This document shows, piece by piece, positions 1-46,018 of a stretch of DNA of 46,018 nt. The notes under the pieces are model-generated. The model saw only the letters and a program-made list of their open reading frames with translations, ran no database searches and was not told the DNA's origin. Source of the DNA: Candidatus Microgenomatus sp. (GTDB lineage Bacteria; Patescibacteriota; Microgenomatia; UBA8517); contig DYGT01000001.1 of assembly GCA_020724555.1 (NCBI GenBank), positions 131,197 through 177,214 on the forward strand. The letters run 5' to 3'. Each line of letters begins with the position of its first letter. Position 1 is the stretch's first letter. The translations under genes and the position numbers were made by a program.

Positions 1-262
1 TTACTAAGACAAACCCCAAAAGGGCATTGGTTATTTTTCCTTTCGCACTCTCAACCTTTTTGGGATCACCGCCAGATAGCATATAAGAGAAACCTCCTGA
101 AATAAGGTATAGCAAAAGTAATACGCCTGCACCAAAAAAAGATATAGTTACTATGCTAATTGGGCCAGAAACAAGATTGGCAAGCCTTGTGCTGTTATTA
201 AACTGAGGTGCCGTAACTTTTTGCAAGTAATCAAAATGGATTTGAGATATTTGGTTGTTCAT
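1..262 (-). CDS. TrbC/VirB2-like pilin (runs off window start)
   Basis: Manual translation MNNQISQIHF...LLYLISGGFSYMLSGGDPKKVESAKGKITNALLGFVLV; same SGGDPKK..AK motif as the neighbouring pilins; absent from the ORF track. Confidence 0.75.
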   Translation of the reverse strand, partial: MNNQISQIHFDYLQKVTAPQFNNSTRLANLVSGPISIVTISFFGAGVLLLLYLISGGFSYMLSGGDPKKVESAKGKITNALLGFVLV

Positions 263-288
263 ATTATTAATTTTACCTTAATAATTTA

Positions 289-639
289 TTATGCTGCAAT
301 TTGTGTAATTCCTAGGATATCTATACCAATTATTCTTAAAACAAATACAGACAAAATTAAAAATACAAGTCCTGCGATAGCTGCTGTCAAAAGTTCCTTT
401 CCTGCCTGGACTTTTTTAGGGTCACCTCCTGAGGTGATCAAAAGAAAAGCTGAGTAAAGGATAAAAATAACAGCAATGCCTCCAGCGATACCAATGCTCC
501 AACGAAGAAAAAAGCTTATTAAGGAGCTGCTGTCGTTAATAGGTATGCAGCCTATTGCTGTGTTAAGCTCGTGGTCAAGACAATCTCCACCGCCCTTAGG
601 TCCTTGGGCATGTGCTGTTTTAATAAGTAGATCTATCAT
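289..639 (-). CDS. TrbC/VirB2-like pilin
   Basis: Two hydrophobic helices flanking ITSGGDPKKVQAGKELLTAAIAGL. Confidence 0.8.
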   Translation of the reverse strand: MIDLLIKTAHAQGPKGGGDCLDHELNTAIGCIPINDSSSLISFFLRWSIGIAGGIAVIFILYSAFLLITSGGDPKKVQAGKELLTAAIAGLVFLILSVFVLRIIGIDILGITQIAA

Positions 640-1577
640 TGTATTAGTTGGTTAATTCCTAGTATATCAACTCCGATGACGCGCAAAATAAAGACGGAAA
701 AAATTAAAAACAAAAGTCCGGCAATAGCTGCTGTTAAAAGCTGTTTTGCTGATTGCAGTTTGTATTTGTCACCCGAAGAGGTGATAAAAAGGAAACTAGC
801 ATATAATATCAAAAGTACGGCAAATCCGCCAGCCACTCCAATACTCCACTGAAGTAAAAACCGTAAAAAGTCTGTGTTTGCCTTTATTGGGATGCAGCCA
901 ATAGCAGTGTTTAAGTGAGTTTTAGTATCTTGGTTACAAAAGAGGGAGTTTGGCAGTGCGACAAAAGTCTGGTTAAGCAGGGTAATATCGAGATATTTTA
1001 CAAGAATCGTATAATTCTTGTTATACTCCAGCATGTCTCCGTTAATTCTAAAGTCGATCTCTCCGGCATTAACAGAGTAAAGACTGGTAAAAATCTCTGT
1101 TCCTGTTTCATCAAATATTTGGACGCGTATATCTGTCCAGGCTGGTTCGCAACCGCTTCCTTTAACCGTTACGTTTTTTTTGGTGTCTATCTGTGTTATG
1201 TTTAAAAACTTACAAGACGCTTCGGTTGCTTGTACATAAAGTTCCCTTGTTCCTATTGCTACTCCATCGTAGTAGATTGAGACTGAATAATCACCTTGTT
1301 GAGCAGGTTCGTCAAAAATGTTTAATGATCCTGTTCCTCCATTTACCTCGATGTTGTGAGTTTTTAAATATGTTGTTGTATTGCCTAAAACATCAATGAG
1401 GTAGGTTCCATCGGGTGGATTGCAGTTGGTCAGGTTCAGACTAAATTCTGTTCCTACAGGACCAGCTTGAGGACTTATGTTTATATCACAAGATGACTCT
1501 TGAGCCTTTGTTGGTGAGTTAAATAGCAAAAATAATGTGGTGAGCAATAATATTTTTGCAATAGGTTTCATAAGCAA
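636..1577 (-). CDS. Pilin with extended secreted N-terminal domain
   Basis: Signal peptide, beta-rich region, C-terminal pilin motif TSSGDKYKLQSAKQLLTAAIAGL; shares LNTAIGCIPI with 289-639. Confidence 0.75.
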   Translation of the reverse strand: MLMKPIAKILLLTTLFLLFNSPTKAQESSCDINISPQAGPVGTEFSLNLTNCNPPDGTYLIDVLGNTTTYLKTHNIEVNGGTGSLNIFDEPAQQGDYSVSIYYDGVAIGTRELYVQATEASCKFLNITQIDTKKNVTVKGSGCEPAWTDIRVQIFDETGTEIFTSLYSVNAGEIDFRINGDMLEYNKNYTILVKYLDITLLNQTFVALPNSLFCNQDTKTHLNTAIGCIPIKANTDFLRFLLQWSIGVAGGFAVLLILYASFLFITSSGDKYKLQSAKQLLTAAIAGLLFLIFSVFILRVIGVDILGINQLIQ

Positions 1578-1628
1578 ATACAGTTTAGCATGCAGCTGGG
1601 GGTAGTAGACTACTGGTATAATAAGTAG

Positions 1629-3326
1629 ATGAAAAAATTGCTGCCTCTGGTTTTATTTTTTTTGGCTTTTTTATTTTTAAACCCGCTTCAGATGTCTATA
1701 ACGGGAGAGCCAGATTGTAACAATCCGGAGTTTGGTGAAATAGACGTTTGTCTGCAAAAAATAAAAGCCGAAATCGATGCCCTTACTCCAGCACACGAAG
1801 CCAACAAGCAAGAGTTAACTTCCCTTAACACACAGTTAACTAGCATTAAAGGCCGCATTCAAGGAATTTCTGGCCAGCTAACTAAAGTACAAGGTGAGAT
1901 TGTTGATCGCGAGGAAGACCTTTTATATGCCAAAGAGGTCTTTAATGAAAAGACAAATAACCACTACCGCTTTATCCGCACATATGACCCCATTATTCCC
2001 TTTATTTCAAGCGCTGACGCAACCCGTGCCTTCCGGGAAATATTTTTACGCCAAAAAGCAGCTGATCAAGACCGCTTAACCATGGAAGACCTGGCCACCA
2101 AGTTGGGGCAGCTTAAAAGCGACAAAGAAACTTTAGAAAAAAACCAAGCAGAGCTGGCTTCTCTTCAGGCTCAAGTTAATAATCGCGCCCAGTTTTTGGG
2201 TGGGGAAATAGAAAAAGTGGAAAGTTATCTAACTGAACTTAGTGCCAAACAAGAGCAATTGGTGGCTTTGAAAGAGGGTGGTTTTCAAACCTCCATTGGA
2301 GATACGCCACCAACCCTGGAGCCTTGTAGTGGCCCTCCGGGATCAGCCAATTTCTGTAACCCAGGATTTAGTCCAGCATTTGCAGCCTTTAGCTTTGGAG
2401 CTCCCCATAGAACCGGCATGAGCCAGTATGGTGCGTATGGAAGAAGCAAATCTGGCCAAAGCGCGGAAGAGATTTTGTCGGCTTATTACCAGGGGGCATC
2501 TTTAAATAAAGGCTATCCTGTGCCAGATACCATTGAGGTTCAAGGGATAGGGCGCGTTTCTTTTGAGGATAATTATTTAATGGGAATATACGAAGTCCCC
2601 GAATCTTGGGGAAATAATGGCGGGTTTGAAGCGCTTAAGGCCCAGGCTGTAGCTGCCCGCAGCTACGCCTTGGCCGTTACAAACAATGGCGCTGGATCAA
2701 TTTGCACGAGTGAGGCATGCCAGGTCTACAAACCACAGCTTAAAACCGGTAAATGGGCGGAGGCGGTTCGGGCTACCCGCGGATGGGTGCTGGTAAAAGA
2801 TGGCGGTCCGGCGAAAACGTATTATGCCTCAACGGCAGGAGGGTTTACGATAAGTCAGTGGGGATGGAGCGGGATTAAAGATACAAACGGTTCGTGGCCG
2901 GACAACGCTTATGAAAAAATTGCGGGTTCACCCTGGTTTTATAAAGGCTGGTATAAAAGCCGGGGTGGGTCAAGCTGTGGGCGCAGTAATCCATGGTTAA
3001 CAAGTGCGGAAATGGCAGACATTTTAAATGCCTGGAAAGTGCTTTACCAAGGAGGAGGAGATGTGTCGCGCGTGTCTCCGGTGGATACCGCGTGTTGGGG
3101 AGGAAATCCATATTCTGTCGGCGAGCTAGCTGGCATAGGGGGCTTTTCGTCCGTAAATAGTGTGTCGGTTGTTTATTCCAATAATGGCACAACCAGCTCA
3201 GTCCGCTTTGGTACAAACAAGGGCGCAGTAACCATTAGTGGTGAAGAATTTAAAAGAGCATTTAACCTAAGAGCCCCCGGGTACATCGGCATCAAGTCAA
3301 GCCTGTATAATATTGAGCAGATTTAA
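1629..3326 (+). CDS. SpoIID/LytB-domain protein with N-terminal coiled coil (putative peptidoglycan lytic enzyme)
   Basis: Motifs GMSQYGAYG, EALKAQAVAARSYA, CQVY; signal peptide and long coiled coil. Confidence 0.85.
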   Translation: MKKLLPLVLFFLAFLFLNPLQMSITGEPDCNNPEFGEIDVCLQKIKAEIDALTPAHEANKQELTSLNTQLTSIKGRIQGISGQLTKVQGEIVDREEDLLYAKEVFNEKTNNHYRFIRTYDPIIPFISSADATRAFREIFLRQKAADQDRLTMEDLATKLGQLKSDKETLEKNQAELASLQAQVNNRAQFLGGEIEKVESYLTELSAKQEQLVALKEGGFQTSIGDTPPTLEPCSGPPGSANFCNPGFSPAFAAFSFGAPHRTGMSQYGAYGRSKSGQSAEEILSAYYQGASLNKGYPVPDTIEVQGIGRVSFEDNYLMGIYEVPESWGNNGGFEALKAQAVAARSYALAVTNNGAGSICTSEACQVYKPQLKTGKWAEAVRATRGWVLVKDGGPAKTYYASTAGGFTISQWGWSGIKDTNGSWPDNAYEKIAGSPWFYKGWYKSRGGSSCGRSNPWLTSAEMADILNAWKVLYQGGGDVSRVSPVDTACWGGNPYSVGELAGIGGFSSVNSVSVVYSNNGTTSSVRFGTNKGAVTISGEEFKRAFNLRAPGYIGIKSSLYNIEQI

Positions 3327-3368
3327 TTTTTAACAATCTAACATAAAAAATGTATAATAAAAGCCAAG

Positions 3369-4070
3369 ATGCCAGATATTTTTGTATCCGAACAGGGAAA
3401 AAAGCCGAAAGTAAAAAAAACACACAAAAAGTTACACCGCCTAAGTCACGACCCTGAAGAGTTAAGAAAAACGCTTCAGAAAGAAATACAAGATGAACTT
3501 CCCAAGTCTACCTATAAGGCTATCTCGGCCTTTAATTATTATCCACACCGCGTGAAGTTTGTGGGAGCTGATAATAAAGAGCATATAATCCTGCTTTTAA
3601 GAAGGCACCCCATTACAAATATTGGTTGGATTTTGACTGTTATCTTAATGCTTCTTGCTCCTATGTTTTTAAGTTATGTTGTGCCGGTTGTTGAGCTTCC
3701 GGCTAATTATCAGCTGGTGGCTTTAATGTTTTGGTATTTGATTACCCTTGCCTTTGCCATTGAAAAATTTATTAGCTGGTTTTTTAATGTCAATATCGTT
3801 ACCGACGAGCGTATATTTGACGTAGATTTTGTGCATCTTATTTATCGGGAGATTACGGATGCGAATTTAGACCAAATTCAAGACGTTACTACCCAAGTTG
3901 GGGGAGTAATCCGCACAATGTTTAATTTTGGCAATGTTATGGTTCAGACAGCCGCAGAAATACCCCAAATTGAATTTATCTCGGTCCCTAAGCCGGATGT
4001 GGTTGCCCAAATTTTACGTGAGCTCAGGGTGGAAGAGGAAGTCGAAAAAATTGAAGGGAGGGTAAGGTGA
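3369..4070 (+). CDS. Membrane protein with bacterial PH-like domain
   Basis: LLLRRHP, two TM helices, IVTDERIFD and FNFGNVMVQTA pattern. Confidence 0.7.
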   Translation: MPDIFVSEQGKKPKVKKTHKKLHRLSHDPEELRKTLQKEIQDELPKSTYKAISAFNYYPHRVKFVGADNKEHIILLLRRHPITNIGWILTVILMLLAPMFLSYVVPVVELPANYQLVALMFWYLITLAFAIEKFISWFFNVNIVTDERIFDVDFVHLIYREITDANLDQIQDVTTQVGGVIRTMFNFGNVMVQTAAEIPQIEFISVPKPDVVAQILRELRVEEEVEKIEGRVR

Positions 4071-4303
4071 GTTTAGACCAACTAATAAATTTTGAGTTTT
4101 CCGGGTCGCTTTGGCTTTTGTTAAGAGCCTTTTTGTTGCTAGGCCTTTTTATATATTTGATATTTTCCTCGGTTGTTATCCGTCAAATAAACCAAATGAC
4201 CAACACACTGGAGGTAGGGTTTGAAGGGCCTATTCGGTTTTTAGGCTGGATACACCTTTTTTTGGCATTAGGTACATTTGTGGTAGCGTTTGTGATACTG
4301 TAA
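4067..4303 (+). CDS. Small two-TM membrane protein
   Basis: Overlaps upstream stop (GTGA coupling); hydrophobic; VIRQINQMTNTL motif. Confidence 0.7.
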   Translation: MSLDQLINFEFSGSLWLLLRAFLLLGLFIYLIFSSVVIRQINQMTNTLEVGFEGPIRFLGWIHLFLALGTFVVAFVIL

Positions 4304-4326
4304 GGGTAGCTACCCACTTTATATTT

Positions 4327-6228
4327 ATGCCGCTTAATTACACCTCCACTAAAGTTGTAGGCAACCCTGACGCTTCTGGTTGGGTTCAGGTTCACGATTA
4401 TGTTCCGGATTCGCAAGAAAAAATTGTGCGTCGTGGCCGGCTATACGCCGTTATTTCTACACAAACTATAGATAGCGAAGGCCAGCTTTACCAAAACGAT
4501 AAGCAAAGGCTTGAAATGGGCAGGGAGATTTTGGCCAGATTGCACGAAGAGTATTATGGTCAGTTAGAAGATAGTGCATTTAATTGTCTTGTCGGTGCGG
4601 TTAGCCGGGTTTCGTCTGAATTTACTTCCAGGCAGATGAATGTAGAAATTGGTGCTTTGGTGTTTTTGAACGATAATTTGCTCGGGGCTTGTGCAAATGG
4701 TGCCGTATTATTGGTGTTGCGTCACGGGCAATTAGTACCTTTAATTACCACTCAACGCGGCAATCATCTGTCTGTATCCGGGAAAATAGTTATCGGGGAC
4801 AAATATATAATTGGCACACAGCAGCTTCTCCATACAATCTCAGAAGGGATATTAAAAGGGTCTTTAGAAACAGACGGTTTGGCGGAATTTTCAGAAACAA
4901 TAACTCCAAAAATATTAAATTCACCCCGGGCAAGTTCAACCGGAATTTTAGTAGTTGAAATTGAGGAGAAATATCCGGTAAGAAGCGATGAACAGCGGGT
5001 TGTTCTGGCCGCCTCTCAGCCACAAATAACAAAAGCCCCTAAAATTAAAAATAAATTGGTTGGTTTTATCGATACTTTGCTGGCACACCTTCCAGACCCG
5101 CGATTAAAAGTAAAACCAGATACCATAGATGTAGAAACCGGCAGAAAAAGAAAAAGTTTACCCTTGGTTGGTTTTTTAATCTTAATAATTTTGGCAGCAA
5201 GTATTGTGTTTGGCGTTAAGCAAAAAAACGCGAAAGAAAAACAAGCTGAATTAATGGGTCGTATTTCTGAAATTGAGCGCGAATACGAAGAGGCTCAAAG
5301 CTTGGTTGGACTAAACAAAGCTCGTGCCAAAGAGCTTTTGCTGTCTGCCAGGGCAGACGCACAAAAACTTAAAGAAGGCCAAGGTGCGGAAAGTGAAGAG
5401 TTGGACAAACTCGTTCAAAATATTAGCAATAGCCTTGGTCCTGTTGCCGGAGTTTATGAAGTTAACCCCGAGCTTTACCTGGACACGTCACTTATAAGCC
5501 AAGGTTTTCAAGCTACCAAATTGGTTTATTCTGATGAAGCGATTTTGGTAATGGATGACAAAAATAGAAAAATAGTAAGCATTGAGCTTGAAAATAAAAC
5601 CACCGAATTTGTGGCCGGACCGGATTATTTAAAGGACGCCTTGGATTTGGCATTTTATGCTGGCCGCAGCTTTGTCTTAAGCTCAGACGGAGTAAGAGAA
5701 ATTACCGAAGATGTTGAACTTATTGTTAAACCTGAAGATTGGGATCCCAAGCAGGTTTTGATTTCTGCGTTTGCCGGTAATTTATATGTTTTGGATCGCA
5801 AAAACAACCAGATTTGGCGCTATCCCGGTGTTCAGCTGGGTTCATCCCCAAAAGAGGCGTGGTTAGCCCCCGGGGTTGAACCGGATTTTTCGGAAGTAGA
5901 AGCGCTGGGTATAGACGGGTCTGTTTGGGTTTTAACCAAAAGCGGGAAAGTTGAAAAATATACCCGCGGCAATAAAGACAACTTTTCCGTAAAAGACCAC
6001 GAAAACAATTTTTCTTTTAGTAAGTTTTATGTTGACGAAGATAGTGAATATTTATATTTTTATGATTCTTTGCAAACCAAGTTTTTAAAATTTTCCCAAG
6101 ACGGCGAGTTTGAGTCTGAGTACGTTAACCCCCAGTTTACTGCTGTTGACGGGTTTGTTGTTTCTGAATCGCAAAATAAGCTTATTTATTTAAAAGAAGG
6201 AAAATTATATGAATTTAAACTTAATTGA
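4327..6228 (+). CDS. Membrane-anchored protein: degenerate PP2C-like N-terminus, TM helix, probable beta-propeller C-terminus
   Basis: 633-aa ORF, central TM segment, NHL-like repeats (GNLYVLDRKNNQIWRY, IDGSVWVL). Confidence 0.6.
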   Translation: MPLNYTSTKVVGNPDASGWVQVHDYVPDSQEKIVRRGRLYAVISTQTIDSEGQLYQNDKQRLEMGREILARLHEEYYGQLEDSAFNCLVGAVSRVSSEFTSRQMNVEIGALVFLNDNLLGACANGAVLLVLRHGQLVPLITTQRGNHLSVSGKIVIGDKYIIGTQQLLHTISEGILKGSLETDGLAEFSETITPKILNSPRASSTGILVVEIEEKYPVRSDEQRVVLAASQPQITKAPKIKNKLVGFIDTLLAHLPDPRLKVKPDTIDVETGRKRKSLPLVGFLILIILAASIVFGVKQKNAKEKQAELMGRISEIEREYEEAQSLVGLNKARAKELLLSARADAQKLKEGQGAESEELDKLVQNISNSLGPVAGVYEVNPELYLDTSLISQGFQATKLVYSDEAILVMDDKNRKIVSIELENKTTEFVAGPDYLKDALDLAFYAGRSFVLSSDGVREITEDVELIVKPEDWDPKQVLISAFAGNLYVLDRKNNQIWRYPGVQLGSSPKEAWLAPGVEPDFSEVEALGIDGSVWVLTKSGKVEKYTRGNKDNFSVKDHENNFSFSKFYVDEDSEYLYFYDSLQTKFLKFSQDGEFESEYVNPQFTAVDGFVVSESQNKLIYLKEGKLYEFKLN

Positions 6229-6586
6229 ATTGGGTTCCTTGATTATCACTTTGTACCTGATTTATTTGCTCCTCCGTGTTGCGGTTAACAAAAGCTCCGT
6301 AGCCAAAATAAGTAGCAATCCCTGCCAAAGCCAGTATCAAAATACCAATAATTATATAGATAATAATTTTAAAGCCAGAAGAGGATTTGCTGGTACTGCT
6401 GGTAGTTACTACTGTTTGAGTTGGTTGAGCGGGGTTATTTGGAGTTTGTGGTTGGCTTTGGTTGAAAGCCTCGTTAATGTCAATGGTCTGCCATCCTTGG
6501 GTGATTAAGCTTTGGGTAATGTCTTCACGGGAAAAGCCATGGCTTTGCTGCGTTTTAATATAGTTAAGAAGCTCTTGTGTAACCAT
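6221..6586 (-). CDS. Hypothetical single-TM protein
   Basis: LLNYIK...GFSREDI...GW...INEAF N-terminal module, Q/P/T linker, TM helix. Confidence 0.75.
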   Translation of the reverse strand: MVTQELLNYIKTQQSHGFSREDITQSLITQGWQTIDINEAFNQSQPQTPNNPAQPTQTVVTTSSTSKSSSGFKIIIYIIIGILILALAGIATYFGYGAFVNRNTEEQINQVQSDNQGTQFN

Positions 6587-6644
6587 TTAATAAAATAATT
6601 GTAGCAGCCAAATAAAGTTTTACACAAGAAGAGAAGTTGTTTTT

Positions 6645-7032
6645 TGGTGGAGACGGAGGGAGTCGAACCCTCGTCCGAAAAAGTTCTTAAAAAAACGTCT
6701 ACAAGCTTATCTTGTTGTTTATGGTGTTCCAAAAACATAAAAAGTTAACAAGAAAACCGTTTTTGGTAAGACCTAAAAAGTCTTAGGTTAATGATTAAAG
6801 GTCAAAATCATGGTAACCGCATCCTAACTTGGGTTTATGCCTCAAAAGTACAGTTAGGAAAAATAGCTTATGAGACACCAATTAGGCATATGCGTAGGCA
6901 AAGCCTTGTTTTGGAGTGTACGAATAATCATCGTCACTTATTTATATTGATTTAAGAGATTTACGAGTGTAAAACCGCCACTCGGCTTGCAGTTTTTTTA
7001 ATGTGCTTTCCGTCGATACCAAGTGCGTCCCC
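6645..7032 (-). ncRNA. ssrA: tmRNA; predicted tag (A)DDDYSYTPKQGFAYAYA*
   Basis: 5' GGGGACG..CGAC, 3' GAGGGTTCGACTCCCTCCGTCTCCACCA, internal tag ORF; begins 1 nt after the smpB stop. Confidence 0.95.
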
Positions 7033-7033
7033 A

Positions 7034-7462
7034 TTAATACTTCTCTAGCGATTCCCGTTCCATTTGCCTATCAAGGTCTCGTTTTTTGATCTTTTCCCTT
7101 TTTTGAAAATTCTTTTTTGCCTTAACTAGGGCAACCTCTACCTTGATGAGTCGGCCTTTAGTATACATGAATAAAGGTATTAAAGTCAATTTTTTAGCTT
7201 TGACGGCATTTTCCAGTTTTTCGATTTCGCGTTTGTGCAAAAGAAGCTTTCTTGTGCGCGTTGAGCTTAAGGTACCGGGAATTTGCTTAAAATGGGCATT
7301 GATTAAATACATTTGCCCGTTCATAACCCGGACAAAAGCTTCGTTGATGCTAACAGCGCCACTGCGAAAAGCTTTTACTTCGGTGCCACTCAAAACTATA
7401 CCGGCTTCAAATTTATCTAAAATGTTGTATTTAAAATAGGCTTTTTTGTTATTAATTCTCAT
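7034..7462 (-). CDS. smpB: SsrA-binding protein
   Basis: NKKAYFKY, EAGIVLSGTEVK, RTRKLLLHKREI, KREKIKKRD motifs. Confidence 0.97.
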   Translation of the reverse strand: MRINNKKAYFKYNILDKFEAGIVLSGTEVKAFRSGAVSINEAFVRVMNGQMYLINAHFKQIPGTLSSTRTRKLLLHKREIEKLENAVKAKKLTLIPLFMYTKGRLIKVEVALVKAKKNFQKREKIKKRDLDRQMERESLEKY

Positions 7463-7473
7463 TTTAGGTTATA

Positions 7474-8172
7474 TTGTACATGAGTGAGAGAAAAATGGGC
7501 TTAATCGACTTCGTGTTTCCCAAAAATTGTTTTTCGTGCAATAAACAAGGTTATTATTTGTGCCCAACGTGTGTAACGCGGCTAAAACACGCCCCAACGA
7601 ATTGCCCTATGTGCGGCCAATATAATTTTCAGGGGAAAACGCACATTTCTTGCCGACAAAAGTATGGGATGGAAGGAAAATTAGCCTGTTATAGTTACCG
7701 GGGACCAATTAAAAAAGCGCTGGTGCAAATGAAATATCACTATAGCTATAAAATAGCGGAAGAGTTGGCGCGAATTTGTTTAATTGAAGTGAAAAGTTAT
7801 ACTCAATTAATAAACAATTGTGTATTAGTTTCCATACCAACAAAACCCCGAAGATATAATTGGCGTGGGTTTAACCAGGCAGAAATAATCGCCAAAGTGT
7901 GGTCTGACGAATTAAATATCCCTTATTTAGATAATGCCCTAATTAAGCAAAAGTCAACCTTGCCACAAGCAAGGTTGGATAAAGCCCAAAGGGAAAAAAA
8001 TATAAAAAATGCTTTTAGAATTAATGCCGAAAAACAGGAAGCGTTAAATAAGTTTGAAAATATTTTAGTGGTGGATGATGTTTGGACCACTGGCTCAACT
8101 ATGCGCGAAGCGGGGAAAGTATTAAAAAGAAATGGCGCAAAATACGTGTGGGGGATTACGGTAGCAGGTTAA
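7474..8172 (+). CDS. comF: ComF-family phosphoribosyltransferase with double zinc ribbon (start may be 7495)
   Basis: CxxC pairs, RGFNQA, LVVDDVWTTGST. Confidence 0.9.
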   Translation: MYMSERKMGLIDFVFPKNCFSCNKQGYYLCPTCVTRLKHAPTNCPMCGQYNFQGKTHISCRQKYGMEGKLACYSYRGPIKKALVQMKYHYSYKIAEELARICLIEVKSYTQLINNCVLVSIPTKPRRYNWRGFNQAEIIAKVWSDELNIPYLDNALIKQKSTLPQARLDKAQREKNIKNAFRINAEKQEALNKFENILVVDDVWTTGSTMREAGKVLKRNGAKYVWGITVAG

Positions 8173-8215
8173 AGCCTATTTTCCGAAGCTCCTTAAGCGC
8201 ATCCGCGGCAACCCA

Positions 8216-8248
8216 TTTTGCCACCCTAATCCTCGCAATTTTATTGCT
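8216..8248 (-). repeat. 3' trailer shared by tRNA-Ser(GGA) and tRNA-Ser(TGA) (second copy 8863-8895)
   Basis: TTTTGCCACCCTAATCCTCGCAATTTTATTGCT at both sites. Confidence 0.85.
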
Positions 8249-8249
8249 G

Positions 8250-8337
8250 CGGTGAGGGTGGGATTCGAACCCACGGTCCCGCAAGGCGGGACACACGCTC
8301 TCCAAGCGAGCCCGTTCGTCCACTCCGGCACCTCACC
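8250..8337 (-). tRNA. tRNA-Ser(GGA)
   Basis: Cloverleaf with long variable arm, anticodon loop TTGGAGA, GTTCGAATC. Confidence 0.93.
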
Positions 8338-8346
8338 AAATTGTAT

Positions 8347-8808
8347 TTAATCTTCCTCTTTGTTTGTTACTGTTTTTTTGTTAGCTTTATCCCGGTCAAG
8401 CTTTTGTGCTATTTTTTTTGCCTCCCTTAACATTTGTCGGTCTCTTTTTGAGTTTAAACGACGCATTGCTTTGTCGTATTCAAGCCAATCGCTTTCAGCA
8501 AAACCCAAAGCTTCCTCGCCGTCGCGAAAGTGCATTAAATAATATAAAAGCCTTTGTGATACCGGGTTTCCGTTTACTTTTGTAGCTCCACCGCTTCTGC
8601 CAACTTCTTCAAGCACCTTGGCCCTCATTCCTCCTTGTTCTGCCATCATGCGAATTGCCGCGCGGACAGAAGATTCTCCTTTTCGGGCTACGGTTTTTGG
8701 CAATTCCCACTCTTCGTCTTTATCTGTTTTTGTGATAAACCAAAGTCTTTTTTTACCCTCGTTTTTGTAAACGACGGCTGTTGCTACAAGTAATATTTTT
8801 TCTGCCAT
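8347..8808 (-). CDS. NUDIX-fold protein (degenerate Nudix box)
   Basis: WELPKTVARKGESSVRAAIRMMAEQGG; start moved to ATG 8808 because the longer ORF reads through a tRNA-derived repeat. Confidence 0.75.
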   Translation of the reverse strand: MAEKILLVATAVVYKNEGKKRLWFITKTDKDEEWELPKTVARKGESSVRAAIRMMAEQGGMRAKVLEEVGRSGGATKVNGNPVSQRLLYYLMHFRDGEEALGFAESDWLEYDKAMRRLNSKRDRQMLREAKKIAQKLDRDKANKKTVTNKEED

Positions 8809-8831
8809 ATATAAAACACCCCCTTGTTTTG

Positions 8832-8873
8832 GCGGTGAGGGTGGGATTGCTCGTTCCTCCGCTTTTGCCACCC
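8832..8873 (-). repeat. Duplicated 3' end of tRNA-Ser(TGA) plus shared 25-bp insert
   Basis: GCGGTGAGGGTGGGATT matches the tRNA 3' end; adjacent GCTCGTTCCTCCGCTTTTGCCACCC recurs at 9049-9073. Confidence 0.85.
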
Positions 8874-8896
8874 TAATCCTCGCAATTTTATTGCTG

Positions 8897-8984
8897 CGGT
8901 GAGGGTGGGATTCGAACCCACGGTCCCGCAGGGCGGGACATCGGTTTTCAAGACCGACCTATTCGTCCACTCTAGCACCTCACC
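8897..8984 (-). tRNA. tRNA-Ser(TGA)
   Basis: Anticodon arm TCGGT-CTTGAAA-ACCGA, long variable arm. Confidence 0.95.
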
Positions 8985-9031
8985 TTTACTTGTGCACTAT
9001 TGAGTCCCAGCAACTACGCTAGGGGGACCGA

Positions 9032-9073
9032 GCGTAGGTGGTGGGATTGCTCGTTCCTTCGCTTTTGCCACCC
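9032..9073 (-). repeat. Duplicated 3' end of tRNA-Ser(GCT) plus shared 25-bp insert
   Basis: GCGTAGGTGGTGGGATT has 1 mismatch to the tRNA end; insert has 1 mismatch to 8849-8873. Confidence 0.85.
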
Positions 9074-9077
9074 CTCC

Positions 9078-9166
9078 TGGCGGAGGTGGTGGGATTCGAA
9101 CCCACGAACCCGATAAACGGGTCAGGTTTAGCAAACCTGTGCCATCGGCCACTAGGCGACACCTCC
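9078..9166 (-). tRNA. tRNA-Ser(GCT)
   Basis: Anticodon arm CAGGT-TTGCTAA-ACCTG, encoded CCA. Confidence 0.95.
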
Positions 9167-9257
9167 AATAAAAACTAGGTTATTATACCAAGCTTGTCGC
9201 CTTACTTCTATACAAGTTGTTTTCTGACTTAAACGCTTGGGTTGTGTATAATAAATT

Positions 9258-9779
9258 ATGGCCGCCGAAAGCCAAACTCAGACTATGCCCCAAACAAATG
9301 TTAATGCAGCGGAAAAACTGTTATTAACATGGCAGGCGCCATCCCGCCCGTTTAAGCGCAGAAGCCGCGACTTTTATGTAACTTTAGTTGCCATGTCTTC
9401 GATGGTGGGTTTGGTAATTTTTTTAATTGAAGGTTTTATGCCGATAGTTCTTTTGATTTCTTTGGTTTTTTTGTTTTATGTTTTAAGCACGGTTGAGCCT
9501 GAAATTATTGAATATCAAATAACCGATAAGGGCATTAAAATTGCCTCTAAAACAACTAACTGGCAATTGATGAACCGTTACTGGTTTACAAACCGTTTTG
9601 GAAGTACGCTTTTGGTAATAGAAACTTTCAATTTACCGGGAAGGATGGAGCTGGTTGTTGATCCGGGATCAACAGACAAAATTAATGATATTTTAAAAGA
9701 ATATTTAATTTATGAAGAAATTCCTCCTTCAAATCTAGACCGGGTGACAGCCTGGTTTTCCAAATTTTTACCAGATTAG
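9258..9779 (+). CDS. Hypothetical two-TM membrane protein
   Basis: WQAPSRPFKRR, two TM helices, PH-like C-terminus; TATAAT 5 nt upstream. Confidence 0.75.
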   Translation: MAAESQTQTMPQTNVNAAEKLLLTWQAPSRPFKRRSRDFYVTLVAMSSMVGLVIFLIEGFMPIVLLISLVFLFYVLSTVEPEIIEYQITDKGIKIASKTTNWQLMNRYWFTNRFGSTLLVIETFNLPGRMELVVDPGSTDKINDILKEYLIYEEIPPSNLDRVTAWFSKFLPD

Positions 9780-9820
9780 CTAAAACTCCGTTTTTTTATG
9801 TTAAAATATAGCCCAGTAAC

Positions 9821-9874
9821 GCCCTCGTAGTTTTACGATGCGCAAGCATCGGTAAACTCGAGGTGAACCTGTAT
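9821..9874 (+). repeat. Duplicated 5' end of tRNA-Arg plus hairpin insert
   Basis: GCCCTCGTAGTTT at 9821 and 9875; hairpin TTTACGATGCGCAAGCATCGGTAAA between them. Confidence 0.75.
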
Positions 9875-9946
9875 GCCCTCGTAGTTTAATGGACAGAACA
9901 TCGGTTTGCGGAACCGGCAATGGAAGTTCGATTCTTCCCGGGGGCA
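9875..9946 (+). tRNA. tRNA-Arg(GCG)
   Basis: Acceptor stem GCCCTCG/CGGGGGC, anticodon loop TTGCGGA, GTTCGATTC. Confidence 0.9.
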
Positions 9947-10015
9947 CTCATGTAATTCACCAGTTATCAATGCCCAATTTTTAAATTAAAAATTGAGATT
10001 TGAAAATTATTTTAT

Positions 10016-10103
10016 GGTGGGGTGCCGGAGCGGTTAAACGGCCAGCTCTCGAAAAGCTTGGACTCGCTTAGCGGGTACGTGGGTTCGAATCCCACCCTCA
10101 CCG
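10016..10103 (+). tRNA. tRNA-Ser(CGA)
   Basis: Anticodon loop CTCGAAA, long variable arm, GGGTTCGAATCCC. Confidence 0.92.
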
Positions 10104-10163
10104 CCCGTAATTTTCGCGTTGAGTGTGATTTTCGATATCGCTTGCTTATGCAATCGTCGAATC

Positions 10164-10184
10164 CCTGCCTTGCCGGCAGGCAGG
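10164..10184. repeat. Palindrome copy 1 (one extra T), inside a duplicated tRNA-Ser(CGA) 3' end
   Basis: TCGAATC[CCTGCCTTGCCGGCAGGCAGG]CCACCCTCACCGC. Confidence 0.9.
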
Positions 10185-10212
10185 CCACCCTCACCGCTGT
10201 TATAATCAACAA

Positions 10213-11616
10213 GTGAAGAGGATTTTTTTTATAACACTTTTGTCTTCTTTTTTACTTTCGCTTCTGTTTTTAGTTGGTAGAATCGATCAGGATTATTTTT
10301 CTTTTTATTACATTGGCCGTGGTGTGGCTGACGGGGCAGACATGTTTCGGGATTATGCCGATAACAAAGGACCGGTATTATATTTATTTTTTACAGCTTT
10401 ATATAAATTATTTGGCAACTATTATTTAACAGCATTAATTTTTGCAAGCACCTTGGTTGACAGTTTAGCCTTAATTGGCGCTTTCCTATTTTTTAAAAAA
10501 CGGTTCAATATAAGTCTGTCAAAAGGGTTTTTACCTAAATTTTTGATAGTATTTTTCGCGGTTTTGTTTTACAAAAGCTTTTCCATAGGGTCTTTTATGG
10601 GTGGGTTTTATGCCGAGACTTTGGGTTTGATGTTTGTAGTATTTTCTTTGTATTTTTTAGAAGCAAGAAAGTATTTTTTGTCCGGATTACTTTTTTGCCT
10701 TGCCTTTTTGTGTAGATTGACTCTTCTTTTTTGGTTAATTTATTTTCTTTATATTTTACTAAAACAAAAGTTCGCTTTCTCTAAACTTGTAAATTTTGCT
10801 GTCGGTTTTTGTATGCCTTTGGTTATTGTGCTGATTTGGTATTGGCTAAACGAGAATTTGATTTACTTTTTTGGCAATATGATAAATATTAATTTTTCTT
10901 ATGCTTCAGCTGTAAAATCTTTTTATTTTCGCCAACTAGCAGCTGTAGTAACAATCGAAATGCGTATTTTTGTAAGCGTTGTTGCGTCGCTTATTATTTT
11001 TATTTTGCTCTTTAATAAAAAAGATAAATATATTTTTGAATTTGGAGCGATGGGTATATCTGGCATTTTAGCAAGTTTTGTGGGTGGCTTGTTTTATTTT
11101 CACCACTTTATTCAATTTAGTTTGGTATTTTTGTTTTTATTGCTATACTATATCAAAAAATATAGTCGAAAATTAGGGGTATTTTTAATTTTTTTAGTTT
11201 CTATTTTATTAATAGTCAACTATGCTTTGTTTGTTAATACTCCCCAATTGTTTTCTAGATCAGACATTGATGAGATAAGTAAATTTTTTAATAAAGAATA
11301 TATCCAGGTTGTGACATATTATCCCGAGCTTTATGTTCGCTCTGATAATCATTCTTTTGACAGGTATTATCAAATATTTCATATAAGTTCTTTTTATAAT
11401 GTAAATTCAAAAAATTTAATGTTAGAGCATATAGAAAATGTTAAATACTATGGTGATAAAACCGCTTTTGTTTTTGTGGAACAAAACCAATTTGACGCCG
11501 ATATACTAGGCGAGTATAAACAATTTCTAGAAGATGAGGGAGGATTGGAACTCAAACAAGTCTTTCATAAAAAGGATCCCCAAAAAACAATAACTATCTA
11601 TGAAACTAATAATTAA
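10213..11616 (+). CDS. GT-C fold glycosyltransferase (ArnT/PMT-like)
   Basis: Polytopic; DQDYFSFYYIG..DNKGPVLY luminal motif. Confidence 0.75.
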   Translation: MKRIFFITLLSSFLLSLLFLVGRIDQDYFSFYYIGRGVADGADMFRDYADNKGPVLYLFFTALYKLFGNYYLTALIFASTLVDSLALIGAFLFFKKRFNISLSKGFLPKFLIVFFAVLFYKSFSIGSFMGGFYAETLGLMFVVFSLYFLEARKYFLSGLLFCLAFLCRLTLLFWLIYFLYILLKQKFAFSKLVNFAVGFCMPLVIVLIWYWLNENLIYFFGNMININFSYASAVKSFYFRQLAAVVTIEMRIFVSVVASLIIFILLFNKKDKYIFEFGAMGISGILASFVGGLFYFHHFIQFSLVFLFLLLYYIKKYSRKLGVFLIFLVSILLIVNYALFVNTPQLFSRSDIDEISKFFNKEYIQVVTYYPELYVRSDNHSFDRYYQIFHISSFYNVNSKNLMLEHIENVKYYGDKTAFVFVEQNQFDADILGEYKQFLEDEGGLELKQVFHKKDPQKTITIYETNN

Positions 11617-13084
11617 AAAGTATTTTTTTATTGTGTTTGTGTTTTTTGTTTTTTTAATAAAAGCACTAGTACAGCTTGACCCTGATTTTGGATGGCATGT
11701 GCGGTTGGGGGAGATTATTTCGCAAAATGGTATTCCAAGCTTTGATCCTTTTTCTTACACTATGGCAAGCTACCCCTTTGTTGACCATGAATGGTTTACG
11801 AACTTGCTGTTATTTTATTTGCACAATGCGCTAGGACAGTTGGGTTTGGCAATTTTGTTTACGGCTTTGTTGCTGATGATAACGCTTATAGTATTTAGAA
11901 ATAATTTTTTTACTAACAGTTTTACCTTAGCTTTATTGTTTTTGTTTTTGGCAACCCTGCTGCCTTATTTTGGCATCCGTCCACAAGTTCAGTCATGGCT
12001 TTTTTTGTCAATTTTGCTGTGTTTGCTGGAAGAAAAAATATATAAAAAATTTTATTGGGTAATACCGCTTCTTAGCTTGTGGTGGGCAAACGTTCACGGA
12101 AGTTTTGCCATTCTTATTGCAGTTTTATTGATTGATTTTTCGGTTAAGTCTTATTTGAAAAAACGCGTTTTAGTCAAAAGACTTTTGGTTTTGTTTATAA
12201 GTTTATTGGCCACATTTATAACACCTTATTTTTACCGCTCTTGGTGGGAAGTCTACATGCAGGTGACAGATTCAGCCCTTCGCTGGCGGATACAGGAGTG
12301 GCGCCCCAGTTTTATGTTTTTTAGTCTTCCGTTTATTTTTTATCTGGCGATGTACCTCATAGCACTTAAAACCTCTTGGCGCGAATTACCCAAGGAAATA
12401 ATTATTATTTCCTTGTTTTTTTTCATTCAGGCAATTTCGAGCACGCGCCATGTTCCGCTGTGGGCGATAACGGCGACCCCTATTATTTTTTTTAGTTTTA
12501 AAGCTTTTAGAAAACAAGTGTTTAAAGTTAAATTTGGTAAACAAAGGCTGGATCTTGCAGGAAGAGTGTTTTTGGCAATCTCAATATTAATTTTTGTTGC
12601 GCAAACCGCTTTAAGTTTGCTTAGTGCCAGATCTACTTCCGAGTCCGTGTTTTATCCTCAAAAAGCCGTTGAATTTATGCAAGACAATGGATTTGAAGGT
12701 AGAGCCTTTTCTTTATACGCCTGGGGTGGATATTTGCTTTGGAAAGAGCCTGATAAAAAAGTCTACATAGACGGCCGCATGCCAAGTTGGCGTTATAATA
12801 ATGCCCCTGTGGGCGAAACAAATAACGCAATGGAGGATTATTTGAATATTTTAAAAGGTGACAAGGATTTTAACGAAGAGGCGGACAAATATAATATTGA
12901 ATATGTGCTTTTGCCCCGGGAAAACAACAGTAAAGGTATTATTGAAAAGCTGTCTATGTTAATAAAGCCCAAAAAAGATGAAGATTTTTCAATATATGAG
13001 TATTTGCTAAATAACGGCTGGGATATTGTCTATGGCGATGAGGTTTCTGTGATTTATCAGCGAAAGCTGAAGCCGGGGCTGTAA
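11600..13084 (+). CDS. Polytopic membrane protein, probable GT-C glycosyltransferase
   Basis: DPDFGWH, DHEW, RPQ, WANVHGSF, WGGYL, IDGR motifs. Confidence 0.7.
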   Translation: MKLIIKKYFFIVFVFFVFLIKALVQLDPDFGWHVRLGEIISQNGIPSFDPFSYTMASYPFVDHEWFTNLLLFYLHNALGQLGLAILFTALLLMITLIVFRNNFFTNSFTLALLFLFLATLLPYFGIRPQVQSWLFLSILLCLLEEKIYKKFYWVIPLLSLWWANVHGSFAILIAVLLIDFSVKSYLKKRVLVKRLLVLFISLLATFITPYFYRSWWEVYMQVTDSALRWRIQEWRPSFMFFSLPFIFYLAMYLIALKTSWRELPKEIIIISLFFFIQAISSTRHVPLWAITATPIIFFSFKAFRKQVFKVKFGKQRLDLAGRVFLAISILIFVAQTALSLLSARSTSESVFYPQKAVEFMQDNGFEGRAFSLYAWGGYLLWKEPDKKVYIDGRMPSWRYNNAPVGETNNAMEDYLNILKGDKDFNEEADKYNIEYVLLPRENNSKGIIEKLSMLIKPKKDEDFSIYEYLLNNGWDIVYGDEVSVIYQRKLKPGL

Positions 13085-13130
13085 AGCCGAGCTCTGAGAA
13101 AAAACCACTAGCGTGAGTTCACGGAGCTTT

Positions 13131-13263
13131 ATAAACTTCCATGAGCTTACGCTCATGGTTTTTGTCGTGTTCGCTAAAGCGATTTATTTGTAGCTTATAT
13201 CGCCCTCCTGTTTACCTGCCTGCCGGCAGGCAGGCGCATGGAGTTTTACGCTCACATGATAAA
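13131..13263 (-). mobile_element. Gene-less element resembling joined IS200/IS605 ends
   Basis: Minus strand: TTTATCA..GCGTAAAACTCC..GGAGGGCGATATAAGC (left-end-like), then hairpin CCATGAGC-GTAA-GCTCATGG-AAGTTTAT (right-end-like). Resemblance is from recall. Confidence 0.5.
13215..13234. repeat. Perfect 20-bp palindrome, copy 2
   Basis: CCTGCCTGCCGGCAGGCAGG. Confidence 0.92.
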
Positions 13264-13296
13264 CGGAATTACGATTAAAAGGTATAATATGCCTAA

Positions 13297-15057
13297 ATGT
13301 CAGATGCGGTTGAGGAAATAAAAAATAAGATTGATATTGTGGATATTATTGGGGCTCATGTAAACCTTAAAAAAGCCGGCTCCAATTACAAAGGCCTTTG
13401 CCCTTTTCATCAGGAAAAAACGCCATCGTTTATGGTCAGCCCCGAGCTTCAGATTTATAAATGTTTTGGCTGCGGTGAAGCCGGTGACGTCTTTACTTTT
13501 TTAGAAAAATACGAAGGCTTGGAATTTCGGGAAGCTTTGGAGATTTTAGCCGAAAAAGCAGGCGTTAAGCTGGAAAGGAGAAACATCGGCCAAAAGAGTA
13601 AAAAAGAACGCTCAATTGAAATCAATACATTGGCGGCGCGGCTTTATCACTATCTTTTGTTAAAACACTCAGCCGGCAGAGAAGCTTTGGAATATGCCAC
13701 TAAAATCCGCGGCCTTAAGTCGGCTACCTTAACCGCCTTTGAAATAGGCTTTGCGCCTGAGCGAAGCGGCATCTTAATTAAGCAGCTCAAAAAGAAAAAA
13801 GTTAGTGAAACTGAGCTGTTGGAGGCCGGCCTTGTTTATAAAACCCGTTATGGGCCGGTTGAGCGCTTCCGTGGTCGGCTGATTTTTCCTCTTAAAGACC
13901 ACCGCGGGAGGACACTGGCTTTGGCCGGACGGATACTGCCACAGTATGACAAGCCAAATATCGGAAAATACATTAATTCACCGGAAACTCCAAGTTATCA
14001 CAAAAGCGAAGTGGTTTACGGACTGGATATTGCCAAAAGCGAAATAAAAAAACTAAATCAAATAGTTATCGTTGAGGGTGAGCTTGACTTATTAACGCCT
14101 TGGCAAATTGGTGTAAGAAATATTGTTGCCATTAAAGGAACTGCTTTTACCGACAGTCAGATTAGGCTTTTGAGCCGTTTTAGTAAAAATTGGGTAATGG
14201 CACTGGACTCTGATTTTGCGGGAGATAAGGCTGCGGTTAGTGCAATACAGTTAGCTTTAAATATGGGGATATCGGTTAAAGTGGCCAGGCTTGGTAAATA
14301 TAAAGATCCGGATGATTTTGCCAAAGCCGAGCCTGAAAAATTTAAAAAAGCCATATTAAAAGCCCAAGACGCTTGGGATTTTTTGTTTGAACAAGTTTTC
14401 TCCCGCTATGACCTCAAAACCGGCTCGGGAAAAGCGGCGATTAGCCGTGAGGTAACTCCTTTGCTGTCGGCAATAGATGACTCTATCGTCCAGGATCATT
14501 ATGTCAAAAAAATTGCCACAAAGCTTGAAGTCAGCGAGGAGGCGGTCAGGCAAAAGTTGACAAACCCCAAAAAAGAAATTGCTAGTGAACTTGTTGATAT
14601 TGAAAAAGCGGAAGATGTGCGCCTAAGTTTGGAAAAACGGCTTATTTCGGTTTCCTTGCAAAAAAACCCAAGGTATTTGTTAGATGAAGAGGTTAGGAAA
14701 TTATTCATAAAACCCTTTACCAAAAAACTGCTTGCAAAATTGTCGTCGTTTTTAGCAAGTCAGGAATTTGACCCACAAGCTTTTTTGCGAAGCCTTCCGC
14801 CGGAGCTTGCCACCGGTTTTACCGAAATATATCTTCAAGAAGAAGAAGGGGAAGGAGGCAACAGAGCCCTTGATATTGAGCGTGAGCTTGCCAAAATTAC
14901 TTTACGGCTGAAAATTATGAATATCCACGAACAAATGGAGGCATTAACCCATAAAATGAAGCTGGCTGAAAAGAAAAAAGACGAGAGCCTTTTAATAAAA
15001 TACGAAGAAGAATTCGCCACTCTAAGTAAAAAGCGGTCCGAAATTGAGGGCACTTGA
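13297..15057 (+). CDS. dnaG: DNA primase
   Basis: CPFHQEKTPSF zinc finger, KYINSPET, TOPRIM VEGELD and DSDFAG. Confidence 0.97.
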   Translation: MSDAVEEIKNKIDIVDIIGAHVNLKKAGSNYKGLCPFHQEKTPSFMVSPELQIYKCFGCGEAGDVFTFLEKYEGLEFREALEILAEKAGVKLERRNIGQKSKKERSIEINTLAARLYHYLLLKHSAGREALEYATKIRGLKSATLTAFEIGFAPERSGILIKQLKKKKVSETELLEAGLVYKTRYGPVERFRGRLIFPLKDHRGRTLALAGRILPQYDKPNIGKYINSPETPSYHKSEVVYGLDIAKSEIKKLNQIVIVEGELDLLTPWQIGVRNIVAIKGTAFTDSQIRLLSRFSKNWVMALDSDFAGDKAAVSAIQLALNMGISVKVARLGKYKDPDDFAKAEPEKFKKAILKAQDAWDFLFEQVFSRYDLKTGSGKAAISREVTPLLSAIDDSIVQDHYVKKIATKLEVSEEAVRQKLTNPKKEIASELVDIEKAEDVRLSLEKRLISVSLQKNPRYLLDEEVRKLFIKPFTKKLLAKLSSFLASQEFDPQAFLRSLPPELATGFTEIYLQEEEGEGGNRALDIERELAKITLRLKIMNIHEQMEALTHKMKLAEKKKDESLLIKYEEEFATLSKKRSEIEGT

Positions 15058-15081
15058 TAGTTTTAAGTTTGTGTGTATAAT
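15054..15081 (+). promoter_or_regulatory. Putative sigma70 promoter for rpoD
   Basis: TTGATA-16 nt-TATAAT with extended -10 TG. Confidence 0.55.
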
Positions 15082-15091
15082 AAGTTAAATT

Positions 15092-15118
15092 GCGGCGAGT
15101 AAGGCTCGCAGCTTTTTT
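15092..15118 (+). terminator. Terminator-like hairpin between dnaG and rpoD
   Basis: GCGGCGAG-TAAGG-CTCGCAGC followed by T6. Confidence 0.45.
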
Positions 15119-15127
15119 ATTGTCCCC

Positions 15128-16225
15128 ATGTTGCGCAAAGCTACCGAAGAACTAGTTAAAAAAGGGAAAAAGCAGGGTTTTTTGACGCAGGAAGATATTT
15201 TGCAAGTCTTTCCGGACGCAGAAAAGCGTTTGCCGGAATTGGACGAGTTTTATAGTGTTTTGTTGGCAAATAAAATTGACGTTTTTGAATCCGTTGCAAC
15301 CGAAGAAGAAGATATAGAGAAAAAACTCAGTATCGACCAGGAAATAGCCATCCTTGCCAAACTCGAAGGGCCCGAAACCACCGATCCTGTCCGGCAATAC
15401 TTAAGAGAAATTGGCCAATATCCACTTTTGACTGCGGAGGAAGAAATTGAACTTGCGAAAGGTTATGAAAGGGATCGCAAAGAGCGGGGCGAAACCACCA
15501 AAAGCCGCTACAAAGATAAGCTAATCGAAAGCAACCTCAGGCTTGTTGTGTCTATCGCAAAAAAATATATCGGCCGTGGACTTTCTCTTTTGGACTTGAT
15601 TCAGGAGGGAAACCAGGGCTTAATCCGGGCAGTTGAAAAGTATGACTGGCGAAGGGGGTTTAAGTTTAGCACCTATGCTACTTGGTGGATCCGCCAGGCC
15701 ATAACCCGGGCAATTGCTGACCAAGCTCGTACTATCCGCATTCCGGTGCATATGGTAGAAACCATTAACAAGCTCTACCGCATATCCCAGCGGCTCATGC
15801 AAGACTTGGGCCGGGAGCCCACACCTGAGGAAATCGGGGAAGAGCTGGGTATTTCAGCAGACCGGGTGCGCGAAATATTTAAAATTTCCCAGGAAGTTAC
15901 CAGTCTGGATACAAAAGTGGGCGAAGACGAAGACAGCACCCTTGGGGACTTTGTGGCAGATGAGACGCGTCCCTCGCCGGTGGACGCAGCCAGCAAACAA
16001 TTGTTAAAAGACCATTTAGATGAGGTATTACACACCTTGACGGAACGCGAGGCTAAAGTGTTAACTCTTCGTTTTGGCCTTGACGGTGGGCAACCAAAGA
16101 CACTTGAAGAAGTAGGAAAAGTATTTGGCGTGACCCGCGAGCGCATCCGTCAAATTGAAGCTAAAGCTCTTCGTAAACTAAAGCACCCAAGCCGCCGCAA
16201 AAAACTTCAGGATTATTTAGAATAA
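15128..16225 (+). CDS. rpoD: Primary sigma factor
   Basis: [54 protein letters not shown]. Confidence 0.98.
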
Positions 16226-17554
16226 TCATTTTATAAACCAGTAAAGAAGCAGGTGATAAATGGTCACCAAAAAAACCACGAGGATAGAAATATTTTTTTG
16301 CTTTTCTACGTTTAGACTTGCAAGGGCTACAATGGGTGTCAGATACCAGCTCAAAACCAGGCTCAATTTGGTTAAAATAAAAACGCTATAAACCGCAAAA
16401 CAGGCAAAGATGAGTTTTTGAAAAGAATATTTATTAACCAAAAACCATATTCCGGTTAATCCCCCTATTAATAAAAAGATAAAATTGTTGAGTTTAAAGG
16501 CTTGTGTGTAGCTTACAACTTGATCCAAAAGCCAGATGCCCAAGGAAGGGCTTATTGTTTGGCCGTGATAAAAATTCAAAAGAAACGAAAACGTTTCTCT
16601 TCCTTGCCAAAAAGGATAATAAAATACTGCCGCAATCCCCAAGCAGAAAGCGCCGATTAATATAGATTTATAAAAGAATTGGTTTAAACTTAATTTTTGT
16701 TTAAAAAGGGTAAAAACATAAAACGGCACAAACACGGTTGTAGTGCCTTTAATAAGGATAGACAAAACCAGAAATATAAAAGAAAAAAAGATGCGTTTAT
16801 GTTTTAAAGCCAGCGCCGAAAGCAGAAGCAAAAATATTAGCAAAGATTCATTGTGGGCGTTTGCAGCAAGCTCATAAACCACCAAAGGATTCCAGCTGTA
16901 TAAAAACAGTGCTTTTGCGGACTTCGTGATTTTATAGATTAAATAGCCGTTTACAAGATTCGCGCCAATCAGAAGTGTTTTAAAAAGGATAAATGTTAGT
17001 GGGTAATGGTTCAGGCCGATTGTGTTAATAAAACTGCTGATAAATAAAAACATGGGGCCGTAGAGCGTGGGTTTGCCAGACCAATAGTTACTAATGATAG
17101 GGTAAAGCGGATCGCCCCAATATTGGCTGTAAGTATCAATGTAGGGGTTTGCTCCTTGGTTTACAACCCGGCCAATTGCTATATAGGAGTGTAAATCATT
17201 GGATGTAAAAAAGGGCACAAAAATAAACCCTACCTGAAACAGCACGGAGAATAGAAAAATTGTTTTTAAATTAGCGGACGTAAATTTTGCTTTAAAAAGT
17301 ACTAAAAAATAAATTAGATATAAAATTACAAGAAGTGTAATAACAAGATTCAGGTGTATTTGTGTGTGTAAATTAAGTTCACCAAAATGCCACTTTAGAA
17401 GATAGAAGGAAATATAAAGCAGTTCTGTTGCCAGACCGGCAATAACAAACGGATTTTTTGCAAATTTACTCGCGGCAGCAATCGATGGCTTTTTGTACGA
17501 GTTCGCCCATTTTGTCAAAAACGGAAAGCGATTGTTTCTTTTTGCCTTTTTCAT
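16226..17554 (-). CDS. GT-C glycosyltransferase (MptB/GT87-like); start uncertain
   Basis: SNDLHSY, NPY, YGP, WNPLVVYE..NAHNE. The called start overlaps the upstream gene by 89 nt. Confidence 0.75.
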   Translation of the reverse strand: MKKAKRNNRFPFLTKWANSYKKPSIAAASKFAKNPFVIAGLATELLYISFYLLKWHFGELNLHTQIHLNLVITLLVILYLIYFLVLFKAKFTSANLKTIFLFSVLFQVGFIFVPFFTSNDLHSYIAIGRVVNQGANPYIDTYSQYWGDPLYPIISNYWSGKPTLYGPMFLFISSFINTIGLNHYPLTFILFKTLLIGANLVNGYLIYKITKSAKALFLYSWNPLVVYELAANAHNESLLIFLLLLSALALKHKRIFFSFIFLVLSILIKGTTTVFVPFYVFTLFKQKLSLNQFFYKSILIGAFCLGIAAVFYYPFWQGRETFSFLLNFYHGQTISPSLGIWLLDQVVSYTQAFKLNNFIFLLIGGLTGIWFLVNKYSFQKLIFACFAVYSVFILTKLSLVLSWYLTPIVALASLNVEKQKNISILVVFLVTIYHLLLYWFIK

Positions 17555-18014
17555 CGATTAAATCAATTTTATCGCTTTTGCTTTTAATATTTAAAGCGTC
17601 TTTGGTGTCAACCACATTTAGATTTATGGCCCAAAAGAGGCTATAGAGTTTGTAAGCTTTTTCAAACAAATCCCAGGCCTCGCCTTTATTACCCTTTTTA
17701 AGCTCTTTGGTGCCCACTTCCATTACCCTCATGCTGGCGGCAAGTAAGTGCTTACTGATGCACCACACCTCACCTTCATAGTCTTTGATAATATTTTTCA
17801 AAAGTTCGGTGCGCATGAGCCTCACTTCATTTAAAAGATCCAGATATTTTTGGTTTTTCGTTTTTTGGGCGGTGAAAAATAGATGCTCCTCAATTGAAAT
17901 AAGGTTCATAATACCGATAGATAAATCTTCGCCGCTGCTAAGGTCAAGATCCTTTTGTTGCGTTACTTTTTCCACCTTATCTAAAAGTGTTTGGATGTCT
18001 TTTTTGTTGGCCAT
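17466..18014 (-). CDS. Hypothetical helical protein with C-terminal CC (paralog of 37535-38092)
   Basis: EDLSIGIMNLISIEEH, EVWCISKHLL, AIDCCRE. Confidence 0.85.
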   Translation of the reverse strand: MANKKDIQTLLDKVEKVTQQKDLDLSSGEDLSIGIMNLISIEEHLFFTAQKTKNQKYLDLLNEVRLMRTELLKNIIKDYEGEVWCISKHLLAASMRVMEVGTKELKKGNKGEAWDLFEKAYKLYSLFWAINLNVVDTKDALNIKSKSDKIDLIDEKGKKKQSLSVFDKMGELVQKAIDCCRE

Positions 18015-18545
18015 TTAGATATTTAGATTTAAGCTTGTAAGCAAAAACATTATAACGCTTGCAGTCAAAAGAAAAGCTACGGGTAGAATTACTTTTTGAA
18101 AATCAATAAGCTGCCTTCCTTTGCTTTGCCTGATTTTTTTATCAGCAGCAATACCCAGATAAAAAGTAAATATGCCCAAGATAATGCCAAAAAGGAGTTT
18201 GTCGATTCCTAAAATGGTATTGTTGGGGTGCCCCATTACACCGCCAAGCTTGAGAGGAATGATGGTTAAGATAAACCAGACGATCATGGAAATAATTGAG
18301 CCGTAAGGTATATTTATATTTTTTTTCTTAAGCCAATTGGCGCTCCAAAGCGCGAGAGCCATAATTAGCCCGCCAAACCAGATGCCACTTGCGGCATCAT
18401 CTATGCCCAAGTAGCGCGAAAGGCCCAGCCCGGCGCCGACAGCAACGGTACACACGGGGCAGACAGCTTTTGCTGGAGCTAAATTTATAAAATAAAAAGA
18501 AATTAAAGTAATTCCAAAAACAAAAAATTTAATTATTTTCTTCAT
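18015..18545 (-). CDS. CPVC-motif membrane protein (paralog of 37012-37521)
   Basis: Signal-like N-terminus, AVCPVCTVAVGAGLG, GIDD, several TM helices. Confidence 0.85.
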   Translation of the reverse strand: MKKIIKFFVFGITLISFYFINLAPAKAVCPVCTVAVGAGLGLSRYLGIDDAASGIWFGGLIMALALWSANWLKKKNINIPYGSIISMIVWFILTIIPLKLGGVMGHPNNTILGIDKLLFGIILGIFTFYLGIAADKKIRQSKGRQLIDFQKVILPVAFLLTASVIMFLLTSLNLNI

Positions 18546-18930
18546 CGGAGTACAAAGTGTTTAAGTAATCAATAATGGGTTGGTCGCCAACGATACATTC
18601 TCCCTGGGGGGTAAACACCAAGGGCACGCCGATTTGTGTTGCTGGGATGTTACAAGATAGCGCGCGGGCCTGCAGGCGGCTGGCGTTTTCGGGGTTTGCG
18701 GTTTCATATTTGTCCAAAGCAAATTCTTCCGTATGCTCCCATCCTTCCATAAATTCATTGACAACTGCGCAATGAGGGCAAGTGGTGCTCCAGTAGTATT
18801 CATGATTTTGGGGTAGTGGCAGGTCGGACACTTCCTGTTGTTTATCACCCGAAAATAGAAATAAACCGGCAATTACTACTATAACTATGCCGACGATAAA
18901 CCCCAAAATGGCTTTATTCATATCACTCAT
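18529..18930 (-). CDS. Membrane-anchored glutaredoxin/thioredoxin-like protein (paralog of 36548-37015)
   Basis: TM anchor, TCPHC, IGVP cis-Pro motif; start moved to 18930. Confidence 0.8.
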   Translation of the reverse strand: MSDMNKAILGFIVGIVIVVIAGLFLFSGDKQQEVSDLPLPQNHEYYWSTTCPHCAVVNEFMEGWEHTEEFALDKYETANPENASRLQARALSCNIPATQIGVPLVFTPQGECIVGDQPIIDYLNTLYSDEENN

Positions 18931-18985
18931 ACTACTGATATTTATTAGCGGTTGCAAGAGCAAATTATGTTGTACAATCAGTGAG

Positions 18986-20122
18986 ATGGTGTTTAAAAAT
19001 ATCACATTAATTGAAAAATCCAAATTAATATTAATAGCCGCTACCGGTCTTTTGGTTTTGGCCATCTCGGCTTTGGCCACCGTTTTTTTGTTTAATATAA
19101 GTTATTCAGAAGAGCCCGAAACCATGGAATATAGTAGCCAAGATGTACAAAAATATACCGCAGAGATTGAAGCCCGCACTGATCCCAGCTTTAATGTGCT
19201 TCTTTTGGGTTATGGTGGAGCTGATCATGACGGAAGTTTTTTAACGGATGCAATCAAGCTTGTTAATATAGACCCTGTCACAAAAGACGTGACCGTGATT
19301 TCGATCCCGCGTGATTTATGGGTGGAAATACCGGTGCGTTCCGATATGGGGGAATATCAAAAAATAAACGCCGCCTATGCCATTGGTATGGACGACAATT
19401 ATCCGTTAAAGCAAACTCAGTACAGGGGAGTAGAGGGCGCGCAAAAGCTGGTGGGAGATGTGGTGGAGGCGATAACGGGCAAAAAGGTGGATGGGGTGAT
19501 TGCCGTGGATTTTGCCGGACTTATTGATACTGTGGACGCTTTGGGCGGGATTGAGGTAAATGTGCCGGTTACTTTTGACGACTATTTTTATCCCATTAAA
19601 GGTGAGGAAAATAATATTTGTGGCAAAAGTCCGGAGGAAATGGAGCGTATCCACGCGCTTTACAGTGGTTTTGAGCTTGAGAAACAGTTTGAGTGCCGCT
19701 ATGAACACCTCCATTTTGACGCCGGTATAAACCATATGGATGGGCAGACTGTCCTTAAATTCGTGCGCTCGCGCCATTCCAATGAACATGGTGGAGATTT
19801 TGCCCGTGCCCAAAGGCAGATGGCGGTTTTGTCTGCCATTAAAGAAAAAGTTTTATCGCTTGGGGCTTTTGATAATGTGCCAGGTTTTATCAAAAATTAC
19901 ACAAGATCGGTGACTACTAATTTAAAAGCAGAGGCTATAATTGCCTTTTTAGCTAAGTTTCCTGAGACAGGCGGTTACAGCACAAAAAGTATCACCTTGT
20001 CAGACGAAAACGTTTTGACTAATGCTACAAGTCCAGAGGGAGCTTATATACTTGAGCCCCGAGCAGGTCAAGGTAATTTCACTGACGTAAAGGCGTATAT
20101 AAATGCGGAGCTCGAAAAATAA
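18986..20122 (+). CDS. LCP-family (LytR/CpsA/Psr) protein
   Basis: NVLLLG, LTDAI, ISIPRDLWV, KINAAY, FVRSRH, GDFARAQRQ; start moved to 18986. Confidence 0.9.
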   Translation: MVFKNITLIEKSKLILIAATGLLVLAISALATVFLFNISYSEEPETMEYSSQDVQKYTAEIEARTDPSFNVLLLGYGGADHDGSFLTDAIKLVNIDPVTKDVTVISIPRDLWVEIPVRSDMGEYQKINAAYAIGMDDNYPLKQTQYRGVEGAQKLVGDVVEAITGKKVDGVIAVDFAGLIDTVDALGGIEVNVPVTFDDYFYPIKGEENNICGKSPEEMERIHALYSGFELEKQFECRYEHLHFDAGINHMDGQTVLKFVRSRHSNEHGGDFARAQRQMAVLSAIKEKVLSLGAFDNVPGFIKNYTRSVTTNLKAEAIIAFLAKFPETGGYSTKSITLSDENVLTNATSPEGAYILEPRAGQGNFTDVKAYINAELEK

Positions 20123-20194
20123 ACTCATGGGCTAAATTTAGCTAGAAACAGCCGAATTTAAATGATATAATCTTCTCGCACATTTTAAACACAT

Positions 20195-20240
20195 TCCCCG
20201 GTAGCCCTGCCTGCCGGCAGGCAGGTCAACGGTAGGGCGA
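20195..20240 (+). repeat. Copy of tRNA-Asn 5' end interrupted by palindrome copy 3 (20206-20225)
   Basis: TCCCCGGTAGC[CCTGCCTGCCGGCAGGCAGG]TCAACGGTAGGGCG versus tRNA TCCCCGGTAACTCAGCGGTAGAGTG. Confidence 0.85.
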
Positions 20241-20251
20241 TATAATATGTT

Positions 20252-20492
20252 ATGTATTATGTCTATGTTTTAAAAAATTCAAACGTGTTTTGTATAAGGG
20301 TTTGACTAATAACATGAATCGACGGTTTGATGAACATAATAAAAACAAAAATATTGGCACGCGCGGTAAGGTCCTTGGAGGTTGATATATAGTGAAAAAT
20401 ATGTGAGCAGAAGTAAGGCTCGGGCAAGAGAAAAGTATTTTAAATCTGGTTCGGGCAGAGAACATTTAAAACAAATCATTGATCCCCGGTAA
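20252..20492 (+). pseudogene. Small GIY-YIG nuclease with two frameshifts
   Basis: MYYVYVLKNSN/VLYKGLTNNMNRRFDEHN..TRGK/PWRLIYSE..ARAREKYFKSGSGR; stop lies inside tRNA-Asn. Confidence 0.85.
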
Positions 20493-20557
20493 CTCAGCGG
20501 TAGAGTGCTCGCCTGTTAAGCGAAGAGTCGTAGGTTCGAATCCTACCCGGGGAGCCA
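20483..20557 (+). tRNA. tRNA-Asn(GTT)
   Basis: Acceptor TCCCCGG/CCGGGGA, loop CTGTTAA, encoded CCA. Confidence 0.95.
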
Positions 20558-20851
20558 GGCTTGACGAGAGGCGTAAAAAGCTATTTTGTCAAACGGTTTT
20601 TGCCAGATAAATCGGACTTTTCTGCCCTTTAGCTCCAAGTTCTGAAGTGTCATCTTCAAAAGTAATCGTTTTTCGTGGACTTCAGAACTCTCAAATAATT
20701 TACCAGCGTTAGAAGCCAGTTTTAATAGGTATTCTGAGGTCAAATAGTATTCCTCATCGGCATAATTTAGTTTGCCGATTTTCTCTGTAATTTCTTTCTG
20801 CTTTGCCCGATACTCTTTTCGCTTTTCCTCATACTTGTCCTTAGTAATCCT
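20543..20851 (-). pseudogene. Large serine recombinase, C-terminal fragment
   Basis: RITKDKYEEKRKEY..EKRLLLKMTLQNLELKG..KPFD..WLPG*, terminating inside the tRNA. Confidence 0.75.
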
Positions 20852-21055
20852 ACATGCACATTTAGAATTTCTGCTGCCTGTTTTATGGTTAAGAGCTTGG
20901 GTAATTCGTCTTTATTCTTCGGCATACTTCTACAAAATTATACAAATTCTCCAAGCAAAATGCTATAATCTCAGCAGAAGTTTTCTTTTATAAAGAAAGT
21001 CCCTGGTTTTCGATCTGGCAGGTGGTGGAAGGCTCTAATTGCCTCTGGTTTCTAC

Positions 21056-22291
21056 TTGTTTGTTTTTTTAACCTTGATAGTCATTATCTTTCAATCCGCC
21101 CCCTCCCTTGCCTTAGAAAAAATTGATCCAACCAATAAAAGCTCTGTTTCTATTGCTGGTAAAACCTACTCAGGAAAGCCAGTTTACCTTCTTAAAGACA
21201 ATGAGGTCATTCAATCTGCCAAGTCAGACTCCAGTCGGAAGTTTTTCTTCGCCCTGAATGATCTAACTGATGGCAATTATACCTATACTGTCGAGGTATG
21301 TAGCTCAGAAGAAAAAGATAAGTGTAGAAATGAAAATATCGTCATCACGATAGATCAAACCCCTCCCCCTAAGCCAGAAATTGCTTTACCTGACAAATTG
21401 CCTAACGATAGCGAAGAAGAAATTACTATCAAGGGTGTTTCTGAGCCTAATGTTAAAATTGTAGCCTCTGTCCAGGATAATGAGCTACCTCCTACCACAA
21501 CCAATGATAAAGGCGAGTTTGAGATTAAAACCGGTTTGGTTTTAGGGGCTAACACCATCAACATTAAGGCGGTTGATGCCGTTGGCAATGAAAGCGCAGT
21601 GGGCGGAGCTTCTGTGAACTTTAATCCTTCAAGGTATAAAGCAAAAGTAATCAATGTTATTGATGGTGACACCATCAAAATCGAGGGTGGTCAAGTAGTC
21701 AGGTATATTGGAATTGATACTCCTGAGACAGTTCATCCCAGTAAACCAGTTCAATGTTATGGCAAAGAGGCTTCCGATAAAAATAAAGAGCTGGTTGAAG
21801 GCAAGGAGGTCAAGTTAGAAAAAGATGTTTCTGAAACCGACAAATACGGCAGGCTTTTAAGGTATGTTTGGCTGGGTGATATGCTGGTGAACGAATACCT
21901 GGTTAGGGAAGGTTATGCCCAATCAAGCAGTTACCCTCCAGATGTAAAGTATCAAGATAGATTTGTCGAAGCTCAAAGGCAAGCCAGAGAAGAGAAAAAG
22001 GGGTTATGGGGAGATATTTGCAATGCCCAACTTACTCAGACGCAACAAGCCCAGCAACAGACCACTACATCAACTCAGAATACACAACCGATCATCAAGC
22101 AGACAACGACTCCTGCTCAAACCCAGGCTCAACCTTCTAACCAAACTTCAGGAAGCTATACCTGCGATTGCTTTAAGACTTGTTCTCAAATGTCATCTTG
22201 TGCCGAAGCTCAATACCAGCTGAATGTTTGTGGTTGTAGAGCAAGGGATGCAGACGAGGACGGCGTCGCTTGTGACAGCGATTGCCAGTAG
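21056..22291 (+). CDS. Thermonuclease (SNase) with Ig-like domains and Excalibur-like C-terminus; 5' end may be damaged
   Basis: VIDGDTI, VRYIGIDTPE, DKYGRLLRYV, GLW; C-terminal DADEDGVACD. Confidence 0.88.
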   Translation: MFVFLTLIVIIFQSAPSLALEKIDPTNKSSVSIAGKTYSGKPVYLLKDNEVIQSAKSDSSRKFFFALNDLTDGNYTYTVEVCSSEEKDKCRNENIVITIDQTPPPKPEIALPDKLPNDSEEEITIKGVSEPNVKIVASVQDNELPPTTTNDKGEFEIKTGLVLGANTINIKAVDAVGNESAVGGASVNFNPSRYKAKVINVIDGDTIKIEGGQVVRYIGIDTPETVHPSKPVQCYGKEASDKNKELVEGKEVKLEKDVSETDKYGRLLRYVWLGDMLVNEYLVREGYAQSSSYPPDVKYQDRFVEAQRQAREEKKGLWGDICNAQLTQTQQAQQQTTTSTQNTQPIIKQTTTPAQTQAQPSNQTSGSYTCDCFKTCSQMSSCAEAQYQLNVCGCRARDADEDGVACDSDCQ

Positions 22292-22329
22292 GTGCAATAA
22301 AACGCTCAGGTTAGGGATAGCAAAGCAGC

Positions 22330-22638
22330 TTAACAATCTTTCAAAACGCTATCTTGAAGAAGTCGGAAAAGCAAATAGAAATGTTGAGAGTGATCAAACT
22401 CAGAGAGCCTAATTTGTCGAAGTTGCCTTTTACCCGTTATTCTTTCTCTAACAACCGCACCTCTTTCAAAGTGGTTTTCCATGATCTGCCTCAAAGTAGC
22501 ATCTTCTGGGAGGCTACTGAGGTGATCCAACTCCTCCTGAAGATAACCCCTAAGACCAGCAACGGCATCATCACTTAGGTGGAAATTCTTAGCAACATCG
22601 GGAAGCAAGCTCATTTTCCACTCTACATGGGCTTTCAA
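22330..22638 (-). CDS. Hypothetical protein
   Basis: ORF only. Confidence 0.35.
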   Translation of the reverse strand: MKAHVEWKMSLLPDVAKNFHLSDDAVAGLRGYLQEELDHLSSLPEDATLRQIMENHFERGAVVRERITGKRQLRQIRLSEFDHSQHFYLLFRLLQDSVLKDC

Positions 22639-22819
22639 GTCTCGGACTGCCAGCTAGAACGGGCACCTCAAGCGACCGAGGTGCCTAGAATAGCCCGTAT
22701 TTTTATTCAAAAAGGCTGTTTTGGAAGTCCAACATTATAACCGTTTTTACCCCTAAAAAATGCCAGTTCTAACCCATGTTCTGCGCCTTAAAACACTCCA
22801 CTTTTGCTATATAAGAGAG

Positions 22820-23121
22820 ATAAATTTAGAGTAGCTAGGGGTGGAAACTCACGATTTGTTAATATTTACTGTGCCAATTGCTTTTTCTTCTGTACCAAAA
22901 AGATGGTCCTGGTCCGCTCAAAAGATTATATCTAAGATCGAATCTTTGAGCTTGAAGATCTGGCTAGATTGCAAGATATTGGAAATATCAAAGAAATACC
23001 AAATTTGATTTGTAGCAATTGCAATACCGTTACTGGAACACCTTATATTTATGAAAAAGAAAATAGACATGCAATACTTCTAAATCCACACAATTTTACA
23101 AAGAAGCTAAAAAAGAATTAA
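22820..23121 (+). pseudogene. Frameshifted small zinc-finger protein (left boundary approximate)
   Basis: Fragments ARGGNSRFVNIYCANC / LYQKDGPGPLKRLY / LICSNCNTVTGTPYIYEKENR in different frames. Confidence 0.55.
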
Positions 23122-23468
23122 GGGTAAGGCGGACAATCAGTGTGTCCTTCTTTGCCTTCCTCAAAATATCTACCATCTACAGTATCACAAACTCTTATCC
23201 CAGTTCTTTAAGCATATTGTTCAGAAGAAAGTTGTCTTTCATCATAACCAATTACTTTGACATGAGAGGCTAAATTATCAAGAAAAGAGTAGTCGCGGAA
23301 AAGCAGTGGAAACAAAGAGAAGTGCAAGTAGATGGATTACTTAAAGGCATTTCTGGAATTTATGGCGGAATGCAGTTTATTGCAGGAACAGCACTTCCAC
23401 AAGTAAAAGTCTTGAAGCTCCCGAAGAAACTGAATAGTAAATATTTTGAGGGTTTACTTACTACTTCT

Positions 23469-24596
23469 TTATATGTATTTGTTATAAAGTTCGATGTGTG
23501 AATTCAGAACGTTAATTTGTTTATATCTTTCCTGAAATGCCGAATACGCTTTTTTAGACAAAATCATCTGATTTTCGATATTGTCTAGTAAAAATAATAT
23601 TTTGTTAGCAAGTGCTTTTGTGTCACCTCGGTCTACTAAAATACCAGATCTTGATTTACTAAAAAGCTCGAGATTTCCGCCTACCTTAGTTGCGATTATA
23701 GCTCTTTTTCTGACCATTAACTCAAGCATTGCGATAGACATTCCCTCAAAGAGGGAGGGCTGTACAAAAATGTTGTGCTTTTGGGAAACATTATCTATCC
23801 CAACGATTGGCTCATATATTCCTTCAAAAAAGATGTTATTTTCTAACCCAAAACACTTAACTAGATATTTGAGACGTTCTTCATCCCGTCCCATGCCATA
23901 TATATGAGCTGTCGAATTGGAAGTTTTTTTTACAACAAAACTCATGGCAGCGATTAGATAATCAATTCCTTTTTCAGGGGATAACCTGCTTATGCAGCCA
24001 ATCGATTTATTTTTTGCGTCATTTTTTGATATGAAGTCAATTTTTTTCTTAGGGGCGGGGATAAAGTGAGGAAAAATCACCACTTCCCCTTCATAACCAA
24101 GAAATCTTTTTATACCCCTAGACGAGGCCTGACTCCATGCAATAATCGCATCAAATTTATTTATTTTTTCAAATAAGTCATTAGAGTACCAATGCTTAGT
24201 ATCAGGACCAGGAGTTGTCATTTCAGTAGCAACTATTGGAATTGATTGCCTGTTGGGTGTTTCAAGCCAGATTTTAACCAATTTTCCCATCGGGCATGAA
24301 TGAATTATGTCAGGTTTCCATTTATTAAAATCTTTAACCAACTGCTGTGTGAGAGTTTTTTCGGGGGTTCTATCTTTCCTATCTTTGTAATGTAGTTTCG
24401 AGAAAGTTGTCTTTATGTCATGTTTCTTAAGTAAATTAATCCAATATTTGTTTTCCGGTTCTACTCCACAATATACTCGAACATCTACTTCTGCAGACTT
24501 GAGCGATAACGCTAGTTGGTTGATATAGTATTCAACTCCTCCAATTTCATTCAAGAAATCGGCAAAAATGGCGACTCGTTTGGGTTTCTTACCCAT
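23469..24596 (-). CDS. GT4 (GT-B) glycosyltransferase
   Basis: IGGVE, SRLSPEKG, PSLFEGMSIAMLE, ATKVGG. Confidence 0.9.
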   Translation of the reverse strand: MGKKPKRVAIFADFLNEIGGVEYYINQLALSLKSAEVDVRVYCGVEPENKYWINLLKKHDIKTTFSKLHYKDRKDRTPEKTLTQQLVKDFNKWKPDIIHSCPMGKLVKIWLETPNRQSIPIVATEMTTPGPDTKHWYSNDLFEKINKFDAIIAWSQASSRGIKRFLGYEGEVVIFPHFIPAPKKKIDFISKNDAKNKSIGCISRLSPEKGIDYLIAAMSFVVKKTSNSTAHIYGMGRDEERLKYLVKCFGLENNIFFEGIYEPIVGIDNVSQKHNIFVQPSLFEGMSIAMLELMVRKRAIIATKVGGNLELFSKSRSGILVDRGDTKALANKILFLLDNIENQMILSKKAYSAFQERYKQINVLNSHIELYNKYI

Positions 24597-24644
24597 TGTG
24601 ATATATTGTAACAAATATTTTTGTTGTTATGTTAAAATTGTCGT

Positions 24645-25172
24645 ATGAGATCATATGAGGATAGTCAAAGAATCGAGAAAGCTATAAAATATCTAGCGTT
24701 ACAAGTTGATAGGTCTGGTAATAATCCTAAGCCAGTGATATTCCATAGTGTAAGAGTAGCGCTGAGCTTGGATAGATACGAATATCCCACTGAGGTTGTG
24801 GTAGCGGCATTATTGCACGATCTGCTTGAGGATACGAAAACTAATCTAGAAGACATTGAAAAAGAGTTTGGACAAGAAGTTGCCGCACTTGTGAGGGCAA
24901 ATAGTTTTGATAAATCCATTACAGATAAAAAGCAAAGATATATCGAAGCTTTCGATCGTTGTCTAAAAGCGGGCAAGGGTGCTCTTTTGATAAAAACAGC
25001 GGACATTCTCGATAACGCTGATTACTATTCTCTGGTAAAAGATCAAGAAGCATATAAAGGTTTAATAGACAAGCTTGAGTATTTTATGAACCTAGCAAAA
25101 AAGTCTCTGGAAGGTGAGCCAATATTTAGTGATTTGCAAAATAAGCACAAGATTTTAGTGATCAAAGGATAA
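24645..25172 (+). CDS. Stand-alone RelA/SpoT-type HD hydrolase (Mesh1/SAH-like)
   Basis: PVIFHSVRVA, AALLHDLLEDT, IKTADILDN. Confidence 0.8.
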   Translation: MRSYEDSQRIEKAIKYLALQVDRSGNNPKPVIFHSVRVALSLDRYEYPTEVVVAALLHDLLEDTKTNLEDIEKEFGQEVAALVRANSFDKSITDKKQRYIEAFDRCLKAGKGALLIKTADILDNADYYSLVKDQEAYKGLIDKLEYFMNLAKKSLEGEPIFSDLQNKHKILVIKG

Positions 25173-25181
25173 TGCTACAAG

Positions 25182-26195
25182 TTATATTTTCTTTTTCGCT
25201 GAATAAATATCGTTTTTCTTAAGCCAGTCTTTAATAAATTGAACTTTTTTACGGAGTTCTTGTGTTGTGTATGATTCTGGTCTGGGTAATATTCTCCATT
25301 TATTAGTTTTCTCATCTAGTTCAAAACGAATAAAACCAAAAAAGGCATCCTTCAAGTCTAGTCCTGGGCATTTATCATAAAAATAACACGCGTTTCTCAT
25401 GTTCATGACAATGTCTTCTTGTTTGTGTGTCCTAAATGCATTTGTAATTGCAGGGGGACTTTCTAAATGATAAGCAATAGCGTTTTTGAGATATGTTGGT
25501 TTGAATCCTTTGCGAAATAGTCTGTAAGCGAGTTCCCAATCCTCATTACCCCACCCATAATAGTTTTCATCAAAATATACATAACTAGATCTCTTAACAC
25601 TCAAATTGCAGCTAAAACAAGCCTTCCATGGATGTTTGGAATTTAACCATTCTACTCTTTTATTATCTTCAAACATATTTCTTTTTATGCTTTCGTCGTC
25701 AATTTCCCAGTCAGATGCGAGCTTATCTAGCACTTTTTGAGTGCTGTTTTTTTCTATAAAAGAAATATTTTTTTCATTAATGACACCTCTCCACAATCTA
25801 TTGCCAGCAACGAGCAAATTATGCTTGGATTTTTGATGAGCTTTAAAATGCCTTTCCACCAAGGATCTATCTGGGATCATATCACCATCAAGAAAAAGTA
25901 GAATTTTACCCTTTGCAATTTTAATGCCGTTATTTCTAGCTTCTGTTGGTCTGATTCCTTTATCTTGTTGCCAAACGTATTTGATAAATACATTAGTATC
26001 CTTTGCAATTTTTTCAACTGTTTTGAACATTGAAGGTGTTGAACCATCATCTGTGATAATTATTTCGTAATCACAACTTGTTTTTTGGGCAAGAAGAGAT
26101 TGGAGAATTAGTTTGACTGTAATACCTTGATTGAAACAGACTACAATTACACTAAGATCTGGTTTTTTTCTTTTAAGTAAGTCTTTATTTATCAT
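25182..26195 (-). CDS. GT2 glycosyltransferase
   Basis: IITDDGS, ARNNG, FLDGD, FDENYYGWGNEDWEL. Confidence 0.9.
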   Translation of the reverse strand: MINKDLLKRKKPDLSVIVVCFNQGITVKLILQSLLAQKTSCDYEIIITDDGSTPSMFKTVEKIAKDTNVFIKYVWQQDKGIRPTEARNNGIKIAKGKILLFLDGDMIPDRSLVERHFKAHQKSKHNLLVAGNRLWRGVINEKNISFIEKNSTQKVLDKLASDWEIDDESIKRNMFEDNKRVEWLNSKHPWKACFSCNLSVKRSSYVYFDENYYGWGNEDWELAYRLFRKGFKPTYLKNAIAYHLESPPAITNAFRTHKQEDIVMNMRNACYFYDKCPGLDLKDAFFGFIRFELDEKTNKWRILPRPESYTTQELRKKVQFIKDWLKKNDIYSAKKKI

Positions 26196-26380
26196 AAGTT
26201 TAAATTGAGCCCATGATATGGTATTATACGGCTTATATAAACACTATGCAAAAGAATTATATAAAAAATCATATTCAATTTTCGTCGGGATTTCAGAAAA
26301 TCGACGAAAAAGACTTTGAGGTTGTGGAGAGAAAGAGTGTCGGACACCCTGTCAAGTACCCCTTTTGGTAGACACGAATT

Positions 26381-27181
26381 CTAATACAGGTGTTTGTGTT
26401 TGAAAACGTTTGGTGGCATCTTTAGGGTTGTATGAATACGCTGGTTGTTGTAATAGAAAATTACTTGGTGAATTGCCTCAATAAGCTCTCCTGGTGTTTC
26501 AAATCTCTCAAATTCAAGCCCCAAGTCAGTCTTGAAATTATTGTAAAAGCTCTCCTGGTAGCCATTTTCCCAGGGGCTACTTTTCTTGCTCATTGATATT
26601 TGTATTCCTAATTTACCCATAAGCTCTGAGTATTCTTTTGAGCAGTACTCACTCCCTTGATCTGTATGTACCACTTTAGGCAAACCAGTATTTAGTACTG
26701 CATCCCAAAAGGCCTCAAGCACAAACTCCTTTGTGTGCTTGGTTGAGATACTCCAGCCAACAATCTCTCGTGTAAAAAGGTCCATAAAAGTGGCAAGATA
26801 GACAAATCTTTTGTTCCACCTCAGATATGTAAAGTCCCCAACATAAACAATTCCTGAACTCAATGGGCAGAGGCCTTTGATAAGATTTTGGTACTCTGCC
26901 TCTGGTCTCCTCTCATCCCTCCTTTTTCTCCACCTTGCTTTTCTTTTGTATGGTTTAATTCCATATAGTTTCATGACTCTTCTGACTCTCTTCTTGCCAA
27001 TACATAAGGCTAGAGCTATTCTTCTGTGGCCATAGCTGGGGTGGGCTGACATCACAGAAAGGATTTGTTGCCTCAAGACCTCATCTTTTGATACAAGTTT
27101 TTGTACCTTGTAAACAGAAGCCCTTGATAATCCAAGAACAGCACAAATCCTTTCCTTGTTGAAAGAAGGAAACCTAGTCAC
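26381..27181 (-). CDS. IS3 transposase OrfB (DDE)
   Basis: YGHRRI, DFTY, HTDQGSEY, WENGYQESF. Confidence 0.93.
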   Translation of the reverse strand: MTRFPSFNKERICAVLGLSRASVYKVQKLVSKDEVLRQQILSVMSAHPSYGHRRIALALCIGKKRVRRVMKLYGIKPYKRKARWRKRRDERRPEAEYQNLIKGLCPLSSGIVYVGDFTYLRWNKRFVYLATFMDLFTREIVGWSISTKHTKEFVLEAFWDAVLNTGLPKVVHTDQGSEYCSKEYSELMGKLGIQISMSKKSSPWENGYQESFYNNFKTDLGLEFERFETPGELIEAIHQVIFYYNNQRIHTTLKMPPNVFKHKHLY

Positions 27182-27450
27182 TAACCCCTTGAAGACATCT
27201 CTCTTTTTTTTAGCTTTGTCAAATCCATTGTAAGAGCCCCAACTATGGCTTTTAATTCCTCATTTTCCCTCCTCAGTCTCCTCACCTCCATTACACTGGC
27301 ACCAGAATCTGCTTTCCCCCTCAGCCAATAGTAAATAGTCTTTGTACTCACTCCATAATCCTTTGACACATCAACTACCTTGGCTCCACCTTTAATTTTA
27401 GATATGATCTCCTCTTTGACTTCTTTTGATATTCCTGCCAACTTAACCAC
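27181..27450 (-). CDS. IS3 OrfA (HTH)
   Basis: YGVSTKTIYYW, LRRENEELK; A8G slippery run near the 3' end. Confidence 0.9.
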   Translation of the reverse strand: MVKLAGISKEVKEEIISKIKGGAKVVDVSKDYGVSTKTIYYWLRGKADSGASVMEVRRLRRENEELKAIVGALTMDLTKLKKREMSSRG

Positions 27451-27507
27451 CCCCTAGTCAGTAAGATTCATTTTAGAATCTGTGTCTACTTTAATGGGTA
27501 CCTGTCA

Positions 27508-27755
27508 GGCCATCCTCTGTTACCCATTCTGCACCGTGCTTGCCGTTGTATTGGGTGCAGTGGTAGTAGTGATAAGTCTTACCACTTTTCTTAATTTTCC
27601 TTTCAGGGGTTATCAAACAACCGCAATCGGCACACCTAATCAAACTTCTGTATAAGAACGGCAAACCAGCGTATTTGAAGTGCTTTTTATGGTGTCCTGT
27701 TTTAATCTCTTGGACTTTATCAAACAGCTCTTTGCTTACCAAAGATTCGTTTCCG
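27508..27755 (-). pseudogene. Large serine recombinase, recombinase/zinc-ribbon fragment
   Basis: LVSKELFDKVQ..LIRCADCGCLIT..YHYYHC; bounded by IS sequences on both sides. Confidence 0.8.
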
Positions 27756-27759
27756 GTTA

Positions 27760-28234
27760 AGCCTAATATTGCCTTTGCCGGAGATTTACCAGGTTTATCT
27801 GGAACGAGAAGGTTATTCACCTTGCAACTTTTATTGGTTTGTTTACAAGGGAAATTGTGGGCTGGTCAGTTTCCACCAAACACACTACAGAACTAGTAAT
27901 CGAGGCTTTCTTATAGATACTATACCTAATAACGGGAAGGCCGTTTATTGTTCATACTGACCAAGGGAGTGAGTACATATCTAAAAATTGGGCTCAGCTT
28001 ATGGAGAGTTTAGATATCAAAATTAGTATGTCAAAAAAGGCCTCACCTTGGGAGAATTGATATCAGGAGAGCTTCTTCAACAACTTTAAAACTGACCTGG
28101 GACTGGAATTTGAGAGATTTGAGACATCATTACCCAAAGAATCCACTTATCACCTAGAACCACACCAACCAAATTCAGACAAAGATCCGTTTCAAACTTT
28201 CTCAGAAAGAGTGTATTAAAAGGGGTAATTGACA
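27760..28234 (+). pseudogene. Degenerate IS3 orfB with right IR
   Basis: LFTREIVGWSVSTKH, HTDQGSEY, SPWEN*YQESFF with stops and frameshifts; ends AGGGGTAATTGACA. Confidence 0.85.
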
Positions 28235-28351
28235 ACTGCGCGTATACGGTTAACTCCGGCCTTAATAATTCTTTTTGCTAACACTCTTGATAGTCTTAAA
28301 AATTATCTTAAGAAAAAAAGACTTAAAATCATTCTTACAAAGGCATAGATT

Positions 28352-29320
28352 TTATGGTGAAGAACTAAAATCTGTTCTTCTAGGATGATTCCGATGTTTG
28401 AAATACTCATAAGGTCCAATTAAGTTTCCAGCTATCCCTGCAAGTAGAATGTTTGCAGGAAGGGGATATCTTCCGGCTAAGCTTCGCAACATTCTGGAAG
28501 CATTTTGACCTGGCCGATAAACTAGTTGAAACAAACTCCTTGCGTCACCAAATTCCACGAAAAACTTCGTGTGGATTGCTGTGTCACTAATTCCATAAAC
28601 ATAAAGTTTTGATTTTAGTTCTTCCATAGTATCGGGGTGGTGATGAGCAACAACTGCCGTAGGATCATAAACAACCGTATGGCCATGTTGCAATACCTTA
28701 TATGTTAAATCTAGATCAGCTCCAGCACCTCCAATAGGTTCACCAGGGCCAAATCTTTCGTCATGTCCTTCTATCTCTTGTAGAACTTCTCTTTTTACCA
28801 CATGGTTTGCTCCCATAGTCACAAGTTGTACCGGCACTCCATGTAAGTAAAACCTATTAAAAAATTCTGGCCCAGCTACGATTCGTTTAGTTCCCTTGTC
28901 AAGTGCACCTTTCTTTTCCCACTTTTCTTGAGCTTCTGTTGTAGTCTCTGCTGCTATAACTCTACCAGATACATAAGCCACACTTTCTTCAGAAAAATTA
29001 GACATTAAACGATCCAGCCATTGTGAGTTAAGAACTACAATATCGTCGTCAAGAAACGCTATATATTTACTAGGGAGATTATCAATAGCTAAGTTCATAG
29101 CAGTACTTTTTCCCAAGCCTTTTGCAGGTATATACTCAGCAGGATACGAAAGCGTAACTTGCCTTGTGTCAGGAGTAGAGCTGCTATCTACAACGACGGG
29201 CTTAAAATCACTTCTCTCAAGGTATCCAAAATCTTGCAATGAGCCCAATAGACGATCAACATTATCAGGTCTATCCTTTGTCGGAATTATAAGTGATATT
29301 TCCCGCTGCTCTGCACTCAT
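28352..29320 (-). CDS. GT2 glycosyltransferase
   Basis: IIPTKDR, AFLDDD, GANH, DERFGPG, DLDL. Confidence 0.9.
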   Translation of the reverse strand: MSAEQREISLIIPTKDRPDNVDRLLGSLQDFGYLERSDFKPVVVDSSSTPDTRQVTLSYPAEYIPAKGLGKSTAMNLAIDNLPSKYIAFLDDDIVVLNSQWLDRLMSNFSEESVAYVSGRVIAAETTTEAQEKWEKKGALDKGTKRIVAGPEFFNRFYLHGVPVQLVTMGANHVVKREVLQEIEGHDERFGPGEPIGGAGADLDLTYKVLQHGHTVVYDPTAVVAHHHPDTMEELKSKLYVYGISDTAIHTKFFVEFGDARSLFQLVYRPGQNASRMLRSLAGRYPLPANILLAGIAGNLIGPYEYFKHRNHPRRTDFSSSP

Positions 29321-29913
29321 TTTTTGCCTCCCTTTAGAGTCTCTAACAAATCTTGTAATTCTTGAGTAACTTGCTCGACAGACTTTGTGCCATCTATCCT
29401 ATGGATTGCGGTAGCTGGCTCAAATACCGCTAAGAGCTTGTCATACCAATATTCAATCCTTTCGGGGAATTTAAGCCACATATTATTTTCATCAATTACT
29501 CGACCGGAGGTAACAGCACGCTCTGCTGAAACTTCAGGAGGAACATCTATAAAAATATAGTGGTCTGGTCTATAAAGCTTGCCTCCAAGCTCGTTAATAA
29601 ACCAACGATATACAGGGTACGCCGAGATTCCTCTTTGTTCTTCAAAGACAGTATAAAAGGTTAGAGTGGATAAGTAACCCCGATCTATCAATTTAATTGG
29701 TGCATCTGTTTCCCTTGCTCGCCGAAGCTTGTCTTCATCTCTTTCAAGAAAAAATTCAGTTGGAGGGTTCTTCAGGTCTGCGGGCCATTCTTTGTAAATT
29801 TTCGCTACATCAGCAGAAGTTATTGCCTGCATTGCAGTCGTTTTTCCACAGCAAGAGAGACCCTCTAAAAAGATTGTTAAAGTTTCTGGTAGATGTCTTA
29901 TTTCTGCGCTCAT
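29317..29913 (-). CDS. dTMP/deoxynucleoside kinase-like protein
   Basis: LEGLSCCGKTT P-loop, IDRGYLS, PDHYIFIDVPPE, IDGTKS. Confidence 0.8.
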   Translation of the reverse strand: MSAEIRHLPETLTIFLEGLSCCGKTTAMQAITSADVAKIYKEWPADLKNPPTEFFLERDEDKLRRARETDAPIKLIDRGYLSTLTFYTVFEEQRGISAYPVYRWFINELGGKLYRPDHYIFIDVPPEVSAERAVTSGRVIDENNMWLKFPERIEYWYDKLLAVFEPATAIHRIDGTKSVEQVTQELQDLLETLKGGKK

Positions 29914-29924
29914 GCGCCCGATAC

Positions 29925-30494
29925 TCAGGCAGAAGTCAAGTTATATTCTTTAACTAAATATTCAGCAAGCTTTATCCAACAATCCATATTCCAAAGCGAT
30001 AGTCTTTCTGTTTCTGAAAGGGTTCCAATTGGTTTGTCATAACCTTGTGGAATATAAAGCTGATCAATAGTCGATCCTTCACCTTGTGCTTCTATTGCTA
30101 GTTTTCCAGAATTTCGAGCTATAAAGCTGACAGGATCTTTTCCCGGTTCGCAATATGTTACGCATACTGGGCTGTACACTGTCCTGTTTTCTTTACCACT
30201 CATCAAGTTTAGCAAATCTTGAGGAGTAAACCACTGGTTTATAAATTTGATAAAGGGTCCGGGGAATCCGTTTAAAGCCTCAATGTAATATGCAGCATCT
30301 GTGACGACAACAGACTTGCCTAAGTGGTCACTAGCATACTTGGCTGAAAATTCTGCTACCTTTTGACAATCTGTGTGTTGAATTTCAGGAGTTTCAATTT
30401 TTTGATTAGTTAAGTTAATAGGGTATTTTGCCAAAATCATTCTTGCTTGTTCAAGCTTTCTTTGATTGCCGGTAACGAAAATTAAGTCAAACAT
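29925..30494 (-). CDS. HAM1/ITPase non-canonical NTP pyrophosphatase
   Basis: FVTGNQRK, PEIQ, ALNGFPGPFIK; lacks the usual FGYDP and SHR motifs. Confidence 0.85.
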   Translation of the reverse strand: MFDLIFVTGNQRKLEQARMILAKYPINLTNQKIETPEIQHTDCQKVAEFSAKYASDHLGKSVVVTDAAYYIEALNGFPGPFIKFINQWFTPQDLLNLMSGKENRTVYSPVCVTYCEPGKDPVSFIARNSGKLAIEAQGEGSTIDQLYIPQGYDKPIGTLSETERLSLWNMDCWIKLAEYLVKEYNLTSA

Positions 30495-30498
30495 ATGG

Positions 30499-30533
30499 CT
30501 TGGGTATTATAGCTGTCTTGGGTATTATAGCTA
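30499..30533 (-). repeat. Tandem duplication of a -10-containing unit upstream of HAM1
   Basis: CTTGGGTATTATAGCT twice; TATAAT on the minus strand. Confidence 0.65.
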
Positions 30534-30597
30534 TTAAGAAGCATAAAGTAAATTAAGTGTTGAAAAGCTTAAGATATTTGCTAAAGTAGAAAAATTT

Positions 30598-31082
30598 ATG
30601 ACCTTACCAATAAAAGAAGGAGAACCAACTCCTGTTCAAACAATGACTATGATCACATTTACCTATCTGAGAGAGAGGTTAGAACAATCACGGGATAAAA
30701 GAAACACCATGATGGGTGGTTTGGGAGGAGCCGCCCTCTGTTGTTCGAGATTTACAACTTTTAGATGCCGAGATTGATTGGATAAACCAAGTTCTAGAAA
30801 ATAGCGAGGTGTTTCCTGCAAGGGAGGAAACTGATACTGTCGGCATTGGCAATATAGTGAGACTCAAATTTATAGATGAAGAAGAGGAAGAAACCTTCGA
30901 TTGGGCACATCCATTGATGCCTCTTTTTCTGCTGGAAACGTACCATGGATTTCAACGGAAAGTTTACTTGGGAAGTTCTTGAGGGCAAAAAGCAAGGAGA
31001 GACTATCTTATATCAACTTCCAAGATCAGATCAAAAATTGTTTGTAAAAGTTCTGGAAATTTTACCCGAAGTTAAACCATGA
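30598..31082 (+). pseudogene. GreA/GreB-like protein, frameshifted
   Basis: DTVGIGNIVRLKF / WISTESLLG / EGKKQGET..VKVLEILP across frames. Confidence 0.65.
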
Positions 31083-31253
31083 CTAGCAGTATTTGACCCC
31101 AACCTTATTATTCGAATAAACTCCTAATCAGAAATTAATAAAAACTCCTATAATTCGCGATAAAATGCGCTGTGCTGAATGAAAAAAGTAAATTAGATAA
31201 TAGTGAAATAAGAAAAAGGATATGTCAAGTACCCCTTTTGGTAGACACGAATT

Positions 31254-32054
31254 CTAATACAGGTGTTTGTGTTTGAAAACGTTTGGTGGCATCTTTAGGG
31301 TTGTATGAATACGCTGGTTGTTGTAATAGAAAATTACTTGGTGAATTGCCTCAATAAGCTCTCCTGGTGTTTCAAATCTCTCAAATTCAAGCCCCAAGTC
31401 AGTCTTGAAATTATTGTAAAAGCTCTCCTGGTAGCCATTTTCCCAGGGGCTACTTTTCTTGCTCATTGATATTTGTATTCCTAATTTACCCATAAGCTCT
31501 GAGTATTCTTTTGAGCAGTACTCACTCCCTTGATCTGTATGTACCACTTTAGGCAAACCAGTATTTAGTACTGCATCCCAAAAGGCCTCAAGCACAAACT
31601 CCTTTGTGTGCTTGGTTGAGATACTCCAGCCAACAATCTCTCGTGTAAAAAGGTCCATAAAAGTGGCAAGATAGACAAATCTTTTGTTCCACCTCAGATA
31701 TGTAAAGTCCCCAACATAAACAATTCCTGAACTCAATGGGCAGAGGCCTTTGATAAGATTTTGGTACTCTGCCTCTGGTCTCCTCTCATCCCTCCTTTTT
31801 CTCCACCTTGCTTTTCTTTTGTATGGTTTAATTCCATATAGTTTCATGACTCTTCTGACTCTCTTCTTGCCAATACATAAGGCTAGAGCTATTCTTCTGT
31901 GGCCATAGCTGGGGTGGGCTGACATCACAGAAAGGATTTGTTGCCTCAAGACCTCATCTTTTGATACAAGTTTTTGTACCTTGTAAACAGAAGCCCTTGA
32001 TAATCCAAGAACAGCACAAATCCTTTCCTTGTTGAAAGAAGGAAACCTAGTCAC
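31254..32054 (-). CDS. IS3 transposase OrfB
   Basis: Protein identical to 26381-27181. Confidence 0.93.
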   Translation of the reverse strand: MTRFPSFNKERICAVLGLSRASVYKVQKLVSKDEVLRQQILSVMSAHPSYGHRRIALALCIGKKRVRRVMKLYGIKPYKRKARWRKRRDERRPEAEYQNLIKGLCPLSSGIVYVGDFTYLRWNKRFVYLATFMDLFTREIVGWSISTKHTKEFVLEAFWDAVLNTGLPKVVHTDQGSEYCSKEYSELMGKLGIQISMSKKSSPWENGYQESFYNNFKTDLGLEFERFETPGELIEAIHQVIFYYNNQRIHTTLKMPPNVFKHKHLY

Positions 32055-32323
32055 TAACCCCTTGAAGACATCTCTCTTTTTTTTAGCTTTGTCAAATCCA
32101 TTGTAAGAGCCCCAACTATGGCTTTTAATTCCTCATTTTCCCTCCTCAGTCTCCTCACCTCCATTACACTGGCACCAGAATCTGCTTTCCCCCTCAGCCA
32201 ATAGTAAATAGTCTTTGTACTCACTCCATAATCCTTTGACACATCAACTACCTTGGCTCCACCTTTAATTTTAGATATGATCTCCTCTTTGACTTCTTTT
32301 GATATTCCTGCCAACTTAACCAC
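32054..32323 (-). CDS. IS3 OrfA
   Basis: Protein identical to 27181-27450. Confidence 0.9.
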   Translation of the reverse strand: MVKLAGISKEVKEEIISKIKGGAKVVDVSKDYGVSTKTIYYWLRGKADSGASVMEVRRLRRENEELKAIVGALTMDLTKLKKREMSSRG

Positions 32324-32363
32324 CCCCTAGTCAGTAAGATTCATTTTAGAATCTGTGTCTACT

Positions 32364-34712
32364 TTAATGGGTACCTGTCACAAAGATAAAGTCAGTTTTG
32401 GCTGGATCATTGATTGCGCCTGTGTAATAAATGTCCTCAACATTGTCTGGGTCTTCACCGAGTTTAGTAAGCATTCGCTCAAAAAACTCCCGCTCATCCT
32501 CGGAGTCAAAGTTGTAAGGATCGTAATGAAAGCCAAAGAGCGGTAGTTGCCCAGCCTTTACCTTGTAATCTTTCAGTTCCAGCACATATTTTTCCAGAGA
32601 GGTTTTGTTGACTCTGATATGGGTCACATAGGAGGTTTTACCGTCAATGGTTTCTTCCTCGAATCCTTTTTGTTTGATAAGAGCTAATGCCTCCTCGACT
32701 GTTTCATTGACCACTTTGTAGCGCATGGTTTGTTTTTCTATTTGGGAGCGTATAAGTTCCAGTTCAAACGCTCCGATTTCACCCTCTGGGTATAAGCCTT
32801 GAAGCAGTTTATAAGTTTTTAATGAGTCCAGGCGGTAGGCATGAGCCAGGACTACGGCAGCTTGGAATAGATCAATCTTTCTGTCTGTCACCGCTCCTTT
32901 CTGAGTTCCCACTTCAACCAGCACCCCTTTCCTTTGGGCTTTGGACATAGAGTAAATAGTCTTTTCAAAGGATTTGACCGTTTCTTTGCCTGGTTTATCG
33001 ATTTTTAGATTTTCTGCAGCTTTCGAGTCTTCTGGGACTATCTTTTGGATGAGCTTTTTAACCAGCAATGGTTCAAGCTCAATCTTTCTGAGGGTCACCT
33101 TGACTGATACCATGTCAGCTGCAACCCTATTGAGATCGTCCAGCCCTTCCCCAAAGGTTTCTTGCAACTGCCGATCAAGAATGGAGACATTATCTTTTGA
33201 GAGATAAATCTTAGCTTTCTTGGTGTTGCCATTAACCTGCCTTAAACATCGACTGGCAGCTTGTAAAACAAAGTTATTGCTTGAAGTGAGTTTCCTTGCC
33301 AGGGCTGTAGCAAATAAGGATAGGCAGTTCCACCCTTCCGTGCCTTTATTAACAAGTAGGAAGACTCGGTAGGGCAGTTTGGGATCGTTGATGCGGTTGT
33401 CAAAAAGGTCTTTGACCTCGTCTGTTGATTTATTATGCACTGGTAAGACGACTGAAGGGTCGATTTTAAGAGAGATGAGAGTTTGCTCAACTATTGGTTG
33501 AGCTTTTTCTAAATCACCGATCTGGGGGAAGTAGATTGCCAGCTTTGCGTATTCGCCGCTTTCGACTCGGACATCTTTGTATTCCTGGAAGAAGTCTTTG
33601 ACAATATCGATCACAAAGTCTTTCTCGGAGACCTTCGGATAAGCCATAATGTTGCCCCTAACTTCTTTGAGGATGCCGTCTTCAATGCCCTGGGACAGCC
33701 CATACCAGTAAATAACATCCCGCAGCAGCTGTCTTTGGTAGTAAGGAGTGCCTGTGGTGTTAACAACTGCCAGAAGATTGGTTTTTTCACTGATGTAGTT
33801 AATGGTCTGGCGCACCCGCTTGAGATCCTCTGCTAATGCTTGTCCGTAGGTGTGATGCGCTTCGTCTGAGAAGACCGCCAGGTGAGGCAGTGAAGTGATG
33901 GTTTGCAGTCTTAAATTAGCCACCAGCTGCTTTGCTTCTTCAACTTCCAGTTTCAACTGCCCTGAGAGAAGGGATTTGGGGATGCTGTTCTTTTGAAGCC
34001 GTATCTTCTCGGTGTTGGTGACGATGACATTAAAGGAACTGCCTCGGATAACAGGGATGTCTTTCTCACCATCTCTGGTGTAGGTGAATTTAACATTGGT
34101 GATAAAGGATTTATAAAAACGGGGAGGAAGTATCTTGTCATAGGGAGTATCTGAGATTTCCTTTAATGCACCTAAAATAGTTTTTCCAGGCGCAAAGACC
34201 AGAGCATTTTTGATAAAGATGCCGTCTTCATCCTGATATTCCAAAGCCATCACAAACTCGGTAGCGATAATAGAGGCGATCAGGATTGTCTTACCCGCTC
34301 CCATTGCCAATGCCAGGATATAACTGGGGTATGAAAGGGTAAGTGTCTCCCTCAAAGCTTCAAGCTTATACTTCTTAACAAAGACATTATCAGTTTTTAC
34401 CTTTTCGAAGATTGTGTCTATTCCGCCTCCTGCCAGTAACAAGTCGGTTAGATCCTCCTCTGACAGAGAAATCCCAAGAGCTTTCAGCAGATCCTTACCT
34501 TGGAAGTATTCTTTATAAAGCTCAAAGATATTAGGTGTGTTTTTGACCAAGCGCAGATACCAGTAAGTTTCGAGTGCCTCAAATTGTGCTTGTCTTAGAA
34601 AATTATTTTTATTGAAGTTTAGGATGGTTGCAATAACAGGGTAGGAGGAGGGATAACCCTGCTGTCTCCAGTTAATTACATCTGATTTTAATTGTTGATA
34701 TAAGTTGCTCAT
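32364..34712 (-). pseudogene. Type III restriction Res-like SF2 helicase, truncated by IS3 within the nuclease domain
   Basis: AMGAGKT, DEAHH, TGTP, EGWN; the last residues (TGTH*) come from the IS end. Confidence 0.8.
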
Positions 34713-34713
34713 A

Positions 34714-34899
34714 TTATATTTTCATTAATTTTTCTATGTCTTCTGGTCGATAGCGCCTGTCTCCTCGCTCGTTTACCCTTATGGCTTTGAGTTTCCCGCG
34801 CTTGTCCCAACGCCTTAAAGTCTCCACATGCACATTCAGGATCTCTGAAGCCTGTTTTATTGTTAGCAACTTTGGCAATGTCGTGTTTTTCTTCGGCAT
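34714..34899 (-). CDS. MerR/excisionase-like HTH protein
   Basis: LLTIKQASEILNVHVETLRRWD..GDRRY. Confidence 0.85.
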   Translation of the reverse strand: MPKKNTTLPKLLTIKQASEILNVHVETLRRWDKRGKLKAIRVNERGDRRYRPEDIEKLMKI

Positions 34900-34962
34900 A
34901 CCTCAACAAAAGTATACTAAAACTAAGGAGAAAAAGTAATAGGGTTTCTTGATTCTTTCCCG

Positions 34963-34992
34963 TTGACTTTTCATCAACTGCTTTCATATAAT
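34963..34992 (+). promoter_or_regulatory. Sigma70 promoter with possible ArsR operator
   Basis: TTGACT-18 nt-TATAAT; imperfect dyad ATCAA-CTGCT-TTCAT in the spacer. Confidence 0.55.
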
Positions 34993-34998
34993 ATGAAC

Positions 34999-35322
34999 AT
35001 GGGTTCATACAGTTGTTGCTCACCATCAAGTAAGGAATCAAAACAAGTCGAGTCGTTATCCTCACTTCTTAAGTTGGTGTCCGAGGAAAGCCGTTTAAAG
35101 CTCTTGTGCATTCTTCGCCGAGGGGAGCATTGTGTGTGTGAGCTGATGGAGCATGTAGATATGTCCCAGAGCCTGATTTCCCATCACCTCAAGGATTTAA
35201 AGGATGCTGGTGTTGTTACGGACAACAAGCAGGGTTTGCGGGTGTATTACTCGCTTACCGATAAAGGCAAGCAGATTACCAATTTGTTATTTAAGATTTC
35301 TGAAAAGGGGGTGGCTTTATGA
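34999..35322 (+). CDS. arsR: ArsR/SmtB transcriptional repressor
   Basis: EHCVCEL, SQSLISHHLKDL, N-terminal CC. Confidence 0.88.
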   Translation: MGSYSCCSPSSKESKQVESLSSLLKLVSEESRLKLLCILRRGEHCVCELMEHVDMSQSLISHHLKDLKDAGVVTDNKQGLRVYYSLTDKGKQITNLLFKISEKGVAL

Positions 35323-35561
35323 AAATCCAAGTCTTAGGTTCAGGCTGTCCTACTTGCAAGAAGCTGTATGAACTAACTCAGCAAGCGGTCAAAGAGCTCA
35401 ATCTTAACGAGGAGGTTGAGTATATTACCGATGTCTCAAAGATCATTGAAATGGGAGTAATGTCCAGCCCTGTTCTTGCCGTTGACGGAAAGCCTGTCAT
35501 GGTTGGTTTCTTACCCGATGTAGAGAAAGTTAAGAGTCTTCTTAAGGAGGCGCAGAAGTAA
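35319..35561 (+). CDS. Small redox-active disulfide protein (MTH895-like)
   Basis: MKIQVLGSGCPTC, GVMSSPVLAVDG. Confidence 0.9.
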   Translation: MKIQVLGSGCPTCKKLYELTQQAVKELNLNEEVEYITDVSKIIEMGVMSSPVLAVDGKPVMVGFLPDVEKVKSLLKEAQK

Positions 35562-35564
35562 TTT

Positions 35565-36545
35565 ATGGATATTTTTAGACCCTTACAACTTTTTGCTGAT
35601 CTTGCCACCTACGGGTGGCTCAATTTAGGCAGGCAGTCTTATTTGGGCAGTGCTGTCAATTTCTTCATTTATGATGTTCTAAAAATCGGATTGCTTTTGG
35701 TGGTTATCAACTACTTCATGGCGATTACCCGCTACTATTTCCCGATGGAGAAAGTGCGGGATATGCTTACCAAAAGACGCTGGTTTGGGTTGGATTATCT
35801 ATTTGCTGCCGCACTGGGTGTTATCACTCCGTTTTGCTCCTGCTCTTCTATACCGCTTTTTATTGGCTTTGTGGGTGCAGGAATCCCTTTGGGGGTGACT
35901 TTTGCCTTCCTGATCAGCTCTCCACTGGTTAATGAGTCCTCTTTATATCTGTTTCCTGCAATGTTTGGTATGAAGGTAACTGTTTTATATAACCTGGTTG
36001 GTATTGCTGTGGCAGTTCTGGGAGGAATGTTAGTTCATCGGTTGCGAGTTGAAAAATATGTCAAACAAGAACTATTGAAGTTTAAATCCAGAAAACAAGT
36101 CGAGGAAGAACATGGAGGATTGGCATTACCCCCCAAAGAACTCCTGGGTTATTTTTGGAAAGACGGCATGGCAATTACCAAAGAAGTGTTTCCTTATGTG
36201 GTCTTGGGGGTTGGTATCGGAGCTTTGATTCATGGTTTCGTCCCTGCCCATCTGGTGGAACAATACTTGGCAGTCGAAACTTGGTGGACAGTTCCTTTAG
36301 CAACACTTTTTGGGTCTCCTTTGTATGCTAATTCGGTTAGTGTTATTCCTGTAATGGAGGCTTTAGTCCTTAAGGGTGTGCCTCTGGGAACAGCGCTGGC
36401 TTTTATGACGGCGATTGTGACTGTTTCTATCCCTCAAGCGATGATTTTAAAAAAAGTCATGAAATGGGAACTATTGACTTTATTTTTCGGAATTACAATC
36501 ATCGGCATTATGGTCATGGGTTATTTATTTAACTGGATTTTATAA
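35565..36545 (+). CDS. DUF318/ArsP-family permease
   Basis: TPFCSCSSIPLF, FLISSPLVNE, GVPLGTALAFM. Confidence 0.9.
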   Translation: MDIFRPLQLFADLATYGWLNLGRQSYLGSAVNFFIYDVLKIGLLLVVINYFMAITRYYFPMEKVRDMLTKRRWFGLDYLFAAALGVITPFCSCSSIPLFIGFVGAGIPLGVTFAFLISSPLVNESSLYLFPAMFGMKVTVLYNLVGIAVAVLGGMLVHRLRVEKYVKQELLKFKSRKQVEEEHGGLALPPKELLGYFWKDGMAITKEVFPYVVLGVGIGALIHGFVPAHLVEQYLAVETWWTVPLATLFGSPLYANSVSVIPVMEALVLKGVPLGTALAFMTAIVTVSIPQAMILKKVMKWELLTLFFGITIIGIMVMGYLFNWIL

Positions 36546-36547
36546 GT

Positions 36548-37015
36548 ATGAAACAAGCTATTTTTACTATCGCTATCATCCTGGTTATCGTTGGTCTGCT
36601 TACTGCAGTGGTTTTAGGTAGTAAGGGCAGAAAAGCTGACACACAAGCCACACAGCAGCCTTCAGGGGCTGCTTCTTCAGCGACTCCCGCTCTCAGCATC
36701 CAAATGCCTATTTTCTTCTATGGTAATACCTGCCCGCACTGCGCCGATGTTGAGAAATGGATGCAGGAGAATAAGATTGAAGAGAAAATTGAAGTTGTTA
36801 AAAAAGAAGTGTATGACAACCGAGCCAATTCTCTGGAGTTGTCCCAAGCGGCAGAAAGCTGCGGTCTGGACACCTCTTCAATCGGTGTGCCGTTTCTTTT
36901 TACTCCTGAAGGCAAGTGTCTTATTGGCACGCCTGATATTGTTGGCTATTTAAGCGATAAAGCTGGTTTGTCTGGCAGTAATGAGGCAACCGAGTCTGGA
37001 AAGGAGGCTGAATGA
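36548..37015 (+). CDS. Membrane-anchored glutaredoxin/thioredoxin-like protein
   Basis: FYGNTCPHC, IGVPFL, additional Cys pair. Confidence 0.85.
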   Translation: MKQAIFTIAIILVIVGLLTAVVLGSKGRKADTQATQQPSGAASSATPALSIQMPIFFYGNTCPHCADVEKWMQENKIEEKIEVVKKEVYDNRANSLELSQAAESCGLDTSSIGVPFLFTPEGKCLIGTPDIVGYLSDKAGLSGSNEATESGKEAE

Positions 37016-37521
37016 TGAAACTGCTTTTAAGTGTGTTTGCCATGCTCATAGCTTTCCTGATGACAGTTACGCAGGCTCATGCGGTCTGTCCTGTCTGCAC
37101 GGTAGCGGTAGGAGCGGGACTTGGTATTTCTCGCTGGATTGGTATTGATGATAGTGTGACGGGTATTTGGGTTGGCGGGCTGATTCTATCCAGCGGTTTA
37201 TGGCTTGCTGATTGGATTGGTAAGAAAGGGTGGAAAGTGCCATATAAAGAGGCAGTTTCTGTTGGGCTATTCTTTTTGTTTGTCATACCGCCCTTGTATT
37301 GGAGCAAGATGATTGGTCTTCCTGGCAACACCTTATGGGGAGTTGATAAGGTGTTACTGGGAACAGTGATTGGCTCAGTTATTTTTCTTGGCGGTGTCTG
37401 GCTGGATAAGTGGCTGAGAACAACTAATGGTGGCAAGGTGTATGTTTACTATCAAAAAGTGATTATCCCAGTGTTTCTCTTGTCGCTTGCCAGTTTTGTC
37501 TTTTATCTTATTACCAGTTAA
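37012..37521 (+). CDS. CPVC-motif membrane protein
   Basis: AVCPVCTVAVGAGLG, GIDD, QKVIIPV. Confidence 0.85.
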   Translation: MMKLLLSVFAMLIAFLMTVTQAHAVCPVCTVAVGAGLGISRWIGIDDSVTGIWVGGLILSSGLWLADWIGKKGWKVPYKEAVSVGLFFLFVIPPLYWSKMIGLPGNTLWGVDKVLLGTVIGSVIFLGGVWLDKWLRTTNGGKVYVYYQKVIIPVFLLSLASFVFYLITS

Positions 37522-37534
37522 AGGAGGTGAAACT

Positions 37535-38092
37535 ATGAAAAACAAACAAATTCAGCCTGACATTAACGAGTTTATGGACAAGGTTAAAAAGATGGAGAGG
37601 GGAGAAAAACTCGATCTTTCATCAGACGAAGATCTTTCTATTGGTATTATGAACCTAATTTCAATGGAGGAGCATTTCTTCTTTTCCTACAACAAAACCA
37701 AAGATCCTAAATATCTTGATCTTTTAAACGAGATTCGAGAGATGCGAAAAAGCACCTTGAAGCGGATTATCAAAGACTATGAGGGAGAGGTCTGGTGTAT
37801 CAGTAAACACTTACTGGCTGCCTCGATGCGTTTTATGGAGGTTGGCACAAAGGCGCTTACCAAGGGTGACAAAGGTGATGCTGAGGATATGTTCCAGAAG
37901 TCCTACCAGCTTTATAGCTTGTTCTGGGGATTAAATCTGGGCTTAGTGCAGACCAAGGACATAAAGCATACCGATTCAAAAGAGGTTGCTTTTGTCAGCG
38001 AAGATCCAAAGCCTTCAGTTAAAGGTTCGACAGGCATCTTTGAGAAGCTGGGTCAGTTGGTGCAAAAAGCGATTGATTGCTGTAAGGAGTAA
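37535..38092 (+). CDS. Hypothetical protein with C-terminal CC
   Basis: AAGGAGGT RBS before ATG 37535; EVWCISKHLL, AIDCCKE. Confidence 0.85.
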   Translation: MKNKQIQPDINEFMDKVKKMERGEKLDLSSDEDLSIGIMNLISMEEHFFFSYNKTKDPKYLDLLNEIREMRKSTLKRIIKDYEGEVWCISKHLLAASMRFMEVGTKALTKGDKGDAEDMFQKSYQLYSLFWGLNLGLVQTKDIKHTDSKEVAFVSEDPKPSVKGSTGIFEKLGQLVQKAIDCCKE

Positions 38093-38094
38093 GG

Positions 38095-38236
38095 CTTAGA
38101 AGTTAAGAAAACGGTTGACTTCCTTGTTGGTAAATTCAGGGTATTCCAGCTCAGTTGCCCAGTCTGTTCTTCTGAAAACATACCATCGTTCGAGCATCCT
38201 AAAAACCCAATCGGATAGAATGTTTTCCGAACATTT
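38095..38236 (-). repeat. 142-bp boundary element, copy 1 (ORF 38197-38096)
   Basis: Ungapped alignment to 41284-41425; encodes MLERWYVFRRTDWATELEYPEFTNKEVNRFLNF*. Confidence 0.9.
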
Positions 38237-38247
38237 GTAACGATTGA

Positions 38248-38550
38248 TTAAGAGCTTTGTGGAATTTTAAGTGCCACTTGCCGTGTTGGAGATTCTGTCG
38301 GTTTTGTTTCTACAAAATTTGTTAGATGTTCCACTATTTCACGGTCGATTGCCCTAATCTCATATGAAACTTTGCCTTCGGGAATAATGTAGTTTATCCC
38401 CTCAACTAACTCGACAGTTTCTCCCTCGCCTCCAATCAATAGCACATTAACACCGTCAATCTTTTCCTCCGCCAATTTATATCTCGCATAACGATCACTG
38501 GAACAGACTCCTCTTGTCACAAAGTTAAATAGGTTCTCGGATTCCTTCAT
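38248..38550 (-). CDS. Hypothetical protein
   Basis: Coupled (ATGA) to the upstream gene. Confidence 0.6.
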   Translation of the reverse strand: MKESENLFNFVTRGVCSSDRYARYKLAEEKIDGVNVLLIGGEGETVELVEGINYIIPEGKVSYEIRAIDREIVEHLTNFVETKPTESPTRQVALKIPQSS

Positions 38551-39269
38551 ACCCCAGTAGGCGTTATTAAAATACGAGCACTTTCTTCGCTAATACCAAA
38601 CTTTCTAACTATAAATTCAAAAAACTGGTTTCCGATTTCTGGATTAAATTTATATCTTATCCAATCACCTTCCTGTTGTCGCTCTACAGCAAATCGAGAA
38701 AACAGTTTCTCCGCAAGAGTGTTTGACGGAGCACAAGAACCCCTAATTTCTGTAACTCCTGACTCTGCCAAAGATTTTATAGGCAAACTCAATAAAGCGA
38801 CTTTCGATGTTCCCGCTATCTCTCCAGAGGCGGCAACCACTGGAATGTAACCCCTCCCTGTAAAAATACCAGATCCACTTTGATCAGCAACCACTTCTCT
38901 TCTACCTACGGTTACACCCACTAAACTTCCTTTCTCTTCGATTAAAAATGTGTTTCCATTCCAAGTTTCTTTAAAATCGACAATTCTTCCGTCAGGCAAC
39001 CCGTGGAATTCCTCGGTTAATTGCTCGACAGTGAATCTCGGATAAGCTTGGGGTAAGCTATCATTTAAAACTTTTGCAATTTCTTCCAAATAGGGGATTG
39101 CCATTCCAAGATTCATAACTCTTAGTACTCGTAGGCCATCCTTAAGCGAGACTGCTGTTATTGGAAATTCCTGCCTGCAATACTCCCGAATTTCATTAGG
39201 AATGCCTACACCTCCCCACGATGATGCCTGGCGATAAAGATCTTTTTCAGTTTCTATATTCATTGTCAC
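38547..39269 (-). CDS. Hypothetical protein, possible GNAT fold
   Basis: FLIEEKGSLVGVTVG and SNTLAEKLFSRF resemble GNAT elements; weak. Confidence 0.5.
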   Translation of the reverse strand: MTMNIETEKDLYRQASSWGGVGIPNEIREYCRQEFPITAVSLKDGLRVLRVMNLGMAIPYLEEIAKVLNDSLPQAYPRFTVEQLTEEFHGLPDGRIVDFKETWNGNTFLIEEKGSLVGVTVGRREVVADQSGSGIFTGRGYIPVVAASGEIAGTSKVALLSLPIKSLAESGVTEIRGSCAPSNTLAEKLFSRFAVERQQEGDWIRYKFNPEIGNQFFEFIVRKFGISEESARILITPTGV

Positions 39270-40044
39270 CTCCGCTTTTGAGAACCTCTAATGGATCTTG
39301 CTCACAATTAAAAATCAAATCATAAATGCTAAGATTTGGAACAAATCCAGAACCTTCAGAATTTTGAAATTGCTTGTAAGATGGATGTTGAAAGTTGTAT
39401 GTTTGTATCCCAATCCCAGCATCTTTAAATTTTTCAATTTCTTTTTTATTGCTGCCCTCAAACTTAAGATTCAAATAAAAATCTTTTGGTATGGGATAAT
39501 TCCTAGGTAAGTAGATAACTTTATCATAATTTTCGATATTAACCGCTCGCCTAATCGCATCAATCAGAGCATCTGCTTTTTTCAGACCTCGATCTACATA
39601 ATTATTCTGACTATCCCTAACATATTTTGTTTTAATTCCCAGAATATCTTTTGCCAAAAGAGTTAATGCATCACACAAGTCATTTAAATATTCCCATTTC
39701 CTGTCCAGATAAATTGAGGCAAGTGAACCTGAATATCTTTCAAAATAAGGACTCTTTCGATATATTGACTTAATATACTCCCAGTGGTCTCTCAAGATGC
39801 TGGGGTTGACAATTTTTTTATCCTTAATCGGTTCTCTTCCTTTATCTACAGGAACTGAGAGCCATTTACTAACCCTGTTGCTATAAAAAATTTGTCTATT
39901 CTGCCATTCTCTTGCTACATACTGAGCCGTGTCTAGAGAGATAAACAGATCGCTCTTATACATTTTATAGAAATATCCACAATAACGATGATACCCTGGT
40001 TGGTGAATTGCTATACGGATGACCTTATTAGATGATTTTTCCAT
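39247..40044 (-). CDS. WbqC-family protein
   Basis: IAIHQP, LDTAQY..WQNR, WLSVPV, FQHPSYKQ, FVPNLSIYDLIFN. Confidence 0.9.
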   Translation of the reverse strand: MEKSSNKVIRIAIHQPGYHRYCGYFYKMYKSDLFISLDTAQYVAREWQNRQIFYSNRVSKWLSVPVDKGREPIKDKKIVNPSILRDHWEYIKSIYRKSPYFERYSGSLASIYLDRKWEYLNDLCDALTLLAKDILGIKTKYVRDSQNNYVDRGLKKADALIDAIRRAVNIENYDKVIYLPRNYPIPKDFYLNLKFEGSNKKEIEKFKDAGIGIQTYNFQHPSYKQFQNSEGSGFVPNLSIYDLIFNCEQDPLEVLKSGGDNEYRN

Positions 40045-40558
40045 TATATTTAATGTCCTTGAAAATATTTAGGATTACGGCTAGCCAGCCAGAGGGTAGA
40101 AAGGGAGAGTAAATATTTAAAAAATCGTTTGTGGAAAAACCGTAGATTATTTTGTTTGGAAAAACCTTGACAAATGTATGTAAGGAGCGCCTCAAGTGGG
40201 GCTGACTGGTAACAATCAGCATTGGAAAGGTGTTTTTTTGTTTAACCAATTCTTTTAGAAAAAGGGCATCTTCGTAGGTGTTTGTTGATTTATCCTGAAT
40301 GATGATTTCTCCGACCCTTTGTTTTTTGGCTATTTCGAGCATCAAATTTCGTTTAAACTTCCCACATATAATGAATTTGGCACCTCTATGTTTTTTCCTT
40401 AACTTAAGTCCTTTTCTGACTCTTACGGCAGTGTCCCAATCAAAATCACCAGACAGAACAACTATTGAGCGAATTTTGGGGTGTTCATCGAAAAGCAGGC
40501 TTTGGGAATACAATAAAAAAAGGACGGAAATCAATAAATATAGAATCAATAAAATCAT
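40028..40558 (-). CDS. YdcF/DUF218-family protein
   Basis: IVVLSG, STNTYEDA, IVTSQPHLRRS. Confidence 0.85.
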   Translation of the reverse strand: MILLILYLLISVLFLLYSQSLLFDEHPKIRSIVVLSGDFDWDTAVRVRKGLKLRKKHRGAKFIICGKFKRNLMLEIAKKQRVGEIIIQDKSTNTYEDALFLKELVKQKNTFPMLIVTSQPHLRRSLHTFVKVFPNKIIYGFSTNDFLNIYSPFLPSGWLAVILNIFKDIKYNGKII

Positions 40559-40559
40559 A

Positions 40560-41186
40560 CTAAAAAATCCAAAAATTTAAATAGAATTCCTCAGCATACT
40601 TACAGCCGCTGTGTAACCCCGATTCTCTAGCTTGTGCCTTTATGACTTCAGGATCCATATACTCATTAGTCCCTTGAGACTTAAACAGCGAGAGTAATTT
40701 CAACTTTTGGTCGAGATGTTTAGAGATGTCTATATATAAATTGGGCGTAAACCTGTCTCTAGTAAACAATGAGGCGTAGAGTAATATCGCTGGCTTTTTC
40801 CTTCTTGTTGCGCTCAAAGTTGCCCACCCGATATTTCTATGATCCTGATGAACATCGTCGATGCAATGTGTAAATATCAAATCTGGTTGATATTCTTTGA
40901 CCACCTGTTCAATTTCGTTGACTAAATTCGAGTCAGCAAAGATCGAACCGTCTTTATAATCCAACAACTTAGTTTCGGATACACCCAAGAACTCCCCAGC
41001 CTTTGCTTGTTCTTTGGCTCTTGTCAGAGGATCGCTTTTTAACTCACCTTTTGAAAATACCAAAGAGTATATATTCGCATCATATTCTTTTCTTAGTTTT
41101 AATAAGGTGCCGCCACACGATAGTTCGATATCATCAGGATGGGCGCCGATTGCTAATACTTTTAGATTTTTTGATAGGGTTAACAT
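40560..41186 (-). CDS. PIG-L/LmbE-family deacetylase
   Basis: AIGAHPDDIELSCGG, HQDH, YAEEF; start moved to 41186. Confidence 0.92.
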   Translation of the reverse strand: MLTLSKNLKVLAIGAHPDDIELSCGGTLLKLRKEYDANIYSLVFSKGELKSDPLTRAKEQAKAGEFLGVSETKLLDYKDGSIFADSNLVNEIEQVVKEYQPDLIFTHCIDDVHQDHRNIGWATLSATRRKKPAILLYASLFTRDRFTPNLYIDISKHLDQKLKLLSLFKSQGTNEYMDPEVIKAQARESGLHSGCKYAEEFYLNFWIF

Positions 41187-41283
41187 GATATAGTTCTTCG
41201 CAGAATTGGCACAATTATATCCGATATTTCGCCAAAAGTGCAATTTAAGCAGAAAGATATGCCCGAAGCGACCAAAAAAGGAA

Positions 41284-41425
41284 CTTAGAAGTTCAGAAAC
41301 CTGTTTACTTCCTTGTTCGTAAACTCAGGATATTCAAGGTAAGTCACCCAATCAATCTGTCGGAAAAAGTACCATCGTTCGAGCATTCTAAGAACTGTAT
41401 TGGATAGAATGTTTTCCGAACATTT
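41284..41425 (-). repeat. 142-bp boundary element, copy 2 (ORF 41386-41285)
   Basis: Encodes MLERWYFFRQIDWVTYLEYPEFTNKEVNRFLNF*. Confidence 0.9.
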
Positions 41426-41514
41426 AAAACAGGGCATCTTTTTGCATTAGTAGGATCGTTGTTAACAACTCTGATATCTTCTGATATACTTCCTTCGACT
41501 GCCCAATCAAAAAA

Positions 41515-42978
41515 ATGGGCAAAGAAAATCCTCAATTTGACCAAACTGCGGAAAGAGCAAGATCCTTAGTGAGTGGGGCAATTGCTGAGGTAGTTACTTC
41601 CTCAAGTGGGTTGCAGCAGGACAAATGGATTTTGGCACAAGGCAATTTAGATTTACCAATATACACATATACTCAGACTCTTTTGGAAGCAGGCATTGAT
41701 GAAACCCACATTAAAAATTTGTTGGGATTAGTAAGAGATTTGGAAATTGATGTTAGTGATCCCTATACTTCTAGCTCCGAGTTGTCAGTAATCGCAGGTG
41801 TTTTGTCAGAGGATTTGATTGGTGTGGATTTGTCAGAACACAGGAGGGCAATGGATAGAGTTAAATTACTGCCCGTTGTTGTTCAGGAGGCAGAAACTCA
41901 ACCGCCTTCGCCAAGTATAACTTATACAGAGGATGAAAGATTACAATTTCAAGAACTCACCAACCTAAAAAAATGGCAAAGAGGTTTAATACAATCAAAT
42001 GGTAATTTTTTAGAAATATCAAAGCGGGTTTTAGAGGGAAACAATCAAACGCTAGAAGCCCTAACAAGAGGACATCTAGAAAAGTTTTGGAGAGATAGTG
42101 GTATAGATGTGGGTAGTAAGGCAACTGTCTTTTTCCGTGACCACAAGACATATGCGGGAGATATTGATTTTTACTATTGGGGTGTTGAACCTGAAAAATG
42201 CACTCTTGAGCTATCTCGATATTTAATGTCTTTGGGCTATAAAGTTGACCATAGGTCAAACATATTCGTGGAAGATTTAATAAGAAACAGTCAAAAGATT
42301 GATAACGGCTTCTTAGCTGCATATTTGCAGATGTATTTTTATATGGGTAAAGCTATTGAGTTTAATGGAGACAGTTTTGAAGAGCATTATGCCGAGGATG
42401 TGTCGCCAGTGGTTGATTTAGGTTCTATGTGGAGGACTGCCAATAAAAGTCTCATTCCTGCCGCTGAAGTGGTTGAGAGGATTTATAGCCAAAATATACC
42501 AGAGTATCCAGGGCTTAAAGATTATCCATTCCGCCTTTTGACTATTACTTTAATGGGTTTAGCTATGAAGTATGATATTCCTTTTATTCTAAGTCACGAC
42601 AACTTAGTAAATAAACTTGAGCAATATATAAGTGAAGATGAAGCAGTTGTACTAAGAAACGCTTTTTATTACATTAACCAAGCACGCAACCTTTACCAGC
42701 TTGTAACCGAGCGGCGTTGGGAAATGATGACGCCTGAGATAAAACAGGAAATTGATAAGGCTCTTGTTATACAATCAGGAATGAGGATTGAGGACATGTT
42801 AGTTTTATTGGCTGAAAAAGTGAAGTCTATATCTTCTACTCACTTTGGTGAACCAGAAAACGGAGATGTGCTAGACTTAAATGAAGCGAGACAACAAGCA
42901 CTTCCTTTTGTCGCACAGTCGTATAGGAAGGTGGCAGAAAGATATAAGCAGTTAGTTTGGCTCTCACATCGAGAGTAA
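41515..42978 (+). CDS. Possible GlnD/DUF294-like nucleotidyltransferase
   Basis: AGDIDF acidic motif; helical C-terminus GLKD..GLAMKYDI..ISEDEAVVLRNAFYYINQARNLYQL resembles the substrate-binding bundle. Confidence 0.5.
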   Translation: MGKENPQFDQTAERARSLVSGAIAEVVTSSSGLQQDKWILAQGNLDLPIYTYTQTLLEAGIDETHIKNLLGLVRDLEIDVSDPYTSSSELSVIAGVLSEDLIGVDLSEHRRAMDRVKLLPVVVQEAETQPPSPSITYTEDERLQFQELTNLKKWQRGLIQSNGNFLEISKRVLEGNNQTLEALTRGHLEKFWRDSGIDVGSKATVFFRDHKTYAGDIDFYYWGVEPEKCTLELSRYLMSLGYKVDHRSNIFVEDLIRNSQKIDNGFLAAYLQMYFYMGKAIEFNGDSFEEHYAEDVSPVVDLGSMWRTANKSLIPAAEVVERIYSQNIPEYPGLKDYPFRLLTITLMGLAMKYDIPFILSHDNLVNKLEQYISEDEAVVLRNAFYYINQARNLYQLVTERRWEMMTPEIKQEIDKALVIQSGMRIEDMLVLLAEKVKSISSTHFGEPENGDVLDLNEARQQALPFVAQSYRKVAERYKQLVWLSHRE

Positions 42979-42999
42979 GCAAATAGCAAAATTGTAAAA

Positions 43000-43446
43000 A
43001 TGAGAAAAACTTCTACGGCAATAATCGTTTACGACAAAAAAATACTCTTTTTTAAAAGAGATAATATTCCTACAATAGTTGAGCCAGATAGGTGGCAATT
43101 ACCAGGTGGTCATATTGAAGATGGGGAAACACCGACAACAGCACTCAAAAGAGAATTGATTGAGGAGGTAAGTTATGCTCCTTCTAATTTAATTTTTGTA
43201 GGCAAACTTAGAAGCAGCGAGAGGGAGGTTTACATATTTTGGGGCTATGTAAGTAGAAACGAAGCCGCTAAATTTAAATTAGGAGAAGAAGAGGGCCAAG
43301 AAATAAGATTTATGTCTGTTGATGATGCTCTAAAACAAAAATTGACTAAAAACGTAGAGTTTTACCTGTCAACCTTCAAAAACCTTATAGTTAAACACTT
43401 AGAAGGAAGGACTATACCAGACATAAGAGAGTTTTTACTACACTAA
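43000..43446 (+). CDS. NUDIX hydrolase
   Basis: PGGHIEDGETPTTALKRELIEE. Confidence 0.92.
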   Translation: MRKTSTAIIVYDKKILFFKRDNIPTIVEPDRWQLPGGHIEDGETPTTALKRELIEEVSYAPSNLIFVGKLRSSEREVYIFWGYVSRNEAAKFKLGEEEGQEIRFMSVDDALKQKLTKNVEFYLSTFKNLIVKHLEGRTIPDIREFLLH

Positions 43447-43471
43447 TTATATTTCTGGATTTATACATTAA

Positions 43472-43558
43472 TTACAGGCTTAGGAATTTACCAACTTCTT
43501 TGTTGGTAAATTCAGGGTATTCCAGCTCGCTGACCCAATCAATTCGTCCGAATTCATA
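43472..43558 (-). repeat. Boundary element, copy 3 (partial, no start codon)
   Basis: Encodes YEFGRIDWVSELEYPEFTNKEVGKFLSL*. Confidence 0.85.
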
Positions 43559-43599
43559 ATTATTTTACTTGAAACCCCGAATGTTAACTCGTGGGTTGT

Positions 43600-44664
43600 T
43601 TATTTGTATTTATTTTTAGTCGAGTTTATCCAATCGATAAAATTAGCTGTTTTAATTCCATTTGCGCATGCTTCATTAATACCTGAACCTCCGGATTTAA
43701 TTAAACCAATAACTAAGTTACTGTCTTGTGCCAATATTGGTCCGCCAGAATCTCCCTCAGCAGTTGTCTTAATAAATGATTGAGCATCGAAATATTCAAA
43801 GGTAAAAATATTATTTATATTCATACTCTTTAAAAGACGGTCTCCGAAGCAAGCCTCTAATCTTTCAAGAGGAAGAGTAATTTTTTGAAGGGTATTTGTT
43901 TCAACTTTATAATAATTTTTTTGATTGTAATCTGGTGAAATATTAGGGGCCGGGCTTATGCCTGTTGTTCCAAAACCAATGGCAGTGACATATTGTTGGG
44001 CTAAGCCGGTACGGTTTTTTGTGAATTGATTATAATAAACATCGCTTTTAATTTGCGGAAGAACAGCTGGTTTAATATCAGAAGCTTTTTTGAGTTTTAT
44101 TAAAGCAATATCATAGTTGATGCTGTCATTTTTGTAATTTTCATGCGGAATAATTTTATCTACCTGTAGTATTTTCTGTTGATCTTTATCATTTTTGTTT
44201 ATTATATTAATTAAGAAGGTAAAATTTTTAGGATTAGTTGTATTTGTAAAACAATGAGCAACAGAAAGTGCCTATTGCTTATCAATTAATACACCACCAC
44301 ATTCACTCGTTATATAATAAATTCCCGGAGGAGAAGTGTTAAAAAGAAGTTTATTTACAGTCATCTTAATATAAACAAAATATGGAAACTCTCCAAGTTT
44401 TGCAGATTGGCCGCTAATGATGGGCAATACTTCATAAGCTTGAGAATTTGTTGTAACATTGTTTTTAATGGTTGATTTTAGAATTAAATTGGTTATTAAT
44501 ATAGAGAAGAAAATTAGAATAACAAAAAAAGTTTTTTTTGATATACAAAAACTACCCTTAATTATAAAATAATTATATACAGATAAAAATATTATTACAA
44601 TAATTGGTAGTTTTTTTATCTCCTCCCACCTCACCCTCAACGCTTCCATCACTACTGCATTCAA
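43600..44664 (-). pseudogene. Secreted trypsin-like serine protease with one in-frame TAG
   Basis: CGGVLIDKQ*ALSVAHC, YDIALIKL and GDSGGP in one frame; single stop at 44272-44274. Confidence 0.85.
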
Positions 44665-44715
44665 AAAAGCCTGGATTATTAAATGGATTTATGTAGAATA
44701 TCAGGTGCGGTGAGC

Positions 44716-44771
44716 CATACTTCGCCAAGGCTACGTAATGGCATGCCATCTCGTAGCTTCAGCGTAGAGCG
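44716..44771. repeat. Inverted pair of REP-like hairpin units upstream of the GIY-YIG gene
   Basis: CTTCGCCAAGGCTACG and CGTAGCTTCAGCGTAG flank ATGGCATGCCAT; related unit CCGAAGTCTCTGACGTAGG at about 45052-45070. Confidence 0.55.
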
Positions 44772-44781
44772 AAATACCAAT

Positions 44782-45069
44782 ATGTATTATTGTTACATTC
44801 TCTCAAGTTCAAAATTTCACATTTTCTACTTTGGGTCAGCTAATGATTTGAAAGCAAGATTAAAGCAACATAACAACGGTGAAGTTAAATCAACTAAAGC
44901 ACATTTGCCATGGAAATTAGTGTGGTACGGCGCATTTAGTACTGAAAAAGAAGCCAGAGATTTTAAGGGTGAGTCGGGCAAGGCCTTTGCCTATAAGAGG
45001 CTAGTGCCAGTAGCCCTGGAGAAGGATTTCTCAACGGGTAGAAAAAGTAGTCCGAAGTCTCTGACGTAG
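44782..45069 (+). CDS. Small GIY-YIG nuclease (possible short internal deletion)
   Basis: MYYCYIL..FYFGSANDLKARLKQHN..STK..PWKLVWY; the usual Glu after EARDF is missing. Confidence 0.8.
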   Translation: MYYCYILSSSKFHIFYFGSANDLKARLKQHNNGEVKSTKAHLPWKLVWYGAFSTEKEARDFKGESGKAFAYKRLVPVALEKDFSTGRKSSPKSLT

Positions 45070-45273
45070 GTTACCTACCGGGGAGCCAGATGGGTCATTC
45101 TTCAAATTAATATAAACGCAACTTCTTGAAAACATAATATCTTGGGATATAATACGCTTGCTATCGGGTGATAGCGGATTGTCCATTTATCTACCTCAGT
45201 TGGAGTTAAGAAATGCAACAGCCAGTCACAGTTCTCAGGGTTGGGAGAGCAATAGACATTTTCAGAACTTCTC

Positions 45274-45699
45274 TTACAAGCTTGTTGGAGAATAAGATTG
45301 CAGAGTTTTAATAAAAGGCAAGCAAACTCGCTCGGCAAATTTTTGGTCAGCAGTTACTAAGTCACACTTTCTTTCTTGAGCCAGTATCGCGTATACAGCA
45401 TCATACACACTTGTTTTGTATTCTCTTGCAAAATGCACTGATTTTTGAAGAGAAGCGGTATCTAAGTTAAGAGTTTCTAGGGAATATTTTCCAAGAAGTT
45501 TAAGATTATTTTTTATTTTTTCTTCATCCAGACTACTCTTTGTTGTCCAAGCATTGGTAATTTCGTAGAACAAAAGGGAAGGAACGAGGATAATGTTTTT
45601 CTTCCTCAGATGGTATTCCAGAATAATTAGAGCTTTGTCGAATCCTTCTTCGTTTGCATTAAACCATTTGAAGGCAACAGATGTATCTACAACTATCAT
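45274..45699 (-). CDS. PIN-domain (VapC-like) toxin
   Basis: IVVDTSVAFKWF, YEITN, SVYDAVY, LVTAD. Confidence 0.9.
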   Translation of the reverse strand: MIVVDTSVAFKWFNANEEGFDKALIILEYHLRKKNIILVPSLLFYEITNAWTTKSSLDEEKIKNNLKLLGKYSLETLNLDTASLQKSVHFAREYKTSVYDAVYAILAQERKCDLVTADQKFAERVCLPFIKTLQSYSPTSL

Positions 45700-45702
45700 T
45701 CG

Positions 45703-45948
45703 TTAAGAATTGCTTCGTATTTCTCTCAAGGCTTGTAAAGAATCCCAGTTACCAATTGCCTGAGCGTTAGTTTCAGCAACCTTTTTAGTTTCAGAGACCA
45801 AAGATTGAAAGAGGTTATTGTCATTCTTTTTATTGCTCAATTTATCTCTAACAATTGCTGCAAAGCTCTTCCTTTGTTTTGCTGCTTCCTCCTTGAGTCT
45901 ATTGTAATCTTCTTCAGGTAAGCGGATGTTTGTAGTTATGTAACTCAT
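45703..45948 (-). CDS. Ribbon-helix-helix antitoxin
   Basis: TTNIRLPEEDY..LKEEA..SFAAIVR; directly upstream of the PIN gene. Confidence 0.8.
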   Translation of the reverse strand: MSYITTNIRLPEEDYNRLKEEAAKQRKSFAAIVRDKLSNKKNDNNLFQSLVSETKKVAETNAQAIGNWDSLQALREIRSNS

Positions 45949-46018
45949 ATTGATACTATTGTATCATTGTATTACTAGTTGTCAAGGCAGAGACGAGCTA
46001 CTAAAAGTTCTTAATGTG

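Follow-up and report, generated by a model that had tools for sequence, protein, structure and literature searches.

The palindrome CCTGCCTGCCGGCAGGCAGG (hereafter P), which occurs three times in the window, a stretch of 46,018 nucleotides from Candidatus Microgenomatus sp., is real dispersed DNA. It forms a discrete unit, inserted precisely into unrelated DNA across many phyla and in viral contigs, and it behaves like an insertion element, among the smallest yet described. We suggest that P may be a non-autonomous insertion element and the hairpin partner of one lineage of single-domain GIY-YIG nucleases, of about 75-95 residues, that lodges in tRNA genes; we give this reading a probability of roughly one half. 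No publication describing P was found in our literature searches.

P is a perfect 20-bp palindrome. Copies 2 (13215..13234) and 3 (20206..20225) match it exactly, and copy 1 (10164..10184) is a 21-bp variant with one extra T (CCTGCCTTGCCGGCAGGCAGG), identified by direct reading and by a half-site search (C9:141368). The extra-T variant was found again in this genome (G000) at C14:23949. No match to P was obtained in any of 100 dinucleotide-preserving shuffles, and the three copies reported in the initial annotation are thus borne out, as is their position outside coding sequences, since none of the three lies inside a long ORF in the window. The absence of target duplication that it also reported holds for these copies (no direct duplication at 3 of 3) but not elsewhere, where a sizeable minority of copies stand between 7-nt direct repeats; an exact 7-nt repeat flanks P at 4 of 146 sites, and most sites have none.

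Copy 1 lies 57 nt downstream of an intact tRNA-Ser(cga) that lacks P (10015..10106, + strand; ARAGORN; Rfam tRNA, 45.4 bits), in a relic of the 3' part of a tRNA-Ser, from the T-loop to the acceptor end (10157..10197, + strand). It splits this relic at the T-loop/stem border into two pieces (10157-10163 and 10185-10197). The flanks, tcgaatc and ccaccctcaccgc, are identical to the intact tRNA-Ser(cga) from the T-loop to the 3' end, confirming that removal of P restores a T-arm/acceptor copy.

Copy 3 belongs to a tRNA cassette with a decayed nuclease gene; copy 1 mirrors this arrangement, as a relic on the tRNA-Ser 3' side. P splits an old tRNA-Asn 5' end (20195..20239, + strand; tRNA positions 1-11 and 12-25) in the middle of the D-stem, between GC and TC, and its flanks, tccccggtagc and tcaacggtagggcg, form the acceptor and D-arm piece. 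The proposed restoration of a tRNA-Asn D-arm copy upon removal of P was likewise verified: the copy is inexact, differing from the resident tRNA-Asn at 4 of 25 positions, and it occupies the syntenic place of an uninterrupted tRNA-Asn in the sister genome G001, whose promoter-like upstream flank is retained before it. A GIY-YIG gene had been placed 27 nt after copy 3. An ATG is present at 20252, but the gene is a pseudogene of a mini GIY-YIG nuclease (20252..20492, + strand), split across three frames in translation (MYYVYVLKNSN / VLYKGLTNNMNRRFDEHN... / ...EKYFKSGSGREHLKQIIDPR), with two Pfam GIY-YIG fragments that score 21.3 and 19.3 bits, each below the cut-off. Its stop codon lies within the start of an intact tRNA-Asn(gtt) (20483..20557, + strand; ARAGORN; Rfam tRNA, 66.2 bits), which is regenerated after the cassette. 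In run X6, one strain has lost a further 38 nt within the pseudogene, and a low-depth contig of the same run joins 20203 to 20527.

Copy 2 was carried along within a small intergenic repeat, E2 (13134..13263, + strand), of which six genome copies were found with blastn and MAFFT. P occupies the central hairpin site of E2, at the same site in three of the six copies, and is absent from the other three; the P-less copy on contig C4 keeps the intact hairpin tccaagc-gtta-gcttgga there. The hairpin described as IS200/605-like at copy 2 is thus this six-copy repeat, and the genome has no Y1 transposase match. The whole intergenic insert of about 215 nt that holds copy 2 is missing from G001, where the two surrounding genes are about 40 nt apart, against 255 nt here. 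A contig joint from 13186 to 13238 (runs X4, X6 and X8) represents a P-less E2 paralogue, and among the four runs no contig skips exactly P; a polymorphism of P alone was therefore not observed, which counts against our main reading.

The genome-wide count proposed in the initial annotation gave 10 copies in this genome, including those from the half-site search. One tandem pair was found (G000:C14:1490), and P is otherwise single. Among 61 relatives, 21 carry P, against 0 for a reversed-pattern control, and a genome of the same genus has none. At least 123 stretches contain P and span about nine phylum-level groups, with four cultured Bacteroidota among them; P is also present in 40 viral stretches. 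Five Bacteroidota genomes harbor 49 (the cultured Longitalea), 39 (Flavivirga), 8, 6 and 1 copies. Copies that have decayed by 1-2 mismatches are common, both in the relatives and in Bacteroidota.

The idea of an ultra-short mobile unit was corroborated by nesting, in-frame copies, a phage tRNA and empty sites. P is nested within another P (L039 and L063) and lies centrally in further inverted repeats (L101, L089 and L137). It is translated in frame, as LPAGRQ/PACRQAG, in bS6 (L005, L068), TsaD (L007, L020), LeuRS/ValRS (L004, L006) and S1 (L013); none of the reading frames of P contains a stop codon. In a phage tRNA-Met (L210) P forms part of the variable loop, and ARAGORN calls the tRNA both with P and with P deleted. 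Reconstruction of empty sites, which had also been suggested, succeeded in the sister genome G001, at the tRNA-Asn and in the region upstream of dnaG, and in the three P-less copies among the six E2 paralogues.

The strongest site preference of P is the D-arm of tRNA genes, between TAGA and GC. At 12 of 182 P sites, against 9 of 807 controls, the DNA across the junction has a tRNA-like match, and tRNA positions 21-24, in the D-arm, hold 7 of the 13 tRNA-like sites. The idea that P targets hairpins is only partly borne out. Directly adjacent inverted repeats of at least 7 are indeed enriched (8/146 P sites vs 16/2436 control junctions), but the expected enrichment in fold energy was not observed: the value for P-deleted 60-mers, -11.93, equals that of the controls, -11.92 (n=182 vs 813), and the junction falls in a predicted hairpin loop at 57/182 P sites and 262/813 controls.

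The D-arm sites also provide evidence for a nuclease partner. Metagenome contigs contain 127 TAGA[P]GC sites, and the statistics given here refer to the 74 that are followed by 400 nt or more of sequence. A GIY-YIG match on the same strand follows P at 42 of these, starting 12-39 nt past P in 38 of the 42; P is upstream of the gene, and none was seen downstream of it. An intact tRNA copy, which lies about 225-305 nt beyond P, is present downstream at 57/74 sites, and tRNA and GIY-YIG occur together at 36/74, with 11 tRNA isotypes represented. The same layout exists at a tRNA-Ile of this genome, with an intact ORF of 73 residues. The proteins have 73-95 residues and nothing beyond the GIY-YIG domain (Pfam matches of 45-65 bits). 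Their best solved relatives are the UPF0213 proteins 1ywl and 1zg2 (E about 6e-4), and a search of NCBIfam yielded nothing above cut-off. On a 38-row GIY-YIG tree the type of upstream hairpin is clustered, with 8 changes against a shuffled mean of 14.9 (0/200 as low). The eight P-linked rows, from Microgenomates, WWE3, Chitinophagales, a Gammaproteobacteria MAG and a viral contig, require 3 changes against 7.4 (0/500 as low).

Several observations, however, count against the partnership. The P-linked proteins fall in a poorly separated part of the tree, and 21/74 D-arm sites have no nuclease gene, the P-split fragment standing directly before the tRNA. Most copies are solo near ordinary housekeeping genes, and only 1 of 150 scanned ORFs beside P encodes a GIY-YIG domain. 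P accompanies 2 of 8 small GIY-YIG loci in this genome and 4 of 30 GIY-YIG loci in the relatives, where the others bear different palindromes; in Longitalea it adjoins none of five small GIY-YIG genes, three of which bear another palindrome. GIY-YIG as a candidate mobiliser, one of those initially put forward, is supported by the adjacency at 42/74 sites and by the tree clustering, but the link is not universal, as Longitalea shows. The suggested correlation of copy numbers between P and GIY-YIG is weak across the 61 relatives (rho 0.33, with kin not independent), and presence or absence of GIY-YIG genes cannot discriminate, since 59/61 relatives have them.

If the partnership exists, the GIY-YIG nuclease may bind the P hairpin in single-stranded DNA and nick nearby, by analogy with Ssn nucleases and their NTS/SRM hairpins. 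Breaks that it makes in hairpin-prone DNA, such as tRNA genes and other palindromes, would be repaired by copying or ligating a P unit. GIY-YIG enzymes hydrolyse DNA and we know of no joining activity among them, so insertion would need host repair. P may destroy the target in the left-over tRNA piece, or prevent misfolding between this relic and the functional tRNA. Solo copies would persist where they are harmless, that is, in intergenic regions, in frame in proteins or as an extra tRNA arm, and the identity of P across phyla could stem from horizontal transfer, probably together with the cassette and carried by phages.

A possible, though somewhat doubtful, alternative is that P is mobile without a dedicated enzyme, or through one that we did not find, general replication and repair copying it into breaks. 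Its perfect, GC-rich self-complementarity would allow this through template switching, hairpin processing and ligation, and the presence of P in dead tRNA pieces beside GIY-YIG genes would reflect the survival of harmless or helpful insertions, with no mechanistic partnership. More than 90% of P copies are solo, among housekeeping genes, and the 49 and 39 copies of Longitalea and Flavivirga occur without P-adjacent nuclease genes. Other small GC palindromes (TCCGCCAGCTGGCGGA and GTCGCCnnnGGCGAC) act similarly, P sits at the unit borders of heptamer arrays in Longitalea, and the varying direct repeats that flank P (5, 7, 8 and 14 nt) fit repair better than one transposase. However, this mechanism should generate many different palindromes, yet the same 20-mer recurs unaltered in different phyla; the geometry of the D-arm sites, where a nuclease gene follows P by 12-39 nt, is too regular for selection alone; and the hairpin type follows the nuclease clade.

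We find it unlikely that P is a host-selected site, such as a protein-binding site, a terminator or an RNA-stabilising hairpin, that spreads only with the surrounding DNA. The invariance of P, its stable predicted hairpin (-13.9 kcal/mol, RNA parameters), its position in nuclease-gene 5' leaders and ahead of dnaG and ddl, and the 20 nt of flank that copies 2 and 3 share at 17 of 20 positions are consistent with such a role. They are opposed by the patchy distribution (21/61 relatives, none in the same-genus genome), by insertions in frame in conserved proteins, in tRNA pieces and in P itself, by copy numbers from 1 to 49 within Bacteroidota, and by the frequent decayed copies.

Very little speaks for P as a REP-like sequence mobilised by a Y1 HUH transposase (RAYT or IS200/605 TnpA), the other mobiliser initially suggested. 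P is a short palindrome inserted without target duplication in the window, and Y1_Tnp genes are found in 17/21 P-bearing relatives vs 22/40 without P. However, the Y1_Tnp profile (PF01797) has no match in G000 (94% complete, counted in this comparison with 6 P copies), nor in G004, G012 and G023, which hold 6, 13 and 1 copies; no transposase recurs among the 150 neighbouring ORFs, and P neither forms REPIN doublets nor flanks such a gene.

An adapter, linker or assembly artefact, a concern raised at the outset, is hardly credible and is refuted as far as contigs can show. A perfect palindrome does resemble an adapter dimer, and the scaffolded metagenome assembly has N runs. However, contigs from an independent study (run X4) span 9800-14950 and 15878-20556 without a gap and reproduce all three copies, cultured isolates carry P, as do hundreds of assemblies produced in many laboratories, diverged copies exist, and the contexts are biologically coherent.

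P shares features with several known systems. The Rickettsia palindromic elements and the GC clusters of yeast mitochondria, which are about 30-150 bp long, lineage-restricted and found in AT-rich genomes, are also palindromic selfish DNA that survives in frame in protein-coding genes and in RNA genes; to our knowledge they have neither a linked nuclease gene nor a tRNA-relic layout. SegB, a free-standing GIY-YIG homing endonuclease gene in the tRNA cluster of T4, resembles our loci in placing a nuclease gene among or at tRNA genes with empty sites in relatives. The uninterrupted tRNA-Asn of G001 is such an empty allele, and the X6 joint at copy 3 is a further likeness to homing endonucleases. 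In I-TevI and the Seg enzymes, however, a separate DNA-binding domain gives a long recognition site, whereas the proteins described here consist of the GIY-YIG domain only; moreover, here the 5' end of the tRNA is duplicated and the old copy bears the palindrome. Unlike MITEs, the whole P unit is one 20-bp palindrome without terminal repeats around an internal segment, and there is no target duplication of fixed length (0/3 in the window, exact 7-nt repeats as noted above).

The small dispersed repeats (SDR) of Nostocaceae are very small repeats of 21-27 nt reported to be mobile with no known mobiliser; one account (PMC5861425) confines them to that family, while P is spread over many phyla. 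REP/REPIN-RAYT systems are likewise short, dispersed, non-autonomous palindromes, thought to be moved in trans by one hairpin-acting enzyme (PMC3116915). REPs are species-specific and extragenic and REPINs are doublets, while P is single, crosses phyla and enters coding sequences and tRNA pieces; four genomes that carry P have no Y1 gene, and no transposase recurs among the ORFs beside P.

The closest parallel is found in the Ssn nucleases, for which we rely on the available portion of one report (Chenal et al. 2025, PMC11893778). These single-domain GIY-YIG enzymes bind hairpin repeats flanking their own genes and cut single-stranded DNA a few nucleotides upstream of the hairpin, and the authors point out the IS-like layout of the NTS/SRM repeats. 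In that portion, SRMs are imperfect, oriented, about 30 nt long, species-varying and usually on both sides of the gene, and no NTS insertion into genes or tRNAs is described; P is perfect, identical across phyla, upstream only, inside a tRNA relic, and inserted in both genes and tRNAs. Nevertheless, both systems combine a single-domain GIY-YIG protein of about 90 residues with a short GC-rich hairpin repeat that lies beside the nuclease gene and is also dispersed in the genome.

The palindrome under study, a perfect 20-mer (P, CCTGCCTGCCGGCAGGCAGG), occurs exactly at 13215-13234 (copy 2) and 20206-20225 (copy 3) of the window, and direct reading together with a half-site search places a third copy, with one extra T, at 10164-10184 (copy 1). 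When the window was shuffled 100 times with its dinucleotides preserved, no match to P arose. Within the window, none of the three copies is in a long ORF, as the initial annotation had noted for coding sequences, and none is flanked by a target duplication. Excision of P from copy 1 joins tcgaatc to ccaccctcaccgc. The product equals the 3' portion, from the T-loop onward, of the intact tRNA-Ser(cga) (10015-10106), a gene that ends 57 nt upstream of this relic; the claim that an exact tRNA-Ser T-arm/acceptor is restored therefore holds. Excision from copy 3 joins tccccggtagc to tcaacggtagggcg, which together form the 5'-terminal 25 bases of a tRNA-Asn, in agreement with the tRNA-Asn piece proposed for that site. 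An adapter or assembly artefact is excluded at the level of contigs, since those of run X4, from an independent study, span 9800-14950 and 15878-20556 with no gaps and thus reproduce all three copies outside the source data. The whole genome (901.5 kb) was found to harbor 10 copies. Six are exact (contig positions C5:67192, C9:21862, C9:144411, C9:151402, C14:1490 and C16:55168) and four are variants: two with an extra T (C9:141360 and C14:23949), one lacking one C (C14:1510, in tandem with C14:1490) and one degenerate (C3:52985). Half of the ten split tRNA pieces, namely a tRNA-Ile 5' piece (C9:21862), the tRNA-Asn 5' piece of copy 3, the tRNA-Ser 3' piece of copy 1, and a T-loop-like 3' piece directly after tRNA-Ala(cgc), which carries the tandem pair.

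The locus at C9:21840-22224 is composed of tRNA-Ile positions 1-23, P, tRNA-Ile positions 24-29, an intact GIY-YIG ORF of 73 residues at C9:21896-22114 and an intact tRNA-Ile. The same order of elements is present at the tRNA-Asn locus of copy 3. In both cassettes P is in the middle of the D-stem, between GA and GC in Ile and between GC and TC in Asn, the latter being the same 4-mer on the opposite strand. The nuclease gene of copy 3 (20252-20492) is broken across three reading frames, and its stop codon overlaps the beginning of the functional tRNA; a reading with TGA as Trp was dropped because two frameshifts persist. The empty allele expected in a relative was found in a sister genome of the same genus, where the syntenic position right after the upstream gene holds an uninterrupted tRNA-Asn, with neither P nor a nuclease gene. 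The P-split old tRNA-Asn piece in the window keeps the position and promoter-like flank of this ancestral tRNA. In run X6, one low-depth contig connects 20203 to 20527 and may represent a cassette-less allele in a natural population; P is present in the main X6 strain, which has another deletion, of 38 nt, in the nuclease pseudogene. No contig joint skipping exactly P was detected in four independent runs, and since rare variants are lost from contigs, this zero is no proof that a P-only polymorphism is absent. The Asn fragment with a gap of 0-25 nt was found in 0 stretches of metagenome contigs, and likewise its filled form, so that this count does not bear on an empty allele. A second mini GIY-YIG gene (a single-domain nuclease of about 75-95 residues) is present in the window (44782-45069, plus strand), intact, with 95 residues and without P, and a tRNA-Asn-like 3' fragment (gacgtaggtt..acctaccggggagcca) comes after it at about 45060-45090. 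Outside the window, at C9:28584-28799 (minus strand), a mini GIY-YIG gene lies inside the 5' part of a 16S rRNA gene, with rRNA sequence on both sides.

Copy 2 belongs to a different setting. The spacing between dnaG and its upstream gene is about 40 nt in the sister genome versus 255 nt in the window, and the additional sequence belongs to an intergenic repeat family, E2. Six members of this family, of about 80-130 nt and containing hairpins, were found in the genome (window 13134-13263, C16:28917, C16:119609, C5:67163, C4:36209 and C16:55168). Three of them have P at the same central site and three have none, and at this site the C4 member harbors an intact hairpin, tccaagc-gtta-gcttgga. The placing of copy 2 in a hairpin loop is thus borne out by the C4 member, while the label IS200/605-like is wrong because the genome has no Y1 transposase match. 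The right flank of copy 3 (20 nt) recurs beside copy 2 with 17/20 identical bases, so P is able to move together with some of its flank. E2 terminates in catgataaa just upstream of genes (dnaG, ddl). At the gathering threshold, Rfam detected only tRNAs and tmRNA in the window and in locus L015, and nothing at copy 2.

Other loci from the genome collection and from viral contigs also bear signs of insertion. P is nested within another P (L039 and L063) and occupies the very centre of other inverted repeats, such as cccggtttc-P-gaaaccggg (L101). It has no stop codon in any frame, and in-frame copies, read as LPAGRQ or PACRQAG, are present in TsaD, LeuRS/ValRS, an S1-domain protein and others, and in ribosomal protein bS6 of two genomes at two different places. 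Five of seven coding copies checked by eye have an identical base on both sides, which implies an insert of 21 nt. ARAGORN called a tRNA-Met in the viral locus L210 both with P, as a long variable arm, and after in-silico deletion of P, the sole such case among 197 loci. There, P (401-420) occupies the variable-loop position of an otherwise intact tRNA-Met with a predicted long extra arm; L184 has a related copy. Loops of SRM/NTS-like hairpins contain P in L113, L040 and L089.

With one mismatch at most, P was detected in 21 of 61 related genomes, this one counted in; it reaches 14 copies within the same class and was not found in the same-genus sister genome. A reversed-pattern control gave 0 among the 61. 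In a collection with one genome per species, at least 123 stretches contain P, about 1 being the chance expectation for any given 20-mer by our own arithmetic. By title, the hosts include Patescibacteria groups, Bacteroidota, Omnitrophota, Planctomycetota, and Gamma- and 'delta'-proteobacteria. Among the matches listed, titles also name Bdellovibrionales, Thermodesulfovibrio, Thermodesulfobacteriota and Chloroflexi, and four cultured Bacteroidota are present. Five Bacteroidota genomes contain 49, 39, 8, 6 and 1 copies (up to two mismatches), the two highest counts being those of Longitalea luteola and a Flavivirga sp., respectively. Viral contigs have P in 40 stretches, and one contig has six copies. 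This 29.5-kb contig (L204-L206, L213 and L214), where several of the copies are central in longer inverted repeats, is possibly a hotspot or a carrier. In Flagellimonas (L054 compared with genome G065), P forms part of a larger module, about 75-145 nt in length, which is repeated from one species to another; no syntenic match covers the P sites of the pair, and no orthologous empty site was found. The P-bearing module is adjoined by a distinct repeat, about 75 nt long and present in more than 25 copies.

Target rules were examined by comparing 146 P sites with 2436 control junctions from the same loci. Directly adjacent inverted repeats of at least 7 were found at 8/146 P sites versus 16/2436 controls, and exact 7-nt direct repeats at 4/146 versus 2/2436; most of the 146 sites have neither. 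The base adjoining P, read outward, is T in 43% and A in 9% of cases. The expected fold-energy enrichment was not observed, as 60-mers with P deleted averaged -11.93 kcal/mol (n = 182) versus -11.92 in controls (n = 813), and the junction fell in a predicted hairpin loop at 57/182 P sites versus 262/813 controls. The proposed targeting of hairpins is only partly supported, by the adjacent inverted repeats and not by fold energy or loop position. The feature that does stand out is tRNA-like DNA: a tRNA-like match crosses the junction at 12/182 P sites versus 9/807 controls, and the insertion junctions of this discrete unit prefer the D-arm, with 7 of 13 tRNA-like sites at tRNA positions 21-24. 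In a sample of 20 of the 49 copies of Longitalea luteola, P is located at the unit borders of heptamer arrays, e.g. (TTNNGCG)n. The lag-7 match is 0.443 versus 0.20-0.33 at other lags, and the 7 nt that adjoin P on its left differ from those on its right at no more than two positions in 9/20 copies. In short intergenic regions of this species (L222-L241), nearly all of the sequence is made up of degenerate arrays of heptamers, either (TTNNGCG)n or AAATCTC-like. These arrays may be footprints of repeated insertion or else a preferred target. Heptamer periodicity was not found in the CPR relatives.

The initial annotation also named an HUH/RAYT transposase or the small GIY-YIG proteins as candidate mobilisers of P. 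Only 2 of the 8 small GIY-YIG loci of this genome, and 4 of 30 in relatives, have P; most of the other loci in relatives have different GC palindromes in tRNA pieces, e.g. GTCGCCnnnGGCGAC or TCCGCCAGCTGGCGGA. Such pieces beside mini GIY-YIG genes were seen at C9:22230-22560, C5:52080-52590 and L154-L179, the anticodon arm is often exactly replaced by other GC palindromes (GTCGCCnnnGGCGAC, GTCCGA..TCGGAC), and TCCGCCAGCTGGCGGA, a 16-bp perfect palindrome, is present in unrelated phyla too (L001, L032, L037 and L170). In genome-collection loci L022-L101, 154 ORFs with 85 or more residues lie no farther than 120 nt from P. A Pfam scan covered 150 of them and found a GIY-YIG domain in only one; no recurrent neighbour family emerged, the neighbours being housekeeping genes. 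Longitalea has five small GIY-YIG genes, and P adjoins none of them. In a serious rival reading, P would need no dedicated enzyme, and its presence in defunct tRNA fragments would come from selection alone. When 425 neighbouring ORFs were clustered all against all, a GIY-YIG cluster and in-frame hosts were the only groups obtained. All but two of the 61 relatives have GIY-YIG genes, with a median of 5 in P-bearing genomes versus 3 in the others; the suggested correlation of counts is weak (rho 0.33) and drawn from kin that are not independent. An HUH/RAYT (Y1) transposase was rejected as mobiliser, as no Y1 match was found in the genome.

The evidence for a nuclease partner comes from a metagenome scan with TAGA-P-GC, which gave at least 127 sites in at least 120 loci; 74 listed sites with at least 400 nt downstream were assessed. 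Among the matches listed, 42 of the 74 have a same-strand GIY-YIG match, and in 38 of these 42 it begins 12-39 nt after P, a fixed geometry; an intact tRNA is present downstream of 57. At the sites listed, the tRNA starts either 224-305 nt or 7-112 nt after P, 11 isotypes are represented, and GIY-YIG and tRNA are both present at 36/74 and both absent at 11/74. In a maximum-likelihood tree of 38 mini GIY-YIG proteins (L174, with 42 residues, was left out for length), the upstream palindrome type is clustered, with 8 changes versus a shuffled mean of 14.9 (0/200 shuffles as low). The 8 P-linked rows require 3 changes versus 7.4 (0/500 shuffles as low). Their sources are Microgenomates, WWE3, a Chitinophagales MAG, a Gammaproteobacteria MAG and a viral contig, and their region of the tree lacks resolution, so that a single origin is neither shown nor excluded. 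Locus L058 has an intact P-linked ORF of 79 residues. The P-linked nuclease has nothing above the NCBIfam cut-off, and its best solved relatives are UPF0213 proteins. Other arrangements of these genes were observed in Bacteroidota. Longitalea L246 (G063:C11:46400-48300) has three tandem, near-identical GIY-YIG genes of 89 residues after tRNA-Met, each followed by a 3' tRNA-Met piece with TCCGCCGGCTGGCGGA. Flavivirga L250 (G064:C12:62300-64300) has tandem GIY-YIG genes flanked by gtcattcctgc..gcaggaatcc hairpins, which resemble the published SRM/NTS consensus.

By analogy with the Ssn nucleases described below, P is taken as the hairpin partner of one mini GIY-YIG lineage. The enzyme would break hairpin-prone single-stranded DNA, tRNA genes above all, and P insertion would be a by-product of those breaks; we infer that binding of P, the cut and the joining step follow this route. 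We also infer that P in a tRNA relic either destroys the target or stops the relic from pairing with the working tRNA. In its fullest form, to which we give a probability of a little under one in five, P would be the smallest self-propagating DNA unit yet seen, 20 bases without cargo, spreading by palindrome-specific cutting and ligation. The mini GIY-YIG single-strand nuclease would free or copy the folded 20-mer and open hairpin tips or the cloverleaf DNA of tRNA genes. Ligation of the P hairpin, by its blunt base, into the site thus opened would insert P without duplicating the target. If insertion and loss recurred with a 7-nt stagger, they would generate the heptamer arrays that flank P in Bacteroidota, nuclease recognition would keep P invariant, and phages would carry it across phyla.

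Short dispersed palindromes (REP, NTS, SDR and RPE) are, to our knowledge, old puzzles, and for most we know of no means of multiplying. P is an extreme and unusually tractable case, with an invariant 20-base sequence, precise insertion junctions, a recurrent and geometrically fixed tie to a tiny nuclease gene at tRNA genes, and 39-49 copies in cultured hosts. If the partnership of nuclease and hairpin is true, the range of the recently discovered ssDNA-specific GIY-YIG nucleases would widen to a mobile-element life style, the abundance of tRNA fragments and of small GIY-YIG genes in CPR genomes would be explained, and a new enzyme-site pair with sequence specificity on ssDNA would become available. 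For annotation, P copies account for LPAGRQ-like inserts in essential proteins, broken tRNA predictions and broken assemblies.

In the literature searched, no paper contains the 20-mer or its 14-mer core, and nothing relevant was found on GIY-YIG with a tRNA gene, palindrome, candidate phyla radiation or Patescibacteria; the supplements of the Ssn paper may list related motifs. According to that paper (PMC11893778), Ssn are single-domain GIY-YIG nucleases of about 94 residues whose genes are flanked by the hairpin repeats that they bind; their cut in single-stranded DNA falls a few nucleotides upstream, and they are inactive on double-stranded DNA and RNA. Ssn is the closest tested system to P and its mini GIY-YIG gene. 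P lacks the features tested as marks of REP/RAYT, IS200/605 and MITEs, and it behaves like the REP, NTS/SRM, SDR and RPE elements.
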